Source of the DNA: Parcubacteria group bacterium
Lineage (GTDB): Bacteria > Patescibacteriota > Minisyncoccia > Moranbacterales > GCA-2747515
DNA length: 64,000 bases
Assembly (NCBI GenBank): GCA_041660065.1
Contig: JBAZXC010000001.1
Coordinates: forward strand, 136,535 to 200,534
Direction of reading: 5' to 3'
This document shows, piece by piece, positions 1 through 64,000 of the stretch (positions are counted from its first letter, which is position 1; every line of letters starts with the position of its first letter). Under the pieces are notes generated by a model. The model ran no database searches. It saw only the letters and a list, made by a program, of their open reading frames with translations, and was not told where the DNA came from. The translations under genes and the position numbers were made by a program.

Positions 1-1343
1 GTTCAATGCGCGTCCGGCATCACGTATGGCGGCACGGCCGGCCATTGTTCCGAATGTGATGATCTGCGCCACATGATCTGCGCCATATGTTTTGCGCACA
101 TATGCCAACACATCGTCCCGACGATCGTCTGCAAAGTCCATATCAACATCAGGCATGGAGACGCGCTCAGGATTCAAGAAACGCTCAAAGAGAAGTTTGT
201 ACTCGATCGGGTCCATGTTGGTGATACCGGTGAGATAGGACACAAACGATCCGGCGGCAGATCCGCGTCCCGGACCGACGACGATCCCATCGTTTTTTGC
301 CCAGTTGACGAAATCTTGCACGATGAGGAAGTAGGAGGCATAGCCGGTTTTTTTGATGATATCCAATTCATATTCCATGCGCTTGCGCTGGATGCTGGTG
401 ATATTCGTGCCGAATTTTTTGACGAGGCCTGCCTCAGAAATGTCGCGCAGGTAGTCATCGGCGGTTTTCCCCTCCGGCAGAGGAAAGGACGGCAGTTTGG
501 TGTTACCGAGTTCCAATTCAAACGTGCATCGTGCGGCAATCTTTGTTGTGTTTGTGATCGCTTCGGGCACATCGGAAAAGATCGCAGACAGTTCTTTTTC
601 TGTGCGAAATGAGAGGTCAAACTGTTTCATATTCGGTCGGTCTCCGTCATCCACCTTGCGATTCATTTGAATACATAAAAGCACATCGTGGATATCGCTG
701 TCGTTTTTATTGATATAGTAGACATCACCGCAAGCAACAAGTGGAATTTTTGTATCACGACTCAGTTTTTTCAGTCCTTCATTGATCTTTTGTTGCGGTG
801 GAAAATTCGGATGGTCGTTGAGTTCAAGATAAAAATGATCTTTACCAAAGATATTCTCATAGAGGAGTGCTTTTTCCTTGGCTTGTTCATAGCCATCGTT
901 TTGGAGGAGCTCACCGATCTCGCCGGAGTTGTTGCCGGAGAGAGCGATGATTCCTTCGTGGTGCGTGCGCAATACATCATAGTCTACGCGTGGTTTGTAA
1001 TAAAAGCCGTCGAGCTGTGCGATCGTGATGATCTTGAGGAGATTTTTATAACCGATCTCATTTTCGGCAAGAAGTACGAGCTGATTGGTTTTGCGTGATT
1101 GGAGGGAGGCGGTTTTTTTATCCATGCCACCGGGTGCTATGAGGATCTCTGTGCCGATGATCGGGCGAATGCCGCGTTCCTTTGCTTTGACGGAAAACTC
1201 CACTGCGCCATACACTGCACTTTTGTCTGTGAGTGCGAGTGCTGTCATGCCGTTTTTTTCTGCCGCGTCTAACAGATCATCGATCTTTGCAAGACCGTTT
1301 AAGAGAGAATGATCGGAATGGACATGAAGATGCGTGAATGACA
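1..1343 (-). CDS. dnaE: DNA polymerase III alpha subunit DnaE, N-terminal part (5' partial; gene continues beyond window start)
   Basis: Minus-strand translation from ATG (rc) at 1343 reads MSFTHLHVHSDHSLLNGLAKIDDLLDAAEKNGMTALALTDKSAVYGAVEF... This is the PHP domain of DnaE. The frame stays open to base 1 with DnaE-like sequence throughout (…NWAKNDGIVVGPGRGSAAGSFVSYLTGITNMDPI…). It is absent from the ORF track because it has no in-window stop. Confidence 0.9.
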
Positions 1344-1363
1344 TAGTTTTATTAGGGGGTCCT

Positions 1364-1379
1364 GTCACTCGTGAGTGAC
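1364..1379. promoter_or_regulatory. Near-perfect palindrome GTCACTCGTGAGTGAC in the dnaE/rnhB divergent intergenic region; half-site GTCACTC recurs at 1490-1496
   Basis: Read directly: 7-bp arms GTCACTC/GAGTGAC separated by GT. It lies between divergently transcribed dnaE and rnhB. It is a candidate operator; the regulator is unknown. Confidence 0.3.
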
Positions 1380-1488
1380 GGGATTTGATGATCAAACTGT
1401 TTTTAGATGGTTATGGTAGATTTCTATGACATTGTAGCATATAATCGTATAAGGGTATAAGTTTTGATAATGGATACGTAATAACAGC

Positions 1489-2178
1489 TTGTCACTCACT
1501 AAAATTATGAAAATTGCAACTTTTGAGAAGGAAAAAGCATATGGTGATGCCGGGTACGAGATGATTGTTGGTGTCGATGAGGTGGGACGCGGACCGTTGG
1601 CGGGGCCGGTGGTGACGGCGGCGTGTGTGATCAAAGATGTGGCGCACATTGCCTGTGACACGGATCGCGACAAAAGATGGGATCTCATCCGTGATTCCAA
1701 GCTTCTTAGCGAAAAGCAACGCAAGGAAGTGTACGCATTTATTGAAGAATTTTTTTATATCGGCATAGGGCTGAGCACGCCAGACACGATCGATCGGATC
1801 AATATTCTCCAAGCGACATTTCTCGCGATGAAAAAGGCGGTCGTCGATCTTGAGCGCGTGATCGATAAGGCGTGCGCATATGCTGATGCACAGCGGATGA
1901 TCGTGCTCATTGATGGCAATCAATTGATCCCGAATTTTACACGTGAACAAGCATGTGTATCAAAGGGTGATCAGATCGTAAAATCGATTGCCGCCGCGTC
2001 GATCATCGCCAAAGTGACGCGGGACACAATGATGGAAAAATATGACGCGCAATATCCGCAGTATGGTTTTGCCGCGCACAAGGGCTATGGCACCAAGGTG
2101 CATATGGACGCACTCACACAGTATGGCGCAACACCGATCCACAGGAAAAGTTTCGCACCGGTAAGAAATGTGCTATAA
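1489..2178 (+). CDS. rnhB: Ribonuclease HII
   Basis: MKIATFEKEKAYGDAGYEMIVGVDEVGRGPLAGPVV… carries the RNase HII DEVGRG motif and shows full-length similarity. The true start may be the ATG at 1507. Confidence 0.9.
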   Translation: MSLTKIMKIATFEKEKAYGDAGYEMIVGVDEVGRGPLAGPVVTAACVIKDVAHIACDTDRDKRWDLIRDSKLLSEKQRKEVYAFIEEFFYIGIGLSTPDTIDRINILQATFLAMKKAVVDLERVIDKACAYADAQRMIVLIDGNQLIPNFTREQACVSKGDQIVKSIAAASIIAKVTRDTMMEKYDAQYPQYGFAAHKGYGTKVHMDALTQYGATPIHRKSFAPVRNVL

Positions 2179-2334
2179 ATTTGCTATTTCAAGGCGCTTT
2201 GTTACAATGAAGGACTCGCTTTTTGCGGGTTGGAAGTTCTTTGTAAACGTGTGGAAACATGCGAAAATAGCAAGAAATGTCAGAAATCATCGTTTTCTGT
2301 TGCAGGTCAATTAAACTCAAGAAGGAGAGAAGCC

Positions 2335-5300
2335 ATGTTGCGTTTTTACAGAAAGGAATTGACGGATGGATCGGAGGATGTGGAATATTGTTTCAATGTG
2401 GAAATTTCTGCGGTACTTACTGATGAGGAGATGGCCAATTTGATGCAAATTCTCACGACGGGTTTGTTACACGTGCGTTATCCAGGGTCTCAACATATGA
2501 AGATCAAGATGTTGTTGAGATCGGTCCGCGTGTGAGTGTTGCGACAGCATATTCGACCAATCTGGTTTCTGTCTGCAGAAGTTGCGGATTGGATAAGATC
2601 ATGCGTATTGAACGGTCGCGGAGATATGTTATCCCTGCAACGACCGACAGAGCATATTTTATCCGCACACATCACGATCGTATGACGGAGATGGTATATG
2701 ATGAACCGCTTACGACGTTTGATACAGGCGTTGTGCCAGAGGAAGTGTATACGATTCCATTGATAGAAAATGGACCGGATGCACTGTGTGGTATCCCGGG
2801 TATTTCAATGGACGAAGCTGACCGTCAGTTTTACTACAAACATTTTGTAGAAGAGCACGGAAGGAATCCTACGATTGTTGAGATCATGGATCTCAACAAT
2901 GCCAATTCAGAGCATTCTCGCCACGGTTTCTTTAAAGGGAAACAAATTATCGATGGCGAGGTAAAAAAGGAAACATTGTTTGATCTGGTGACCTCAACTC
3001 TCGTGGCAAATCCTGAGAGTTCGGTGATCGCGTTCAAGGACAATTCCAGTGTGATCGAGGGATATGACATTGAAACAATTATCCCGGAAAATCCTGGATT
3101 TCCTTCGGCATTCACGCACGTACAGTGCACGTATCTGCTTTTGCTGACAGCTGAAACACACAATTTTCCGACCGGTGTGGCTCCATTTCCCGGGGCCGAG
3201 ACTGGAACAGGTGGGAGAATTCGTGATGTGCAGGCGACAGGGAGGGGCGGGTTTACCATTGCCGGTACAGCCGGTTATTGTGTGGGAAATATTCATTTTC
3301 CCGATCATAAGGTAAGTGGGCAATATCCTTGTCCGAGTAATCTGGCGACAGCATTGCAGATCGAGATCGAAGCGAGCAATGGAGCATCGGACTATGGAAA
3401 CAAATATGGTGAGCCACTTATCGCCGGATTTACCAGATCGTTTGACATGATGTTGGAAAGCGGTGAGCGATGGGGTTTTATAAAACCCATTATGTTCACC
3501 GGTGGTATCGGTCAAATGGATGCACGGCATACTGAAAAGGCGGAACCGGAAAAAGGGATGCTGATCGTGCAAGTTGGCGGACCGGCGTATCGTGTCGGGT
3601 TTGGCGGCGGAGCGGCATCGAGCATGCTTCAAGGTGAAAATGATGCGGGACTGGATTTCAATGCGGTACAGCGCGGTGATGCGGAGATGGAACAAAAGAT
3701 GAATCGTGTCATCCGTGCGTGCAATGAAATGGGAGGCAAAACCATCGTCGAGGTTATTCACGATCAAGGTGCCGGCGGACCTGCCAATGTTTTGAAAGAG
3801 TTGGTAGAAAAGTCAGGTGGCAAGATCGAGATACGCAACATTCGTGTTGGCGATCCGACGATGTCGGTTTTGGAAATCTACGTTGCGGAATATCAGGAGC
3901 GTAACGGTTTCTTGATTCGTCCGGAAAACAGAGAACAGTTCAAGGCAATTTGCGAGAGGGAAAAAGTGGGCTGTGAATTTTTGGGCGAAGTGACGGGAGA
4001 CTTGCGTTTCATCGTCAATGATGCACAGGATGATTCAACGCCGGTAGATATTGCGTTGGATAAACTTTTGGGGGGTATCCCTCAAAAAGAGTTTCGGGAC
4101 AATTCTGTTGACCCGAAATTGGTACCGCTTACTATTCCGGAAAGTCTTACCGTATGGGATGCTTTGTGGACGGTTCTACGTCTTCTTTCCGTCGGATCAA
4201 AACGGTTTTTGACCAGCAAGGTAGATCGTTCTGTAACGGGATTGATCGCGCAACAGCAATGTTGCGGTCCACTGCAATTGACAGTTGGTGATGTGGCAAT
4301 TGTTGCTCAATCGCATTTTGGACTGACGGGAATGGCTACAGCAATCGGAGAACAGCCGATCAAGATGTTGGTGGATCCGGCTGCCGGTGCGCGGATGTCT
4401 GTAGGCGAAGCCTTGACCAATCTGGTGTGGGCGAGCGGCGTTGATCTGAAAAAGGTAAAATGTAGTGCCAACTGGATGTGGGCGCCAAAACTTCCCGGTG
4501 AAGGAGCGGCAATATATGCCGCCGCTACAGCAATGCGGGATGTCATGATCGAGTTGGGAGTCGCGGTAGATGGTGGTAAAGATAGTTTATCCATGGCCAC
4601 CATAGTGGAAGGCAAAACAGTCAAGTCACCGCGTGAACTGGTGATCTCTGTTTATGCAGCCATACCTGACATCACGCGGAAAGTAACACCGGATATTAAA
4701 CGTCCTGGTGAAAGCGTGATTTTTGTCATTGATCCTTCGATGTGGAAAATGCGTATGGGTGGATCAGCGTTGGCACAAGCACTGGATCAGATTGGCGATG
4801 AATCGCCGGATATGGATGATCCAATGCTCGTAAAACGGATGTTCCATGCCGTACAAGAACTCATCGATAAAGATCTCATTTTGGCCGGTCATGACAGAAG
4901 TGATGGTGGAATTATCACGACACTGCTGGAGATGGCTTTTTCCGGAGATTGTGGGCTGGATGTCACGATGCCGGGGAGTGGCAATGCTTTGGAAATGCTC
5001 TTTTCTGAGGAGCTTGGCGTCGTGTGTGAATGTTTGCAAAAGGATTGGAAAGCAGTTGCAGAAGTTTTGAATTCAGCCGGTGTGCCATGGGCGGTTATCG
5101 GTGACACTATCGAGGAGAGGCACATCAGAATCAGTTGTAATGGTGACGTCGTGCTCGATGAAGAAATGCGGTTTTTGAGACAATGGTGGGAAGAAACATC
5201 CCATCAGTTCGATCGAGTGCAAACCAATCCTGTGTGTGCTGAGCAAGAATACCGAAACATCGTTCTGTGTACGGCTCCACAGCATGTTGTTCCTTTTACC

Positions 5301-6158
5301 CCATGTCCGACGCCAACACACATTATAAAGGCGACGGAAAAACCGCGTGTAGCGATATTGCGTGAAGAGGGGAGTAACGGCGACCGAGAGATGACCTCCG
5401 CTTTTTATCACGCGGGATTTGACGTATGGGATGTCATGATGACGGATCTCTTGGAAGGCAAAGTGAAATTGGATCAATTCAGAGGACTTGTGGCTGTTGG
5501 TGGGTTTTCTTATGCCGACGTGCCGGAGAGTGCCAAAGGATGGGCGGCAACGATTCGGTGCAACACGATGCTCAACAAAATGTTTACGGACTTTTATGAT
5601 CGTCCGGATACATTTACATTGGGTGTGTGCAACGGGTGTCAACTCTTTGCGCTTCTGGGATGGGTGCCATGGCGCGGTTTGTCTGATGAAAAGCAACCAC
5701 GATTTGTGCGCAATGCCTCGGGTCGCTTTGAGTCCCGGTGGTCAACAGTGAACATTCAAAGCAGTCCGGCCATTATGCTGAAAGGTATGGAAGGATCTAC
5801 GCTGGGTGTTCCGATCGCACACGGGGAGGGAAGGATATACTTTCCCGATCCGCACATCATGTATGATGTGTATAATGATGATCTGATCCCGATCGTCTAC
5901 ACGGACTATGAAGGAAGTGTTGATGGGGAAGTTTCTCATAGCTATCCTTTCAATCCCAATGGTTCGCCAATGGGCATCGCGGGCTTATGTTCACCGGATG
6001 GGCGACATCTTGCGATGATGCCACATCCTGAGAGAGCTTTTCTTTTGTGGCAGTGGCAATGGATGCCTGAGCGGATGAAACGCAAACTCAAAGCATCGCC
6101 GTGGCTCACAATGTTCCAAAATGCGTTTGACTGGTGCATAAAAAATACCAGCATATAA
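2335..6158 (+). CDS. purL: Phosphoribosylformylglycinamidine synthase, single-chain (large PurL); reading frame interrupted by an apparent 1-nt frameshift near 2463
   Basis: ORF 2532..6158 (1208 aa) matches the FGAM synthetase domain plus the C-terminal glutamine amidotransferase domain of lgPurL. The N-terminal domain (MLRFYRKELTDGSEDVEY…DEEMANLMQILTTG, compare E. coli …DDEHAQLERLLKYG) sits in a different frame, 2335..2535. The second frame resumes with …TRALSRV…DVVEIGPRVSVATAYSTNLVSVCRSCGL, matching E. coli …PALASHA…[34 protein letters not shown] RBS lies 6 nt upstream of the ATG at 2335. A TTG at 2230 is an alternative start. Confidence 0.85.
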
Positions 6159-6179
6159 TTTTAAGGGGGTGATCTCAAA

Positions 6180-6216
6180 AGCCTGACTGATAAATACAGT
6201 CAGGCTTTTTATTTTT
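6180..6216 (+). terminator. Rho-independent terminator after purL
   Basis: AGCCTGACTG-ataaata-CAGTCAGGCT followed by TTTTTATTTTT. Confidence 0.7.
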
Positions 6217-6393
6217 ACGGATAAGCGTATACATATATTATGATAATGAACTTGGGGGGTGACAAGATCGCGGATCTGTGCTACACTGTCAACTTAGTGG
6301 TCCTTTTACAACATGATAAATGGCATAATACTGTCAAAAAAAATAGAGGTGTAGATTTTTTTATGATGAAAAAATATGAGGAGGTTTGCACGC

Positions 6394-6540
6394 ATGAGAT
6401 GGATAGTTTGTGGACGATACGAGTATGAATATGACGCACATGGCAAGTGCACGGGGTGGTGTCGTTATGTGGACGGTAAACGAGAAGATGGCCGTCATCC
6501 GGCATGGCATATCAGAACGGGCGATACGCGCATTACGTAA
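6394..6540 (+). CDS. Small hypothetical protein (48 aa, 3 Cys) with strong RBS
   Basis: GAGGAGG lies 9 nt upstream of the ATG. Translation is MRWIVCGRYEYEYDAHGKCTGWCRYVDGKREDGRHPAWHIRTGDTRIT. It is below the ORF-track size cutoff. I recognise no homology. Confidence 0.25.
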   Translation: MRWIVCGRYEYEYDAHGKCTGWCRYVDGKREDGRHPAWHIRTGDTRIT

Positions 6541-6654
6541 ATGCAAGACATTTCTCACAGGGAACACAAGGGCGATCTCAACAGTAGATCGTCCTTTTAA
6601 TGTGGTTTTGCATAAAAACATAGTACGCTACATATACAGCGCAATCCCATAATC

Positions 6655-6690
6655 CCCAAAGTAACATAATCCTACGGCCGTAAGATTATG
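6655..6690. repeat. Near-perfect 17-bp-arm palindrome (GTAACATAATCCTACGG|CCGTAAGATTATGTTAC) immediately upstream of the rpsL promoter; followed by the small palindrome TTTCGCGAAA
   Basis: Read directly. Only one mismatch in 17 bp. It could be a terminator for the upstream small ORF or an operator. Confidence 0.4.
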
Positions 6691-6716
6691 TTACAATTTC
6701 TTTCGCGAAAGTTGTG

Positions 6717-6751
6717 TTGACAGATCATAAAAAATGAGATATTCTGTACAA
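6717..6751 (+). promoter_or_regulatory. Putative sigma70-type promoter for the rpsL-rpsG operon (TTGACA-17 nt-TATTCT)
   Basis: Consensus -35 TTGACA, 17-nt spacer, -10 TATTCT, about 100 nt upstream of the rpsL GTG start. Confidence 0.4.
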
Positions 6752-6849
6752 AGCTATTTGCGAATAGTGTTTTTTGCTTATATTGGTAATGGGTTACGGT
6801 ATGAGCAAAAGAGTTGCAAGGATGTTAATTGATCTAATAATAAATTATT

Positions 6850-7266
6850 GTGCCTACAATCAACCAATTGAAGCGCCGTTCACGCAAGCAACAGAGCAAA
6901 AAAAACACGTCGCCTGCGATGACTACGGTTTTCAATACACTGCAAAACAAGCCGGTGAAATCACAGGGTCCGTTTAAACGTGGCGTGTGTCTCAAGGTTT
7001 CTACTACAACACCAAAAAAGCCGAACTCCGCATTGCGCAAAATTGCTCGTGTGAAATTGACCAACGGGATGGAAGTCACGGCATATATCGGCGGTGAAGG
7101 ACATAATCTCCAAGAGCATTCCATCGTAATGATTCGTGGCGGTCGTGTGAAAGATTTGCCGGGCGTGCGTTATCATGTGGTACGTGGCGTTCTTGACTGT
7201 GCCGGTGTAGATGGTCGCAGACGCGGTCGTTCAAAATACGGAGCAAAGAGACCACAAAAAGCATAG
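6850..7266 (+). CDS. rpsL: 30S ribosomal protein S12 (GTG start)
   Basis: VPTINQL…[71 protein letters not shown] is near-identical to the S12 core. It carries a ~12-aa N-terminal insertion relative to E. coli. Confidence 0.95.
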
Positions 7267-7310
7267 TCTTAACTGATGATAATTTTTTTTGAAATCTAAT
7301 TGTAAATTTT

Positions 7311-7778
7311 ATGCCAAGACGTAAGAGAGTTTATAGAAAGTCATGGCGACTTGATCCACAATATGCCAACATATTGGTCGGTCGTTTCATCGGACAAATC
7401 ATGCTCAACGGAAAAAGATCAACTGCAGAGCGGTTGGTGTATGACTCTTTTGATATTATCCAAAAACGTACCAAAAAAGGCGGTTTGAATGTTTTTGAAC
7501 AAGCGATCAAAAACGTTTCCCCGCTCGTTGCGCTCAAATCACGCCGTATCGGTGGGGCGAATTATCAAGTGCCGGTACCGGTTGTGGGAGAGAGACGACA
7601 GACACTTGCAATGCGATGGATCCGCGAGGCATGTCGCAAAGGCAAAGGCAAAGGTTTCGCAGACAAACTGGCTACAGAACTTATCGCAGCAGCCGAAAAA
7701 GAAGGCTCCGCAATGAAAAAACGTGAAGAAACCCATCGCATGGCAGATGCAAACAAGGCATTTGCACATTTTGCATAA
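7311..7778 (+). CDS. rpsG: 30S ribosomal protein S7
   Basis: MPRRKRVYRKSWRLDPQYANILVGRFIGQIMLNGKRSTAERLVYDSF…ANYQVPVPV… is the canonical S7. Confidence 0.95.
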   Translation: MPRRKRVYRKSWRLDPQYANILVGRFIGQIMLNGKRSTAERLVYDSFDIIQKRTKKGGLNVFEQAIKNVSPLVALKSRRIGGANYQVPVPVVGERRQTLAMRWIREACRKGKGKGFADKLATELIAAAEKEGSAMKKREETHRMADANKAFAHFA

Positions 7779-7821
7779 TATTTTTTGATCCCACGGGAGC
7801 ATAAAAAAATAAAAAAACAGT

Positions 7822-8724
7822 ATGAAGAAAATAATGTATCGCTTTGTCGATGTGTGGAAGGTTGATTTTCTCACAAAATTTTTTGCAGGAGAACATCGTA
7901 ATACGTGCACGACGATTTCTTTTTGGGTGCTGTCCAATGTGGTCATTGTTTTTGTTTTGTCTGTGCAGATGTTCGTTTTTCTTTATGCATCAAAAAGCGT
8001 CGTGATCGATGGCGTGCAAAATGCTATCGGTGATGGTGCCACGATCACATTTTTGGACGGTCAGATGACCACTGAAAACATCGATGACCCGTTCTTCAGA
8101 GAAATCAAAACAACAAATGCCAACGGGCAAAGTGTGACATCGGTCGTGATCATTGATATGCATGCAGATACTTATGATCTTGACGCTTTGGACGAGTATG
8201 CGGGCGGTGTGATCGCTTTGCATGATCGTATGTATATCAAAGACGGCAATGATATCACACAAATGTTGTATACCAATGTGCGGAATTTTTCGTTGTCAAA
8301 AGAACAGGTCTTGGCGTATATCGATCGATATTATGCAGTGCCGTTTGTCCTTTTGGCGACGGTTATTGTTGGTGTAGTCCTTTTGCTTACGATGATGATC
8401 GGACGGACGATTGCCGCGTTATGGTGGGCGCTGATGCTTTATATGATCGGTCTCATTATGAATGTGCGCATGGCATACGACATTGCATTTAAAAGTGTGT
8501 TGAATTTGTATTTTGTCCCGATGAGCGTTGTCGTGCTTCTGGGGATTATCAATATACAAATTCCTCTCTTGACAACGGTGATCTTTATTGCGATGTTTGT
8601 TGCAAATCTCATATGGCTCAAGAGACACGTTGAGCCGGAAAAAGCCGATACATCTGACGTTGTTGTGACAAAGACGCAAGAAGAAGCGGAAGAAGCAGTC
8701 GCGACATCGCCGGAAAAAATGTAA
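7822..8724 (+). CDS. Hypothetical membrane protein inserted between rpsG and fusA
   Basis: 300 aa. It has an N-terminal TM, a ~130-aa exposed region and about 4 C-terminal TM helices (…LLATVIVGVVLLLTMMIGRTIAALWWALMLYMIGLIM…). I recognise no family. Confidence 0.55.
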   Translation: MKKIMYRFVDVWKVDFLTKFFAGEHRNTCTTISFWVLSNVVIVFVLSVQMFVFLYASKSVVIDGVQNAIGDGATITFLDGQMTTENIDDPFFREIKTTNANGQSVTSVVIIDMHADTYDLDALDEYAGGVIALHDRMYIKDGNDITQMLYTNVRNFSLSKEQVLAYIDRYYAVPFVLLATVIVGVVLLLTMMIGRTIAALWWALMLYMIGLIMNVRMAYDIAFKSVLNLYFVPMSVVVLLGIINIQIPLLTTVIFIAMFVANLIWLKRHVEPEKADTSDVVVTKTQEEAEEAVATSPEKM

Positions 8725-8814
8725 ACTATAATATATAGTGACAGGAACTGCACCATGTGGTATAGTGGTACAACAATATAACGTAGATATTTATAAATAA
8801 ATCAATCAAAACAT

Positions 8815-10914
8815 ATGAGTAGCAGTAGGAAGACGCCGATCGGTAAGTTGCGTAACATTGGTATTATCGCACACATTGATGCAGGAAAAACCACGACAAC
8901 GGAACGTGTCCTTTTTTATACGGGGATTTCACATAAAATTGGTGAGGTACATGAAGGAGAAGCGACGATGGACTGGATGGAGCAGGAACGAGAGCGTGGT
9001 ATCACGATCACATCTGCGGCAACGACAACTTTTTGGAAAGGTTATCAGATCAATATCATCGACACACCGGGACATGTGGACTTCACTGTAGAGGTAGAGC
9101 GTTCGATGCGCGTATTGGACGGTGGCGTAGTCGTCTTTGATGGAAAAGAAGGTGTGGAACCGCAATCAGAGACTGTATGGCGTCAAGCAGACAAATACAA
9201 AGTGCCTCGTATTTGCTTTATCAATAAAATCGATAAAGAGGGTGCCGACTTTGATCGTGCATTAGACTCAATTCATCAGCGTTTGACACCGCATGCAATT
9301 GCAGCACAATTGCCAATTGGTGAACGTGGGGGTTTTGAAGGCGTTGTCGATCTTGTGACGATGAAAAAAATCACCTTTGGCGGTAAAATGGGTGAGGAAG
9401 TGATCGTGGATGAGTGTCCGGAAGAATTGAAAGCAAAGGCGTTGGAATGGCGAGAAAAATTGATAGAAAAAGCTGCAGAGCAGGATGATAGTGTCATGGA
9501 AAAATATCTTGCCGGAGAAGAAATTTCTGAGGCAGAATTAAAAGCGGCGATCCGCAAGGGCGTGATTGCGACGACGCTTATCCCTGTATTTACGGGGACA
9601 GCTTTGCAAAACAAGGGTGTACAACCGGTATTGGATGCAGTTGTTGATTATTTGCCGGCACCAAACGAAATTCCGCCAATCATCGGTAAAGATCCGAGAA
9701 ATGCAGAAAAAGAAATTATTCGCAAGGCAACGGATGAGGAGCCATTTTCTGCGCTTGCATTCAAGGTAGCGACGGATCCTTTTGTGGGACAGTTGATCTT
9801 TTTCCGTATTTATTCAGGTTCTCTTCAGTCAGGGTCATATGTCGTCAACACGACAAGTGGAAAGAAAGAGCGCATCGGTCGTATCTTGCGCATGCATTCA
9901 AACAATCGTGAAGAAGTGCCGGAGCTTTTTGCCGGTGAGATTGGAGCACTTGTGGGATTGAAGGCGACAAAAACCGGTGATACATTATGTGATCCGGACA
10001 ATCAGGTGGTGTTGGAGTCCATCGAATTTCCGGAGCCGGTGATCGCGATTGCCGTCGAACCAAAGACAAAAGCAGACCAAGAAAAAATGGGGATCGCATT
10101 GGGCAAACTTGCCGAGGAAGACCCGACATTTCGTGTGCGCACAGATGAGGAGTCCGGGCAAACGATCATTTCCGGTATGGGTGAATTGCATCTTGATATT
10201 ATTGTGGACCGTATGCGTCGCGAATTCAAAGTGGAGGCAAATATCGGACAACCACAAGTGTCCTATCGTGAAACGATCACACAGACAGCGGAAGGTGAAG
10301 GTAAATTCATCAAGCAGTCCGGTGGACGTGGGCAATATGGTCATTGTTGGGTACGTATTTCGCCGCGTGAACAGGGTCAGGGATTTGAATTCGTCGATGA
10401 GATCAAGGGTGGTGTGATCCCGCAAGAATACATCAAGCCGGTACAACAGGGAGCGGCAGAGGCGATGGGTAACGGCGTGATCGCAGGATACCCGATGGTG
10501 GACGTTTCCGTTGCACTCTATGACGGTAGTTATCATGATGTTGATTCATCTGAGGCGGCGTTCAAGGTTGCGGGCTCAATGGCGTTCAAAGCGGCCGTGC
10601 GCAATGCGAAGCCGATCATTTTGGAACCGATCATGGCAGTGGTGATCCTCACGCCGGAACAGTCTATGGGTGATGTGGTGGGTGATGTCAATGCAAAGCG
10701 CGGTATCATCAAAGAGATGAAAGATCGCGGAGAAGGCATGGCAATTCTCAAGGAAATTCATGCTGAGATCCCGCTTGCGTCAATGTTTGGCTATGCAACA
10801 CAATTGCGCTCAATGTCACAAGGACGTGCAAGTTCCACAATGGAATTCAGTCATTATGCAGAAGTGCCAAATAGCATCGCACAAGAGATCATTGGCAGTA
10901 ACGAGAAAAAGTAG
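8815..10914 (+). CDS. fusA: Elongation factor G
   Basis: [23 protein letters not shown]…[19 protein letters not shown]… shows the GTPase motifs G1-G4 and domains II-V across 699 aa. Confidence 0.95.
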
Positions 10915-10944
10915 ATCATTACCGGAATCGATGGGAATATGTGC

Positions 10945-10980
10945 AAACCCCGCATTTGTATGCGGGGTTTGACTTTTTAT
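10945..10980 (+). terminator. Rho-independent terminator after fusA (no tuf follows)
   Basis: AAACCCCGCAT-ttgt-ATGCGGGGTTT followed by GACTTTTTAT. Confidence 0.7.
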
Positions 10981-11068
10981 ATTGCATTGTCTATCCTGCA
11001 TAAGAAGGAGTTCTTTTGTATGTATGGATGTAAAAAACAACATCTTATGACTGTGGAGGTAAGGACGC

Positions 11069-11506
11069 ATGAAATTCAAGCTCGTATTGATCGGTAAGTC
11101 ATGGAAAGACAACGTGTGGGGGTTGACGATGGTCAATGCTCTCAATGATGTTAAATTTAATGCCGTATTGGCGGATATTTTTGATGCATGTATCGAAGGT
11201 GCAAACAAAATGGGACCGGCCGAATTGTATCGGCAAGATGACGACTACGGAAAACATCCCCGTTTTCCTGATCGTGTGGCGATCAGTATTTGTTTTTCGC
11301 AAGCGTTTGATAAAGATGGTCGAGATTGGGAAAGGTTTGCAAGATCTGTTGTGGATCATGTAAAGGCAACACTGAGTGATGCACGAAATAAGATGGGAGG
11401 ATTAACGGAAACGCACAATGTGCAACTTTTTTTTGAAGGACATGTCACGAATTTTTCCGGAGCAAGCAGATTTATCGAAATTGGACCGATGAACATGCAC
11501 GTGTGA
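11069..11506 (+). CDS. Hypothetical protein (145 aa)
   Basis: A GGAGGT RBS lies upstream. The composition is coding-like. I recognise no family. Confidence 0.45.
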   Translation: MKFKLVLIGKSWKDNVWGLTMVNALNDVKFNAVLADIFDACIEGANKMGPAELYRQDDDYGKHPRFPDRVAISICFSQAFDKDGRDWERFARSVVDHVKATLSDARNKMGGLTETHNVQLFFEGHVTNFSGASRFIEIGPMNMHV

Positions 11507-11534
11507 TCTTGGATGGTAAAGCAATAACAAAATC

Positions 11535-11570
11535 AAAAAAGCAGCGATTACTCGCTGCTTTCTTTTTTTA
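11535..11570. terminator. Bidirectional rho-independent terminator between convergent genes
   Basis: AAAAAA-GCAGCGA-ttac-TCGCTGC-TTTCTTTTTTT. Both orientations have U-tracts. Confidence 0.65.
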
Positions 11571-11604
11571 CAAAGATGTTTTAAATATCCTGTAAGAAGT
11601 CGTA

Positions 11605-11805
11605 TTACGCTCGGCTAACATTCACTGCGTTCTGGCCTTTAGGACCATCAGCAATTTCAAATGTTACGTCGTCACCTTCCTGAAGGTCATTGAATTCAAC
11701 ACCCTGCAATTCAGATGCATGAAAGAACAAGTCTTTTTCTGCACCATCTTGAGAGATGAATCCAAAACCACGGTCTGTGAGACGAGCAATTTTTCCTTTG
11801 TTCAT
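11605..11805 (-). CDS. Cold-shock protein, CspA family
   Basis: MNKGKIARLTDRGFGFISQDGAEKDLFFHASELQ…FEIADGPKGQNAVNV contains the RNP1/RNP2 motifs of the cold-shock domain. Confidence 0.9.
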   Translation of the reverse strand: MNKGKIARLTDRGFGFISQDGAEKDLFFHASELQGVEFNDLQEGDDVTFEIADGPKGQNAVNVSRA

Positions 11806-12000
11806 CGTTTGGAATAGCTTATATTTGTTACTTTATTCAAATACAGGTGGTCTGTTCGATGAAACTCGACTAAGATCTTCTTACAGTTCTGATTTGATTG
11901 CATCAAGTATAACAAGGATTGAAAATTTTGTCAAGGTGTGCCTTGTTGACGCAATGTGATATAATTGTATCGATGTGTAAACAAAAAATAATAAAAATAT

Positions 12001-13044
12001 ATGAATCAACAGATTGTGGCGTATCTCCAAACGAACAAAGGGCAGTACACGCAAGAATCATTGGTGGCACAATTGCGTGGTGCGGGACACAATGAGAATG
12101 ATATTGCTGATGCGGTAAATGCGGTTTATGGGGGCGTATCTGCGTCACCGGTACCAGGTGTGCAAACGGTAAAATATGCGGGATTTTGGATCCGTTTTGT
12201 CGCGGTGATCGTCGATAGTATCATTGTTAGCATTGCAGGCGGGATCATAGGATTTATCCTGGGATTTATTTTGGCGGCCGTTGCAGGAACGGGAAGCGAC
12301 AGTCTTTTTGGAGGCATGTTGTCATCGCTTATCGGTCTGTTGATAACATGGACGTATTTTATTTTCATGACGCATAATTTTCAGGCGACGCTTGGCAAAA
12401 AATTATTGGGACTTGAAGTGCGTGCATCAGACGCATCAAGTAAAGCGACACTCGGCAGTATTATTTTACGTGAAACAATCGGCAAACTTCTTTCGATGAT
12501 CTTCTATATTGGGTATATCATGGCGGGATTCACAGCAAAAAAACAAGGGTTGCACGATATGATCGCAAAAACAGTCGTTGTATATAAAGATCCGCAAAAG
12601 AAGTCTTCCACAGCAATTATCGTTACCATTATTCTTCTTGTGGTTTTTATGACAATCGCAATTGTCGGGATCATTGCTTCGGTTATGTTTGTATCCCTCA
12701 ATTCTGCACGCGATAAAGCGTCAGGTAGCAATTATGAGAGCATAAATGAGATGCCTGGCAATGGCTATGAGAGCACAACAGATCCTGTCGGGGATGTCGG
12801 TACGTACGCGGATGCAATTCTGACGCAAGATACGATGCAAGGCGTTGTGGCAAAGCTCTCGATACTCGGATGTGACCAATATGAATCATATGAGCCACAT
12901 ATCCTTACGGATGTTGCATATACCGGAAATGATGTGCGTTCGTGGGAGGAGCGATGGGTCGTCTCCGGTTGCGGGAGTGAATATCCCATAGATATCACAT
13001 TTACTGAAACGCGTGGAGAGGGCACCGTATGGACGATCAAATAA
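12001..13044 (+). CDS. RDD-family membrane protein with C-terminal extension
   Basis: YAGFWIRFVAVIVDSIIV…R…D… is the RDD-domain pattern, with about 3 TM helices. An extended -10 (TGtgaTATAAT) lies upstream. Confidence 0.55.
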   Translation: MNQQIVAYLQTNKGQYTQESLVAQLRGAGHNENDIADAVNAVYGGVSASPVPGVQTVKYAGFWIRFVAVIVDSIIVSIAGGIIGFILGFILAAVAGTGSDSLFGGMLSSLIGLLITWTYFIFMTHNFQATLGKKLLGLEVRASDASSKATLGSIILRETIGKLLSMIFYIGYIMAGFTAKKQGLHDMIAKTVVVYKDPQKKSSTAIIVTIILLVVFMTIAIVGIIASVMFVSLNSARDKASGSNYESINEMPGNGYESTTDPVGDVGTYADAILTQDTMQGVVAKLSILGCDQYESYEPHILTDVAYTGNDVRSWEERWVVSGCGSEYPIDITFTETRGEGTVWTIK

Positions 13045-13308
13045 CGGATCAGATGGCATAAATCGACCGCAAATAAAGATAAGAAGATCAATACTGTGGG
13101 CACGACATTTTATGCTCGCAGTATTTTTATGTACATGCGTCAGTGTTGTCCTTTGAGGATTTTTTTGATACAATAGTCATATATGTGGACAAAAAAGAGA
13201 AAGAAGACAATATATATTTTTTGGGTGATTTTCTCCATTCTTATGATTATTTCAATGGTGGGCTTTCTTTTGTTGCCATTGCTTTATGTTTAAAAAAGGA
13301 GCATCTCT

Positions 13309-13689
13309 ATGAATCAAAATTTTCGTACGATCATCACGGCCGTATTGTTTATTGGAAGCATTGTCGTCATATCGATAACGCTTGTTTCTGTTGTAAAGGA
13401 AAAACGTCGCTCGCATGCAATTCAGGACGAGATCATCGCTTTGCAAAATGAAAAAAAACAATATGAACATGAAAATGGTGATTTGATGGATCGTATCGCA
13501 TATTTGCAGTCGGAGCATTCCTATGAGAAAGAAGCAAAAACCCTCAATTATAAAAATCCGGGTGAACGTGTTGTAGTAATTCGTCGTTCGCAGGATGAGT
13601 TGTCTGACACGCAACCAAGTGATGATACAAAAAACGGTGATGTGGCATTTGTGCCGCATTATCGCATATGGTTTAATTATTTTTTTTAA
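13309..13689 (+). CDS. FtsB/DivIC-like septum-formation initiator (single TM + coiled coil)
   Basis: N-terminal TM, then IQDEIIALQNEKKQYEHENGDLMDRIAYLQSEHSYEKEAKTLNYKNPGERVVVI. This matches the DivIC/FtsB heptad region plus a ...E.ARE.LGY..PGE-like tail. An AAGGAG RBS lies upstream. Confidence 0.55.
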   Translation: MNQNFRTIITAVLFIGSIVVISITLVSVVKEKRRSHAIQDEIIALQNEKKQYEHENGDLMDRIAYLQSEHSYEKEAKTLNYKNPGERVVVIRRSQDELSDTQPSDDTKNGDVAFVPHYRIWFNYFF

Positions 13690-13700
13690 AATAAAATTGT

Positions 13701-14732
13701 ATGAACGACAGGCATAAGAAGATTTTAACGGTGATCAGCGCAATTGTATTTATTGTAATCATTTTTATCGGTGTGGTTACCTATATATTTCGTATGGATA
13801 CACCTGCTGTTGTTTATGTGAGACAGGCGTTACATTTTCCTGCCGTTATTGTGGACGGTGTGTGGATTTCTATGAAGGAAATGGAAGAAAACACGCTCTC
13901 GATCAAGCAGTTTTATGAAAATCAGGACTTTTCTTCTTACGGTATACGCATTGATTTTACGACAGATGATGGCAAAAAACGTCTCAAGATCGAACAAAAA
14001 AAGATGTTAAACAAGCTGATCGAAGACAAAGCAATTGCGGCAATAGCAAAGGAATGGAACATTTCTATCAGTGATGAGGCTGTTCAAACAGCGATGGACC
14101 GGCCGATGGATGAGGCGGGTACGCGAGAAAGCGTGAAAGAACAATTAAAAAATCTCTATGGGTGGACATTGGATGATTTTGGCAGAAAAGTGGTGTATGA
14201 GCAATTATTGCGCAGAAAGGTTTCCGAAGAATTTGATAAAAAAAATGTTGCTACCGACGCAATGCATGAGCAAATCAATAAAGCAAAAAAAGAGCTTGAT
14301 GATGGGCGAACTTTTGCAGATGTTGCAACAAAGTATTCCAATGGATCGACGGCATCGGAGGGTGGTGTGATGGGGTGGTTTGCCGCAAGTGATCTGCAAA
14401 AGGAAATTGGTGACAAAATATTTACAATGGAAAAAGGTACGTATACCGATGTAATTGAAACATCGCTGGGATTACATATTGTACAGATCAACGATGTGGC
14501 GGAAAAAGATGGTATAAAATTAATGCACGTTTCGCAAATCATTGTCAAAAAACAAACATTCGCACAGTTTTTGGAAGAGAAAATCAAAAAAATGAATGTA
14601 AAGATCTTTTTGCCACAGTATGTATGGGACAAGGAAAATGGTCTTATCATTTTTAAAGATGATGATATGAAAGCTTTTGAAGAAAAAATGCGTACTGAAG
14701 AGGCAGAGGCGCAAAATGCCTCAAGTAAGTAA
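13701..14732 (+). CDS. Parvulin-type peptidyl-prolyl cis-trans isomerase (PpiC/PrsA/SurA-like), membrane-anchored
   Basis: N-terminal TM. The rotamase domain is …FADVATKYSNGSTASEGGVMGWFAASDLQKEIGDKIFTMEKGTYTDVIETSLGLHIVQI…. Confidence 0.7.
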   Translation: MNDRHKKILTVISAIVFIVIIFIGVVTYIFRMDTPAVVYVRQALHFPAVIVDGVWISMKEMEENTLSIKQFYENQDFSSYGIRIDFTTDDGKKRLKIEQKKMLNKLIEDKAIAAIAKEWNISISDEAVQTAMDRPMDEAGTRESVKEQLKNLYGWTLDDFGRKVVYEQLLRRKVSEEFDKKNVATDAMHEQINKAKKELDDGRTFADVATKYSNGSTASEGGVMGWFAASDLQKEIGDKIFTMEKGTYTDVIETSLGLHIVQINDVAEKDGIKLMHVSQIIVKKQTFAQFLEEKIKKMNVKIFLPQYVWDKENGLIIFKDDDMKAFEEKMRTEEAEAQNASSK

Positions 14733-14760
14733 TACATTAAACAAATTCTAATAAAAGTTT

Positions 14761-16029
14761 ATGAACGAAGATCATGTTTTCACCGTGCAACCAAAAGAAG
14801 AGTTGGTTGTGTCACATAAAACGGTTTTGCCCACGTTGTTATTGGTGGGTGCCATCAGTCTTTTGGTGAGCATTGCCGGAAGTGCGATCGTGTGCGCATT
14901 TGTTTTTGAGCGATATGTGCAAAAGTTGTCTGCGCAACAAGAAAGTCCTGTGGCAAAAGAAGTTGTACGATTGCAAGATGATAATATTGTTGCCATGGTG
15001 GAGAATGTCTCACCCGCTGTTGTGAGTATAGTTGCGACAAAAGAGGTACCACAGTACCAGCAGTTATTTAGAAATTCACCACTGAACTTGTTTTTTGGCG
15101 TTCCAAATCAACAACAGGAACAGCAGCAACAAAATGTTCCGAGTGAAAAACAAAAGGTTGGTGGTGGAACGGGATTCTTTATTTCCACTGATGGAATGAT
15201 CGTGACCAATCGTCATGTTGTCGCAGATACGGATGCGGAGTATACCGTTTTTTTGTCGGATGGATCTGAACACGTGGCTACTGTTTTGGCACGGGATGAA
15301 TATTTGGATTTTGCTGTGTTAAAAATAGATGGTGATAATTTTACGGCGGTTGATCTGGGAAATTCAGATGATATCAAGATCGGACAGACGGTGGTTGCAA
15401 TCGGCAATTCTTTGGGCGAGTTTTCAAATTCGGTAAGTCGCGGCATTATATCCGGTATGCAGAGAAATATTGTTGCCGGTGGCGGTCTTGGCGGCACAGA
15501 GGAACTGACGAACATCATTCAAACTGATGCGGCAATCAACTTTGGCAATTCCGGCGGTCCGTTGCTTGATGTGAACGGAAAGGTGATCGGGATCAACACT
15601 GCGGTAGCGCAGGGAGCTGAAAATATCGGATTTGCCATTCCGATCAGTCAAGTGACACGTCTGATCGATGAAGTAAAAAATAATGGAAAAATTTCCCGGC
15701 CATTTGTCGGCGTGCGCTATGTGGACATGACAGATGAGATAAGGAAAGCGTTAAATGTGTCATATGACCATGGTGTCTTGATCGTGCGAGGGGAACGCAT
15801 CACTGATTTCGCGGTATTGCCCGGATCTCCGGCAGACAAGGCAGGTCTTATGGAAAATGATATTATATTGGAAATTGAGGGAGTAAAGATTGACAAAACA
15901 CATTCTCTGACGGAGCAGATCAATCATTATAAAGTTGGTGATTCTGTTACACTGAAAATCTGGCACAAGGGAGAGGAAAAGGACATAAAAATTCTCCTAG
16001 AGGACAAGGTGGCACAAAATCAAAAATAA
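14761..16029 (+). CDS. HtrA/DegP-family serine protease with PDZ domain
   Basis: Catalytic His is in TNRHVV, Asp in DFAVLKI, Ser in GNSGGPLLD. N-terminal TM. A C-terminal PDZ domain is present. Confidence 0.85.
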   Translation: MNEDHVFTVQPKEELVVSHKTVLPTLLLVGAISLLVSIAGSAIVCAFVFERYVQKLSAQQESPVAKEVVRLQDDNIVAMVENVSPAVVSIVATKEVPQYQQLFRNSPLNLFFGVPNQQQEQQQQNVPSEKQKVGGGTGFFISTDGMIVTNRHVVADTDAEYTVFLSDGSEHVATVLARDEYLDFAVLKIDGDNFTAVDLGNSDDIKIGQTVVAIGNSLGEFSNSVSRGIISGMQRNIVAGGGLGGTEELTNIIQTDAAINFGNSGGPLLDVNGKVIGINTAVAQGAENIGFAIPISQVTRLIDEVKNNGKISRPFVGVRYVDMTDEIRKALNVSYDHGVLIVRGERITDFAVLPGSPADKAGLMENDIILEIEGVKIDKTHSLTEQINHYKVGDSVTLKIWHKGEEKDIKILLEDKVAQNQK

Positions 16030-16053
16030 ATCGTAAGTGAAAATCTTTTGCGT

Positions 16054-18657
16054 ATGAATATCGAACAATTCACTACAAAATCACAAGAGGCGTTACAATT
16101 GGCGCAGAGAAGTGCAATGCGCTATGGCAGCCAATCAATTCTTCCGGCGCATTTGGCGGAAACGTTAATTGTGCAGGAGGGGTCGATTGTACCAATTGTA
16201 TTGAAAAAAAACGATATTGCATATAATGATCTTACACAAGAGATCATATCGATCATAAACACATCTGGCGCGAAAACAAATGCAAAGGAGCAGGATCATA
16301 CACAAGTGTATGTCTCACAGGAGCTTTCACGCATATTGACAGAGGCAGAATCTGAGATGAAGGATATGGGAGACACATTTATCTCAACGGAGCATGTTAT
16401 GTTGGCTGTGCTTGCAGTGGATCAAGAATTGCGCGATATATTCAAAAAATATGGTGTTACGTATGATTTTTTCAAAAAAGCGATTACGGACGTGCGCGGT
16501 GAGACACATGTAGACAGCCAAAATCCCGAAGAGACGATGCATATGATCCAGAAGTTTACCGTCAATCTGACGGAAAAGGCGCGCAAGGATACACTCGATC
16601 CTGTGATCGGGCGAGATGATGAGGTGCGTCGTGTGATGCAAATTCTCTCACGACGGACAAAAAATAATCCTGTTTTGCTCGGAGAGCCGGGCACGGGGAA
16701 AACGGCAATTGTGGAAGGACTTGCACAGAGAATTGTTGCGGGTGATGTGCCGGAATCTCTCAAAAATAAAGAAATCCTTGCACTTGACCTCGGACAGTTG
16801 ATTGCTGGTGCAAAATTTCGGGGTGAATTTGAAGATCGCTTGAAAGCGCTTATCAAAGAACTGGATGCGAGTGCGGGGCGCATGATCCTTTTTATTGATG
16901 AATTGCACACGTTGGTTGGTGCGGGAGCAAATGAGGGTGCAATGGATGCCTCAAACATGCTCAAACCTGCGTTGGCACGCGGTGAAATACGCACGATTGG
17001 CGCGACAACATTGAAAGAATATCAAAAATATATCGAAAAAGATGCGGCATTGGAGCGACGATTTCAGCCGGTGTATGTGACGGAACCATCAGTACAAGAC
17101 ACAATTGCAATTTTGCGCGGCATAAAAGAGAAATATGAATTACATCATGGTGTGCGCATTACCGATGATGCTGTGATTGCAGCAGTTGATTTGTCGCGTC
17201 GTTATATTTCTGATCGATTTTTGCCGGACAAGGCTGTGGATTTGATTGATGAGGCGGCGTCATCGTTGCGTATGGAAATCGATTCAATGCCTGTGGAGGT
17301 TGATCAGATGGAGCGAAAGATCCGGCGTATGGAGATCGAAAAAAAAGCATTGCAAAAAGAAAAAAAGAACGGTAATGTGGCAAAAATTGAAAAAATTGAC
17401 AAAGAACTGTCAGAATTGAAAGAACAATCAAAAAAAACACTCATGCAGTGGCATGCAGAAAAAGACGTTTTGAAGTCCGTGCAGACAGCAAAGGAAAAGA
17501 TCGAGCGATTGCGCATTGAGTCGGATAATTTGGAACGCACAGGAGATTTTGATAAAGTTGCGGAGATTCGTTATAGCAAAATTCCGGAAGCGGAAAAAGA
17601 AATCAAAACAGCGCAAGAAAAATTACATGCGATTCAGGGGGATGGAGCGATGTTGCGAGAGGATGTAACGGAGGAAGATATTGCACGCGTGATATCGCGA
17701 TGGACAGGTGTGCCCGTGTCCAAGATGTTGGGCTCTGAAATGGAAAAATTGGCAACGATGGAAAAAGAATTGGCACAACGTGTCGTCGGACAGAAAGATG
17801 CGATTGATGCTGTGGCAAATGCTGTGCGACGTGCACGGGCGGGTATTTCTGATGAACATCGGCCGATTGCATCATTTATATTTTTGGGACCGACAGGTGT
17901 GGGTAAAACAGAGCTGGCAAAAGCATTGGCGGAGTTTTTATTTGATGATGAACGATCGTTGGTGCGCATTGATATGAGTGAATACATGGAAGCACACGCT
18001 GTGGCACGGTTGATCGGGGCGCCACCCGGATATGTTGGATATGAAGAGGGCGGTCAATTGACGGAGATCATTCGACGAAAACCGTATAGTGTCGTGTTGT
18101 TTGATGAGATCGAAAAAGCGCATCCGGACGTTTTTAATATTTTCTTGCAAATTTTGGATGACGGACAATTGACCGATAGTAAGGGACGCCTTATCAATTT
18201 CAAAAATACGGTTATTATTATGACGTCAAACATCGGTTCTGATGAGATTTTTGCCGCACAAAAAAGTCACAAAAAAGACAAAACAGATATGAATGAGACG
18301 ATCATGGCGCAAATGCGCAAAAGGTTCAAGCCGGAATTTCTCAATCGCATTGACGATATTATTGTCTTTCACGCATTGACACAAGAGATGATTACATATA
18401 TAGTTGATATTCAGTTGGATCAAGTGCAAAAAAGGCTCATCGAAGAAAAGATCGCACTTGATGTTTCTGATGAAGCGCGCACACTTCTTGCAAAAAAAGG
18501 ATTTGATCCCGCATATGGCGCACGACCGCTTAAGCGCATTATCCAAAAAATGGTACTTGATCCGCTCGCGATGAAAATCGTGGAAGGAAAGATCGGTGCC
18601 GGGCAGACGGCATATGTGCATGTGACAAAAGACACGATCGACATATCAGTAAAATAA
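16054..18657 (+). CDS. clpB: Chaperone ClpB (AAA+ disaggregase)
   Basis: Clp_N; two AAA modules ([17 protein letters not shown]; [21 protein letters not shown]); a long middle coiled coil; ClpB_D2-small. ATG at 16054. The track begins at an upstream TTG at 16048. Confidence 0.95.
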
Positions 18658-18664
18658 TATTTTT

Positions 18665-19414
18665 ATGATTGCTCATTTGCGCAGCTTGTTGTTTACAATC
18701 GTCTTTTTTATAGGCGTGGAGTTGATAATAACATTTTCGCTTCTTGGAGAAAGAAAAGGTCTTGTGCTGGGTGCTGTATTGTTACTTTTTGCACTGTACG
18801 CGGGGTGGAATGTGGGGAAATCTTTTATTTATGCATTTTTTCCATTTGCTTTGGCACTTGCTTCATTTGGGTTGTTATATTTTATTGACAATTTTCAAGA
18901 GAGGCAGATATTCAGTGTGTTGGTTTCCATTTTGTATTATGCAACATTACTGGGTATCAAACGTATTTGTAAAAATCCATTCGATATGACAGCACGAAGT
19001 TTATTCTCAGCGGCACTTATTGCAACAATTTTCCTTTTTTATGCTGTTGTGTATGGTTTTTATATCAATTTCAATATCCCACTCTGGTTGTTTATGGCGA
19101 CGCATTTTGTTTTTGTCAGTACGATTACGTTTGTTTCTTTGCGTTCTTATTCCAGCGATATCAAGAGGATACTTTTATATAGTACGATCATTGCTTTTGT
19201 AATGATCCAATTCGTATGGATGACAAACTTTTGGCCGTTTGGATACCTTACCATGGCGGCGATCAATTTAATGTTCTATTATATATTATGGGATATGGTT
19301 CAGATGGTTTTTTTGGAGACATTGTCAAAAAGACGTATTCTCATCTCAATTATTTATTGTATAATTTTGACTGTGGCTGTGCTTTTTACAACACAGTGGC
19401 TGTTGGTTGATTAA
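18665..19414 (+). CDS. Hypothetical polytopic membrane protein
   Basis: 249 aa with about 7 predicted TM helices. I recognise no family. Confidence 0.45.
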   Translation: MIAHLRSLLFTIVFFIGVELIITFSLLGERKGLVLGAVLLLFALYAGWNVGKSFIYAFFPFALALASFGLLYFIDNFQERQIFSVLVSILYYATLLGIKRICKNPFDMTARSLFSAALIATIFLFYAVVYGFYINFNIPLWLFMATHFVFVSTITFVSLRSYSSDIKRILLYSTIIAFVMIQFVWMTNFWPFGYLTMAAINLMFYYILWDMVQMVFLETLSKRRILISIIYCIILTVAVLFTTQWLLVD

Positions 19415-19423
19415 TATATTTTT

Positions 19424-20578
19424 ATGAAAAAAATTGGAAAAATTTTAGGAATTACAGGGGTCATTTTTCTCGTTGGTGGTATTGGCGGCATGCTTTTTGA
19501 TTACATCTTTTTTGCACATTTTGTCAATAATCCTGTGTGGGCGGACAGTCCTTTCGTGCAAACAATGGCCAGTCGTTATCAAGTGATCAAAAATACTGAA
19601 AAAGTTATCGTAGAGAATAGTGAATCAATTGCCGATATTGCATCACGTGCGGCAACATCTGTTGTGTTTGTTGAAGCGGTAAATGCCGATGGAAAGAGTT
19701 TATCTGGAAACGGCGTGATCGTCAGTAGTGACGGTGTGATCGCGACGACGGATGCTGTTGTGCCGGACGGTTACAATACGCAATATGTCAAATTTGCAGA
19801 TGGCACGACGCGTCCTGTGACAGCAATGTATCTCGATGCATATAGTGGTATTGTTTTTTTGAAAACAGATGTCCAAAACCTCGCGACAATATCATTTGCA
19901 AACTCTGATGATGCACAAAGCGGAAAACGATTGATCAGTATTATGCAGGATCGCTCGGAAAACAGCACACACTTTTCTTCCGGTGGCTTGGTGGGCAATA
20001 TCTATGATTTTAGCGTGCGTGGTCCGGCCAGTGATCATCTTCAAGGGACATTGGATATTGATTTTTCCGATGCAGTGTTCAAAGAGAATATCGGATCGCC
20101 GGTTGTTGATTATCAAGGAAATATGGTGGGATTGATCTCGATGAAAAAAAGTATCGTTCCGACGGAAGAAGAAGCATATTATGCGATTGCGGCAAATGAT
20201 GTTTACAAAGCATTTGAAAAATATTTATATACAACCAATGCGACAGAGGGTCAGGCTCCCGCACAGCCGATCTTGTTGGGCGTGAACTATGCGGTGATCG
20301 GGGGAATCGATGCCTATACGAAAAAACTTCCGGTTGATCGTGGCGCAATGATCGTTGCACCGGCAACGTATCAAGAAACAGCACTATTCAACAGCACTGT
20401 CGGAGCAAAGAGTGGCTTGCACGGAGGCGATGTGGTGATCATGGTGAATAATGATGAGGTAACGGCAAAAAACAATTTGTCACGTCTCTTGAACAAGTAC
20501 ACAAGTAATGACATGATCACGCTTAAAGTTTTGCGTGCGGGAGAAATTGTCACTGTGACAATTCCACCACAAGCGTAG
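19424..20578 (+). CDS. HtrA-like trypsin-fold protein with PDZ domain, predicted catalytically inactive (His and Ser of triad replaced)
   Basis: Aligned to the adjacent active HtrA, the His position reads ATTDAVV (versus TNRHVV) and the Ser position reads ENIGSPVVD (versus GNSGGPLLD). The Asp region is retained. N-terminal TM. The C-terminal PDZ-like region reads …GGDVVIMVNNDEV…. Confidence 0.6.
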   Translation: MKKIGKILGITGVIFLVGGIGGMLFDYIFFAHFVNNPVWADSPFVQTMASRYQVIKNTEKVIVENSESIADIASRAATSVVFVEAVNADGKSLSGNGVIVSSDGVIATTDAVVPDGYNTQYVKFADGTTRPVTAMYLDAYSGIVFLKTDVQNLATISFANSDDAQSGKRLISIMQDRSENSTHFSSGGLVGNIYDFSVRGPASDHLQGTLDIDFSDAVFKENIGSPVVDYQGNMVGLISMKKSIVPTEEEAYYAIAANDVYKAFEKYLYTTNATEGQAPAQPILLGVNYAVIGGIDAYTKKLPVDRGAMIVAPATYQETALFNSTVGAKSGLHGGDVVIMVNNDEVTAKNNLSRLLNKYTSNDMITLKVLRAGEIVTVTIPPQA

Positions 20579-20601
20579 GTTTTCCACAATAAATAGAGGT
20601 T

Positions 20602-20636
20602 TGACAGGGTATGAGAAGACACGTATAGTGCAGACA
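20602..20636 (+). promoter_or_regulatory. Strong sigma70-type promoter (TTGACA-17-TATAGT)
   Basis: TTGACAgggtatgagaagacacgTATAGT lies upstream of ORF 20694. Confidence 0.5.
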
Positions 20637-20693
20637 ACGTGTCGTAGTTCTTTTCATATAATTGCGGAATAATTCAGGAGGAGGGAATCTATC

Positions 20694-21344
20694 ATGATCG
20701 GGAAATCAAGAAGGTTTGGATGTCTAGATGAGGATATGGAGCTATTTCGACAGGTGCAACGTGTCGCTGAGGAGCTCATTGCTGTTATCAGGACGAACTT
20801 TACTTGGGGAGTAAATGTACGCGATGTGCGAAAGGCACAGTATCTGGAGGGATATGCATACATGGCAAATGGCGTGGCGTTGATCTTTTACAGGCTGTCA
20901 ATGTATCTGATTACACCGTGGGGCATGTGGAAAATACTTGATTTTGATGGAGCCAGTGACTATTATTCAGCACGGGCACAACGCGATGAAATTGCTGAAT
21001 TTTTTAAGGGAGAACCATTTTGGCGGTATGATTTTCGATCGCGCGACGTTGAACTTGATACGGCCTATGGACTGCATTCCGTGAAAGGCAAGGCTCTGAC
21101 TGAGCCGGTTTTTTTGGAATTAATGTCGTGGGATGACCCTGTTGATCATATATCGCGCATGCGCTCATGGAATAATCTCATTGAACGTGTGCGGGAAGTA
21201 CAAAAAGAGGGGAATAAGAATAGGATCAAAAAATTCACGTTCCGCCCATTGCGCAACGGACGGTTTCGTTGTATTCAAACCAAAAAGAAACTCAAGAGGG
21301 GTGCTGTGGATGCATATCGCAGGACGCAGGAAAAAATGCGATAA
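20694..21344 (+). CDS. Hypothetical protein (216 aa)
   Basis: A GGAGGAGGG RBS lies 7 nt upstream of the ATG. The promoter and terminator are intact. I recognise no family. Confidence 0.55.
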   Translation: MIGKSRRFGCLDEDMELFRQVQRVAEELIAVIRTNFTWGVNVRDVRKAQYLEGYAYMANGVALIFYRLSMYLITPWGMWKILDFDGASDYYSARAQRDEIAEFFKGEPFWRYDFRSRDVELDTAYGLHSVKGKALTEPVFLELMSWDDPVDHISRMRSWNNLIERVREVQKEGNKNRIKKFTFRPLRNGRFRCIQTKKKLKRGAVDAYRRTQEKMR

Positions 21345-21373
21345 AATCACTGATATCTATCCTTTTTATAAAA

Positions 21374-21402
21374 CACTTGTCTGTAATGGGCAGGTGTTTT
21401 TT
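21374..21402 (+). terminator. Rho-independent terminator (stem with G·U pairs)
   Basis: CACUUGUC-ugUAAUg-GGCAGGUG followed by UUUUUU. Confidence 0.5.
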
Positions 21403-21462
21403 AATTGTGCCAGAGGTAGTTATTTATCTTTTTCCAAAAAAACAGACGTCATTGCGAGGAGG

Positions 21463-21533
21463 AACGACGAAGCAATCTTGAGCATTGTACAAAAAACGGT
21501 CTATGCATATGAGATTGCTTCGTCGTCCCTTTT
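21463..21533. repeat. 70-bp hairpin element: 15-bp perfect inverted repeat ACGACGAAGCAATCT…AGATTGCTTCGTCGT around a 33-nt loop; a related copy lies in the island at 47005-47058
   Basis: Read directly. The island copy (rc) reads GCGAGGAGcGGAACGA[agtgtagcga]CGAAGCAATCTcGAtCATTG, against GCGAGGAGGAACGACGAAGCAATCTtGAgCATTG here. Confidence 0.5.
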
Positions 21534-22050
21534 CCCGCAAAAGGTGGCAGGCGCAATGACAAAGGCGAAGATCTCAGATATACTTTTTATAAAAAGGCGA
21601 ATGGCGATCGTTGGAGATATTGCGCGATCACGCAGGTGCGCTTACACTAAAGGGAGATAAATAATATGATGTATCTGTGAAAAAAGGCATACTAAAAATA
21701 ATTGTTTTTTTCTGTTATATATCTATCCGACAATCGCAACAAAAGAGCGGGCGCAAAAATTACTGTTGCTGTTGATGCAAGACGTATGACAAGCCGGTTT
21801 TTTATAACACGATATTCAACAATTGTACGAATGCGATTACACGACGCGTAGAGGATATTTCCGACGTTAAATTTCCGCTGACATATCGGATGCTTCTTCC
21901 GGGATTTGTCGATGAGATCCTCTATAAAGAGCAGTTGATTCCACATGACGGATCGTATGATCAGACCAAGGAAAACTATCGGGTAACGAATGATCGCATT
22001 GTGCCGAGTGATCCGGATTTTTCCACAATAATTCGTCAAGGGAAAAAGTA

Positions 22051-22356
22051 ATGATGCATGGAGTTGAAAATGATATATTGATGGGCATGGGTGTATTTTT
22101 TCTTGTGACGAATGCATTGGCATTTCTGATCATGGCGTGGGATAAAACGCGATCACGCAAACGCGGTGCTGAACGCATTTCGGAAGGCATGCTCTTTTTT
22201 ATGGCAACGATCTTTGGTAGTGTGGGTGTGTCTATCGGCATGTTTGTTTTGCGTCACAAAACGAAAAAATGGTATTTTATCATTGGTATCCCATTATTGA
22301 TCGTACAAAACTGCGCATTGCTTTACGTGGTGTATTTATGGATGAGTGGGAATTAG
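22051..22356 (+). CDS. DUF1294-family small membrane protein
   Basis: …AWDKTRSRKRGAERISEGMLFFMATIFGSVGVSIGMFVLRHKTKKWYFIIG… matches the DUF1294 signature (W.DK..A..G.RIPE…GGS.G….HKT.K.F). Confidence 0.75.
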   Translation: MMHGVENDILMGMGVFFLVTNALAFLIMAWDKTRSRKRGAERISEGMLFFMATIFGSVGVSIGMFVLRHKTKKWYFIIGIPLLIVQNCALLYVVYLWMSGN

Positions 22357-22434
22357 TGATTGTTTTATAATGAGGGATAAACGCGCTTTTCTATTTGCAA
22401 ACACTTCTCCTCGTTTTGCGTATATAGTAGCAGT

Positions 22435-23004
22435 ATGATACATAGCAATGAGAGCACCGACAAGGAGTTGGTGGAGGCGGCAAAGGCGGATCCGGATGCA
22501 TTTGCACGGATCGTAGATCGATATTGGCATCGGCTGTTTTGCTATACACGGCGATTGACATATTTTTCTCAGGAGGATATTGAGGATGTTTTGCAAGAAG
22601 TTTTTATCAAGGTGTATCGCTTTCTCAATGATTATGACGAATCATTCGCATTCTCCACGTGGATCTATCAGATCACGCGCAATACAGTGATCGATGAGAT
22701 CCGCAAAAAGAAATCACGACCACAGGCTGTACAACTTGATACGGAGGAAATGATGACAGTGCTGCGCTCCAGCATGGATGTTGAGAAGGAAGTGCATGTG
22801 AAAGAGTCAATGCATGATCTGCAAAAAGCGATCGACCAGGTCCCATTCAAATATCGTGAAATTCTCACATTGCGTTTTTTGGAGGAAAAGGATTATAACG
22901 AGATCATGGACATCATGCAAATCCCTAAAGGGACAGTAGCATCGCTTATCAATCGCGGCCGAAAGATATTTCTTGAAGAAGCACATAAATATGACATTAT
23001 ATAA
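22435..23004 (+). CDS. RNA polymerase sigma factor, ECF (sigma-70 region 2 and 4)
   Basis: Region 2 is …FIKVYRFLNDYDESFAFSTWIYQITRNTVIDEIRKK…. Region 4 is …YREILTLRFLEEKDYNEIMDIMQIPKGTVASLINRGRKIF…. Confidence 0.85.
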   Translation: MIHSNESTDKELVEAAKADPDAFARIVDRYWHRLFCYTRRLTYFSQEDIEDVLQEVFIKVYRFLNDYDESFAFSTWIYQITRNTVIDEIRKKKSRPQAVQLDTEEMMTVLRSSMDVEKEVHVKESMHDLQKAIDQVPFKYREILTLRFLEEKDYNEIMDIMQIPKGTVASLINRGRKIFLEEAHKYDII

Positions 23005-23013
23005 AGAACTGCT

Positions 23014-23802
23014 ATGAAAAAAGATTCTATAAAAAATATTATCAATACGATCAAAAATGATCATATTACACCAAAAACGATCTTTGCGATCAGGTGGAAG
23101 AGTTATGCTTTTTGGTTTGTGTGGGCATGCATTATGATCATTGGTGCGATCAGTTTTTCGTTGATGATCGTGAATGTATTGGATGTGCGTCCGGAATTTT
23201 TTCATCACTTGGGAATTGGCCGGTACATGCGCGTACTTTTTGTTACAGCGCCGTACTTGTGGTTATTCCTTGTACTTGTAGCGACCGTTTCCGGTTTTGC
23301 GGTTTTGCGCAAAACACATCGTGGTTATCGTCACAGCGTGCTTTTTTTTACAAGCATTAGTGTTTTGGCGATCATGTTTTTGGGTGCTGTAGTGCATATG
23401 GCAAAAATGAATGATCGTATTGGCAAGGGGATCGCGGACGGGGGTATGCCACGTGGTATGATATTTCCCGCAGAAGGGCGTTTGCAACGACCGGATCATG
23501 GACTGCTTGGCGGACGTGTTGCTACGGTGGCGGAAGACCATCTCGTGATCACAGGTTTTCGCGGGGAGCAATGGACAATTCTTTATGACGAAAATACGCA
23601 GATCGATTTGCCGTTTACGATCGCAGAAGGTGTAATGATCGAGATTGTGGGAGAAAAGATCGACGAAGGAAATTTCCGTGCAAAATTTATCAGACCGCTT
23701 CCTGAGCGCATGCCACGACCGTCTGAGGAGGGGCGAGATATGTCGAAAGAATCATTGAGATATCGAGACGATGATCCTATGCGTGGAAAAATCATGCCAT
23801 GA
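23014..23802 (+). CDS. Membrane protein co-transcribed with the ECF sigma factor (possible anti-sigma factor)
   Basis: Starts 10 nt after the sigma-factor stop. Several N-terminal TM helices and a C-terminal soluble domain. Assignment is by context only. Confidence 0.35.
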   Translation: MKKDSIKNIINTIKNDHITPKTIFAIRWKSYAFWFVWACIMIIGAISFSLMIVNVLDVRPEFFHHLGIGRYMRVLFVTAPYLWLFLVLVATVSGFAVLRKTHRGYRHSVLFFTSISVLAIMFLGAVVHMAKMNDRIGKGIADGGMPRGMIFPAEGRLQRPDHGLLGGRVATVAEDHLVITGFRGEQWTILYDENTQIDLPFTIAEGVMIEIVGEKIDEGNFRAKFIRPLPERMPRPSEEGRDMSKESLRYRDDDPMRGKIMP

Positions 23803-23928
23803 TCACAGCAAAGTGATGGGTGTCGTTTCGGCAAAATAGCAATCACATGCGCAAACTATTGCTAAAATGTCCCGTATATTTTTGTACCGACTGGTAGCAA
23901 ATATAATCATTTATAAATAAAAAAGATC

Positions 23929-24330
23929 ATGCAAAGAAAAAAGATCGTTATAGGAGCGTCAATTATAACAGTGTTTTGTGTTGTTGTGTTGAGTGGATGT
24001 GCAAAGAAAAACACAGAGCCGACACAAATACAAAATATGGCGCAAAATCAGAACACACAATCATCGCAAAATGGCGTGGTACAAAAGGACGATGATGGTA
24101 AGGGTGGCAAAAAACCGGCAATGCCGGCAGAAGCGATCGCTGTGTGTGCAGATAAGTCTGTGGGAGACACTTGCACGGTGGAAATGATCGGTCCGGAAAA
24201 TTCTACGACGACGATGAGTGGCGCGTGTCAGGCGCAACCGGATAATACTGAAGAATTGGCATGCATGTCACAAAATATGCAAGGCGGTCCGCAAAGAGGA
24301 CATGGTCCCTCTGGTGATGTGTCAGAGTAG
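23929..24330 (+). CDS. Putative lipoprotein
   Basis: Signal peptide with lipobox VLSGC. Low-complexity Q/N-rich mature region. Confidence 0.5.
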   Translation: MQRKKIVIGASIITVFCVVVLSGCAKKNTEPTQIQNMAQNQNTQSSQNGVVQKDDDGKGGKKPAMPAEAIAVCADKSVGDTCTVEMIGPENSTTTMSGACQAQPDNTEELACMSQNMQGGPQRGHGPSGDVSE

Positions 24331-24453
24331 TATCCGCATAGATTATAATGAACAAATGGAGGCTCATGTCCGGGCGGAAGCAGGATATGGGCCTTTTTGG
24401 TGTAAAAAAAGCAATAAAATAAGAGAAGGGAAAATATCCCGGGGTATTCTTCT

Positions 24454-26112
24454 TTGAGCGAAATCTTGACAATTGTTCAAAAAAGTGCTATAATAGACGG
24501 TTATAACTTTTTAGCAACAATTATGAGCAACACTATATATATTATAAATAAAGCTAAAAAGGGTCTTTTTTTGGCAATAATCATTGCTACAGGCTTTTTT
24601 GTTGCAGGATTTCATCCATCGATCGCTTATGCGCAGACGGTGAATTTTGGAAATGACGGGAAAATGTTCGCTCCAAACTGCCACTGTAATGAAGATGTTT
24701 CTCCATATCATCTTGCAACATGGTGTGGCGCAACCAGTTCCACATGCAATGGCCAATCCGGCACATATACAACCAATGTTGAAAGTGGGGATTATGGTGT
24801 CACGGTAAATCTCGGCAGTTTATCTGATTTTCAGCGATATGAAGAAGTGATCATCAATATCAATGGTCGGGATTTTGCAATTGCTGATCTCGGCGGCAAT
24901 GGTTCTTCGACCGGGAGTGCGCGTCATTCTTTGGGAAATATGCATCTCTCTGGAAGAATTACGGTGAGTGCACGACACAAATATGCAAATACTTTTACAG
25001 GGGGATGGTATTCTGATATGGCAACGCGATTTGGTTCAGGATCGGCGTTGGAGAGTGTTGAGATCGTATCAGTTGTTTTTGATCGTATTGCACCGCCTGC
25101 TCCACCAGAGCCAATTTGTGGTGCGGCACATGATCAATCATTTAGCAGTGCGCCGACGACAGGATTGTGTGGTGTTGGTACAGCATCAGTCGTTGCACAC
25201 ACAAATGATCGTTGGACATGGACGTGCACAAGCGGAGAACATGTGGTTAATTGTTCCGCAGCAGAAGCACGTGTCTCTATAGGCATTGTAAAAAGAAATG
25301 GTGACAATAGCGGTGATACACAGACGATTACATCCGGCGGTAGGGCAACGTTCACTATTACAGTGACAAATACCGGTGAAGATAATTTGACAGATATTGT
25401 CATAGCGGATGCAGAGGCGTCACAGTGTGATCGCACAGCACAACAAACGCATGAATTGTATAGCGGTGATCTTTTTGATCCGCAGGAGAGTTTTACATAT
25501 ACGTGTGTAGACGAAAATGTACAAGCGGGTTATACAAATGTTGCGTATGTAACGGGACGTGTGGCAACAAGTTCACAAACAGTAACTGCACATGACGATA
25601 GTCGTGTGAGTCTTGCATCCGATCCTGCGGACCCTGTTGAGCCGGATGACCCGGAGGATGAGGATGACTGCGATGGGGCAATTGGAAATGACGTATGGCA
25701 TGATCGCAACAAAAACGGCATACAAGACGCAGGCGAAGAAGGGATCGCTGATGTGCGATTGAAACTTTATAATGGCGATGATATAGAAAAGGACACGACA
25801 AATTCTCTTGGACATTATAAATTCAAAGATCTCTGTGAAGGATCATATCGCGTTGTGGTTGCAGAAGAAACACTGCCAGCCGGTTGTTATCAAACGTATG
25901 ACAAGGATGGCGTGTTGGATAATGCGTCAAAAACTAGCATCAAAAATGATGAATATAACCGCAAAATCGATTTCGGATATTATTGTCCAAGCACGAAATC
26001 TTTTACTGTATCACCGCAAACCGGTTCTGGCGTGTGGGTATGGGTAATATCGATCATTGGTGCATGTATTGTCGCTGTGGTGGTATATCGTAGAAAATTG
26101 ATTGCAAAATAA
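24454..26112 (+). CDS. Cell-surface protein with DUF11/CARDB-like repeat and SdrD-B-like domain, C-terminal TM anchor
   Basis: The probable start is ATG at 24523 (signal peptide MSNTIYIINKAKKGLFLAIIIATGFFVAGFHPSIAYA). DUF11-like repeat: …TFTITVTNTGEDNLTDIVIAD…. SdrD-B-like region: GNDVWHDRNKNGIQDAGEEGIADVRLKLYNGDD…GHYKFKDLCEGSYRVVV. C-terminal hydrophobic anchor followed by RRK. Confidence 0.6.
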   Translation: MSEILTIVQKSAIIDGYNFLATIMSNTIYIINKAKKGLFLAIIIATGFFVAGFHPSIAYAQTVNFGNDGKMFAPNCHCNEDVSPYHLATWCGATSSTCNGQSGTYTTNVESGDYGVTVNLGSLSDFQRYEEVIININGRDFAIADLGGNGSSTGSARHSLGNMHLSGRITVSARHKYANTFTGGWYSDMATRFGSGSALESVEIVSVVFDRIAPPAPPEPICGAAHDQSFSSAPTTGLCGVGTASVVAHTNDRWTWTCTSGEHVVNCSAAEARVSIGIVKRNGDNSGDTQTITSGGRATFTITVTNTGEDNLTDIVIADAEASQCDRTAQQTHELYSGDLFDPQESFTYTCVDENVQAGYTNVAYVTGRVATSSQTVTAHDDSRVSLASDPADPVEPDDPEDEDDCDGAIGNDVWHDRNKNGIQDAGEEGIADVRLKLYNGDDIEKDTTNSLGHYKFKDLCEGSYRVVVAEETLPAGCYQTYDKDGVLDNASKTSIKNDEYNRKIDFGYYCPSTKSFTVSPQTGSGVWVWVISIIGACIVAVVVYRRKLIAK

Positions 26113-26187
26113 AAATCTCGTCTGTTGTTATTGACAAAAAGAACGTCGCATGGTAGATTATGATATTGTTTTCATGGAGTAAATACG

Positions 26188-26772
26188 GTGAAAAACGTGT
26201 TTTTCCATGAGCAATATTATTTGTTAGTATATGCATATATGCAAAGAATGCACATGATAGTCGCAATTTGTGCCGTAGTGATCGGCATGGGAATTGCAAC
26301 ACAAGTTCACGCAGCAACGATTGGTAATACCGTATGGAACGATCGTAATGGTAATCACGTTCAAGATCCCGGTGAAGAGGGAATCGCGGGCGTTCGTATC
26401 AAATTATATCATGGTGATGATGTGGATACGGATCGCACAAATTCTCACGGACGATATGAATTTGATGATCTTGAGCCGGGACATTATACGGTTGTCGTTG
26501 CACAGGAGACGCTTCCGCGAGGGTGTCGAGCGACATATGATCGTGACGGAAACAAAAATGGAACATACAGTGATAAATATCTCCAAGAGGATGATAATTT
26601 CACACATGCAGACTTCGGTTATCAATGTACAAATACTGTCGCATATGTGCGTCGTGTTTCTCCTGTGACGGGTCCCGGCATGGTATCGGTAATTATTGCC
26701 ACAGCTGTAGCGATTGCCGCCGGTATGTATATGTATCGACGTTATACGATCAAAAAACTTTTGCAAAAATAA
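26188..26772 (+). CDS. Small cell-surface protein with SdrD-B-like domain and C-terminal TM anchor (paralog of the C-terminal part of the preceding gene)
   Basis: GNTVWNDRNGNHVQDPGEEGIAGVRIKLYHGDD…GRYEFDDLEPGHYTVVV. The signal peptide probably starts at the internal Met (MHMIVAICAVVIGMGIATQVHA). Confidence 0.6.
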   Translation: MKNVFFHEQYYLLVYAYMQRMHMIVAICAVVIGMGIATQVHAATIGNTVWNDRNGNHVQDPGEEGIAGVRIKLYHGDDVDTDRTNSHGRYEFDDLEPGHYTVVVAQETLPRGCRATYDRDGNKNGTYSDKYLQEDDNFTHADFGYQCTNTVAYVRRVSPVTGPGMVSVIIATAVAIAAGMYMYRRYTIKKLLQK

Positions 26773-26907
26773 GTCACCCTCATTGAAAAAAATGATGATG
26801 TGAAAGACAAAAAAAGACCTTATGATCATCAAGTGTACATAAGGTCTTTTTTGTGGCAGAGAGACTGCTTATGGTGTATAATTGGCATAGCGTGTTCGTT
26901 TGTAGAA

Positions 26908-27272
26908 TTGGAAGATCATCAGGTGACAGCTCTACGGAGAGGAAAGTCCGGACACCTCGTGTCTTTATTGACACGTATAAATGGTAGCGGGTAACGCCCG
27001 TCCAGAGTGATCTGCGAGGTGCGAACAGGAACGGTTTTTTCGCGAGAAAAAACCATCCCGCATGTATATGCGGGATGATGCCCTATGGCAACATGGGGAG
27101 TGAAACGGCTAAATCCTTACTCAGGTGCAAGATCGTGTCACGCACCCCAAAATAGTGAAAATGTTTACTATTTTGGGGTGCGTGAAGAATCGCAAAGATG
27201 TTTATGGCAACATAAACACAAGACAGATTGTCATCCCAATGACAGAATCCGGCTTATCGATGATCTTCCAAT
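26908..27272 (+). ncRNA. rnpB: RNase P RNA (bacterial type A)
   Basis: P4 5' strand GGAGAGGAAAGTCCGGACACC. GGTAACGCC (P10/11). GNRA-capped helices. P4 3' strand ACAGAATCCGGCTTATCG. P1 is formed by GGAAGATCAT (26909-26918) pairing with ATGATCTTCC (27260-27269). Two track ORFs (26800..26994, 27085..27279) overlap it and are spurious. Confidence 0.85.
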
Positions 27273-27317
27273 TATATAAGTGAACCAGATATGTATTTAA
27301 TGTACAGATAAAAAAAT

Positions 27318-28742
27318 ATGAAAAAATCAGAATTATTCTTCAGTGCGTTGCAGGTGATCGCAGATTTCTTTCTTGTGATCCTTGGTGCGCTGCTGGCATA
27401 TAAGTTGCGTGATACGGCGCAAATTCAAAGCTTGATCAACAAAGAGGGTCTCTATAATGTTTCATTTGAACAATATATAAATTTTACAATTCTCATCGCG
27501 ATTGTTGCTGTTGTTGTCTATGCGTTTGAGGGATTGTATAATGTGCGCTCGACACGTCGCTTCTGGCAAGAATCATACTCCATTTTCAAGGGGTCGACGA
27601 TTGTTGTTGTGTTGGTGATGATCGGTTTCTTTCTACAGCGAGAGTGGTTTTCGTCTCGTTTTATCATTGTTGCCGCGTGGGGATTGGTAATTCTTGCGGT
27701 TTCTCTTGGCCGTGTATTTCTGCATGGGGTGCAAAAATATCTTTTGGTGTACAAAGGCGTTGGCGTACATCGCGTTTTACTTGTCGGAGCCAGCGAGAAA
27801 ATGAAGTATATTTGTCGCATGATCCGTACGCAGAAACATTTGGGTTATAGTATTGTCGATCATGTGGATTATATCAACCTTCCGCAGATCAAGGATATTT
27901 ACAAAACACAGGGCATTGATGAGATCATCGTGCATGAGTCATCATTGCCGGATGATCTATTGATCAAATTGCACGACTTCTGCGAGATCAATAATATTAC
28001 GTATAAGCATATCCCGTCATCACTGCAGACGACGCGTTTTGAGATGATGATGTTTGTGGGTGAGCCACTGATCGAGCATTTGCATACGCCGTTGGATGGA
28101 TGGGGCAAGATCACAAAACGTATTATGGATGTGATTTTGTCGAGTATCTTGATCATATGTACTAGTCCAATCATGCTTGTCGTTGCCATACTTATAAAAT
28201 TAGAGAATATTCATGCGCCGATCGTATTTAAAAATGCACGCATTGGTGCTGATGGCAAAGAATTCAATGTGTATAAATTTCGTTATTTCCAGTGGAAGTT
28301 TTGTACAACAAAATTAAATCCAGAGTGGAAAGAGGCGATGGAGTATGAAAAAAAGTTGATCGCAGAACAATCAATTCGTGTTGGCCCGATTTACAAGATC
28401 AAAGACGATCCCAGAAAATCATGGATCGGGAAATTTCTTGAGAGATTTTCCATCGATGAATTCCCACAATTTTTTAATGTGTTTTTTGGTGATATGAGTT
28501 TGGTGGGTCCACGACCGCATCAAGGACGAGAAGTGGAAAAATACCGTGAGTATCATCGTCGCCTCCTTACGATCAAGCCGGGAATTACCGGCATGGCGCA
28601 GATTTCCGGACGGAGTGATTTGAATTTTGAGGATGAATATCGACTGGATGTCTATTATATTGAAAACTGGTCAATTCTCCTGGATTTAAAGATTATTTTA
28701 AAAACGCCACTTGCCGTTTTGCGTTCACGAAACAATTCATAG
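27318..28742 (+). CDS. Polyprenyl-phosphate sugar phosphotransferase (WbaP/CpsE-like bacterial sugar transferase)
   Basis: N-terminal TM helices. The C-terminal Bac_transf domain reads …DEFPQFFNVFFGDMSLVGPRP…. Confidence 0.85.
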   Translation: MKKSELFFSALQVIADFFLVILGALLAYKLRDTAQIQSLINKEGLYNVSFEQYINFTILIAIVAVVVYAFEGLYNVRSTRRFWQESYSIFKGSTIVVVLVMIGFFLQREWFSSRFIIVAAWGLVILAVSLGRVFLHGVQKYLLVYKGVGVHRVLLVGASEKMKYICRMIRTQKHLGYSIVDHVDYINLPQIKDIYKTQGIDEIIVHESSLPDDLLIKLHDFCEINNITYKHIPSSLQTTRFEMMMFVGEPLIEHLHTPLDGWGKITKRIMDVILSSILIICTSPIMLVVAILIKLENIHAPIVFKNARIGADGKEFNVYKFRYFQWKFCTTKLNPEWKEAMEYEKKLIAEQSIRVGPIYKIKDDPRKSWIGKFLERFSIDEFPQFFNVFFGDMSLVGPRPHQGREVEKYREYHRRLLTIKPGITGMAQISGRSDLNFEDEYRLDVYYIENWSILLDLKIILKTPLAVLRSRNNS

Positions 28743-28779
28743 TATAATAGAAGCGAAGGTAATTTTTGAATAGAAAACT

Positions 28780-29130
28780 ATGAAGTTTATCATAAAATTG
28801 TGCGCAGTTGCTGCGGCGCTTCTTCTTGCAGCGCGGTATGTTGATGGTATAACGATCGAAAACTTTTGGCCGTCTGCAGTTCTGGCTGCAGTGATCTTCG
28901 GTGTGTTGAACGCAGTGGTGAAGCCTGTAGTAAAATTATTTGCACTGCCGGTATCGATTTTGACATTGGGTGTTTTTTCTCTTGTGATCAATGTGGTGAT
29001 CTTTTGGTTGATCACATTTGTACCCGGTGTAACAATTAGCGGTTTTATGCCGGCATTATGGGGTTTGATCATTGTGTCTGTTGTTGCATGGATTGTCGAT
29101 CTGATATTTAGCAATAAAGATAATTCATGA
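28780..29130 (+). CDS. YvlD/DUF360 (phage-holin-4_2 family) small membrane protein
   Basis: Four TM helices with the characteristic pattern …FWPSAVLAAVIFGVLNAVVKPVVKLFALPVSILTLGVF…, similar to B. subtilis YvlD. Confidence 0.55.
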   Translation: MKFIIKLCAVAAALLLAARYVDGITIENFWPSAVLAAVIFGVLNAVVKPVVKLFALPVSILTLGVFSLVINVVIFWLITFVPGVTISGFMPALWGLIIVSVVAWIVDLIFSNKDNS

Positions 29131-30272
29131 AGATCGCATTGGTGCATGATTATCTCGTCCAGCATGGTGGCGCGGAAAAAGTGTTGGAATGTTTTTGTGA
29201 GTTGTATCCTACGGCACCCATTTACACACTGATCTATGATCGGGATGCGATGGGTGAGACGTTTGCGCATCGTAAAATCTACACATCACGATTGCAAAAA
29301 ATACCATTTGCCCAAAAAAAACACCGTATCTTTCCACTTCTTATGCCGGCGGCGATCGAAGAGTTTGATCTGTCGCAATATGATATTGTCCTCTCTGACT
29401 CCTCGAGCTTTGCAAAAGGTGTTTTGACACAGCCAAAGACACTTCATATTTCTTATGTGCATACGCCGATGCGTTACGCATGGGATGACTGTCAAAAATA
29501 CACCGCAGACTTCGGTTTTCCGAAGATGATTGAAAGAGTTGTACCGTTCATGATGAATTTTGTGCGTGTATGGGATCGTGTGAGCAGTGATCGGGTTGAT
29601 CGATACATTGCCAATTCCACGTTTGTGTCGCGGCGGATCAAAAAATATTATAATAAGGATACAATTGTGATCAACCCCCCGGTGGATACAAAGAATTTTT
29701 ATATTGATAAATCGAGATCACATGATGAATATTATCTGATGGTAGGGAGATTGATCGCATATAAAAGACATGATATCGCGATCGAGGCTTTCAATCGCTT
29801 AGGTTTGCCGCTCAAAATTATCGGACGTGGACCGGAATTGGCAAATTTAAAAAAGAACGCAGGTAAAAATATTGAGTTTTTGGAACGAGTGAATGACAAA
29901 GAGCTTGCGCGATATTACGCACAAGCCAAAGCGTTTATTTTCCCCCAAGAAGAGGATTTCGGCATTGTTGCAATTGAGGCGATGGCATCGGGGCGGCCGA
30001 TCATTGCGTATCGGGGTGGCGATATTGTTGAACATTTGGAGAGCGGTAAAATGGGTATATTTTTTGATCAACAAACGCCGGAAGCATTGATCGATGCGAT
30101 CAAAAAATTTGATGTAGCTGTCTTTGATGAAAATATCATCCGACAACATGCGTTGCGATTTGACAGAGAGATATTTAAGCGTACAATAAAGGACTACATT
30201 GATAAAGAATATACGAATCATATGAGAGATCGAGAATATTTATCTGTAAAATCTTTCCATGGAATTCAATAA
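29127..30272 (+). CDS. Glycosyltransferase family 4 (GT-B)
   Basis: MKIALVHDYLVQHGGAEKV…. C-terminal …GFVFPQEEDFGIVAIEAMASGRPIIA… is the GT4 E-x7-E region. Confidence 0.85.
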   Translation: MKIALVHDYLVQHGGAEKVLECFCELYPTAPIYTLIYDRDAMGETFAHRKIYTSRLQKIPFAQKKHRIFPLLMPAAIEEFDLSQYDIVLSDSSSFAKGVLTQPKTLHISYVHTPMRYAWDDCQKYTADFGFPKMIERVVPFMMNFVRVWDRVSSDRVDRYIANSTFVSRRIKKYYNKDTIVINPPVDTKNFYIDKSRSHDEYYLMVGRLIAYKRHDIAIEAFNRLGLPLKIIGRGPELANLKKNAGKNIEFLERVNDKELARYYAQAKAFIFPQEEDFGIVAIEAMASGRPIIAYRGGDIVEHLESGKMGIFFDQQTPEALIDAIKKFDVAVFDENIIRQHALRFDREIFKRTIKDYIDKEYTNHMRDREYLSVKSFHGIQ

Positions 30273-30840
30273 ATTTTTTGATATTTTTTGTGTATATAAA
30301 GCGTTGTTTTGGAGCATTGTTTTGTTGAGCGTTGTGTGTGGCGCTTTCTATTTTTTGTTGCAAAAACAAACGTTTAAAAGTTCGCTCATTATCAATGTGA
30401 CGCGAGATGCGGCAAAGAGTCAAAATGTTTACACGTATGATGATTTTTATCGGTTGCAAGCTGATGAACGTTTTGCGGATACGGTCGTGCAATGGATCAT
30501 ATCTCCGCAAATGAGAGAGGAAACCAAAAATGTATCCGGGAAACTGACGGCAAAAAGACGGTCTTCCCAAGTGATCGAGGTATCATTTAGCACAAAAACG
30601 ATGCGCGATGCCCAAACGGTTGCAGAAGATATTGTCACGGCACTCAATGATAAATCTAAAAAACTTAATGAAAAACAGGGGCAAGATCACTGGTTTATCA
30701 TCCAAGGAAATCCTCCAACAGTTGTCGATGGAACACGATCGCTGTTCTTTTTGATCGGGTTATGTGGCATGATCGGTTTTTTTACTGCTTTTTGGAGTGT
30801 TTTGATCCGCCATTATTTTGGGAATCCCACACATTTGTGA
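30259..30840 (+). CDS. Wzz/Cap-like polysaccharide chain-length determinant domain protein
   Basis: TM, then a ~130-aa exposed domain (…YRLQADERFADTVVQWIISP…QVIEVSFST…AQTVAEDIVTALNDK…), then a second TM. This matches Wzz topology. Sequence similarity is weak. Confidence 0.4.
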   Translation: MEFNKFFDIFCVYKALFWSIVLLSVVCGAFYFLLQKQTFKSSLIINVTRDAAKSQNVYTYDDFYRLQADERFADTVVQWIISPQMREETKNVSGKLTAKRRSSQVIEVSFSTKTMRDAQTVAEDIVTALNDKSKKLNEKQGQDHWFIIQGNPPTVVDGTRSLFFLIGLCGMIGFFTAFWSVLIRHYFGNPTHL

Positions 30841-30844
30841 TCAT

Positions 30845-32005
30845 ATGAAAATAGGTATTGATGCGCGATGTTTTGCACAAGGCAAAAGAACCGGTGTAGA
30901 GGAATATGCGCAAAAATTATTAGAGGCGATCTTTCGCAATGATCCACATAATGAGTATGTGCTTTTTTTTAATGCTTTGCGACACAAAAACAGTGATTTT
31001 TCATGGGCGACAATTTTTCCGCATGTATCTGTCGTATCATTTGCGATTCCCAATAAGTTTCTCAATCTCAGTCTGTGGTTATTGCAGTATCCAAAAATTG
31101 ATCGTTTGTGCGGTGGCGTGGATTTGTTTTTTATGCCAAACAGTAATTTCATTTCACTGTCACGCGACGTGCCGCTTGTTTTGACGGTGCATGATCTTTC
31201 TTTTGCGCATTACAAAAGGACATTTTCATATAAACGCCGTTTGTGGCACTACTTTGTCAATCCGCGAAAACTCGTTGCGCGTGCCACGCACATCATGGCG
31301 GTTTCCGCATATACCAAAGAGGATCTCTGTAAAACCTATGGCAAAAAAAAGGAAATGGTCGCCGTTTCGTTAAATGGGACAACATCGATCAAAGGCCTCT
31401 TAAATCGCAATGATATCGAACTGATCGATGTAAAAAGAAAATACAATTTGCCATACAATTTCATTTTATATTTTGGTACGATTGAGCCACGCAAGAATAT
31501 TGTCGGCCTCGTGCGCGCATATGAGATCTTTCGTAAAAAAAATCCGCACATTACACCACATCTCGTGCTTGCAGGTTCGCGCGGATGGAATATGCACACA
31601 ATTGAATATGCAATTGCATCATCGTGTTTTTCCGCGGATATTCATGTGATCACAGATATTCCGGAAGAGGACAAGGAAGCATTTTATGCACTTGCCACCG
31701 TCTTCGTGTACCCGTCATTTTTTGAAGGATTCGGATTTCCGCCGTTGGAAGCGGCTCTGTGCAAAAAACCCATCATCATGTCACATACAACATCAATGCC
31801 GGAAGTGGTTGAGGAAGGCGTGATCATGATCGATCCATACCGCACAGAAGAACTTGTTGCGGCACTGCATGCCGTTTTTACGCAAAAAGAATTTACACAG
31901 TATAGCGAGAAAAGTAATACCGCTACGCTTAGGCACAAGTTCAGCTGGGATCGTAATGCGCGTGACTTTTTGCGGGTATGTTATGGCGGTGGCGGATCCA
32001 CATGA
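30845..32005 (+). CDS. Glycosyltransferase family 4
   Basis: MKIGIDARCFAQGKRTGVEEY…. C-terminal …VFVYPSFFEGFGFPPLEAALCKKPII…. The track ORF starts at 30818; the ATG at 30845 is preferred. Confidence 0.8.
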   Translation: MKIGIDARCFAQGKRTGVEEYAQKLLEAIFRNDPHNEYVLFFNALRHKNSDFSWATIFPHVSVVSFAIPNKFLNLSLWLLQYPKIDRLCGGVDLFFMPNSNFISLSRDVPLVLTVHDLSFAHYKRTFSYKRRLWHYFVNPRKLVARATHIMAVSAYTKEDLCKTYGKKKEMVAVSLNGTTSIKGLLNRNDIELIDVKRKYNLPYNFILYFGTIEPRKNIVGLVRAYEIFRKKNPHITPHLVLAGSRGWNMHTIEYAIASSCFSADIHVITDIPEEDKEAFYALATVFVYPSFFEGFGFPPLEAALCKKPIIMSHTTSMPEVVEEGVIMIDPYRTEELVAALHAVFTQKEFTQYSEKSNTATLRHKFSWDRNARDFLRVCYGGGGST

Positions 32006-32070
32006 GTGGGATAATGGCGTATGTGTGATTTTCTCCCATATTTGTGAAAATTTTGCTATACTATGAGTAT

Positions 32071-33192
32071 ATGCGAATAGGTATTGATGCACGTTTTTAT
32101 GGTCCGGACAGTAAGGGTTTGGGACGATATACACAAAAACTCATTGCACACATGGAAAAGATTGATCAGGAAAATGATTATATCATTTTTCTGCGTAGGG
32201 ATAATTATGACACATATGTGCCTCAAAATTCTCGTTTTCGGAAAGTGCTTGCCGATTTCCAGTGGTATAGTTTTAGTGAGCAAATATTTTTTCCGTTTGT
32301 TTTATACAAGCATCGATGCGATCTTGTGCATTTTCTGCATTTTAATGTGCCGATTTTGTATGTGAAGCGGCTGATCGTGACTATCCACGATCTCATTCTT
32401 TTGCGCTATCCGACACGTAAAGCATCAACACGAAATAGACTTTTTTATTGGATCAAATTTCTCTGTTATCGTATCGTGATCGCGTCAGCGGTTGCAAAAG
32501 CGTGGAAGATCATCGCGGTTTCACAATTTACAAAGACGGATATTTGTGCGCAATATCCGCGGACGTGCAAAAAGACGACAGTGATCTATGAGGCGGCAGA
32601 AGTGATCGATCAAAAGTTGATCGATTATAAGGAATTTTTTGCGCGATATGATATAATGAAGCCGTACATGCTGTATGTCGGCAATGCATATCCGCATAAG
32701 AATCTCTATAATCTTGTGGATGCGTTTGCTCTGTATGTCAAAAACGGTGGTGCGGTCAGCCGTATGGTTTTGGTTGGACGAGATGATTATTTTTATACGC
32801 GACTTGAGGAACATATTACGTCGCACGAGATTGAAAATATCATCATTCTTTATACAATTGATGATGCGCAATTGCATGCGCTCTATCGTCAGGCGACGAT
32901 GTTCGTTTTTCCGTCATTGTATGAAGGATTTGGTTTGCCGCCACTGGAGGCGCAATTGTTGAAAGTCCCGGTATTATCATCAGATCATCCATGCATGAAA
33001 GAAATTCTCTCCGAACAAGGAGCGATGTTTGTGGATGCATCGGATGTACCTGTTTTTGCGCAAGCAATGGAAGACATTGTATCGGATACAGTCCAACGAA
33101 ATAGACTCATTGTTGACGGCTATGAAAATGCGCGGAAATATTCATGGCGAAAAATGGCGATTCAAATACATAATATATATACAAAAAAATAA
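32071..33192 (+). CDS. Glycosyltransferase family 4
   Basis: MRIGIDARFYGPDSKGLGRYTQKL…. C-terminal …MFVFPSLYEGFGLPPLEAQLLKVPVL…. The track ORF starts at 32044. Confidence 0.8.
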   Translation: MRIGIDARFYGPDSKGLGRYTQKLIAHMEKIDQENDYIIFLRRDNYDTYVPQNSRFRKVLADFQWYSFSEQIFFPFVLYKHRCDLVHFLHFNVPILYVKRLIVTIHDLILLRYPTRKASTRNRLFYWIKFLCYRIVIASAVAKAWKIIAVSQFTKTDICAQYPRTCKKTTVIYEAAEVIDQKLIDYKEFFARYDIMKPYMLYVGNAYPHKNLYNLVDAFALYVKNGGAVSRMVLVGRDDYFYTRLEEHITSHEIENIIILYTIDDAQLHALYRQATMFVFPSLYEGFGLPPLEAQLLKVPVLSSDHPCMKEILSEQGAMFVDASDVPVFAQAMEDIVSDTVQRNRLIVDGYENARKYSWRKMAIQIHNIYTKK

Positions 33193-33194
33193 CG

Positions 33195-35633
33195 ATGGAT
33201 GGCGTTGTTCGCACAAAAAAATATACTGCACGCGCAAAACTCTCTAGGCATTTTTCTGTGGGAAATTATGGGGCAAAAAGTGCTTCTGCGCAAGAATCTC
33301 CTGCGTACCGTGTGTATCAGTTGGGAAAGCCATATGTGGCGTATGATGATTGCATTGGGAGTGATGTGCGCGATGGTTGTCCGATGACATACGATGCACG
33401 GACGATGCTTATGAAAAAGGAGGGGGATTTTGTGTTTTCCGGTGAATCGTCTTTACCACGTGATCTTGTTGATGTGGTCGATGAAGGAAAAGAGTGGGTG
33501 GAAGAAAGTGACTTTGCATATGATAATACAAAAGAGCAAGCCCGTTTTCGACTGAAAGACATTCCGGTTTTTGTCCATGAAAGCGTTTTACATCCACGGC
33601 ATATTTCTTTTCGTTACGCAGTAATCATGGGGTGCGCGGTTGTGTCTATAGGATTTTTTGTGTTCATAGGCACAGTGTATGCTGTGAGGGAGCATGTAAA
33701 TGATGCAACAGAGCGGGCGATCATTTCCATCAAATCGGCGATGGGCAGTATTGCGCAGAATGACTTCTCATCATCCGGAGAAGAATTGGATCACGCATAT
33801 CAGGATTTTGCATTTGCGTCTTCAGAAATGGGAAAGATCAATATGCTTGCAAAATATATTGCGCAATATGTACCGGGTGCATCACGTTTGGCAAGTGGTG
33901 ACCATATTATTGAGGCGGGAAAATTTCTGACACATACAGCAAAGGAGTTGCATAGCATCATTCCGGAGGTGATCACCGATGATCATAAGCTTGTATCGCC
34001 GGACGGAAAACATGTTTCTTTTTTGGCATTGTATCAACTTTTGGCGGATCGTATGGATATTGCGCGGTATGATCTCGCCGAAGCACAAAAACATATCGAT
34101 CAAGTATATATTGATGATGTGCCGGAGAAATACAGGGATACTTTTGTGCAGATGAAGACCATTTTACCTGAGATCAACACATCCCTGCGTCTGATCACAG
34201 AATCACGTCCCACAGTCGAGGATATGCTGGGTGCCAATGGTCCGCGCACGTATTTGTTGTTGTTTCAAAATAACAATGAAATGCGAGCCACTGGAGGGTT
34301 TATCGGCAGTTATGGTATTGTGAAGATCAATAATGGTCGCATCACACAAATGATGATCGATGATGTGTATAATCCCGACGGACAATTGATCGATCGTGTT
34401 GTGCCACCGCTACCGATCCAAAAAATATCGGCAAATTGGAGTATGCACGACAGTAATTGGTTTCCGAATTTCCCAACATCGGCAAAAAAAACCATGGATT
34501 TTTATGAACGATCCGGCGGTGCAACTGTCGATGGTGTCATTGCCATCACACCGGAACTGATGAAAAAACTTTTGGAAATCACCGGACCGGTCGCAGTGGA
34601 TGGGTACGATGTGACGTTGACAAGTGATAATTTCGTACAAATATTACAGGGTGAAATCGAAGATGAGAGTAACTATGTGTCAAAGACAGAAGAGTCTCTT
34701 GTAAAAAATGATAATAAAGAGGAGAAGAAGGAAGATGGTGATGCAAAAATTACAAAGAAGGAAAAACCAAAAAAGATCCTCTCGGATCTCATGCCGATCA
34801 TGATCGATCGTCTCTTTGATCGCAAGAGTCCGGAGCATCTCGCTGTGGTTGCACGTGTTGTGTCAGAGAGCCTCAAAGAACGACATATCATGATCTACAT
34901 GACAAAGCCGGAAGCGCAAAAGATCATAGAAAATAACGGATGGGGTGGATTGGTTGTGGATACGAGCAAGGATTATTTGAGTGTAGTAAATACCAATATC
35001 AATGGATTTAAAACAGACGGTGTGATCACAGAAACAATCTCGCACAACGCTGTGATCGATCAAGATGGTGCAATCGTTGATACTGTACAAATCAAACGGC
35101 AGCACATCGGCGGACACACGGGATACCCATGGTGGGATGCTGTCAATGCTGATTACATGCGTCTCTATGTGCCGAAGGGTTCAGAGTTGATCTCTGTAGA
35201 AGGTCAGACACGAGAAATCAATGAAGAACGGTTGGCATATGATGCATTGGGATATGAGCACGATCGTGATGTGAAAGAAGAAGAACAAAATATGCACATT
35301 GATGAGGAAACGGGAACGCGTATTTATGAACAGTCGGACAAAACGGTTTTTGCAAATTGGGTCTATGTTTCACCACAAGAAAGTGTAACGGTCACATATG
35401 TATATCGATTACCATTTCATGTTGATATGGCAGAGGATGAGGAAGGAAAGTTTGGTTCATATGCAGTTTTATTTCAGAAGCAATCCGGAAGTGTGAATTC
35501 GTCGATTGAGAGCACGATGGCATTGGATAAGAGTTTTACGCCAGTGTGGCAAGCACATGATCAAGGGGATGATGTTATGAGGGATGCATTGACGACTGAT
35601 CGATATAACGGCGTGGTTTTTCGCGTGGAATAA
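33195..35633 (+). CDS. DUF4012-domain protein (cell-envelope associated)
   Basis: One TM (…AVIMGCAVVSIGFFVFIGTVYAV…), then the DUF4012 core …PRTYLLLFQNNNEMRATGGFIGSYGIVKINNGRI…. A K/E-rich linker follows. Confidence 0.65.
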   Translation: MDGVVRTKKYTARAKLSRHFSVGNYGAKSASAQESPAYRVYQLGKPYVAYDDCIGSDVRDGCPMTYDARTMLMKKEGDFVFSGESSLPRDLVDVVDEGKEWVEESDFAYDNTKEQARFRLKDIPVFVHESVLHPRHISFRYAVIMGCAVVSIGFFVFIGTVYAVREHVNDATERAIISIKSAMGSIAQNDFSSSGEELDHAYQDFAFASSEMGKINMLAKYIAQYVPGASRLASGDHIIEAGKFLTHTAKELHSIIPEVITDDHKLVSPDGKHVSFLALYQLLADRMDIARYDLAEAQKHIDQVYIDDVPEKYRDTFVQMKTILPEINTSLRLITESRPTVEDMLGANGPRTYLLLFQNNNEMRATGGFIGSYGIVKINNGRITQMMIDDVYNPDGQLIDRVVPPLPIQKISANWSMHDSNWFPNFPTSAKKTMDFYERSGGATVDGVIAITPELMKKLLEITGPVAVDGYDVTLTSDNFVQILQGEIEDESNYVSKTEESLVKNDNKEEKKEDGDAKITKKEKPKKILSDLMPIMIDRLFDRKSPEHLAVVARVVSESLKERHIMIYMTKPEAQKIIENNGWGGLVVDTSKDYLSVVNTNINGFKTDGVITETISHNAVIDQDGAIVDTVQIKRQHIGGHTGYPWWDAVNADYMRLYVPKGSELISVEGQTREINEERLAYDALGYEHDRDVKEEEQNMHIDEETGTRIYEQSDKTVFANWVYVSPQESVTVTYVYRLPFHVDMAEDEEGKFGSYAVLFQKQSGSVNSSIESTMALDKSFTPVWQAHDQGDDVMRDALTTDRYNGVVFRVE

Positions 35634-35712
35634 TAATGACGAAAATGCTTGCAAAATAGTGAAAAGATGCCTATAGTATGATGTGATCAGGTAAAAATAT
35701 TTACGAAAGGAT

Positions 35713-37347
35713 ATGATCGCCAATTTCAAAAAAACTATCATAAAATCATCACGGGAATCAATTGCCGCAGCTGCAGCAATTGTTGCATTTTTTGGTATCC
35801 TCAGTCGACTCTTGGGGGTGGTGCGTGATCGTGTTTTGGCTGGGCAATTTGGTGCCGGGGACACTCTGGACGCATATTATGCGGCATTTCGATTGCCGGA
35901 CCTCACATTTGAGCTTTTGGTGGTGGGTGCGCTTGCCGCAGCGTTTATTCCAATTTTTAGTAAATTGATCGCTAAAGAAGATGGTCATGACGATGCCTGT
36001 ATTTATGCAAGTGGCGTTTTGACAGTGATTGTATTTTCCGTAGCCGTGTTGGCCGTAGTGGGCATGGTGTTTGCACCATTTTTTATCCACATCATGGCAC
36101 CGGGTTTTCCTGCTGACAAAATGGCTGACACTGTCCGTTTGTCGCGTATCATGTTTATCAGTCCGATATTTCTATCGGCAAGCGCTGTTTTAGGAGGGGT
36201 TTTGGTATCATTTCGTCGGTTTCTGATCTATTCGATGGCACCGATCTTTTATAACATTGGGATTATCATCGGTGCAGTATTTTTTACGAAATATATTGGT
36301 CTGATCGGTCTGGCGTGGGGTGTGATTTTTGGTGCCATTTTGCATTTTGTAATTCATATCGTTGCGGTACGATCTGTACATTTTCGCTTTCTCTTTTTTC
36401 GGGAAATGCCGTATCGCAATAGTGATGTGCGCAAAACGATCGCACTTATGTTGCCACGTATGTTTTCAAGCGCCTCCAATCAACTATCGCTTCTTCTTGT
36501 GACATTCTTTGCATCGACACTTGCTTCTGGTAGCGTGACGATCTTTACATTTGCCAATAATGTGCAAAGTGTTGTTTTGGGCCTGATCGGTGTGCCATTT
36601 GCTCTCGCCGCCTTTCCTGTATTGAGCAATAAGTTTGCTATCGGAGACACGGAAGCGTTTACAGGCGTCTTGTCACAAACACTTCGCAGGATCTTATATT
36701 ATTCTGTGCCGCTTAGTATGATCTTTTTTGTTTTACGCGAACAGATCGTGAGGATCGTATTTGGTACGGGACAATTCAATTTGGAGAATACGATTTTCAC
36801 ATATCAAGTTTTGGGCATCTTATGTATTAGTCTTTTTGCACAAAGCGTGACGCCTCTTCTTGCACGTGGTTTTTATGCGATGCAAGATACCAAAACACCA
36901 TTTTATATCGCTCTTGCGAGCCAGATATTAAATGCATGCATGATCGTTGTTTTGATCCGTGACATGAAAATTTATGCGATCGCGATCGCGTTTTCGATCA
37001 CAGCTGTTATTAATGCGGGATTGCTCTTTGCGTATTTGCATCGGTCGATCAATGATGGGGAATATCGCGATACATTGCGCACGTTTATGCAAATCCTCAT
37101 CGCGACATTTGTTACTGTTGTTTTAACTTTTTTTGCACGAAATATATTGGGATATTATTTGCCGTTGCGGTATGTGTGGGGTGTTTTGGGGCAATTGGTT
37201 GGTGCGGGAAGCGTTGGCGCAATATCTTATCTTTTTGTAACGGCGGTATTTGGTGTCAAAGAATTTGAAACGATCAGAAAAAAGATCATCATTCGCATAT
37301 TCGGACGTACGCAAGTTGCTTCGGAGGAACAAAATATTGCGCGATAG
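35713..37347 (+). CDS. murJ: Lipid II flippase MurJ (MviN)
   Basis: …LSRLLGVVRDRVLAGQFGAGDTLDAYYAAFRLPDLTFELLVVGALAAAFIPIFS… is the MurJ N-terminal signature. 14 TM helices; 544 aa. Confidence 0.85.
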   Translation: MIANFKKTIIKSSRESIAAAAAIVAFFGILSRLLGVVRDRVLAGQFGAGDTLDAYYAAFRLPDLTFELLVVGALAAAFIPIFSKLIAKEDGHDDACIYASGVLTVIVFSVAVLAVVGMVFAPFFIHIMAPGFPADKMADTVRLSRIMFISPIFLSASAVLGGVLVSFRRFLIYSMAPIFYNIGIIIGAVFFTKYIGLIGLAWGVIFGAILHFVIHIVAVRSVHFRFLFFREMPYRNSDVRKTIALMLPRMFSSASNQLSLLLVTFFASTLASGSVTIFTFANNVQSVVLGLIGVPFALAAFPVLSNKFAIGDTEAFTGVLSQTLRRILYYSVPLSMIFFVLREQIVRIVFGTGQFNLENTIFTYQVLGILCISLFAQSVTPLLARGFYAMQDTKTPFYIALASQILNACMIVVLIRDMKIYAIAIAFSITAVINAGLLFAYLHRSINDGEYRDTLRTFMQILIATFVTVVLTFFARNILGYYLPLRYVWGVLGQLVGAGSVGAISYLFVTAVFGVKEFETIRKKIIIRIFGRTQVASEEQNIAR

Positions 37348-37350
37348 TGC

Positions 37351-38313
37351 TTATCGCAAGAAAGTGATCCAAAAAGGTAATGTGAGAATTGCGAATGTTG
37401 TGCTCAATACGATCGATCGGGCGATGAAATTTTTGTCCAATTTATATTGATCGGCGAGAGCAAACGGTGTGACACCCAGTGGCATCGCGGATTCAAGGAT
37501 CGATAAAACGTGTTCTGATGGCGCTATGCGGAAAAAAATCAGACCAAAATAAAATAATGCCGGAAGGATCATCAGTGATGCAAATGAAAAGATGGCAACA
37601 GGATACCAATCACGCAGGTTGCCGCGTGTGGATTGTCCGATAAATACACCGATGATGATCAGGACAACCGGCGTGACGGAAGCAACGAGCATCGTAAATG
37701 CCGTGTTGAGAATTGTCGGAATGGGGAGATGCAGTACGCTTATGAGTATGCCACAAAATACGGCGATGAGCATCGGATTTGTGCAAAGAATTTTTACGAT
37801 GGTCTTGACGACGGATGTAGTAGATGTTCGGCGTGTGAGCTCTAAATATCCCACACCGATGCCAAACAATCCAAAAAGATATACAGCAACGATCAGGCTG
37901 AGTTGCGGGAGGATCGTGTTATCAAAAACGCTTGTGAGGAGGGGAATCCCGAGATAGGCGACATTGCTAAACATGAGACAGACAATAACTGTATCGCGCA
38001 GTTCTTGTGTGAGGCGGAAAATGTGTCCGATACCATAGGAAAGAATGAGAACAAAGATGATAAATGCAAAGTTTATAAGGATCAGGCGCAGTTCTGTGGA
38101 GAGTGAAAACGTTGTTTTTGCAAGGGATGTAAAAATGAGAAGGGGCAAGCCGATCTTGAGAACGAACTGATTGAGATTTTCGGACCAATCTTCTTTGATA
38201 AAATTGATATACCGTAAGAACGCCGCACCAAAAATAATGAAAAATAGCGGCGCAATGATCAAAAATACTTCACGCATACTCTTATAAAAATAGTAAAACA
38301 CATTATGAGGCAA
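37351..38313 (-). CDS. AEC-family (auxin efflux carrier-like) transporter
   Basis: 10-TM protein with the AEC pattern (…LLIFTSLAKT… N-terminal half repeated in the C-terminal half). Confidence 0.7.
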   Translation of the reverse strand: MPHNVFYYFYKSMREVFLIIAPLFFIIFGAAFLRYINFIKEDWSENLNQFVLKIGLPLLIFTSLAKTTFSLSTELRLILINFAFIIFVLILSYGIGHIFRLTQELRDTVIVCLMFSNVAYLGIPLLTSVFDNTILPQLSLIVAVYLFGLFGIGVGYLELTRRTSTTSVVKTIVKILCTNPMLIAVFCGILISVLHLPIPTILNTAFTMLVASVTPVVLIIIGVFIGQSTRGNLRDWYPVAIFSFASLMILPALFYFGLIFFRIAPSEHVLSILESAMPLGVTPFALADQYKLDKNFIARSIVLSTTFAILTLPFWITFLR

Positions 38314-38415
38314 TGATCCTCTTTGTCAATTATACCATATTTTTTGTTATGAGCGTTTGAAAAAAAACCCAAAGTGCGATAAGGTTAGGATATACAATTT
38401 TACTACATCTAAATT

Positions 38416-41382
38416 ATGGAGCGATACGAACATCAAAAGATCGAGGCAAAATGGCGAGAAGCGTGGACTGCTGCCAATGTGTACAAAACGACAGAGGATC
38501 CGAAAAAAGAGAAATTCTACATTCTCGATATGTTTCCGTATCCGTCAGGTGACGGTTTGCACGTAGGTCATCCCAAGGGATACATTGCAACAGATGTGAT
38601 CTCGCGGTACAAAAAAATGAATAACTTCAATGTATTGCATCCGATGGGGTGGGATGCTTTTGGACTTCCGGCAGAGCAATATGCACTCAAAAATAAAATG
38701 CACCCAAAGATCGCGACAGATCACAATATTGCAACGTTTAAAAAGCAGTTAGAAAAGATCTCGCTGAACTATGATTGGGAACGAGAGATTTCCACAATAG
38801 ATCCATCGTTTTACAAATGGACCCAGTGGACGTTTATCCGCATGTTCAAAAAAGGATTGGTGTTTCAATCCAATGAGCCGATCAACTGGTGTCCGTCATG
38901 CAAGACGGGACTTGCCAATGAGGATCTGGAAAATGGTGCGTGTGAACGATGTGGTACGCCGATCGAAAAGAAAAAGATCCCGCAATGGGTGATCAAGATC
39001 ACGGATTATGCGGACAGACTTCTCGCTGATCTGGATAAACTTGAATGGCAAGATCACATCAAAGAATTGCAACGCAATTGGATCGGACGATCAGAGGGTG
39101 CAAAAATTCAATTCAAAATTACATGTCATCCTGAACTTGTTTCAGGATCTCAAACGAATGAACAGTTATATATTGACGTATTTACCACGCGTCCGGATAC
39201 GCTTTTTGGTGCAACCTATATGGTACTCGCTCCTGAACATCCACTTGTTGATAAATTTCTCTCTTGTCATGCTGAACTTGTTTCAGCATCTCAGGCTGAT
39301 GCAAAAGAGATCCTGAAACAAGTTCAGGATGACAAAAAAAACTGTTATTGTGCTATTTTAAATGATGGCGAAGTTCGACAATATCAAAAACAAACGCTTA
39401 CAAAGACAGAGATCGAGCGCACGACAGAAGGACGAGAAAAAACCGGTGTGAAGCTCGAGGGTGTGATGGCGATCAATCCTGCGAATGGTGCGGAGATCCC
39501 GATCTACATCGCGGATTATGTCTTGGCTGATTATGGCACAGGCGCGATCATGGCGGTGCCGGCACACGATGAAAGGGATTGGGAGTTTGCAAAGAGATAT
39601 GATATTCCGATCGTGCAAGTGGTTGCCGAACTGGATGAAACCAAAGGAAAGTATACGGTACGTGATGATAAGAAAAGTGAAGAGCGACGTAGTATCACTG
39701 TCATTATCAAGCATTGGGCAGAGGATAGATATTATTGTCTCGATTGGCGAAAATCTGATAATGACTGGACGAGTTTTGTGATCGGCGGAGTTGAGGATGG
39801 TGAGACGATCGAAGAAACGGCAGTGCGTGAGGCGCGAGAGGAAACGGGGTATCAAAATATGCGTGTCGTGCGTCGTGTAGGTCAGGTGATCCGCAGTCGA
39901 TTTTTTGCAGCGCACAAAGATATCAATATGAAAGACGCGGTACGTGAGTGTGTCTATCTCGAACTCATAGACGATGCATTTATTGCACCGGATGAAAAGC
40001 ATACAAAAAATCATGATGGCATGTGGATAGAAAAAGAAGACGTTGATGAGTTTCTCAATCTTCCTGCACAAAAAACGTATTGGCGGCAATTTCTCACGGG
40101 TGAAGACGTGTATACTGGTAGTGGCGTGATGATGAATTCCGGAGAGTTTGATGGTATGGATAGTGAAGAAGCTAAAAAGGCAATTACAGAAAAAGTGGGC
40201 GGGGAGATGACGGTGAATTACAAATTGCGCGATTGGGTATTTTCTCGCCAACGATATTGGGGTGAGCCGATCCCGCTCATTCACTGTGCGAAATGTGGTG
40301 TCGTGCCAGTACCGGAAGAAGAACTGCCTTTGACACTTCCTGAAGTTGATAACTATGAACCGACAGGCACGGGCGAGTCACCGCTTGCGGCGATTTCTGA
40401 TTGGGTCAACACAGTTTGTCCCACATGCGGAGGAGAAGCAAAGCGTGAGACCAATACGATGCCACAATGGGCTGGGTCAAGTTGGTATCACCTGCGTTAT
40501 ATCGATCCCAAAAACGATACGGCAATTATTGATAAAGACAAAGATGCATACTGGTCGCCAGTCGATTTTTATGTAGGTGGTGCAGAGCATGCGACGAGAC
40601 ATCTCATCTACGCGCGATTCTGGCACAAGTTCCTCTTTGATATCGGTGCGGTCGCCTATGATGAGCCATACAAAAAATTACAGACAGTCGGACTGATCAT
40701 GGCAGAGGATGGACGCAAGATGTCCAAGCGATGGGGCAATGTGATCAATCCGGATGAAGTGATCGATCGCTTTGGCTCTGATACATTTCGCATGTATGAA
40801 ATGTTCATGGGACCATTTGACGCAACCGTTGCGTGGAGCACGGAGAGTTTGATCGGTCCGCGCAAATTCCTCGAACGTTTGTGGAAATTTTTTGGCAATG
40901 GATTCACCGGCAATTCAGATCCTCAGATCCAGAAAGTATTGCACAAAACGATCAAAAAGGTGGGCGAGGATATCGATGCGATGAAATACAATACAGCGAT
41001 CGCACAGATGATGATCCTCATGAACACAATGGAAAAACACAAAACAATGACAACGGGAGATATGGAGAAATTTCTCCTTATCCTCTCACCGTTCTGTCCG
41101 CACATTACGCAAGAATTATGGTCGCAGTTGGGTCGTGATTCATTCATCTTGCAAGAGCAGTGGCCAATGTATGATGCGGAAAAGATCATCGATGACGAGA
41201 TCACGCTCGCAGTGCAAGTAAACGGCAAAGTGCGCGATCAGATCACCGTGAGTGCGGATATCACAGAAGAGGACGCCAAGGCACAAGCGCTTGCAAGTGA
41301 AAAGATCCAAAAATACACCGCCGGCAAAGACCCAAAAAAGATCATCTTTGTAAAAGGGAAGTTGATTAGTATCGTTGTGTAA
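38416..41382 (+). CDS. leuS: Leucyl-tRNA synthetase with an inserted Nudix hydrolase domain
   Basis: HIGH (HVGHPKGY), CP1 editing domain (TTRPDTLFGATYMVLAPEHP…AVPAHDERDWEFAKRYDIPI), KMSKS (KMSKRWGN), anticodon-binding domain. Between …YDIPIVQVVAE and …NSGEFDGMDSEEAK (E. coli has ~20 aa here) lies a ~160-aa insertion with a perfect Nudix box GGVEDGETIEETAVREAREETGY. Confidence 0.9.
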   Translation: MERYEHQKIEAKWREAWTAANVYKTTEDPKKEKFYILDMFPYPSGDGLHVGHPKGYIATDVISRYKKMNNFNVLHPMGWDAFGLPAEQYALKNKMHPKIATDHNIATFKKQLEKISLNYDWEREISTIDPSFYKWTQWTFIRMFKKGLVFQSNEPINWCPSCKTGLANEDLENGACERCGTPIEKKKIPQWVIKITDYADRLLADLDKLEWQDHIKELQRNWIGRSEGAKIQFKITCHPELVSGSQTNEQLYIDVFTTRPDTLFGATYMVLAPEHPLVDKFLSCHAELVSASQADAKEILKQVQDDKKNCYCAILNDGEVRQYQKQTLTKTEIERTTEGREKTGVKLEGVMAINPANGAEIPIYIADYVLADYGTGAIMAVPAHDERDWEFAKRYDIPIVQVVAELDETKGKYTVRDDKKSEERRSITVIIKHWAEDRYYCLDWRKSDNDWTSFVIGGVEDGETIEETAVREAREETGYQNMRVVRRVGQVIRSRFFAAHKDINMKDAVRECVYLELIDDAFIAPDEKHTKNHDGMWIEKEDVDEFLNLPAQKTYWRQFLTGEDVYTGSGVMMNSGEFDGMDSEEAKKAITEKVGGEMTVNYKLRDWVFSRQRYWGEPIPLIHCAKCGVVPVPEEELPLTLPEVDNYEPTGTGESPLAAISDWVNTVCPTCGGEAKRETNTMPQWAGSSWYHLRYIDPKNDTAIIDKDKDAYWSPVDFYVGGAEHATRHLIYARFWHKFLFDIGAVAYDEPYKKLQTVGLIMAEDGRKMSKRWGNVINPDEVIDRFGSDTFRMYEMFMGPFDATVAWSTESLIGPRKFLERLWKFFGNGFTGNSDPQIQKVLHKTIKKVGEDIDAMKYNTAIAQMMILMNTMEKHKTMTTGDMEKFLLILSPFCPHITQELWSQLGRDSFILQEQWPMYDAEKIIDDEITLAVQVNGKVRDQITVSADITEEDAKAQALASEKIQKYTAGKDPKKIIFVKGKLISIVV

Positions 41383-41389
41383 TTATTTT

Positions 41390-41416
41390 AAGCACCTCAA
41401 AAGAGGTGTTTTAAAA
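41390..41416 (+). terminator. Rho-independent terminator after leuS
   Basis: GCACCTC-aaaa-GAGGTGT followed by TTT. Confidence 0.55.
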
Positions 41417-41607
41417 TTATTTTTCATAACGTATCCGAATATGAGAAGTTTTTGACTTCAAATAGTTTTAAAATTTGTAAGAATTGATACAAAATTTTCG
41501 TCTGATATTTTTTGAAACGATTATCGGTAAATGGGTTGGAATATTTTTCTTTCAAATCTATGCTTTCTGCATAAATTGCCATGTGAAACAAAAAGGAATG
41601 ATAATCA

Positions 41608-42312
41608 TCAATTTTCAACGTGATATTTTTTAACAATCATCCTATTAAAATTTTCCTTGCCGTTTTTGCCGGGAACCAGTTTAATCGTATAATCGTCTAT
41701 AAAAATTTCTCCCCTCATGTTAGGCGCCGATAAAACAAATGACTGATATTCGCCGCTTTCAGCGGCCGGATCTATGCCCTGGGATTGAAGCTCATTAACT
41801 AGTGCAGAGTTAATTTCTCTTCCAATATAATCTTTTGATAGGTTGCCTTCTCTTATACTCAAAATAACTGATTTAATTCTGTTGGATATTACGGAATTCA
41901 TATAGTTAGCACCTTTTTCCCTCGAAGAGCATGCATCTCGAGATGGCCTGATTATCTCAACCCCCAAAGCACCAGCAAGCATATCTCCAATGCCTGAGGT
42001 ATACGGATGCCATAAGTCGCCAGTAACAATGTGAGTTATTTTGTCTTGAATTATTAATTTATTTAATTCGACAAATAATTCATGCAGGTATAAGTTATTT
42101 GAATTGATTATTATTTCTTTGTGCGGCAGGCCAATTAAGCTTAATTGCGTTTTTCTTAATTTCTCATCGGCTTCCGGACCGGCATGCAATTGAGTATCGC
42201 CGATCGGCGATTTGATGCTCACTAAATATTCAATGTCATTCATTTCCCGCGCTCTTATTAAGGAATAAAAGCTATCTTTCCCTCCGCTAAATAATACGAT
42301 TGTTTTTCTCAT
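41608..42312 (-). CDS. PP-loop ATPase of the MJ0570/Dph6 (diphthine-ammonia ligase-like) family
   Basis: MRKTIVLFSGGKDSFYSLIRA… carries the SGGKDS PP-loop, followed by …IVTGDLWHPYTS…. The track extends it to a TTG at 42420; the ATG at 42312 is preferred. Confidence 0.6.
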   Translation of the reverse strand: MRKTIVLFSGGKDSFYSLIRAREMNDIEYLVSIKSPIGDTQLHAGPEADEKLRKTQLSLIGLPHKEIIINSNNLYLHELFVELNKLIIQDKITHIVTGDLWHPYTSGIGDMLAGALGVEIIRPSRDACSSREKGANYMNSVISNRIKSVILSIREGNLSKDYIGREINSALVNELQSQGIDPAAESGEYQSFVLSAPNMRGEIFIDDYTIKLVPGKNGKENFNRMIVKKYHVEN

Positions 42313-42507
42313 AATTTTATCCGTTTTTTCTACGACCAAAGAAGCATAAAAACACCTTTTCCCCTTTATAAAAAAATTAAAAATCAAATTTTCGTCCCTG
42401 TTCAAATCACAAATCTTCAAACTATCGCCAAGATAAAAAATTTATTTCGCCACAACGTATCGCAATGTCCGACGTTTGCCTTAGCGAATGTGGCTTTATT
42501 TTTTTCC

Positions 42508-43530
42508 TTATTTTTCTCCAGTCGGTAAAGATTTTACAAATTTATCAAAATCCGATTCTATTGACTGTGTTTTATTATATTCATCATATTCTTGAAATGC
42601 TTTTTGTTCTGCTTGGGCGCGAGAAATCGTGCCTTTTCCCTCAAGCACTTCATACTTATTAAACTCCAAAAAGTTGTTCACGGACTCCGCCAATTTTTCC
42701 ATCGTAAGAGCAGTGCGATTTTCAATCAGTCTTTCGATGTAATCAAAATAGCCGACGATGCCTCTTTCTAGTTTCTTTATTTTATCCTCAGTAAGATAAT
42801 TTTTGGCAATAATTGTGTCTGATTTCAGAATTCTGCTCTTTGGCGAATTTTTCCAAGTCTTGAGTCCCATGAAAGGTTTTTGCTTGTCTACTGTTTCATA
42901 AACAATCTCAGCTGCGGTTTTGCCGGTAATGGCAAAATGAAATTTATTTTGGATCATTGCATAAAAATTCTTGGCAATTTCTGACGTGGGGCTATAATCC
43001 ATGCTACATTCAGCAAAAATATCCGTAATTTGCTGATAAATTTTTCTCTCACTGGCACGAATAGAACGGACTCTTTCCAAGAGTTCGAGAAAGTAATCTT
43101 TGTCGAAATATCTTCCGTTCTTTAATCTCTCATCATCCATGGTGAAACCTTTGATGATGTATTCCTTAAGCCTTTCCGTTGCCCAAATACGAAACTGAGT
43201 GGCTTGCGATGAGTTTACCCGATAGCCAACCGAAATAATGGCATCAAGATTATAGAACTTTGTTTGGTATTTTTTGCCATCATTGGCAGTGTATTCCAAA
43301 ATGGAATGAACTGAATTTTCCAGCAATTCGCCACTTTCAAAGATATTCTTTAAATGCTTAGCAATAGCTGGTTGTTGCACACCAAACAATCTGGCCATCT
43401 TATCTTGGTTAAGCCAAATATTTTCGTCATGAAAGTAAATTTCCACTTTTACCTTGCCACTTGGCGCTGTGTAAAGCAGAAATTCCGTCAGTTCGTCTTT
43501 GATGGTGATTTGGTGATTATTTTTAGTCAT
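42508..43530 (-). CDS. RhuM-family protein (virulence/mobile-element-associated DNA-binding family)
   Basis: …KVKVEIYFHDENIWLNQDKMARLFGVQQPAIAKHLKNIFESGEL…YNLDAIISVGYRVNSSQATQFRIWATERLKEYIIKGFTMDDERLK… is a strong RhuM signature. Confidence 0.8.
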   Translation of the reverse strand: MTKNNHQITIKDELTEFLLYTAPSGKVKVEIYFHDENIWLNQDKMARLFGVQQPAIAKHLKNIFESGELLENSVHSILEYTANDGKKYQTKFYNLDAIISVGYRVNSSQATQFRIWATERLKEYIIKGFTMDDERLKNGRYFDKDYFLELLERVRSIRASERKIYQQITDIFAECSMDYSPTSEIAKNFYAMIQNKFHFAITGKTAAEIVYETVDKQKPFMGLKTWKNSPKSRILKSDTIIAKNYLTEDKIKKLERGIVGYFDYIERLIENRTALTMEKLAESVNNFLEFNKYEVLEGKGTISRAQAEQKAFQEYDEYNKTQSIESDFDKFVKSLPTGEK

Positions 43531-43565
43531 ATTATCTTAGGCATTAGATCTTCCATAAATTTGTT

Positions 43566-43627
43566 AATATTCGCCTATCTTGATTATATCACCAAACTTG
43601 CTATTTTGTCAGCGCAATTTGCCTGCC
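43566..43627 (-). promoter_or_regulatory. Promoter module for rhuM (minus strand: CTGACA-18-TGATATAAT extended -10); ~60-bp module repeated at 46848-46910
   Basis: The rc of 43581-43627 is AGGCAGGCAAATTGCGCTGACAAAATAGCAAGTTTGGTGATATAATCA. The second copy upstream of ORF 46029..46796 shares TGATTATATCACyAAACTTtGCT.TTG.C..GCGCAATTTGyCTGCCT. Confidence 0.5.
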
Positions 43628-43901
43628 TGCCGGTGGGCAGGGGAGAGTCCCGATATCCGTTATTATGTATCAAGTGAAAAATCGGGGATGACGCATTTGC
43701 ATCACCCCCGTTGTTGTGAGATGAGATCAAGTGTCTCTTTCCCTAGGCCATTCTCACCCGGCCAAAGGTTTTCGCCTTTCTGCTGTTTACCCGCTGGGTC
43801 GGAGTCGTCATTTCTCCTCCGCATGGGGTAGCTTGGTCTGGCCGCTTGTAAGGGAACAGCAGTTATTCCTTGCAACAGGATCAGGGTGCGTTAGGTGAAC
43901 C
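43621..43901 (+). ncRNA. Candidate structured non-coding RNA of unknown class (GC-rich, multiple hairpins, ends in intrinsic terminator)
   Basis: A ~280-nt segment at about 55% GC inside a ~32% GC island. No credible ORF on either strand. Hairpins include CCTGCC/GGCAGG, CCCGAT/ATCGGG, GGGGATG/CATC(a)CCCC, AAAGG/CCTTT, CGGAG/CTCCG, and TTGTAAGGGA/TCCTTGCAA with a GAACAGCAGTTAT loop. It ends with ATCAGG-gtgcgttaggtgaa-CCTGAT plus TTTTTT (43870-43901). I could not match it to RNase P, SRP, tmRNA, 6S or rRNA consensus. Confidence 0.3.
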
Positions 43902-44410
43902 TGATTTTTTATCCTATTGAGTTATTAACAACAAGCAGCATACCATCCTAGCGCCAATTAGACGAAAATTCTATAACTATCCGTATGAATCACCTCCTTT
44001 TTGTTCAGAATTTTTCTAAAAATATTTTTCATAACGTTTAAGAATAAAAGAAGTCACACGCCGACTAAAAACGTAAAGCTTATCCTATCCTCGAAACTTG
44101 TTAAATAGCACTGGCTCTATTATATCACAGAACTAAGGCGAGGGATTTGGAAAAATTCCGAGCCGAGGCCATTTTACTTTTATTCTTTGTTAGGCGAGGG
44201 TTTGATTTTTTTCCTTGATGTAAGAAATATAAAATAAAAAATCAAAAGCGTGGCGTCCCCTTAAGTTTTAAAGAAAAAATTTTGTTATTTTTAGTTTATA
44301 AAAGACATTTTTCTTAATATTGACACCACATAATAAATTTGATTAAATTAAGCATAGCTCTACACACAAGATGTGCATAAACTAGAAGTCCTAGCCGAAA
44401 GGAGACTAAG

Positions 44411-44575
44411 ATGGGAAATCTTGAAGAGTACTATGACAAGGACTACGGCAGACGGTATTATAAGCTAACAGCCGAAGCAGAAAGGAAAAAGCGACAAAAA
44501 GAAAAAAGGGAGGAGGAGGAACTAAAGCAAAAGGGGACGTGGCCTCACGGTATGCCCTGGGGAGGGAAAAAATAA
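44411..44575 (+). CDS. Small basic hypothetical protein (54 aa)
   Basis: TTGACA-17-TTAAAT promoter at 44322. AAAGGAGA RBS 7 nt upstream of the ATG. Translation MGNLEEYYDKDYGRRYYKLTAEAERKKRQKEKREEEELKQKGTWPHGMPWGGKK. An intrinsic terminator follows at 44620-44655. Confidence 0.35.
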   Translation: MGNLEEYYDKDYGRRYYKLTAEAERKKRQKEKREEEELKQKGTWPHGMPWGGKK

Positions 44576-44619
44576 GACCATGCCACGGATGGTATTATCT
44601 CTTGGAGAAACTATCTTAC

Positions 44620-44655
44620 CGCCAATACACCAAAAAGGTTGAGGCGGTTTTTTCT
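44620..44655 (+). terminator. Rho-independent terminator
   Basis: CCGCC-aatacaccaaaaaggttga-GGCGG followed by TTTTTTCTTTG. Confidence 0.5.
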
Positions 44656-44715
44656 TTGTAAAAAATTTCAAAAAATGGCTGTAAAAAAATAAAATTTAAG
44701 GGCAAAGTCATATTT

Positions 44716-44898
44716 TTATTGGTATGTACAAATATAACTAGAGGTTTCTTTTGCTACGATAGCAAATGGCGCACCTAGCTTGACTACAACTTTTTGACCT
44801 GGCAAACACGGTTCATTATTGATTTCCAACGAACCTGTTAAGCATTGTATGGTTTCTTCACGATCAGGCGTAAAAGTATAATTGCCAGGCTCGACCAC
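44716..44898 (-). pseudogene. C-terminal fragment of a cupin (cupin_3/DUF861-like) protein
   Basis: …EPGNYTFTPDREETIQCLTGSLEINNEPCLPGQKVVVKLGAPFAIVAKETSSYICTY matches the C-terminal ~60 aa of small cupins. An in-frame stop lies immediately upstream, so the N-terminal half is missing. Confidence 0.3.
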
Positions 44899-44921
44899 TT
44901 AGCCCTTGCGGATATCGAGTG

Positions 44922-45437
44922 TTATCGGATGTAATTAAAATTTTTATATTCCTTATGAAGTATGTTTTTAGGTCTGTGTTTACCTTCAGATTGATTTAAT
45001 ATTTTTTTAAACTGCACATTGTCTAGAGTAACAGAACCAAAAAGCTGTATTAAAATTGAAGCCAGCGCGAGTACCGAAGAAATTACAATTGCGAAAAGTG
45101 CCATGTTTTTTGCCGTTTTCGATGATCTTAATGCCTCTCTGAATTCACGATAATCAATATAATTGAAGAAAGCATCGTGATTGAGAATAAATTTATCATT
45201 CTCAATATTTAAAAACATTGTATTTCGTACCGGGAGCATTCCACCATGTCCTTCACGATCAGTATGTACGAATTGCCCGCCATTTAACGTATCACTAATT
45301 TGCTTATTGACAATTTTTTTCTCCCAGTCATTTAGGTCAAGATTTTTTTCTAATTCTTCTTGGGTAAAACCGTCTGGATTTTTATATCCAAATTCAGATA
45401 TTCTTATGTATAAATTTTTTTCTTCTGGGTGTTGCAT
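44922..45437 (-). CDS. Hypothetical protein with C-terminal TM helix
   Basis: 171 aa, AT-rich. No family recognised. Confidence 0.4.
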   Translation of the reverse strand: MQHPEEKNLYIRISEFGYKNPDGFTQEELEKNLDLNDWEKKIVNKQISDTLNGGQFVHTDREGHGGMLPVRNTMFLNIENDKFILNHDAFFNYIDYREFREALRSSKTAKNMALFAIVISSVLALASILIQLFGSVTLDNVQFKKILNQSEGKHRPKNILHKEYKNFNYIR

Positions 45438-45570
45438 TTTTTATTAAAAGAAAGATAAAAATTTTAATTATTTCATAACGTATTGGCATCATGCGAGGTG
45501 CAAAGCATTTGGGTGAAGCGTAGCGGAGCCGGATATGCCGTGTTGTGCGATGTAAATTTTTATAATCCAC

Positions 45571-45978
45571 TTATTTAAATGGCTTAAAACCTTGTTTAAT
45601 CAGATTCTGCTGGGGAATAAATAGGGGTTGGGGTGGGTTAGTCCAATCAAACCATGACCATTGTTCACATTTTTTTGGTTCCATAATTTGCAAATCGCCC
45701 GATTCATATTCAGCAGTCATAAATATAGTGATGTAGTGTTTACCTTCAATCGGAAAAATGTCGTTGGTAGCAGCGACAAAGTTTACATTTTTAATGCTCA
45801 AGCCAGTTTCTTCCAAAGTTTCACGTGCCGCACATTCTTCCCATGACTCATTAAATTCAAGGTGACCACCAGGAAAACACCACGAACCGTCACCGTGAGC
45901 ATTTTTACGTTTACCAAAGAGAACTTTGCCATCTTTTAAAACGAGAACTCCAATTCCGACTTTTGGTCTATTTTCCAT
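45571..45978 (-). CDS. Nudix hydrolase (MutT-like)
   Basis: Nudix box GGHLEFNESWEECAARETLEETGL (G-x5-E-x7-REUxEExGU). Confidence 0.8.
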   Translation of the reverse strand: MENRPKVGIGVLVLKDGKVLFGKRKNAHGDGSWCFPGGHLEFNESWEECAARETLEETGLSIKNVNFVAATNDIFPIEGKHYITIFMTAEYESGDLQIMEPKKCEQWSWFDWTNPPQPLFIPQQNLIKQGFKPFK

Positions 45979-46028
45979 ACGTTCAAATATTATTTCCTTA
46001 TTATTAAGTGGGGTAGGACTTTATTAAT

Positions 46029-46796
46029 TTATTTTTCAACAAAATAAACTCCGATGTGTTTGTCGTACAAAAGCTCATCTAAGAGAATTATAATTTTTTC
46101 TGAAATTTTATTTCCTTCTTTAATGTCTTCTTTTGTTAATTCACGACCATGAAATATTTCACCTCTTTTTTGACTGAAATATTGTATCGCTAAATATAAC
46201 TCCTTATCGATTATACCACTTTTGAAGAGGTTTCTGCTTTGATTTAAAACTGATCGATTTCTAAGTTCATCATTTTTTGAAGCCAATGAAAGCTCATTTA
46301 GATTTTCCTGGATTTTTTTATAATTCAGAAAAAATTTATATAAATACCGGCTTAAGTCTGGAATAATTTCTTCATCTTTTTCTGTTTTAACTTTTTTATC
46401 TATTGTAACACCCTTGGTTTTATCGTCTAAATATTTTTTCAACTCCTCAACCTCTTTTTTGTCAAATGGGTGAGTGATAACCTGAACACTTTGTTGCTGG
46501 TTTACAGTAGAAATAATGGTATTTTGTAGTGAAGCAAATTTTTCAATAGTCTCGTGCCTCAAACTTTCAATGTCTTTTTTTATTTTTAAAACATTTAAAA
46601 TACTCAGCTCACTAACTAGTGGCAGCAAGACAACAGATACTATGACAATAAAAAGCATGTTACTAAAAAAGTCTCCTTTGATTGAAAAAATATTGGCTTG
46701 GTAAAGGATAAATACAATAGCTAACAAAATGAATGCTATCAGATTGTACCAGTTCTTTGTATTCATAAAATAAATTAATAAAGCCTCATTTTTCAT
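46029..46796 (-). CDS. Hypothetical membrane protein (2 N-terminal TM helices, coiled-coil middle)
   Basis: 255 aa. Its start codon lies inside the repeated leader element TTTTCATAACGTATCCGAATAT (46790-46811). Confidence 0.45.
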   Translation of the reverse strand: MKNEALLIYFMNTKNWYNLIAFILLAIVFILYQANIFSIKGDFFSNMLFIVIVSVVLLPLVSELSILNVLKIKKDIESLRHETIEKFASLQNTIISTVNQQQSVQVITHPFDKKEVEELKKYLDDKTKGVTIDKKVKTEKDEEIIPDLSRYLYKFFLNYKKIQENLNELSLASKNDELRNRSVLNQSRNLFKSGIIDKELYLAIQYFSQKRGEIFHGRELTKEDIKEGNKISEKIIILLDELLYDKHIGVYFVEK

Positions 46797-46847
46797 AACG
46801 TATCCGAATATCTGAGGTTGCGCCCGTGTTTAATGGCTAAAACTTCA

Positions 46848-46910
46848 AACATTCTCTTATTGTGATTATATCACTAAACTTTGCTTTGCCGAAGCGCAAT
46901 TTGTCTGCCT
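46848..46910 (-). promoter_or_regulatory. Second copy of the ~60-bp promoter module (minus-strand TGATATAAT) driving ORF 46029..46796
   Basis: See the element at 43566-43627. A partial third copy (CTATTATATCACAG, 44116-44129) faces a 24-codon minus-strand ORF that starts in leader-repeat copy B. Confidence 0.45.
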
Positions 46911-47163
46911 ATGACGATTTGTGTGCCACCGCTAAAGCTTTAGCGACACGCGGTCGGCCGTAGTCCTGCCTACCGGTAGGTAGGCAATCTCACTTAGGTG
47001 TTCTGTTTTTCGTGCAATGATCGAGATTGCTTCGTCGCTACACTTCGTTCCGCTCCTCGCAAAGACTATGGTACAGCGCTTGACTAATGGTAATTAATAT
47101 TATAACCTAATGTAAATACTTGAACGAATAGCATCAAACGAAACCAATGGATAGGAGGAAAAT

Positions 47164-47361
47164 ATGTGCGACAGGAAAGATGTATATAAACTTGTTGAGG
47201 CAATTGCGCGCGCTAAAATGCATTTGAGTGTTAAGCAGATGGATCATTCAAAAGAGTGCAATGCAAGTGAAGGAAGAGGTTGTATTTGTGGAGCTGAAAG
47301 AGTGAATGATGCAATAAAAAAAGCAACAGAGGAATTATCTATTGATAGAATGAAATTCTAA
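47164..47361 (+). CDS. Small hypothetical protein (65 aa, Cys-x-Cys motif)
   Basis: GGAGG RBS 7 nt upstream of the ATG. A TTGACT promoter-like sequence lies upstream. The protein contains …GRGCICGAERV…. Confidence 0.35.
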   Translation: MCDRKDVYKLVEAIARAKMHLSVKQMDHSKECNASEGRGCICGAERVNDAIKKATEELSIDRMKF

Positions 47362-47456
47362 TCGTAGTACATTGATTGTGCTAAAACCATCTCGGTCCAC
47401 TGGTAATAAACAGTGGACTTTTTTATATAAGTATCAAAAGGGCTATATATGATGTA

Positions 47457-49770
47457 CATGTTTTCCTTTAATTCGCCGAAGGCGGATTGCTCTTAAAAAG
47501 AATTCAATTTTGTTATTTTGTTTTGGGGAAAGGGCAGAGGAGTTAGGGGTGAATGCCCTTACACCAAAAATCCTTATTATAATTTTTGCATATCACTTAT
47601 TTCATTTTCGATTTTTGTTATTTCAGCCTGAAGTTTTTCGTATAATTTAAAATCAAACTTTTCCTTACTATATAATTTAATTTTACACTTTTCTTTTTGT
47701 ATACAAATATATTGAATGGGATTAAAAGTTTTTTCTTGCCATATTGAAACCGCGTATATTACAAGAAGGGGTATCAACCCCATTATGTATGTTAAGGGCT
47801 CAATTTTATTCCATCCAAATTTTGAAATAATATATACCCAACCTATGAAATAAATAAGTAGCAAAAAGACCGGTGTAAGTTTATACCTTAAGTAAATCTG
47901 TTTGTTGATTTTTTTATCAAATTTATTTTTGGCATCTTCAAGATAAGAAAAATTATTACGCTTTTCTGATAATAATTCCATTTTTATTTTCATGGTTTCG
48001 GTTATAAGTTTTTTTTCTGTATCACCTTGTTTTTTTATTTGATTATCTAAGAGGAGGTTTATACTTTCAACTTCTTTTTTTAGTTGTGTGTTTTCTTCCT
48101 CATGTTTTTTTGCTTTATTTTTAAAATGCTCTTGTTCTTCAATAATTTTGTCTAAATTATTTTCAGCCAATGATTCTAAAATAAAAGATATATTATCATT
48201 CATGATATCTTCAGGTTTTTTTGCCTGCTTTCTTAAGTTGGTAATGGCAAGCGCGACTTGATTATCGTTAAGTTTGCCATTTTTAAATCTTTTTTGTAAC
48301 TCATCAAATTTATTTCCTACCGATTTGTTTAATTGGCTTGAAAGCAGAATCTGAGCTTTTGTTATTACATCAAAAATCTTAGGAAAAGTATTTGTTCCAA
48401 AACCTTTATTCAATTTAAACCAAAATTTGTCAGTTAAAAAGTGTAAAGAGGTAGCCAGGGGGACTTCTCCCGATTTTCTAATGCTTTTATGCCACGCAAC
48501 TTGTAGGGTGGTGTTATTGCCTGATAGAAGTATGTATTTAATATGTTCAAAATTATTATTATATTCATCGGCTCTCTTGATGCTTACGAAGTTAAGTAAC
48601 TCAAGGTTATCTTTAATTTCATTTACGCCAATAGACGCTGCGATTGATTGTTCAATGTTTTCTTCTGCTTTATGAAAAGTTATGTTGTATTTATGATTTT
48701 CTTTTTCATAGTAATTTAGATAATCATCTGCATGAATGTCATTTTTGTTTAATAAGTCAAAAAATATAGTTTTTTTCTCTACAACATCGCTCTTGCTCTT
48801 GCTGCCATTAAGTATGTTATTCATTGCTGGACGCCCTGGGTCAACAACCTCTCCTCCAGATATTATGTATTCTGCTTTTGAAAAATAATTGTGAATATTT
48901 TCTTCAGTCTTTAAAAAATATCTTAGTTTAATAAGTGGTTCCGAAGCTTTCTGGTTTATCTCTTTTACGAATGAATGAAATTCATCAAACAAAGACTTGA
49001 ATAGTTCTCCATTAAAACCAGCAAAATCAAATAAAATTTCTGTATCAAGAAAAATGGTTAATTTCGTATTCCATGAGCCAACGTTACCAATGTTGTCACT
49101 AAACATTATGCCTGTATACAAAACAACCCCTTCTTTTATGCTTTGTAATCTATTGATAAAATCTGGGTTTGGGCTTTTGCTTATTATGAATGCACTGATA
49201 TATTCTGAATATTTTTGATTATTTGATTTATCAAGTAGAAATGAGCAAAAGGAATGCATTATTTCTTTTTTATCAGTCTCGTTTATTTCTTGCTTTTTTT
49301 GAGAAGAAATAAAATCTACTATTTGTTCTATTATTTCATTATTACCTTTAGTAATTTCATCTTTTTTAGGAATAAGGCTCGGGCTTTTAATATTTGATAA
49401 ATTTGCAAAGTATTTGCCTTGGTCTTTGTTTAAAAATTCTTTTAGACGACCTAGCGAAGTTTTTACAACGGCCTCAGGTATATGAAAATTAAAGGTGTCA
49501 TTCAACAAATATGTTATTTCCTGTAAAGTGAAACTGTATTTGGCCTCAGTTATAATTATTTCTTGAAGAAAGCATGAAAGCACACCATATACATCTTTTT
49601 CACTGTCATAAAGTTCTTTAAACAAGGCTAGAGATGCTATTCGACCACTTTCTTCATTAATATTTTCCATAGAAATAAATTAAATAAATTCCTTATTCCC
49701 CTTATTAATTAATAAAAAAACAAAATTGAATTCTTTTTAAGAGCTGGGCGAAGCCCAAAAGGAAAACATG
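47457..49770. mobile_element. 2.3-kb cassette bounded by ~52-bp imperfect terminal inverted repeats, carrying a single 697-aa ORF (no transposase recognised)
   Basis: Left IR 47457-47514 is CATGTTTTCCTTTAATTCGCCGAAGGCGGATTGCTCTTAAAAAGAATTCAATTTTGTT. Right IR 49719-49770 is AACAAAATTGAATTCTTTTTAAGAGCTGGGCGAAGCCCAAAAGGAAAACATG. The outer 26 nt and inner 12 nt are identical. The centres are different small hairpins. Confidence 0.45.
47577..49670 (-). CDS. Hypothetical 697-aa protein: N-terminal globular region, long coiled coil, C-terminal two-helix membrane anchor
   Basis: A 210-nt window at 32% GC preceded the ORF call. The C-terminal region …LTPVFLLLIYFIGWVYIISKFGW…LTYIMGLIPLLVIYAVSIW… forms two TM helices. 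The preceding coiled coil is …NTQLKKEVESINLLLDNQIKKQ…. The N-terminal part contains …NTKLTIFLDTEILFDFAG… (PIN-like? unverified). Confidence 0.55.
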   Translation of the reverse strand: MENINEESGRIASLALFKELYDSEKDVYGVLSCFLQEIIITEAKYSFTLQEITYLLNDTFNFHIPEAVVKTSLGRLKEFLNKDQGKYFANLSNIKSPSLIPKKDEITKGNNEIIEQIVDFISSQKKQEINETDKKEIMHSFCSFLLDKSNNQKYSEYISAFIISKSPNPDFINRLQSIKEGVVLYTGIMFSDNIGNVGSWNTKLTIFLDTEILFDFAGFNGELFKSLFDEFHSFVKEINQKASEPLIKLRYFLKTEENIHNYFSKAEYIISGGEVVDPGRPAMNNILNGSKSKSDVVEKKTIFFDLLNKNDIHADDYLNYYEKENHKYNITFHKAEENIEQSIAASIGVNEIKDNLELLNFVSIKRADEYNNNFEHIKYILLSGNNTTLQVAWHKSIRKSGEVPLATSLHFLTDKFWFKLNKGFGTNTFPKIFDVITKAQILLSSQLNKSVGNKFDELQKRFKNGKLNDNQVALAITNLRKQAKKPEDIMNDNISFILESLAENNLDKIIEEQEHFKNKAKKHEEENTQLKKEVESINLLLDNQIKKQGDTEKKLITETMKIKMELLSEKRNNFSYLEDAKNKFDKKINKQIYLRYKLTPVFLLLIYFIGWVYIISKFGWNKIEPLTYIMGLIPLLVIYAVSIWQEKTFNPIQYICIQKEKCKIKLYSKEKFDFKLYEKLQAEITKIENEISDMQKL

Positions 49771-49949
49771 TATTCCATATAACTGGTTATCATGCAAAAT
49801 TTCAATCGTATAATAGCTCAAATTTGTATGTTATGCGAACATTTGGTATCACTTCTCATATTTGATCTATGGGCAAAATATACCATATTATTTATGAGTC
49901 TCCAAGTTCGTTGCTGGTTGATTTCTTGCACAAACGGTTGATGTATGGT

Positions 49950-50200
49950 ACAGTGTGAAGTACGATGCCGATGAAACTGCTGACACAGTGGAGGCAAAAG
50001 GAAGAAATTTTGTCGCAAAACGATTGAAAGAGTAGAACCTTTCGGGTATGCCCGTTATAGCAAACTGATAAAGTGAGTGATCCGCAATACACTGTGATCA
50101 CTAAAAACGGTGGTACCACGGTTTTTTACCAAAAAAGATCGTCCGTTGGGAGCAAATACGTTTGTTTTCGGCGGACGGTTTTTTGGTCACAAATCTTATC
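49950..50200 (+). promoter_or_regulatory. T-box riboswitch leader of aspS (candidate Asp GAC specifier)
   Basis: AGTAGA box (50030-50035). F-box CCCGTTA (50051-50057). T-box core AAAAACGGTGGTACCACGG (50103-50121). Terminator hairpin CGTCCG…CGGACG plus TTTTTT (50143-50190). Candidate specifier GAC followed by A at 49982-49985. The track's N-terminal extension of aspS (50073-50216) is this leader translated. Confidence 0.5.
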
Positions 50201-50216
50201 TGGTAAGAATAAAAAT

Positions 50217-51989
50217 ATGCTACGAACACATACATGTGGAGAATTAACACATAAAGATATCGGACAAAAAGTTACCTTGTCCGGCTGGGTGCATCGTCGC
50301 CGTGATCATGGCGGTGTGATCTTCATCGATCTGCGTGATCGCTATGGATTGACGCAAATCACGTTCAATCCAGAGCGCGGTGCGGATGTGCATGCGCATG
50401 CGGACAAATTACGCAATGAATGGGTAATTCAAGTGGAGGGAGAAGTCATCGCGCGTCCGGATGATATGATCAACAAAAATCTCCAGACAGGTGAGATCGA
50501 GATCGAGATCAGTGCGCTTGTTGTCCTCAATAAGTCCAAGACGCCACCGTTTGAAATCGGCGATGATAAACTTGAAGCCAATGAAGCGATCCGTCTCAAG
50601 TATCGGTATTTGGACTTGCGTCGCTCGAAATTGCAAAACATGCTTGTGCAAAAAGACAAATTTATCAGCGACATACGCACATTTTTCCATGCGAAAGGTT
50701 TTTGTGAAGTGCAAACGCCGATCCTCGCGAACTCGTCACCGGAAGGTGCGCGAGATTGGCTTATTCCATCTCGCTTATACCATGGGAAGTTTTATGCATT
50801 GCCACAAGCACCGCAACAGTTCAAGCAATTATTGATGGTGGGCGGTGTGGACAAGTATTTCCAGATCGCGCCGTGTTTTCGTGATGAGGATCCGCGGATG
50901 GATCGTCACTTCGGTGAGTTTTATCAGTTGGATTTTGAGATGAGCTTTGTGGAGCAGGCGGATATTTTTGCACTGATGCAAGAATTGTGGATCGATCTGA
51001 CGAAAAAATACAGTACAAAAACACTTGTCTTTACCGATTTCCCGCAGATTCCATGGAAGGATGCGATGAACCGTTATGGGTCCGACAAACCGGATTTGCG
51101 ATTTGATCTCGAAATCGTTGACGTATCGCATCTTGTCAAAGAGTGTTGTTTTGCCGTCTTTGGCAAAGCATGCGAAAGTGGCGGCGTGGTGCATGCGTTG
51201 AAAGTGGATGGTGGCGGTACGGCATTCTCCCGCAAAAATATCGATGATCTCACAGAGTTAGCCAAGACAAAGGGCGCGAAGGGATTAGCATACATTGTTG
51301 TCAAAGAAAACGAATTACAGTCACCGATCGTGAAATTCCTCGGTGAAGATGTGGCACAAGCAATTGTTGTACATGTAAAAGCGCGTCCGGGTGACATCAT
51401 CTTTTTTGGTGCGGACTCATGGCGTGTTGTGTGCGAGAGTTTGGGTGTGGTACGCAACAAATGTGGCGATATGCTCGGACTCAAAGATCCGACAAAAGCG
51501 GCGTGGGCCTGGGTTGTGGATTTCCCGATGTATGATTACTCGGAGATCGAGGATGGACGCATTGATTTTTCTCATAATCCTTTTTCTATGCCACAAGGTG
51601 GAATGGAAGCACTTACTACTCAGGATCCGATGGATATTGTGGCGTATCAATTTGATCTTGTACTCAACGGCTTTGAGGTCTCAAGCGGAGCGATTCGTAA
51701 CCATGATCCTGAGATCATGTATGCGGCATTTGCGATCGCGGGGTATAGCAGAGAAGATGTTGATGCAAAATTCGGACACATGGTGGAAGCATTTAAGTAT
51801 GGTGCGCCGCCACATGGTGGCAGTGCGCCGGGAATCGACCGTGCGTTTATGGTGTTGACTGACTGTGATTCGATCCGTGATATCTATGCGTTTCCCAAAG
51901 ATGGGCAAGGACGCGATGCGATGCTGGATTCACCGTCGTTTGTTGATCCAAAGCAATTGGAAGAACTGGGGATCAAGATCGTGGAATAA
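50217..51989 (+). CDS. aspS: Aspartyl-tRNA synthetase
   Basis: MLRTHTCGELTHKDIGQKVTLSGWVHRRRDHGGVIFIDLRDRYG… (compare E. coli [43 protein letters not shown]). Class II motifs 1-3 (…FRDED…, …GGSAPGIDR…). Confidence 0.9.
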   Translation: MLRTHTCGELTHKDIGQKVTLSGWVHRRRDHGGVIFIDLRDRYGLTQITFNPERGADVHAHADKLRNEWVIQVEGEVIARPDDMINKNLQTGEIEIEISALVVLNKSKTPPFEIGDDKLEANEAIRLKYRYLDLRRSKLQNMLVQKDKFISDIRTFFHAKGFCEVQTPILANSSPEGARDWLIPSRLYHGKFYALPQAPQQFKQLLMVGGVDKYFQIAPCFRDEDPRMDRHFGEFYQLDFEMSFVEQADIFALMQELWIDLTKKYSTKTLVFTDFPQIPWKDAMNRYGSDKPDLRFDLEIVDVSHLVKECCFAVFGKACESGGVVHALKVDGGGTAFSRKNIDDLTELAKTKGAKGLAYIVVKENELQSPIVKFLGEDVAQAIVVHVKARPGDIIFFGADSWRVVCESLGVVRNKCGDMLGLKDPTKAAWAWVVDFPMYDYSEIEDGRIDFSHNPFSMPQGGMEALTTQDPMDIVAYQFDLVLNGFEVSSGAIRNHDPEIMYAAFAIAGYSREDVDAKFGHMVEAFKYGAPPHGGSAPGIDRAFMVLTDCDSIRDIYAFPKDGQGRDAMLDSPSFVDPKQLEELGIKIVE

Positions 51990-52010
51990 TTTTTTGTTGG
52001 AAGTAAAAAT

Positions 52011-52973
52011 ATGATCATTGATGATGTAACGATTGATGTAAAGGCGGGTCGTGGAGGGGATGGCGTGGCGCTTTTTGCGCGCGCAAAATTCGATCAGGGT
52101 CCGACTGGCGGAAATGGCGGACGCGGTGGCAACGTTTTACTCAAAGGTGTTTCCGATTTGGGTGCCCTTCGACCGTTTCGCTCGACCAAAAATGTAAAAG
52201 CGGAGGCGGGAAAGAATGGGGAACAAAACACCTGCACGGGTGCTGATGGCGCAGGGGTTACGATCTCTGTCCCGGTGGGAACGGTTGCACATGACCTGAC
52301 GCATGACAAAATATATGAGATCATTTCTGTCGGTCAAAAGGTTGTGGTGGCAAAAGGGGGAAATGGCGGTTTCGGCAATCATCATTTTCGTTCCAGTCGA
52401 AACACATCGCCAAAAATAGCCAAAGCGGGTCAGGAAGGGGAACACATCCGATTGCGTCTGGAGTTAAAGATGATCGCTGACGTGGGATTTGTGGGTTATC
52501 CCAATGTGGGCAAGTCCAGTTTGCTCAATGAGCTTACCAATGCGCAGAGCAAAGTTGCCAATTATAATTTCACGACGTTGGAACCGCATCTTGGTGTGTA
52601 TTATGATCTTATTCTGGCGGATATTCCGGGATTGATCGAAGGCGCGGCAGAGGGGAAAGGTCTGGGGCATAAATTTTTGCGACACATTGAGCGTACGTGC
52701 ATCCTTTTTCACTTCATTGCGGCGACAAGCACGCGTCCTGTAGCGGATTATCGTGCAATTCGCAAAGAATTACACAAATTCAATCCGTTGTTGTCTGAAA
52801 AACCGGAATGGATCGTTGTAAGCAAGACGGATGAATGCACGGAAAAGAAAGTTCAATCTGTGGTGAAAAAATTACAAAAGGTCAATCCGCATGTCGTGAC
52901 AGTGTCGATCTTGGATGATACAATGATGACGGATATTAAAAAGATCTTGAACGATATCAAAGATCACAAGTAA
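52011..52973 (+). CDS. obg: GTPase Obg/CgtA (short form)
   Basis: Obg fold with the glycine-rich repeats (GGDGV…GGNGGRGGNV). G domain GYPNVGKSSLLNELT, DIPGLIEGA, SKTD. Confidence 0.9.
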   Translation: MIIDDVTIDVKAGRGGDGVALFARAKFDQGPTGGNGGRGGNVLLKGVSDLGALRPFRSTKNVKAEAGKNGEQNTCTGADGAGVTISVPVGTVAHDLTHDKIYEIISVGQKVVVAKGGNGGFGNHHFRSSRNTSPKIAKAGQEGEHIRLRLELKMIADVGFVGYPNVGKSSLLNELTNAQSKVANYNFTTLEPHLGVYYDLILADIPGLIEGAAEGKGLGHKFLRHIERTCILFHFIAATSTRPVADYRAIRKELHKFNPLLSEKPEWIVVSKTDECTEKKVQSVVKKLQKVNPHVVTVSILDDTMMTDIKKILNDIKDHK

Positions 52974-52979
52974 TTCATC

Positions 52980-54080
52980 ATGCTGAATATGAAAAAGATC
53001 ATCTCTATATGTATTGCAGGCGTGGTTGTTTTATGGGGTGGTCTTTTTGCATTTTATATGTGGCACGTGTACACAGATCATGTGCAAACACGACAAAATC
53101 TTGCAGAGGCACAAAGGGTAAGCGACGCGATTCCTCTGTGGCACAAAAAGATCGCAACAAATCAACAGATCAAGATCGGCATGATCACTGACACACACGT
53201 GCATCCCTCCAGGATCAATAGGGGTGATGAACGCCCGAATGCGCCCCGGTATCTTGACGGTAAAGATAAAAGGACTATTGGTCAATTTGTGCAGCAAATG
53301 AATGTCTTTCACCCTGACTTTGTCGTGCATTTGGGAGATGTGATCGAGGGTACAAAAGATAGTGATTTTATCGGTATGCAGGGATTACAGTTGGTGTCCG
53401 AGGAATTACAAAAAGGAAATGTCCCTGTGTATTGGGCGATCGGCAATCACGATTTGCGCAGTGTCACAAAAGAACAATTTCGCGATACGCTTGGCATGAG
53501 CGCATTGGATCAGGTTTTTGATGCAGGTGATTATCGTTTCATCATTCTTGATGCAAGCTATAATTTTGAAGACCTTCCGACATCCCCGGGTGTAAATTCG
53601 TATGTTCCGGGGAAATTGCCACCACAGACGTTGGCGTGGTTCAAAAAGCAATTGGAAACGGATAAGCGTGTGTTTGTGTTTATCCATCAAGGAACATTTT
53701 TGCAAAATATACCCGGTGATTCGGAAATACAAGAAGACGAAGCAGTTGAAAGTGAAAATGAAGAAGAATTAAATGAAGAAAACATCAATGGCATAGAGTA
53801 TAATATGAAAGGCTCTATCGCAAATGCGCAAGAACTTAGTGATATCCTCAAAGACTATCGCGTTGATGCGATATTTAACGGACACATGGAAGCGCGTGCG
53901 TATGAGGTGATCGATCATACGGCGCATTATTCTTTGACAGGTACAGAAAAAAGCGAAACATATCCCGCGTCATTTTATGAGTTGACGATCAGTGGGGGCG
54001 TGCCAAGCGTGACCATGTATTATACATCGCCGATCGATCGCAAACAGCATGTGGTATATTTTGAAAGTGGTGAGAAATGA
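52980..54080 (+). CDS. Calcineurin-like metallophosphoesterase, membrane-anchored
   Basis: N-terminal TM. Metal-binding motifs GMITDTHV, GDVIEG, GNHD, GHMEA. Confidence 0.7.
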   Translation: MLNMKKIISICIAGVVVLWGGLFAFYMWHVYTDHVQTRQNLAEAQRVSDAIPLWHKKIATNQQIKIGMITDTHVHPSRINRGDERPNAPRYLDGKDKRTIGQFVQQMNVFHPDFVVHLGDVIEGTKDSDFIGMQGLQLVSEELQKGNVPVYWAIGNHDLRSVTKEQFRDTLGMSALDQVFDAGDYRFIILDASYNFEDLPTSPGVNSYVPGKLPPQTLAWFKKQLETDKRVFVFIHQGTFLQNIPGDSEIQEDEAVESENEEELNEENINGIEYNMKGSIANAQELSDILKDYRVDAIFNGHMEARAYEVIDHTAHYSLTGTEKSETYPASFYELTISGGVPSVTMYYTSPIDRKQHVVYFESGEK

Positions 54081-54122
54081 CCAGTGATTTTAATACGCAT
54101 AACATCATAATAATGACATAAT

Positions 54123-55151
54123 ATGGATACATTGTGGAACATAATCATCGTACTTGCTATATACATTGTGTTTATTCGCAAGATACTTCGCGCACAGATC
54201 ATCAAAAATCCGCAGTCACCGCGTTTTGTCTACATTCTCTATAATCCGATCAAAGAGTTGATCAGTTATGCAGGAGGCGCAAAAAGCAATATCAAAACAG
54301 CATCATTTACATCTAAGAATACATCTATGTTTAATATCAAGGGAAAGATTTTGTGGATCGCGGGTATCATTTTAATTATTGTGATCGTGATGAATATTTT
54401 TATCGTGATCCCCGCAGGGCAGACAGGTGTGCGCACATTGTTTGGACGTGTCAATGAGAAAGAAATGTCGTCAGGGTTGCATATCATCGATCCGTTGGAA
54501 AATGTGGAGCGTATGAGCATTCGTACAGAAGAATACACGATGAGTATCACGCAGGGTGAAGGACAAAAATCCGGAGCAGATCAGATCACAGCGCTCACAA
54601 ATGAAGGATTGCAGGTTGATCTCGATATTACGGTTTTTTATCATCTTGATGAAGAGAGTGCATCGGACGTGTACAAAAATCTTGGCGTGAATTATCAGGA
54701 AAAAATTATCCGTCCGGAAATTCGTTCTGCGATCCGTGAAGTTGTGGCGCGATATAATGCCAAGGATATCTATAGTGAGAAACGCAATGAAGTAGCCGAT
54801 GGCATTCGCACAAAATTGTCTGAGACGATCGACCCGCGCGGTATTATGGTGGAGCAAGTGTTGTTGCGCAATGTGACACTTCCGGCAAGTCTTTCAAAAA
54901 GTATTCAGGAAAAATTGCAAGCAGAGCAAGAATCGCAACGCTATGAATTTGTGTTGCAAAAAGAGACAAAAGAAGCGGAGCGCAAACGCGTAGAGGCGGC
55001 GGGACAGCGTGATTCGCAAGCGATCATCAATGAATCGCTCAGTGCAAAATATCTCCAATATCTCTACATCAAAGAACTCAAAGATCGCCAAGGAACGATC
55101 TATGTGCCGACCGGTGCTGACGGGTTGCCGATCTTTAAGAGCGTAGAATAA
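54123..55151 (+). CDS. SPFH/Band-7 (prohibitin/HflC-like) membrane protein
   Basis: …IPAGQTGVRTLFGRV… is an SPFH domain. A C-terminal coiled coil is rich in EAERKR. The true start may be the internal Met near 54327 (MFNIKGKILWIAG…). Confidence 0.75.
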   Translation: MDTLWNIIIVLAIYIVFIRKILRAQIIKNPQSPRFVYILYNPIKELISYAGGAKSNIKTASFTSKNTSMFNIKGKILWIAGIILIIVIVMNIFIVIPAGQTGVRTLFGRVNEKEMSSGLHIIDPLENVERMSIRTEEYTMSITQGEGQKSGADQITALTNEGLQVDLDITVFYHLDEESASDVYKNLGVNYQEKIIRPEIRSAIREVVARYNAKDIYSEKRNEVADGIRTKLSETIDPRGIMVEQVLLRNVTLPASLSKSIQEKLQAEQESQRYEFVLQKETKEAERKRVEAAGQRDSQAIINESLSAKYLQYLYIKELKDRQGTIYVPTGADGLPIFKSVE

Positions 55152-55178
55152 AGGTCTTTTGTTTTTGTCAAAAAAACC

Positions 55179-55484
55179 ATGAAATGTCATGCAAAAGTTG
55201 GTGGGCGACCGGGCAAGCCGGCATATCGCACGCCGTCCACATTTCAAGCGAAAGTGTATGCTGTGGTCAAAAAGATCCCAAAGGGTGAGACGATGACATA
55301 TAAACAAGTGGCGCAACATATTGACCAGCCTCGCGCATATCGCGCCGTCGGAAATGCGCTCAATAAAAATTATGATCCTGCCATTCCGTGTCACCGCGTT
55401 GTCCGTAGCGATGGAACGATCGGCGGTTATAATCGTGGCAGTCAAAAAAAGAAAGATATTCTCGCAAAAGAAAAAGATGCGTAG
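55179..55484 (+). CDS. MGMT-family protein (methylated-DNA-protein-cysteine methyltransferase DNA-binding domain, PCHRV motif present)
   Basis: …IPKGETMTYKQVAQHIDQPRAYRAVGNALNKN…IPCHRVVRSDGTIGGY… The active-site PCHR is conserved. It is only 101 aa and lacks an N-terminal domain. Confidence 0.65.
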   Translation: MKCHAKVGGRPGKPAYRTPSTFQAKVYAVVKKIPKGETMTYKQVAQHIDQPRAYRAVGNALNKNYDPAIPCHRVVRSDGTIGGYNRGSQKKKDILAKEKDA

Positions 55485-55528
55485 AAACATTTTGTTACAA
55501 GTGCAAAAAAATCTGGTATACTAGTATC

Positions 55529-57607
55529 ATGAAACAAAAATTTGAACGATTGTTCAAACCGCGTTCGATCGCAGTTGTCGGTGCAAGTGATGTGCAAGGG
55601 AAGGTGGGACATATGATCGCACAAAATCTCATCGCACACTCCTATCAAGGAGCAGTGTATTTTGTCAATCCTGCGCGCAACACAATTCTCGATCAGACGT
55701 GTTATCCCACTTTGGCAGATCTGCCAAAGAAAGTGGACTGTGCCATCATCGCCGTACCGGCGCATCTCGTGTATGACATTATCCATCACGGCAAAGAACG
55801 GTGCAAAAATTTTGTTGTGATCTCGGCGGGATTTGGTGAAACGGGCATAGCGGGACACAATCAGGAAATGCAACTCGCAACTTTCGCACAAGAGCACGAT
55901 ATCACGATCTTGGGTCCGAATTGTTTGGGATTTCTTGTACCGCCGCTTGGCGTAAATGCCTCGTTTGCGCCAGGGTTACCGCATGAGGGAAACATTGCTC
56001 TTATCTCTCAATCAGGTGCGCTTGCTGTGGCGGCAATGGACAAAGCGCAAGAGGAACACATTGGTTTTTCGGCTGTTGTATCAACGGGAAATGAGATGCT
56101 TGTGACTGCGGCAGATCTCGTCAGGTATTTTGCCGATGATACGGCAACAAAAACGATCATTTTGTACATGGAGGGTGTCGTGCGGGGCGAAGATTTCCTC
56201 CATGCAGTGCGCTATGCGAGAGAAAAAGACAAGACGGTCGCAGTGCTCAAAGCGGGACGTACGGACGACGCGCAAAAAGCGATTGCTCTTCACACGGGCT
56301 CTCTTGCAGGCAGTGATGAGATCTTTGGCTCTGCGTTAAAAAAGGCCGGTGGCATACGACTGCAAACGATCGAAGAACTTTTTGCGACAATGGTGTATGT
56401 ATCGCATTATGAGATCTTTAAAAAGGATGAAATTCATATAGGTATCGTGACAAATGCGGGTGGTCCCGGCGTACTTACTACCGATGCCATCGCGGAATTA
56501 TGCGGTTTGCGCATGAGCGTATTGAGTGCAAAAACAAAAAAAGATCTCCTGCACACTTTGCCGCAGGCGGCATCGGTGCACAATCCTGTCGATGTACTTG
56601 GTGATGCGGGCGTAGAGCGCTATTCTGCCGGCATGCAGGCAGTTATTTCCGATAAAAATACAGACATTGTCATCGCACTCTTGACGCCACAAGCTCAAAC
56701 GCCGGTAATGGATATTGCACGAGGCATCGTCGCATTTTGCAAAGAAAATAAAAAACAGGTCATCGCGTCATTTGTCGGGGGAGAGCGTGTTGCAGGAGCT
56801 GTCGCATACTTGCGTGATAATGGTGTCGTGCACTATGCTTCTTTGCAATGCATCTTGGATGTACTTGCGCGTTTTACAGAAAAGCAGACACACTATCGTT
56901 ATCCGGTGACGAGAAGCGGCGCGCGTGAGCGCAAAAAAGAAATGACGAAAGTATTGTCCGGTGCAAAAGATCGCGGAGCCCTCTATTTTGAAGAATGTGC
57001 GACTGTTGCGCAGATCTATGGTATATCAGTGAGCAGATTTTTTGATATCACTAAAGGATTGTCAGCGCAGCAAAGGATCGCGTATCCGTGTGTTGCCAAA
57101 ATTGACGATCCACACGTATTGCACAAGACTGATCGTGGCGGTGTGATCTTGCCGATCCGCAATCTGGCGGAACTTCATCGTGCGCAATCGCATCTTCTCC
57201 ATCTGTTTGCCTCACGCAGTGCGCGTGTCATTGTCCAACCGCTTCTGCCGATCAAGATGGAATTGATCATCGGCATGAAAAGGGATCCAAAGTTTGGTGT
57301 GGTTGTCATCGTGGGACTTGGTGGCATATACGCAGAGGTTTTTCGTGTGACAGAATTTTTTATTGCGCCACTTTCGATCGCAGAGATCAGAGACATCCTC
57401 TTGCACGGATCACTTGGATTTTTGTTTGCAAAAACGCGCGGGATGCATGCATATCACCTTGAAGTGGTTGCGCACTCTGTTTTGCAGGTGTCTCTTATTG
57501 GTGTGGAAAATGCGGTGGTGCAGGCTATCGATATAAATCCGTTTTTGGTTTATAATGACGATAGAGAAGATGTCGCTGTGGATTTTAAAATAATTATAAA
57601 AAATTAA
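55529..57607 (+). CDS. Acetyl/acyl-CoA synthetase (ADP-forming), fused alpha-beta type
   Basis: CoA-binding N-terminus (SIAVVGASDVQGKVGHMI…). Succinyl-CoA-synthetase-like ligase domain. C-terminal ATP-grasp. 692 aa. A TTGTTA-18-TATACT promoter sits at 55493. Confidence 0.8.
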   Translation: MKQKFERLFKPRSIAVVGASDVQGKVGHMIAQNLIAHSYQGAVYFVNPARNTILDQTCYPTLADLPKKVDCAIIAVPAHLVYDIIHHGKERCKNFVVISAGFGETGIAGHNQEMQLATFAQEHDITILGPNCLGFLVPPLGVNASFAPGLPHEGNIALISQSGALAVAAMDKAQEEHIGFSAVVSTGNEMLVTAADLVRYFADDTATKTIILYMEGVVRGEDFLHAVRYAREKDKTVAVLKAGRTDDAQKAIALHTGSLAGSDEIFGSALKKAGGIRLQTIEELFATMVYVSHYEIFKKDEIHIGIVTNAGGPGVLTTDAIAELCGLRMSVLSAKTKKDLLHTLPQAASVHNPVDVLGDAGVERYSAGMQAVISDKNTDIVIALLTPQAQTPVMDIARGIVAFCKENKKQVIASFVGGERVAGAVAYLRDNGVVHYASLQCILDVLARFTEKQTHYRYPVTRSGARERKKEMTKVLSGAKDRGALYFEECATVAQIYGISVSRFFDITKGLSAQQRIAYPCVAKIDDPHVLHKTDRGGVILPIRNLAELHRAQSHLLHLFASRSARVIVQPLLPIKMELIIGMKRDPKFGVVVIVGLGGIYAEVFRVTEFFIAPLSIAEIRDILLHGSLGFLFAKTRGMHAYHLEVVAHSVLQVSLIGVENAVVQAIDINPFLVYNDDREDVAVDFKIIIKN

Positions 57608-57619
57608 TAAGAGAAACAT

Positions 57620-58825
57620 ATGACTCTGCAAAATAAAAACAACCATTTTCTTGGCAAGCAAGATGATCATGTTGATAATGATGACGTTGTTGATATCTTC
57701 GATCAATATGGCGCAGGGGATGATGTGGGTACTGCTGTGACACCACAAACGCAAGATCTGTCTGATGAGCAAGTAGGGACTGTCGCGACAGAGGATCTCG
57801 TACAAGAAAAGGATCCTGTCGCATTTGTGGACGAATCCATGACAGAGGAAAACGGCAATGACGCGTCTGTTGCACCGCATGTGCCTTTGGATGAAAAGAA
57901 ATGGGAAGCGGATTATGAGGGTGGTAAAGAAAAAATCGTTGCGCAACCGATCGTAAGTGAACCGGTGGTGGAAACGGCGCCATTGCCCGATGTACCGAAA
58001 AAACAAGAAAAAGTCATAGAAAGTGAAGAAAAAAAAGATGATGCACCAAAAGCGGAAGAGCCGATTGCAGTGGTGCCGGAAGGAGAAGTGCCAAGTACGC
58101 CAGAGCCACCTGTGCATGTTTCAGAAAAACAGACAGAGCCGGTCGCCGCACCGCTCAAGGAAAACATGAACTCGGTGGTACAAGCGGAAAATCGTGAAGA
58201 TATCAAAAAAAGTTTTGTGCAATCACAAAAGCAAGTGACTTCTCGAAGGGTAAAGATCGATCCAAGCAAAAAAACGATTGCGATCGTTGATGATGATGTT
58301 GATACGCTTGATATGTATGCCAATATTTTTGAGATGGCGGACTACAACGTCATTTGTGCTTCCGATGGATTGGAAGCCTTGGGCATGATCAGCGAACACA
58401 CGCCACACGTGATCTTTACAGGTATCGTCATGCCACGTATGGATGGTTTTGCGATGATCGAGGCACTCAAACAAAACAAGCGTACTGCTGATATTCCTGT
58501 GGTGATCAATTCGCATCTCGGGAGAGAGACTGATCGCAAACGCGCTGAAGAATTGGGTGCGCGCGATTTCATCATTCGCGGGTTTACGCCACCACGTGAA
58601 GCGGTGGAACGTATCGGTGCATTGCTTTTGCGAAGCGAGTATATTTTTCGATTTGATATTCACGACACAGAAGCGCGGAAGCTCGTGAAGGATCTCGGTG
58701 CAAGTAATTTCTTTGTGTGTCCGCGCGGACAAGAGATGGTGCTTAAATTAAGTATTACTGATCCGAAGGAATTGCTGTTCTCTGCACGGTTTAGTTGCGT
58801 AGACCAAAAAACCGACAAAAAATAG
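57620..58825 (+). CDS. Response-regulator receiver (REC) domain protein with acidic low-complexity N-terminus
   Basis: REC: …KTIAIVDDDVDTLDMYANIFEMADYNVICASDGLEALGMISEHTPHVIFTGIVMPRMDGF…. The N-terminal 200 aa are D/E/P/V-rich. No DNA-binding output domain is recognised. Confidence 0.7.
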   Translation: MTLQNKNNHFLGKQDDHVDNDDVVDIFDQYGAGDDVGTAVTPQTQDLSDEQVGTVATEDLVQEKDPVAFVDESMTEENGNDASVAPHVPLDEKKWEADYEGGKEKIVAQPIVSEPVVETAPLPDVPKKQEKVIESEEKKDDAPKAEEPIAVVPEGEVPSTPEPPVHVSEKQTEPVAAPLKENMNSVVQAENREDIKKSFVQSQKQVTSRRVKIDPSKKTIAIVDDDVDTLDMYANIFEMADYNVICASDGLEALGMISEHTPHVIFTGIVMPRMDGFAMIEALKQNKRTADIPVVINSHLGRETDRKRAEELGARDFIIRGFTPPREAVERIGALLLRSEYIFRFDIHDTEARKLVKDLGASNFFVCPRGQEMVLKLSITDPKELLFSARFSCVDQKTDKK

Positions 58826-58875
58826 ATCATCATGTAAAATAGAAGGCAAAAAACAAGGAGAAAAGCCCTTGTTTT

Positions 58876-60609
58876 TTGTGTGATACAATGGGAAGACGTA
58901 TGCAGTGGAAAGTGAAGAAAAAAATTTCACCGCAGGGCAATGGTGTGCATGTACATCCGATCATCGATCAATTGCTTTTGCAGAGGGGTATCATCACCAA
59001 GGAATTGGCGGGTGCTTTTTTGACGCCAAATTATGATGTTGATCTGCATGACCCATTCTTATTCCGTGATATGCGTCGTGTAATTGAGCGCGTGCACAAA
59101 GCGATTACAGATGGTGACATGATCGGGATTTTCGGCGATCATGATGCGGATGGCGTGAGTAGTGCGGCACTTCTAGCTGAGGGATTGGAATCTCTTGGCG
59201 CGACTGTTTCGGTATATATCCCGGATAAGATCACAGAGGGTCATGGCATCACCGTCTCGGCGATCGATCAATTCATTGCACAAAATGTGCGTGTTGTGAT
59301 CAGTGTGGATTGTGGCACGTCAAGTCATGAAGCGGTGACATATGCTATGGAGAAGGGCATTGATGTGATCATCACCGATCATCATCATGCGCCGGATATA
59401 TTGCCACAGGCATATGCGATCATCAATCCGCAGATCAAAGGAGAGACATATCCTTTTCGAGATCTTTCAGGCACAGCTGTTGCTTTTAAAGTGGTGCAGG
59501 CATTATATACGGAGTATGCCCCGGAACGTCATATGCAACTCAAATGGTACTTGGATGTGGTGTGTGTAGGGACGATTGCCGATTGTGTGCCACTTATCGG
59601 AGAAAATCGTACGCTTGTCGCATACGGGCTTATCGTGTTGAATAAGACACGGCGCATCGGATATCAGGAGATGTGTGCTGTGGGACAATTCTGCAAAACC
59701 GGCAATGAACTTCGTGCGGATACGGTTGCGTTTCATATCGCACCACGCATCAATGCCGCAGGGCGCATGGTGCATGCAAAACACGCATATGAATTACTGC
59801 GTGAAACGCACAGAGGGCGGGCGCGAGACAAAGCAAAATTTATCGAAGACTTGAATGAAAAACGCAAAAAGATCACGGAACAACTTACCCGTCGCGTAGA
59901 AAAGATCGTAGAAAAAGACCATGCGGATCGATCATTTATCATCGTGTCCGGTGATGATTATCCTGTCGGGATCATCGGGATCATCGCGGGACGCATTGCC
60001 GAAAAATACAAAAAACCAACCGGCATTTTCACCCGTTTTGAAACAGAAAGTCGTGGCTCATTTCGCAGTGTAAACGGCGTGCATGTTGTGGATGTCTTGC
60101 ATGCATGCAGAGAACACATCGTGAAATTTGGAGGACATGAAAAAGCAGCCGGTGCGACGGTGCGTCATGAGGATTTCGATCTTTTTGCGCAAAAAGTCGA
60201 TGCGCATGTCGCCACGATGCAAAAAGAACTGCCAAAACCGCATATCGTCGCAGATATGGAGATTGCTTTGATCGATGCTGACATAGCGTTGGCGGAATTG
60301 ATCGCGACGCTGGAACCATTTGGCGAAGGTAATGCTGAGCCGATCTTTGTGGTGCGTCATGTCATTGTCGCAGATCTGCGCATGGTCGGGACAAAGGGAT
60401 CACACGTAAAAATGGTATGTACGGATCGTGAAGGTAGCGCGCATGTGGGCGCGATCGGTTTTTTCATGGATCAAAAATTTCGCGGTATCGCGCAAGGAGA
60501 TGTGATCGATATCATTGCGCATGTACAAATAAATGAATGGAATGGCAATGTTTCCGCACAATTGCAACTGATCGATGTGAAAAAAGTTATAGAAAAAACA
60601 AATAATTGA
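58876..60609 (+). CDS. recJ: Single-stranded-DNA-specific exonuclease RecJ
   Basis: DHH motifs (GDHDADGVSS; DHH at …ITDHHHAP…). DHHA1 domain (…GGHEKAAG…). C-terminal OB-like domain. Confidence 0.85.
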   Translation: MCDTMGRRMQWKVKKKISPQGNGVHVHPIIDQLLLQRGIITKELAGAFLTPNYDVDLHDPFLFRDMRRVIERVHKAITDGDMIGIFGDHDADGVSSAALLAEGLESLGATVSVYIPDKITEGHGITVSAIDQFIAQNVRVVISVDCGTSSHEAVTYAMEKGIDVIITDHHHAPDILPQAYAIINPQIKGETYPFRDLSGTAVAFKVVQALYTEYAPERHMQLKWYLDVVCVGTIADCVPLIGENRTLVAYGLIVLNKTRRIGYQEMCAVGQFCKTGNELRADTVAFHIAPRINAAGRMVHAKHAYELLRETHRGRARDKAKFIEDLNEKRKKITEQLTRRVEKIVEKDHADRSFIIVSGDDYPVGIIGIIAGRIAEKYKKPTGIFTRFETESRGSFRSVNGVHVVDVLHACREHIVKFGGHEKAAGATVRHEDFDLFAQKVDAHVATMQKELPKPHIVADMEIALIDADIALAELIATLEPFGEGNAEPIFVVRHVIVADLRMVGTKGSHVKMVCTDREGSAHVGAIGFFMDQKFRGIAQGDVIDIIAHVQINEWNGNVSAQLQLIDVKKVIEKTNN

Positions 60610-60707
60610 CAGTCTGCTATCTGTGCGGGAAAATGGGGTTAAATCAGGTCGTTCTTTGAATTGCATAAGGTACTTTCATTTTGAAAAAAGAGGAGGCTCT
60701 TATTATT

Positions 60708-61127
60708 ATGTGCAGTGAATACAAAACCACTACCGATGAATGTTCTTTTATTTTGAAACCATCACGGTTCAATGGTTGCGGTGTCGGCGTTTTTACAACA
60801 CACAAAATTGCCAAAGGAACGTATCTGCGTCTTTTTGGCGACAGGGAGACATGGTTGGACAATATTGTATTACGACAGATCAGCGCGGTTCCGCATATTT
60901 TTCAAGATTATTGCGTCAAAATGGGGGATGATATTTTTGCGCCAAAAGACTTTGGCTGCATGCCCGTCGGTTGGTATATGAATCATGACGCATCCAATCC
61001 GACCGCAAAGCATAAGGATTTCGAGTATTTCGCAATGCGAGATCTCGCAGAGAATGAGGAAATCACCACGGATTACAACTCCTTGGAAGAAGATAAGAGC
61101 GCCATTGCTCCGTATTACAAACAATAA
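60708..61127 (+). CDS. SET-domain protein (putative protein-lysine methyltransferase)
   Basis: GAGGAGG RBS at 60690-60696. …GCGVGVFTTHKIAKGTYL…GWYMNHDASNPTAK…RDLAENEEITTDY… are the SET-domain signatures (NH.C.PN, ..I..GEEIT.DY). Confidence 0.7.
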   Translation: MCSEYKTTTDECSFILKPSRFNGCGVGVFTTHKIAKGTYLRLFGDRETWLDNIVLRQISAVPHIFQDYCVKMGDDIFAPKDFGCMPVGWYMNHDASNPTAKHKDFEYFAMRDLAENEEITTDYNSLEEDKSAIAPYYKQ

Positions 61128-61369
61128 AAAAGAAACCGCATCATGCGCGCATGATGTGGTTGTTTTTATGACTTTTCATATAGCGCGAAATATTTGGTTT
61201 CGTGAAACGTGTATTATAGGTATTTAAAAAATCGATCTGTTGTCTTTGATAAAATATTTTTTAAACGAATTTGTGGTATAATGGTATTAGTTCTTTTTTA
61301 AAGAGGAGTATACAAAGACAAAGCGTGAAAGAGGAGAAAAATTTTCAAAAAAACAAAAAGGAGAGAGAC

Positions 61370-61909
61370 ATGACGAAAAAAAACGTAATCCAGCGTGTAA
61401 ATTATAATGAACATCCGTGGGCGCTGGATGAGATCGTGACTTTGCAAGGATTTATGCCGGAATATCTAAGAGAAGATCCTTTTCGTATAAAAGAAAATTT
61501 GGAGGGCGAACGGAATATCAATATGCTTTTGACCGGAGCCGACGGCACTGTTTTGTGCTACATTTTTGCGTCCCCGCAGAATGGTCGCATTGTTGAAGAT
61601 TTTGCTGACGAAGTTCCGTGTGTAGACATTGATACAAATCGCTATTATATTGATCAAATAGTCGTAAAAGAGGGATGTCGCAAGGGCTTTCTTTTTGCCG
61701 ATTTGCTATTTGCTACTTTTCGTGAAGCAAACTTTATGGGTTTTTTTGATTTTTCCGCACATGCACTATGCAGTAATCGCTTCGATCGCATTATCGAAAG
61801 AGTGTTGCGGGATCGTCTTACAAAAAAGATCCCTACTGTCCTCGAGCGTTATGGTGGTGAAAGATACATGTACATGGAAGCACATGTTGATTTATTATCC
61901 TCATCGTAA
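61370..61909 (+). CDS. GNAT-like acetyltransferase-fold protein (tentative)
   Basis: AAAGGAGAGAGAC RBS. …YYIDQIVVKEGCRKGFLFADLL… resembles GNAT motif A. The track ORF starts at 61271. Confidence 0.35.
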   Translation: MTKKNVIQRVNYNEHPWALDEIVTLQGFMPEYLREDPFRIKENLEGERNINMLLTGADGTVLCYIFASPQNGRIVEDFADEVPCVDIDTNRYYIDQIVVKEGCRKGFLFADLLFATFREANFMGFFDFSAHALCSNRFDRIIERVLRDRLTKKIPTVLERYGGERYMYMEAHVDLLSSS

Positions 61910-62012
61910 GTGTCTATCTCAAAGACCGATACAACGTTTATCGGTCTTTGTTTATCTGTTTTTGCATTTTGTGATAGAATGCACATAGTGTTTATTAGTA
62001 GCAAATTTATTA

Positions 62013-63635
62013 TTGACGATTATGTGTGATTTTGGCATTTCTCTGGCACTGATCTATTATGCGCATATACCGGTCTTGATCATCTGCTTTCTTTTTGGAT
62101 TGTTTGTTTTGTTTTCCAATCCTACACATCCGGTCAATCGCAACCTTTTTGCGTTCATTTTATTTTTTTTCGTTTGGACATTCAATGATCTCTTGCAATG
62201 GCTTATTACAGACCCTGTGCGCAATCTACTTTTGGCGAGATTGGCAATTCTTGAGGCATTGTCAATCGTTTTTTTACTCTTCTTTACTTATGCTTTTACA
62301 GGAGTTGTGATTTCTTTGCGCAAAAAGATCCTGCTTTTTGTGCCAGCTTTACCGATGATCATTTTGATTTTTAGTGACTACAATGCATTCCTTGTTGATG
62401 AGGAACATTGCAATGTTCAGTTTGGCGAACTCTATTGGTACTTGTATCTTTTTGTGTTGGGGTATTTCCTATACTCAGCATATATACTGGTTCAAAGGTT
62501 TCGTGACAAAAATACAAGTCAAGAAATAAAAAATCAGATAAAAATTATTATCAGTGCTTTTGGCTTTTTTGTCTTTCTGGCTATTGGGCTCATGTTTAGC
62601 GCTTGGTTTTTTGTGGTGAACGATTACGCAATCGGTGATAATATTCTCCTGTTCTTTCCTTTTTGCATGGTGGCATTTATCGGGATTACCATATATGCCA
62701 TCACAAAATATCAATTTCTCAATTTGCGATCGGTGGTTGCACGTATGTTGATCTATACGACATGGATCCTTATCGCTACCCAATATTTTTTCGTATATTC
62801 TACGATCAACGTGATTCTTGTTACGTTTACATTGCTTCTGTCCATTATTTTTGGTGGCATGTTGTTATATTCCGTCAAAATGGAGATACAACGGAAAAAA
62901 GAACTTGAGGTGGCAAATGAACAATTGCGAGAATTGGACAAGAAGAAATCGGAATTTATCTCAATGGCATCGCATCAATTGCGCACACCGCTTACAACGA
63001 TGAAAGGTTTTATTGGTGTCATTCAAAAAGGCGCCTACGGGGAAATTCCTCTAAATTTCAAAGAGCCTATTGATGTGATGGAAAATGCCAACAACCGATT
63101 GATCGCTCTCGTGGAAGACATGTTGGATGTATCACGCATGGAATTGGGAAAGGCGGAGTTTAATTTTGAAAAGCACAATATCAATGACATAGTTAAGGAG
63201 TTGCATGCATCATTCAGTCTCATCGCAAAACAAAAAAATATTTCTCTGCGCATTAAATTGGATCCTGCCATGCCTGAGATCATGTTGGATGAAGCAAAAA
63301 TGCGGGAAACTCTTTCAAACATTATCGACAATGCATTGAAATATACACAAGAAGGTTCGGTGACGATATGCACAAAATATGAAGGGAATGATGTAAAAGT
63401 CCTTGTCACGGATACCGGGATTGGTATTATGCCGGAAGAAAAACACACGCTATTTGAAAAATTTTCACGCGGTCAGAAAGCAAAGGAGATCAAAAAAGAA
63501 GGATTGGGGCTGGGATTATATATGGGACGAAAGATCGTTGAAGCGCATGGCGGTACGATCCATGCATTGCCACATGAGGGTGATAAGGGCATGACGTTTG
63601 TTGTGGAATTGCCGATCACACCCATAAAAAAATAG
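62013..63635 (+). CDS. Sensor histidine kinase with polytopic membrane N-terminus
   Basis: About 7 TM helices. HisKA: …FISMASHQLRTPLTTMKGFIG…. HATPase_c: …IIDNALKYT…VTDTGIGI…GLGLGLYMGRKIVEAHGG…. Confidence 0.85.
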   Translation: MTIMCDFGISLALIYYAHIPVLIICFLFGLFVLFSNPTHPVNRNLFAFILFFFVWTFNDLLQWLITDPVRNLLLARLAILEALSIVFLLFFTYAFTGVVISLRKKILLFVPALPMIILIFSDYNAFLVDEEHCNVQFGELYWYLYLFVLGYFLYSAYILVQRFRDKNTSQEIKNQIKIIISAFGFFVFLAIGLMFSAWFFVVNDYAIGDNILLFFPFCMVAFIGITIYAITKYQFLNLRSVVARMLIYTTWILIATQYFFVYSTINVILVTFTLLLSIIFGGMLLYSVKMEIQRKKELEVANEQLRELDKKKSEFISMASHQLRTPLTTMKGFIGVIQKGAYGEIPLNFKEPIDVMENANNRLIALVEDMLDVSRMELGKAEFNFEKHNINDIVKELHASFSLIAKQKNISLRIKLDPAMPEIMLDEAKMRETLSNIIDNALKYTQEGSVTICTKYEGNDVKVLVTDTGIGIMPEEKHTLFEKFSRGQKAKEIKKEGLGLGLYMGRKIVEAHGGTIHALPHEGDKGMTFVVELPITPIKK

Positions 63636-63655
63636 CACAAGGGTGCTATTTTTTA
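63622..63655. terminator. Bidirectional terminator between convergent histidine kinase and response regulator genes
   Basis: AAAAAATAGCAC-aagg-GTGCTATTTTTT. Confidence 0.6.
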
Positions 63656-63678
63656 TGGATCTAAATATAGGATGTATT

Positions 63679-64000
63679 TTAATTTAACCTATAGCCGATT
63701 CCGCGGATCGTTTCGATATAGTGCTCCGTATCCTCGGCATTTAATTTTTGTCGCAGTCTGCGAACATGGACTTCAACAGTGTTGGTAAAAGGATCAGCAT
63801 TGGTATCCCATACATGTTCGAGGATCATGCTTCGCGTGAGAATTGCGCCGATATTACGCATGAAATATTCGAGAAGAGCCAGTTCTTTTTTACGCAGATC
63901 AAGAGATTTCTCGGATCGTTTTGCGATAAATTTGTCGAGATCGATCTCCAGATCTCTGTGCGTGAGTACAGTGCCACTGCTATGCGGATGGTCGCGCAAA
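63679..64000 (-). CDS. OmpR-family response regulator, C-terminal winged-helix part (3' partial in window; gene continues beyond window end)
   Basis: …LTHRDLEIDLDKFIAKRSEKSLDLRKKELALLEYFMRNIGAILTRSMILEHVWD…TNTVEVHVRRLRQKL…IETIRGIGYRLN is the Trans_reg_C signature. The reading frame is open to base 64000. Confidence 0.85.
   Translation of the reverse strand, partial: LRDHPHSSGTVLTHRDLEIDLDKFIAKRSEKSLDLRKKELALLEYFMRNIGAILTRSMILEHVWDTNADPFTNTVEVHVRRLRQKLNAEDTEHYIETIRGIGYRLN

Follow-up and report, generated by a model that had tools for sequence, protein, structure and literature searches.

Integron attC sites and CALIN arrays, in which attC sites are clustered without an integrase, are the closest described match for the repeat and the gene island reported here, but not for the conserved block located within this island. 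attC sites are about 57-141 nt in length and form a simple stem with an unpaired central spacer and a terminal structure that varies. ORF-less cassettes and cassettes with promoters of their own are known from integrons, cmlA1 being an integron cassette of the latter kind. For the CPR, a literature search returned no account of integrons, and in one paper the recombinases of these organisms are grouped only as 'Cand' Xer-related enzymes (PMC8138268). The work described here was carried out with a gene island from a Parcubacteria group bacterium, located within a 64-kb stretch of DNA (the window, which refers to the whole stretch analysed). Its characterization led to the tentative suggestion that Patescibacteria may carry a new integron-like cassette system, of which the island would be a recombinase-less array and the block an ORF-less cassette for a new class of structured RNA.

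The island is about 8.6 kb in length and is bounded by LeuRS (38416-41382) and AspRS (50073-51989), with a GC content of about 32% (41400-50000) as compared to about 44% for the host genome. The LeuRS of the window shows 100% identity to a protein of a Parcubacteria MAG. In the nearest relative, whose LeuRS is 78% identical, ribosomal and mur genes follow LeuRS in place of the island and as a consequence no empty site can be defined. An earlier note had proposed that the island harbors a single GC-rich and highly structured ncRNA gene on the plus strand (43621-43901), which was described as lacking a plausible ORF, as adjoining the rhuM promoter and as matching none of several known RNA families, RNase P being found elsewhere in the window. 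Its description of the composition was confirmed, as the GC content amounts to 52-53% for 43611-43905 overall and to 0.515-0.535 in 200-nt windows across 43600-43899, with values of 0.26-0.39 in the adjacent windows. Rfam 15 in gathering mode returned RNase P (26911-27272) as sole match across the 64 kb and, with SRP, tmRNA, 6S, GOLLD, ROOL, HEARO, OLE, raiA, riboswitches and ribozymes included, assigned no family to the stretch; a permissive scan (E<=10) of both strands of 43400-44400 gave noise alone (E>=0.18, far under thresholds), and ARAGORN identified neither a tRNA nor a tmRNA. Considering the GC windows together with the Rfam and ARAGORN results, the stretch is thus indeed anomalous in composition and without a known RNA family. 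Two resemblances to known RNAs were rejected: UGUUUACC is common to the plus strand and 4.5S RNA, but the GGAA-loop helix 8 motif of SRP RNA is missing and Rfam gives no match, and GAACCUGAU is reminiscent of the TPP riboswitch, but CUGAGA is absent and there is no Rfam match either. Essentially, the flagged stretch is a composite and not a single plus-strand RNA gene. Its left third is part of a Patescibacteria-wide structured repeat, which may serve as recombination site of an integron-like system, and roughly its right two-thirds are part of a candidate RNA module on the opposite strand. The boundaries 43621-43901 did not hold, as this interval mixes three elements and cuts through a conserved module which extends to about 43965-44021.

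The repeat was recognised from a second GC-rich gap (46893-47095), which has about 60 nt in common with the start of the flagged stretch. In a sample of one genome per GTDB species, the motif GATTATATCAC-N(17-21)-GCGCAATTTG (listed with N19 for site A, the copy at the start of the flagged stretch) was identified at 41 loci as compared to about 1-2 expected by chance, almost all of them belonging to Patescibacteria, namely to Parcubacteria, Moranbacteria, Falkowbacteria, Kuenenbacteria, Magasanikbacteria and Uhrbacteria. Conservation of the repeat is sharply bounded and extends from the motif over about 75-95 nt in the upstream and 125 nt in the downstream direction. Its fold is composed of a closing stem P0/P1 and the helices P2 and P3, which meet in a three-helix junction with the conserved junction sequences GAAGU, AUUUGGG, GAAC and GUGUUnnnnGAUGU. 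Across 20 full copies 95.7% of the cells pair, and changes on both sides were found for 13 pairs, as compared to 4.9+-1.3 in shuffled data (0/500) and 3-8 in slid controls. The full copies span 179-202 nt, a looser search revealed many further copies including miniatures of 74-131 nt, and all copies possess the three-helix junction; complete copies found no match in Rfam. Among 38 repeat elements, 36 begin with (T/C/G)AACGT, TGTTnnnnGATGT forms the end of every element, and 20 different P1 sequences are present. In some copies the 5' strand of P1 contains one additional base that is left unpaired (GGCATCATCTG facing CAGATATGCC). The strand opposite the flanking ORFs was identified as the better-folding one in 31 of these 38 elements (p=4e-5), which is due to G-U/G-T pairs. 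In full copies, the P2 loop carries a TG-extended TATAAT promoter that points in the reverse direction into the next gene, and in another class of the repeat P3 is a long inverted repeat around a small plus-strand gene. The elements recur every 0.3-2.5 kb in a common orientation, which is invariably opposite to that of the ORFs between them, and these ORFs are all different (NUDIX, methyltransferase, ABC, HAD, RhuM and others).

Several of these features are shared with attC and CALIN. As in the latter, co-oriented imperfect palindromes follow each gene or gene pair, which is documented by the maps of four loci (L014, L043, L027 and L033) and of the window island. The structure is kept despite variable stem sequences, and folding is better for the strand that does not carry the ORFs, corresponding to the 'bottom strand' of attC. 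The ends of the repeat carry YAAC...GTT and resemble the inverse core sites of attC, R'' (RYYYAAC) and R' (GTTRRRY), in part: both triplets, AAC and GTT, occur, and the full 7-mers fit only some copies (e.g., GCCTAAC, GTTAGGC). As in integrons, a tyrosine recombinase of the IntI/XerA type that is divergent from the array was found in 13 of the 41 loci; it comprises about 275 aa, and its gene, located at a distance of 0.5-2.4 kb from a copy with promoter, points away from the array. This recombinase passes the NCBIfam model NF040815 ('XerA/integron integrase') with 224-234 bits (cut-off 220) and reaches 208-230 bits on TIGR02249 (integron integrase; cut-off 265), where it matches in two pieces with the middle missing. 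From this two-piece match under the cut-off it is deduced that the recombinase is without the IntI-specific additional domain. In contrast to attC, the repeat spans 74-202 nt and possesses a three-helix junction with conserved junction sequences, and some of its sites hold a promoter or a whole gene within a loop. In contrast to integrons, the recombinase is short and lacks the said domain, none is encoded in the 64-kb window, and cassette exchange at the repeats is putative, with copies of rhuM having only the ORF in common. A test of the cassette boundaries revealed that the 5' flank TTTCATAAC is identical at two window sites and not complementary to the neighbouring 3' end; as this flank is the same at both sites, exchange at that point of the window finds no support. 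Within the integron-like reading, the recombinase would be a short, XerA/IntI-like enzyme encoded beside arrays of accessory and defence genes, which are split by three-helix sites of 75-200 nt. Judging by the repeat, its arrays and the recombinase linked to them, an integron-like shuffling of genes for accessory and defence functions (RhuM, NUDIX, methyltransferases) may take place in CPR, which, if confirmed, would explain how variable gene islands are maintained in the tiny genomes of these bacteria.

The window island itself is an array of minus-strand genes with repeat copies or fragments in nearly every gap, all of which lie on the plus strand. A fragment of the repeat 5' end (41402-41449), belonging to direct repeat family D1, marks the left edge of the island directly after LeuRS, and a truncated miniature 5' half (42421-42470), identified by eye upon comparison with L027:2392-2468, directly follows the rhuM stop. 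The second degenerate copy (44025-44140) is a member of direct repeat family D1 as well and scores weakly with nhmmer (E=0.23 at 44094-44134). A complete miniature (45465-45555), detected by nhmmer on its 3' half and by pattern search, possesses closing stem and junctions and is without a promoter. Site B (46795-47095) starts with a repeat 5' half (46795-46903, nhmmer E=2e-19), which is followed by a GC-rich patchwork that includes a palindrome variant and an incomplete palindromic element of the GTCTTTGCGAGGAG...GAAGCAATCTC type with a match to window positions 21465-21497; folding z values for site B range from -1.1 to -1.4.

At site A, an nhmmer profile built from the 20 full copies identified a decayed promoter-bearing copy, the core of which is located at 43554-43621 on the plus strand (E=1.4e-17, profile positions 44-111). 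This copy is without its 5' arms, i.e., the 5' strands of P0, P1 and P2, and the rhuM leader fills that space. The rhuM sigma-70 promoter sits inside the repeat on the minus strand (43612->43583) and consists of CTGACA, an 18-nt spacer and a TG-extended TATAAT (11/12 matches in the promoter scan), the identical -10 being kept in 41/41 loci; that the flagged stretch adjoins this promoter was hence correctly described. The core is followed by the 20-nt palindrome CCTGCCTGCCGGTGGGCAGG (43622-43641), which interrupts the repeat exactly where GCGCAATTTG would adjoin GGAGAG. The subsequent segment (43642-43727, plus strand) receives no score from nhmmer as a repeat and, based on by-eye likeness to the L019 copy and to the class-1 consensus, is suggested to represent the 3' part of the repeat in diverged form. 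It contains a hairpin resembling P3, GAGTCCCGAT...ATCGGGGATGA, followed by what may be left of the terminus and the 3' strand of P1 (GTTGTTGTGAGATGA, as compared to GTGTTGTGCGATGT). Being made up of the repeat 3' part with the rhuM promoter and the inserted palindrome, the left ~110 nt of the flagged stretch are thus a separate element.

The conserved module has a length of about 340 nt, runs from about 44021 to 43683 on the minus strand and is ORF-less. Its GC-rich block (43728-43965) is predicted to adopt a multi-helix fold closed by UUGYUG/CAGCAG and contains the invariant 21-mer GACCCAGCGGGUAAACAGCAG, while its 5' part (43966-44021) comprises the conserved UUUUAGAAAAAUUCU (44007-44021), the Shine-Dalgarno sequence AAGGAGGUGA (43990-43999) and a degenerate 8-codon mini-ORF. 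In the RNA sense, UUUUAGAAAAAUUCU is thereby followed by the strong Shine-Dalgarno sequence, the mini-ORF, the conserved UAAUUGGCGC, about 250 nt of helices and a GC-rich hairpin. A 19-mer from 43780-43798 was searched against JGI metagenomes and gave 13 loci, of which 11 were chance bare-word matches and two were real. Copies of the module are documented for two further metagenomic loci on three contigs (L072, L080 and L081), with 80-82% identity, and the module occurs in Parcubacteria and Moranbacteria. The L072 copy is 82% identical over 346 nt (window 43686-44028), the L080 copy is 80% identical, lies on the opposite strand and is clipped by the contig end, and L081 is the L080 locus with a complete module, which was reached via protein neighbours (nhmmer E=2.6e-63). 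Segment 43760-43870 is about 93% identical among the copies and the flanks diverge, the loops and junctions of the module being better conserved than the flanks. L072 and L080 gave nothing at the block when compared with Rfam, and the 64-kb window holds no second copy of the block. Having neither this second copy nor a reverse transcriptase in the window, the template of a diversity-generating retroelement or a retron was rejected as an identity of the block. A phage or plasmid origin was likewise rejected, as blastn in 'distant' mode was empty and both the repeat motif and the block 21-mer are absent from IMG/VR; viral scans with two half motifs gave chance matches only, and those with sub-motifs of the block one bare-word match and none, respectively.

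With regard to coding capacity, ORFs of 48-107 aa are present mechanically in the flagged stretch and none of them is conserved. In the three module copies each of the six frames is interrupted by stops, indels disrupt the frame, and substitutions by codon position (11/6/5) reveal no clear 3-nt periodicity; a protein-coding gene or pseudogene was rejected on these grounds, and the absence of a plausible ORF, as initially claimed, was borne out as the absence of a conserved one. The mini-ORF reads ATG-MLHAMITV-stop in L072 and ATG-MYHLLASA-stop in L081, ending at a conserved UAA, and is without ATG in the window copy. As for base pairing, 6 of 85 predicted pairs display compensatory changes (e.g., AAAGG/CCUUU to GAAGG/CCUUC and G-C to U-A), with a covariation term of +2.35, which is unfavourable; with three independent copies only, the covariation of the module is anecdotal and has no statistical power. 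Being conserved, ORF-less and unknown to Rfam and showing a few compensatory changes, the part at 43728-43905 (on to about 43965-44021) retains the designation of a candidate novel ncRNA, which did not survive with respect to strand, ends and unity. The module is accordingly proposed as a candidate for a new class of RNA that is not represented in Rfam, its probable product being a structured RNA from the minus strand. As such, it provides a testable candidate RNA class for a group of organisms in which hardly any regulatory RNAs are known.

The hairpin at the 3' end of the module is an intrinsic terminator on the minus strand (43683-43710), which was called by the terminator scan and consists of a 12-bp stem with 8 G-C pairs, a 4-nt loop and the tail AUUUUUCAC, the hairpin being followed by AUUUUU. 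L072 keeps the hairpin via changes that are compatible with the minus strand (G-C to U.G, U.G to U-A), i.e., pairing is preserved on this strand only; the L072 hairpin lacks a U-rich tail and was not called by the scan. At the L080/L081 locus, a hairpin of unrelated sequence with a U-rich tail occupies the equivalent place, the L080 counterpart of which was called by the scan. Upstream of the module, the second degenerate repeat copy contains the TG-extended -10 TGTGATATAAT (44119-44129, minus strand), which may serve as promoter of the module; this -10 is good, the -35 is poor, and the promoter scan did not list it. An equivalent promoter-bearing repeat is not found in L072.

In both the window and L072 the module is placed like a cassette, with a repeat copy upstream and a repeat remnant downstream. 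In L081, it is located 60 nt ahead of the gene for a 135-aa membrane protein heading an ABC/MFP efflux operon. Close relatives of this locus (L083, L085) are without the module, one relative having an ECF sigma gene directly before the membrane-protein gene, and relatives of rhuM (84-94% identity) share the ORF only and never possess the module, for which reason they were rejected as a source of more block copies. In view of this absence from the relatives of both loci, the module behaves as an independent, mobile and non-coding unit. Three of the four contigs carrying the module break within about 130 nt of it, which hints at a multi-copy sequence. Like terminator-ended sRNAs and ORF-less integron cassettes, the module comprises a few hundred nt without an ORF, is GC-richer than its surroundings, forms several hairpins, ends in an intrinsic terminator and is located between genes. 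Unlike these, it starts with a Shine-Dalgarno sequence and a vestigial mini-ORF, is known from three copies and belongs to no Rfam family.

Considering these data, the flagged stretch is best explained as the junction of two array units, i.e., a repeat remnant and a minus-strand structured RNA module, an explanation about which confidence is evenly balanced. The repeat remnant (43554-43727), having acquired the 20-nt palindromic insertion, would supply the rhuM sigma-70 promoter, and the module (43728 to about 44021) would occupy the cassette position. Transcription of the module on the minus strand is assumed to start from the extended -10 at 44119-44129 and, depending on the start site, would yield a transcript of about 330-440 nt with its 3' end at the terminator (43710-43683), immediately ahead of the promoter of rhuM. 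Such an RNA would open with the Shine-Dalgarno sequence and the vestigial 8-codon mini-ORF, followed by the helices that the long-range stem UUGYUG/CAGCAG is predicted to close. As a best guess, it may represent a mobile regulatory or sRNA module, whose terminator may also insulate the rhuM promoter from read-through. Against this explanation stand the folding of the block, which on its own is unremarkable (z=-1.24 on the minus and -0.34 on the plus strand), the poor -35 of the putative promoter, and the lack of both the promoter repeat and the U-rich tail in L072. Furthermore, the mini-ORF start codon is missing from the window copy, which may be decaying, and recent common descent could account for 80-93% identity without function. 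That the stretch instead encodes a single plus-strand ncRNA of about 280 nt (43621-43901), divergent from rhuM and with a terminator of its own, is highly improbable. This idea considers the GC-rich, ORF-less and Rfam-unknown nature of the stretch and a hairpin followed by T6 (43880-43910, plus strand), which had been described as a canonical terminator; the latter has a 6-bp stem and a 14-nt loop, is weak and was passed over by the terminator scan. Nor is it conserved in L072, where T43881A breaks the stem and the T-run is shortened from 6 to 4 (CTTTT). The promoter scan found no plus-strand promoter upstream of the stretch, the 5' ~110 nt are an unrelated repeat with an inserted palindrome, and the substitutions in the minus-strand hairpin keep pairing on the minus strand only. 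Neither does the stretch qualify as highly structured on the plus strand, where its MFE is no better than that of dinucleotide shuffles (z=-0.85 for 43611-43912 and -0.34 for the right 188 nt, 43725-43912). On the minus strand z amounts to -2.98 across the whole stretch and, as mentioned, to -1.24 for the right part, the former value being owed, by inspection, mainly to one terminator hairpin and the 20-nt palindrome. As a caution, a GC-rich and hairpin-rich gap was here read as one RNA gene, with the sole good terminator belonging to the opposite strand.

According to a doubtful, albeit conceivable, alternative, the block is a remnant of mobile DNA without function, for instance an internally deleted IS or miniature element whose conservation would be due to recent spread only. 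Such an element would join the beginning of a gene since lost, represented by a Shine-Dalgarno sequence and a few codons, to a structured 3' end, possibly the guide-RNA scaffold of a TnpB/IscB-type system, and indeed a Shine-Dalgarno sequence with an 8-codon ORF remnant is found in front and a terminal hairpin behind. Presence/absence polymorphism among close relatives, the contig breaks near the module in 3/4 cases, which suggest a multi-copy sequence, and the ATG lost in the window copy point in the same direction. Transposase, TnpB and IscB are however all absent nearby in 4/4 contigs, Rfam IS605-orfB and HEARO are unmatched, the 64-kb window holds a single copy, and conservation is higher in loops and junctions than in the flanks; neither terminal inverted repeats nor target duplications were seen, with the ends being undefinable where contigs break. 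A further possibility, which is regarded as unlikely, is a cis-acting leader of the riboswitch-like or leader-peptide attenuator type, whose terminator would control read-through into the downstream minus-strand gene. Such a same-strand gene is located 50-150 nt beyond the hairpin in 3/3 loci, in L081 it belongs to the ABC/MFP efflux system, and CAGCAG can, by inspection, pair with two upstream GCUGCU sites. The succession of Shine-Dalgarno sequence, mini-ORF, structure and terminator corresponds to the classical attenuator layout, cmlA/cat leader-peptide attenuators likewise possessing a strong Shine-Dalgarno sequence, a leader ORF of 8-9 codons and structure before the downstream gene. This idea has to be weighed against the downstream genes being unrelated (RhuM, an unknown protein and the 135-aa membrane protein), and against the separate strong rhuM promoter that lies between terminator and gene in the window. 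Moreover, the mini-ORF peptide is unconserved and lost in the window, and the structured part, with about 250 nt and conserved loops, differs from cmlA/cat and far exceeds known leader-peptide attenuators.

The repeat and its inserted palindrome were also compared with REP/BIME and MITE-type repeats such as the Rickettsia palindromic elements and the Correia elements. Like these, the repeat is multi-copy, palindromic, intergenic and sharply bounded, some copies carry outward promoters, and GC-rich palindromes are inserted in other repeats and in genes. Unlike these, it is strictly co-oriented in arrays and tied to a tyrosine recombinase, and no RAYT or transposase was seen. The palindrome of site A has a near-identical counterpart, CCTGCCTGCCGGTAGGCAGG, which was found unchanged in 13 IMG/VR loci (12 contigs) of 33-70% GC, these viral contigs being unrelated and the palindrome sometimes residing inside another repeat with uninterrupted copies nearby. 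CCTGCCTGCCGGTAGGCAGG is also present at the equivalent position of a diverged repeat copy in L027, and a variant of the palindrome resides within site B (46956-46975). Small GC-rich palindromes are inserted in frame into genes as well, in the window into that of LeuRS.

Beside the arrays of the structured three-helix repeat, a XerA/IntI-type tyrosine recombinase of ~275 aa was found in 13 of the 41 motif-matched Patescibacteria loci (listed are L019, L020, L024, L026, L028, L032-L036, L047 and L048, with L020 3817-4638 as example), which is encoded divergently from the array, comes without the extra domain of IntI and carries the C-terminal end ...IKSPL; within the 64-kb window no such recombinase is present. 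Class 2 copies of the repeat (L014, L016, L017, L034, L037 and L043; example L017 2575-3410, with window positions 44640-44700 listed alongside) possess a helix P3 formed by an inverted repeat of ~45 nt, which surrounds a complete plus-strand unit made up of the promoter TTGACA-17-TATACT, a small ORF (53-177 aa) and a terminator. The class 2 copy is a structured element with a gene nested inside. Two small plus-strand ORFs of 54 and 65 aa (44411-44575 and 47164-47361), each having a good ribosome-binding site and each preceded by a GC-rich gap, are located in the low-GC island of the window, whereby a promoter (TTGACA-18-TAAATT, 44320-44349) was predicted ahead of the 54-aa ORF; neither ORF was matched by Pfam or PADLOC.

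The 20-nt palindrome CCTGCCTGCCGGTAGGCAGG has a near-identical counterpart at window positions 43622-43641 and a variant at 46956-46975, is also recorded in locus L027 (4222-4241), and is present in identical form in 13 IMG/VR loci (L051-L063) on 12 viral contigs, the GC content of which ranges from 33 to 70%. It is preceded by G nearly without exception and frequently lies ahead of an opposite-strand start codon, at a distance of 12-32 nt. In the viral loci L056 and L057 another repeat is interrupted by the palindrome, with uninterrupted copies of that repeat being found close by. The palindrome looks like a tiny inserted element which has spread very widely.

A further palindromic, GC-rich element (GTCATTGCGAGGAG..CGACGAAGCAATCT / AGATTGCTTCGTCG..CGCAATGAC) is present as a whole copy in the intergenic gap at 21.4 kb (21437-21550) and as a partial copy (47005-47060) in site B, where the 5' half of a structured repeat is followed by a GC-rich patchwork; similar stretches of the GCGAGGAGCGAAGCGA type flank the repeat 5' end in several loci (L020, L023, L029, L048). 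A recurrent hairpin, the loop of which carries the motif GAGGGGTCAGGGGTGAA, as in GGGCAGAGGAGTTAGGGGTGAATGCCC, was observed ~100 nt past the 3' end of the structured repeat in many Patescibacteria loci. It was recorded at window positions 47525-47560 and in many class-1 loci (L012, L022, L023, L035, L040, L046), and its core GGAGAGGGGTTGGGGGTGAGG is repeated in viral contigs too (L056/L057).

The unknown 697-aa gene (47577-49670, minus strand) is flanked by inverted repeats (47446-47522 and 49711-49781) of ~75 bp per side overall, which consist of two segments of 24 nt (88% complementary) and 34 nt (94%). Gene and repeats could together constitute an invertible or transposable unit. Copies of rhuM sharing 84-88% nucleotide identity with window positions 42508-43530 were found in unrelated neighbourhoods (L086-L089), one copy lying between FtsK/RodZ and RecA and another next to DKNYY, and the limits of their homology to the window are exactly the start and stop codons.

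Within the LeuRS gene (38416-41382), TGTCATCCTGAACTTGTTTCAGGATCTCA is present in three in-frame copies, two direct and one inverted (39124-39348), and a NUDIX domain is inserted at aa 446-545, an insertion common to most of the closest CPR LeuRS homologues. A conserved Moranbacteria operon is represented by L081 (386-3293), which holds a complete copy of the ORF-less GC-rich module, and by its module-free relative L085 (1-3300). The operon comprises genes for an ECF sigma factor, for a membrane protein of 135 aa that may be an anti-sigma factor, for a protein of 177 aa, for a membrane-fusion protein of YknX-like type and for an ABC ATPase. Contig breaks recur immediately upstream of the 135-aa membrane-protein gene.
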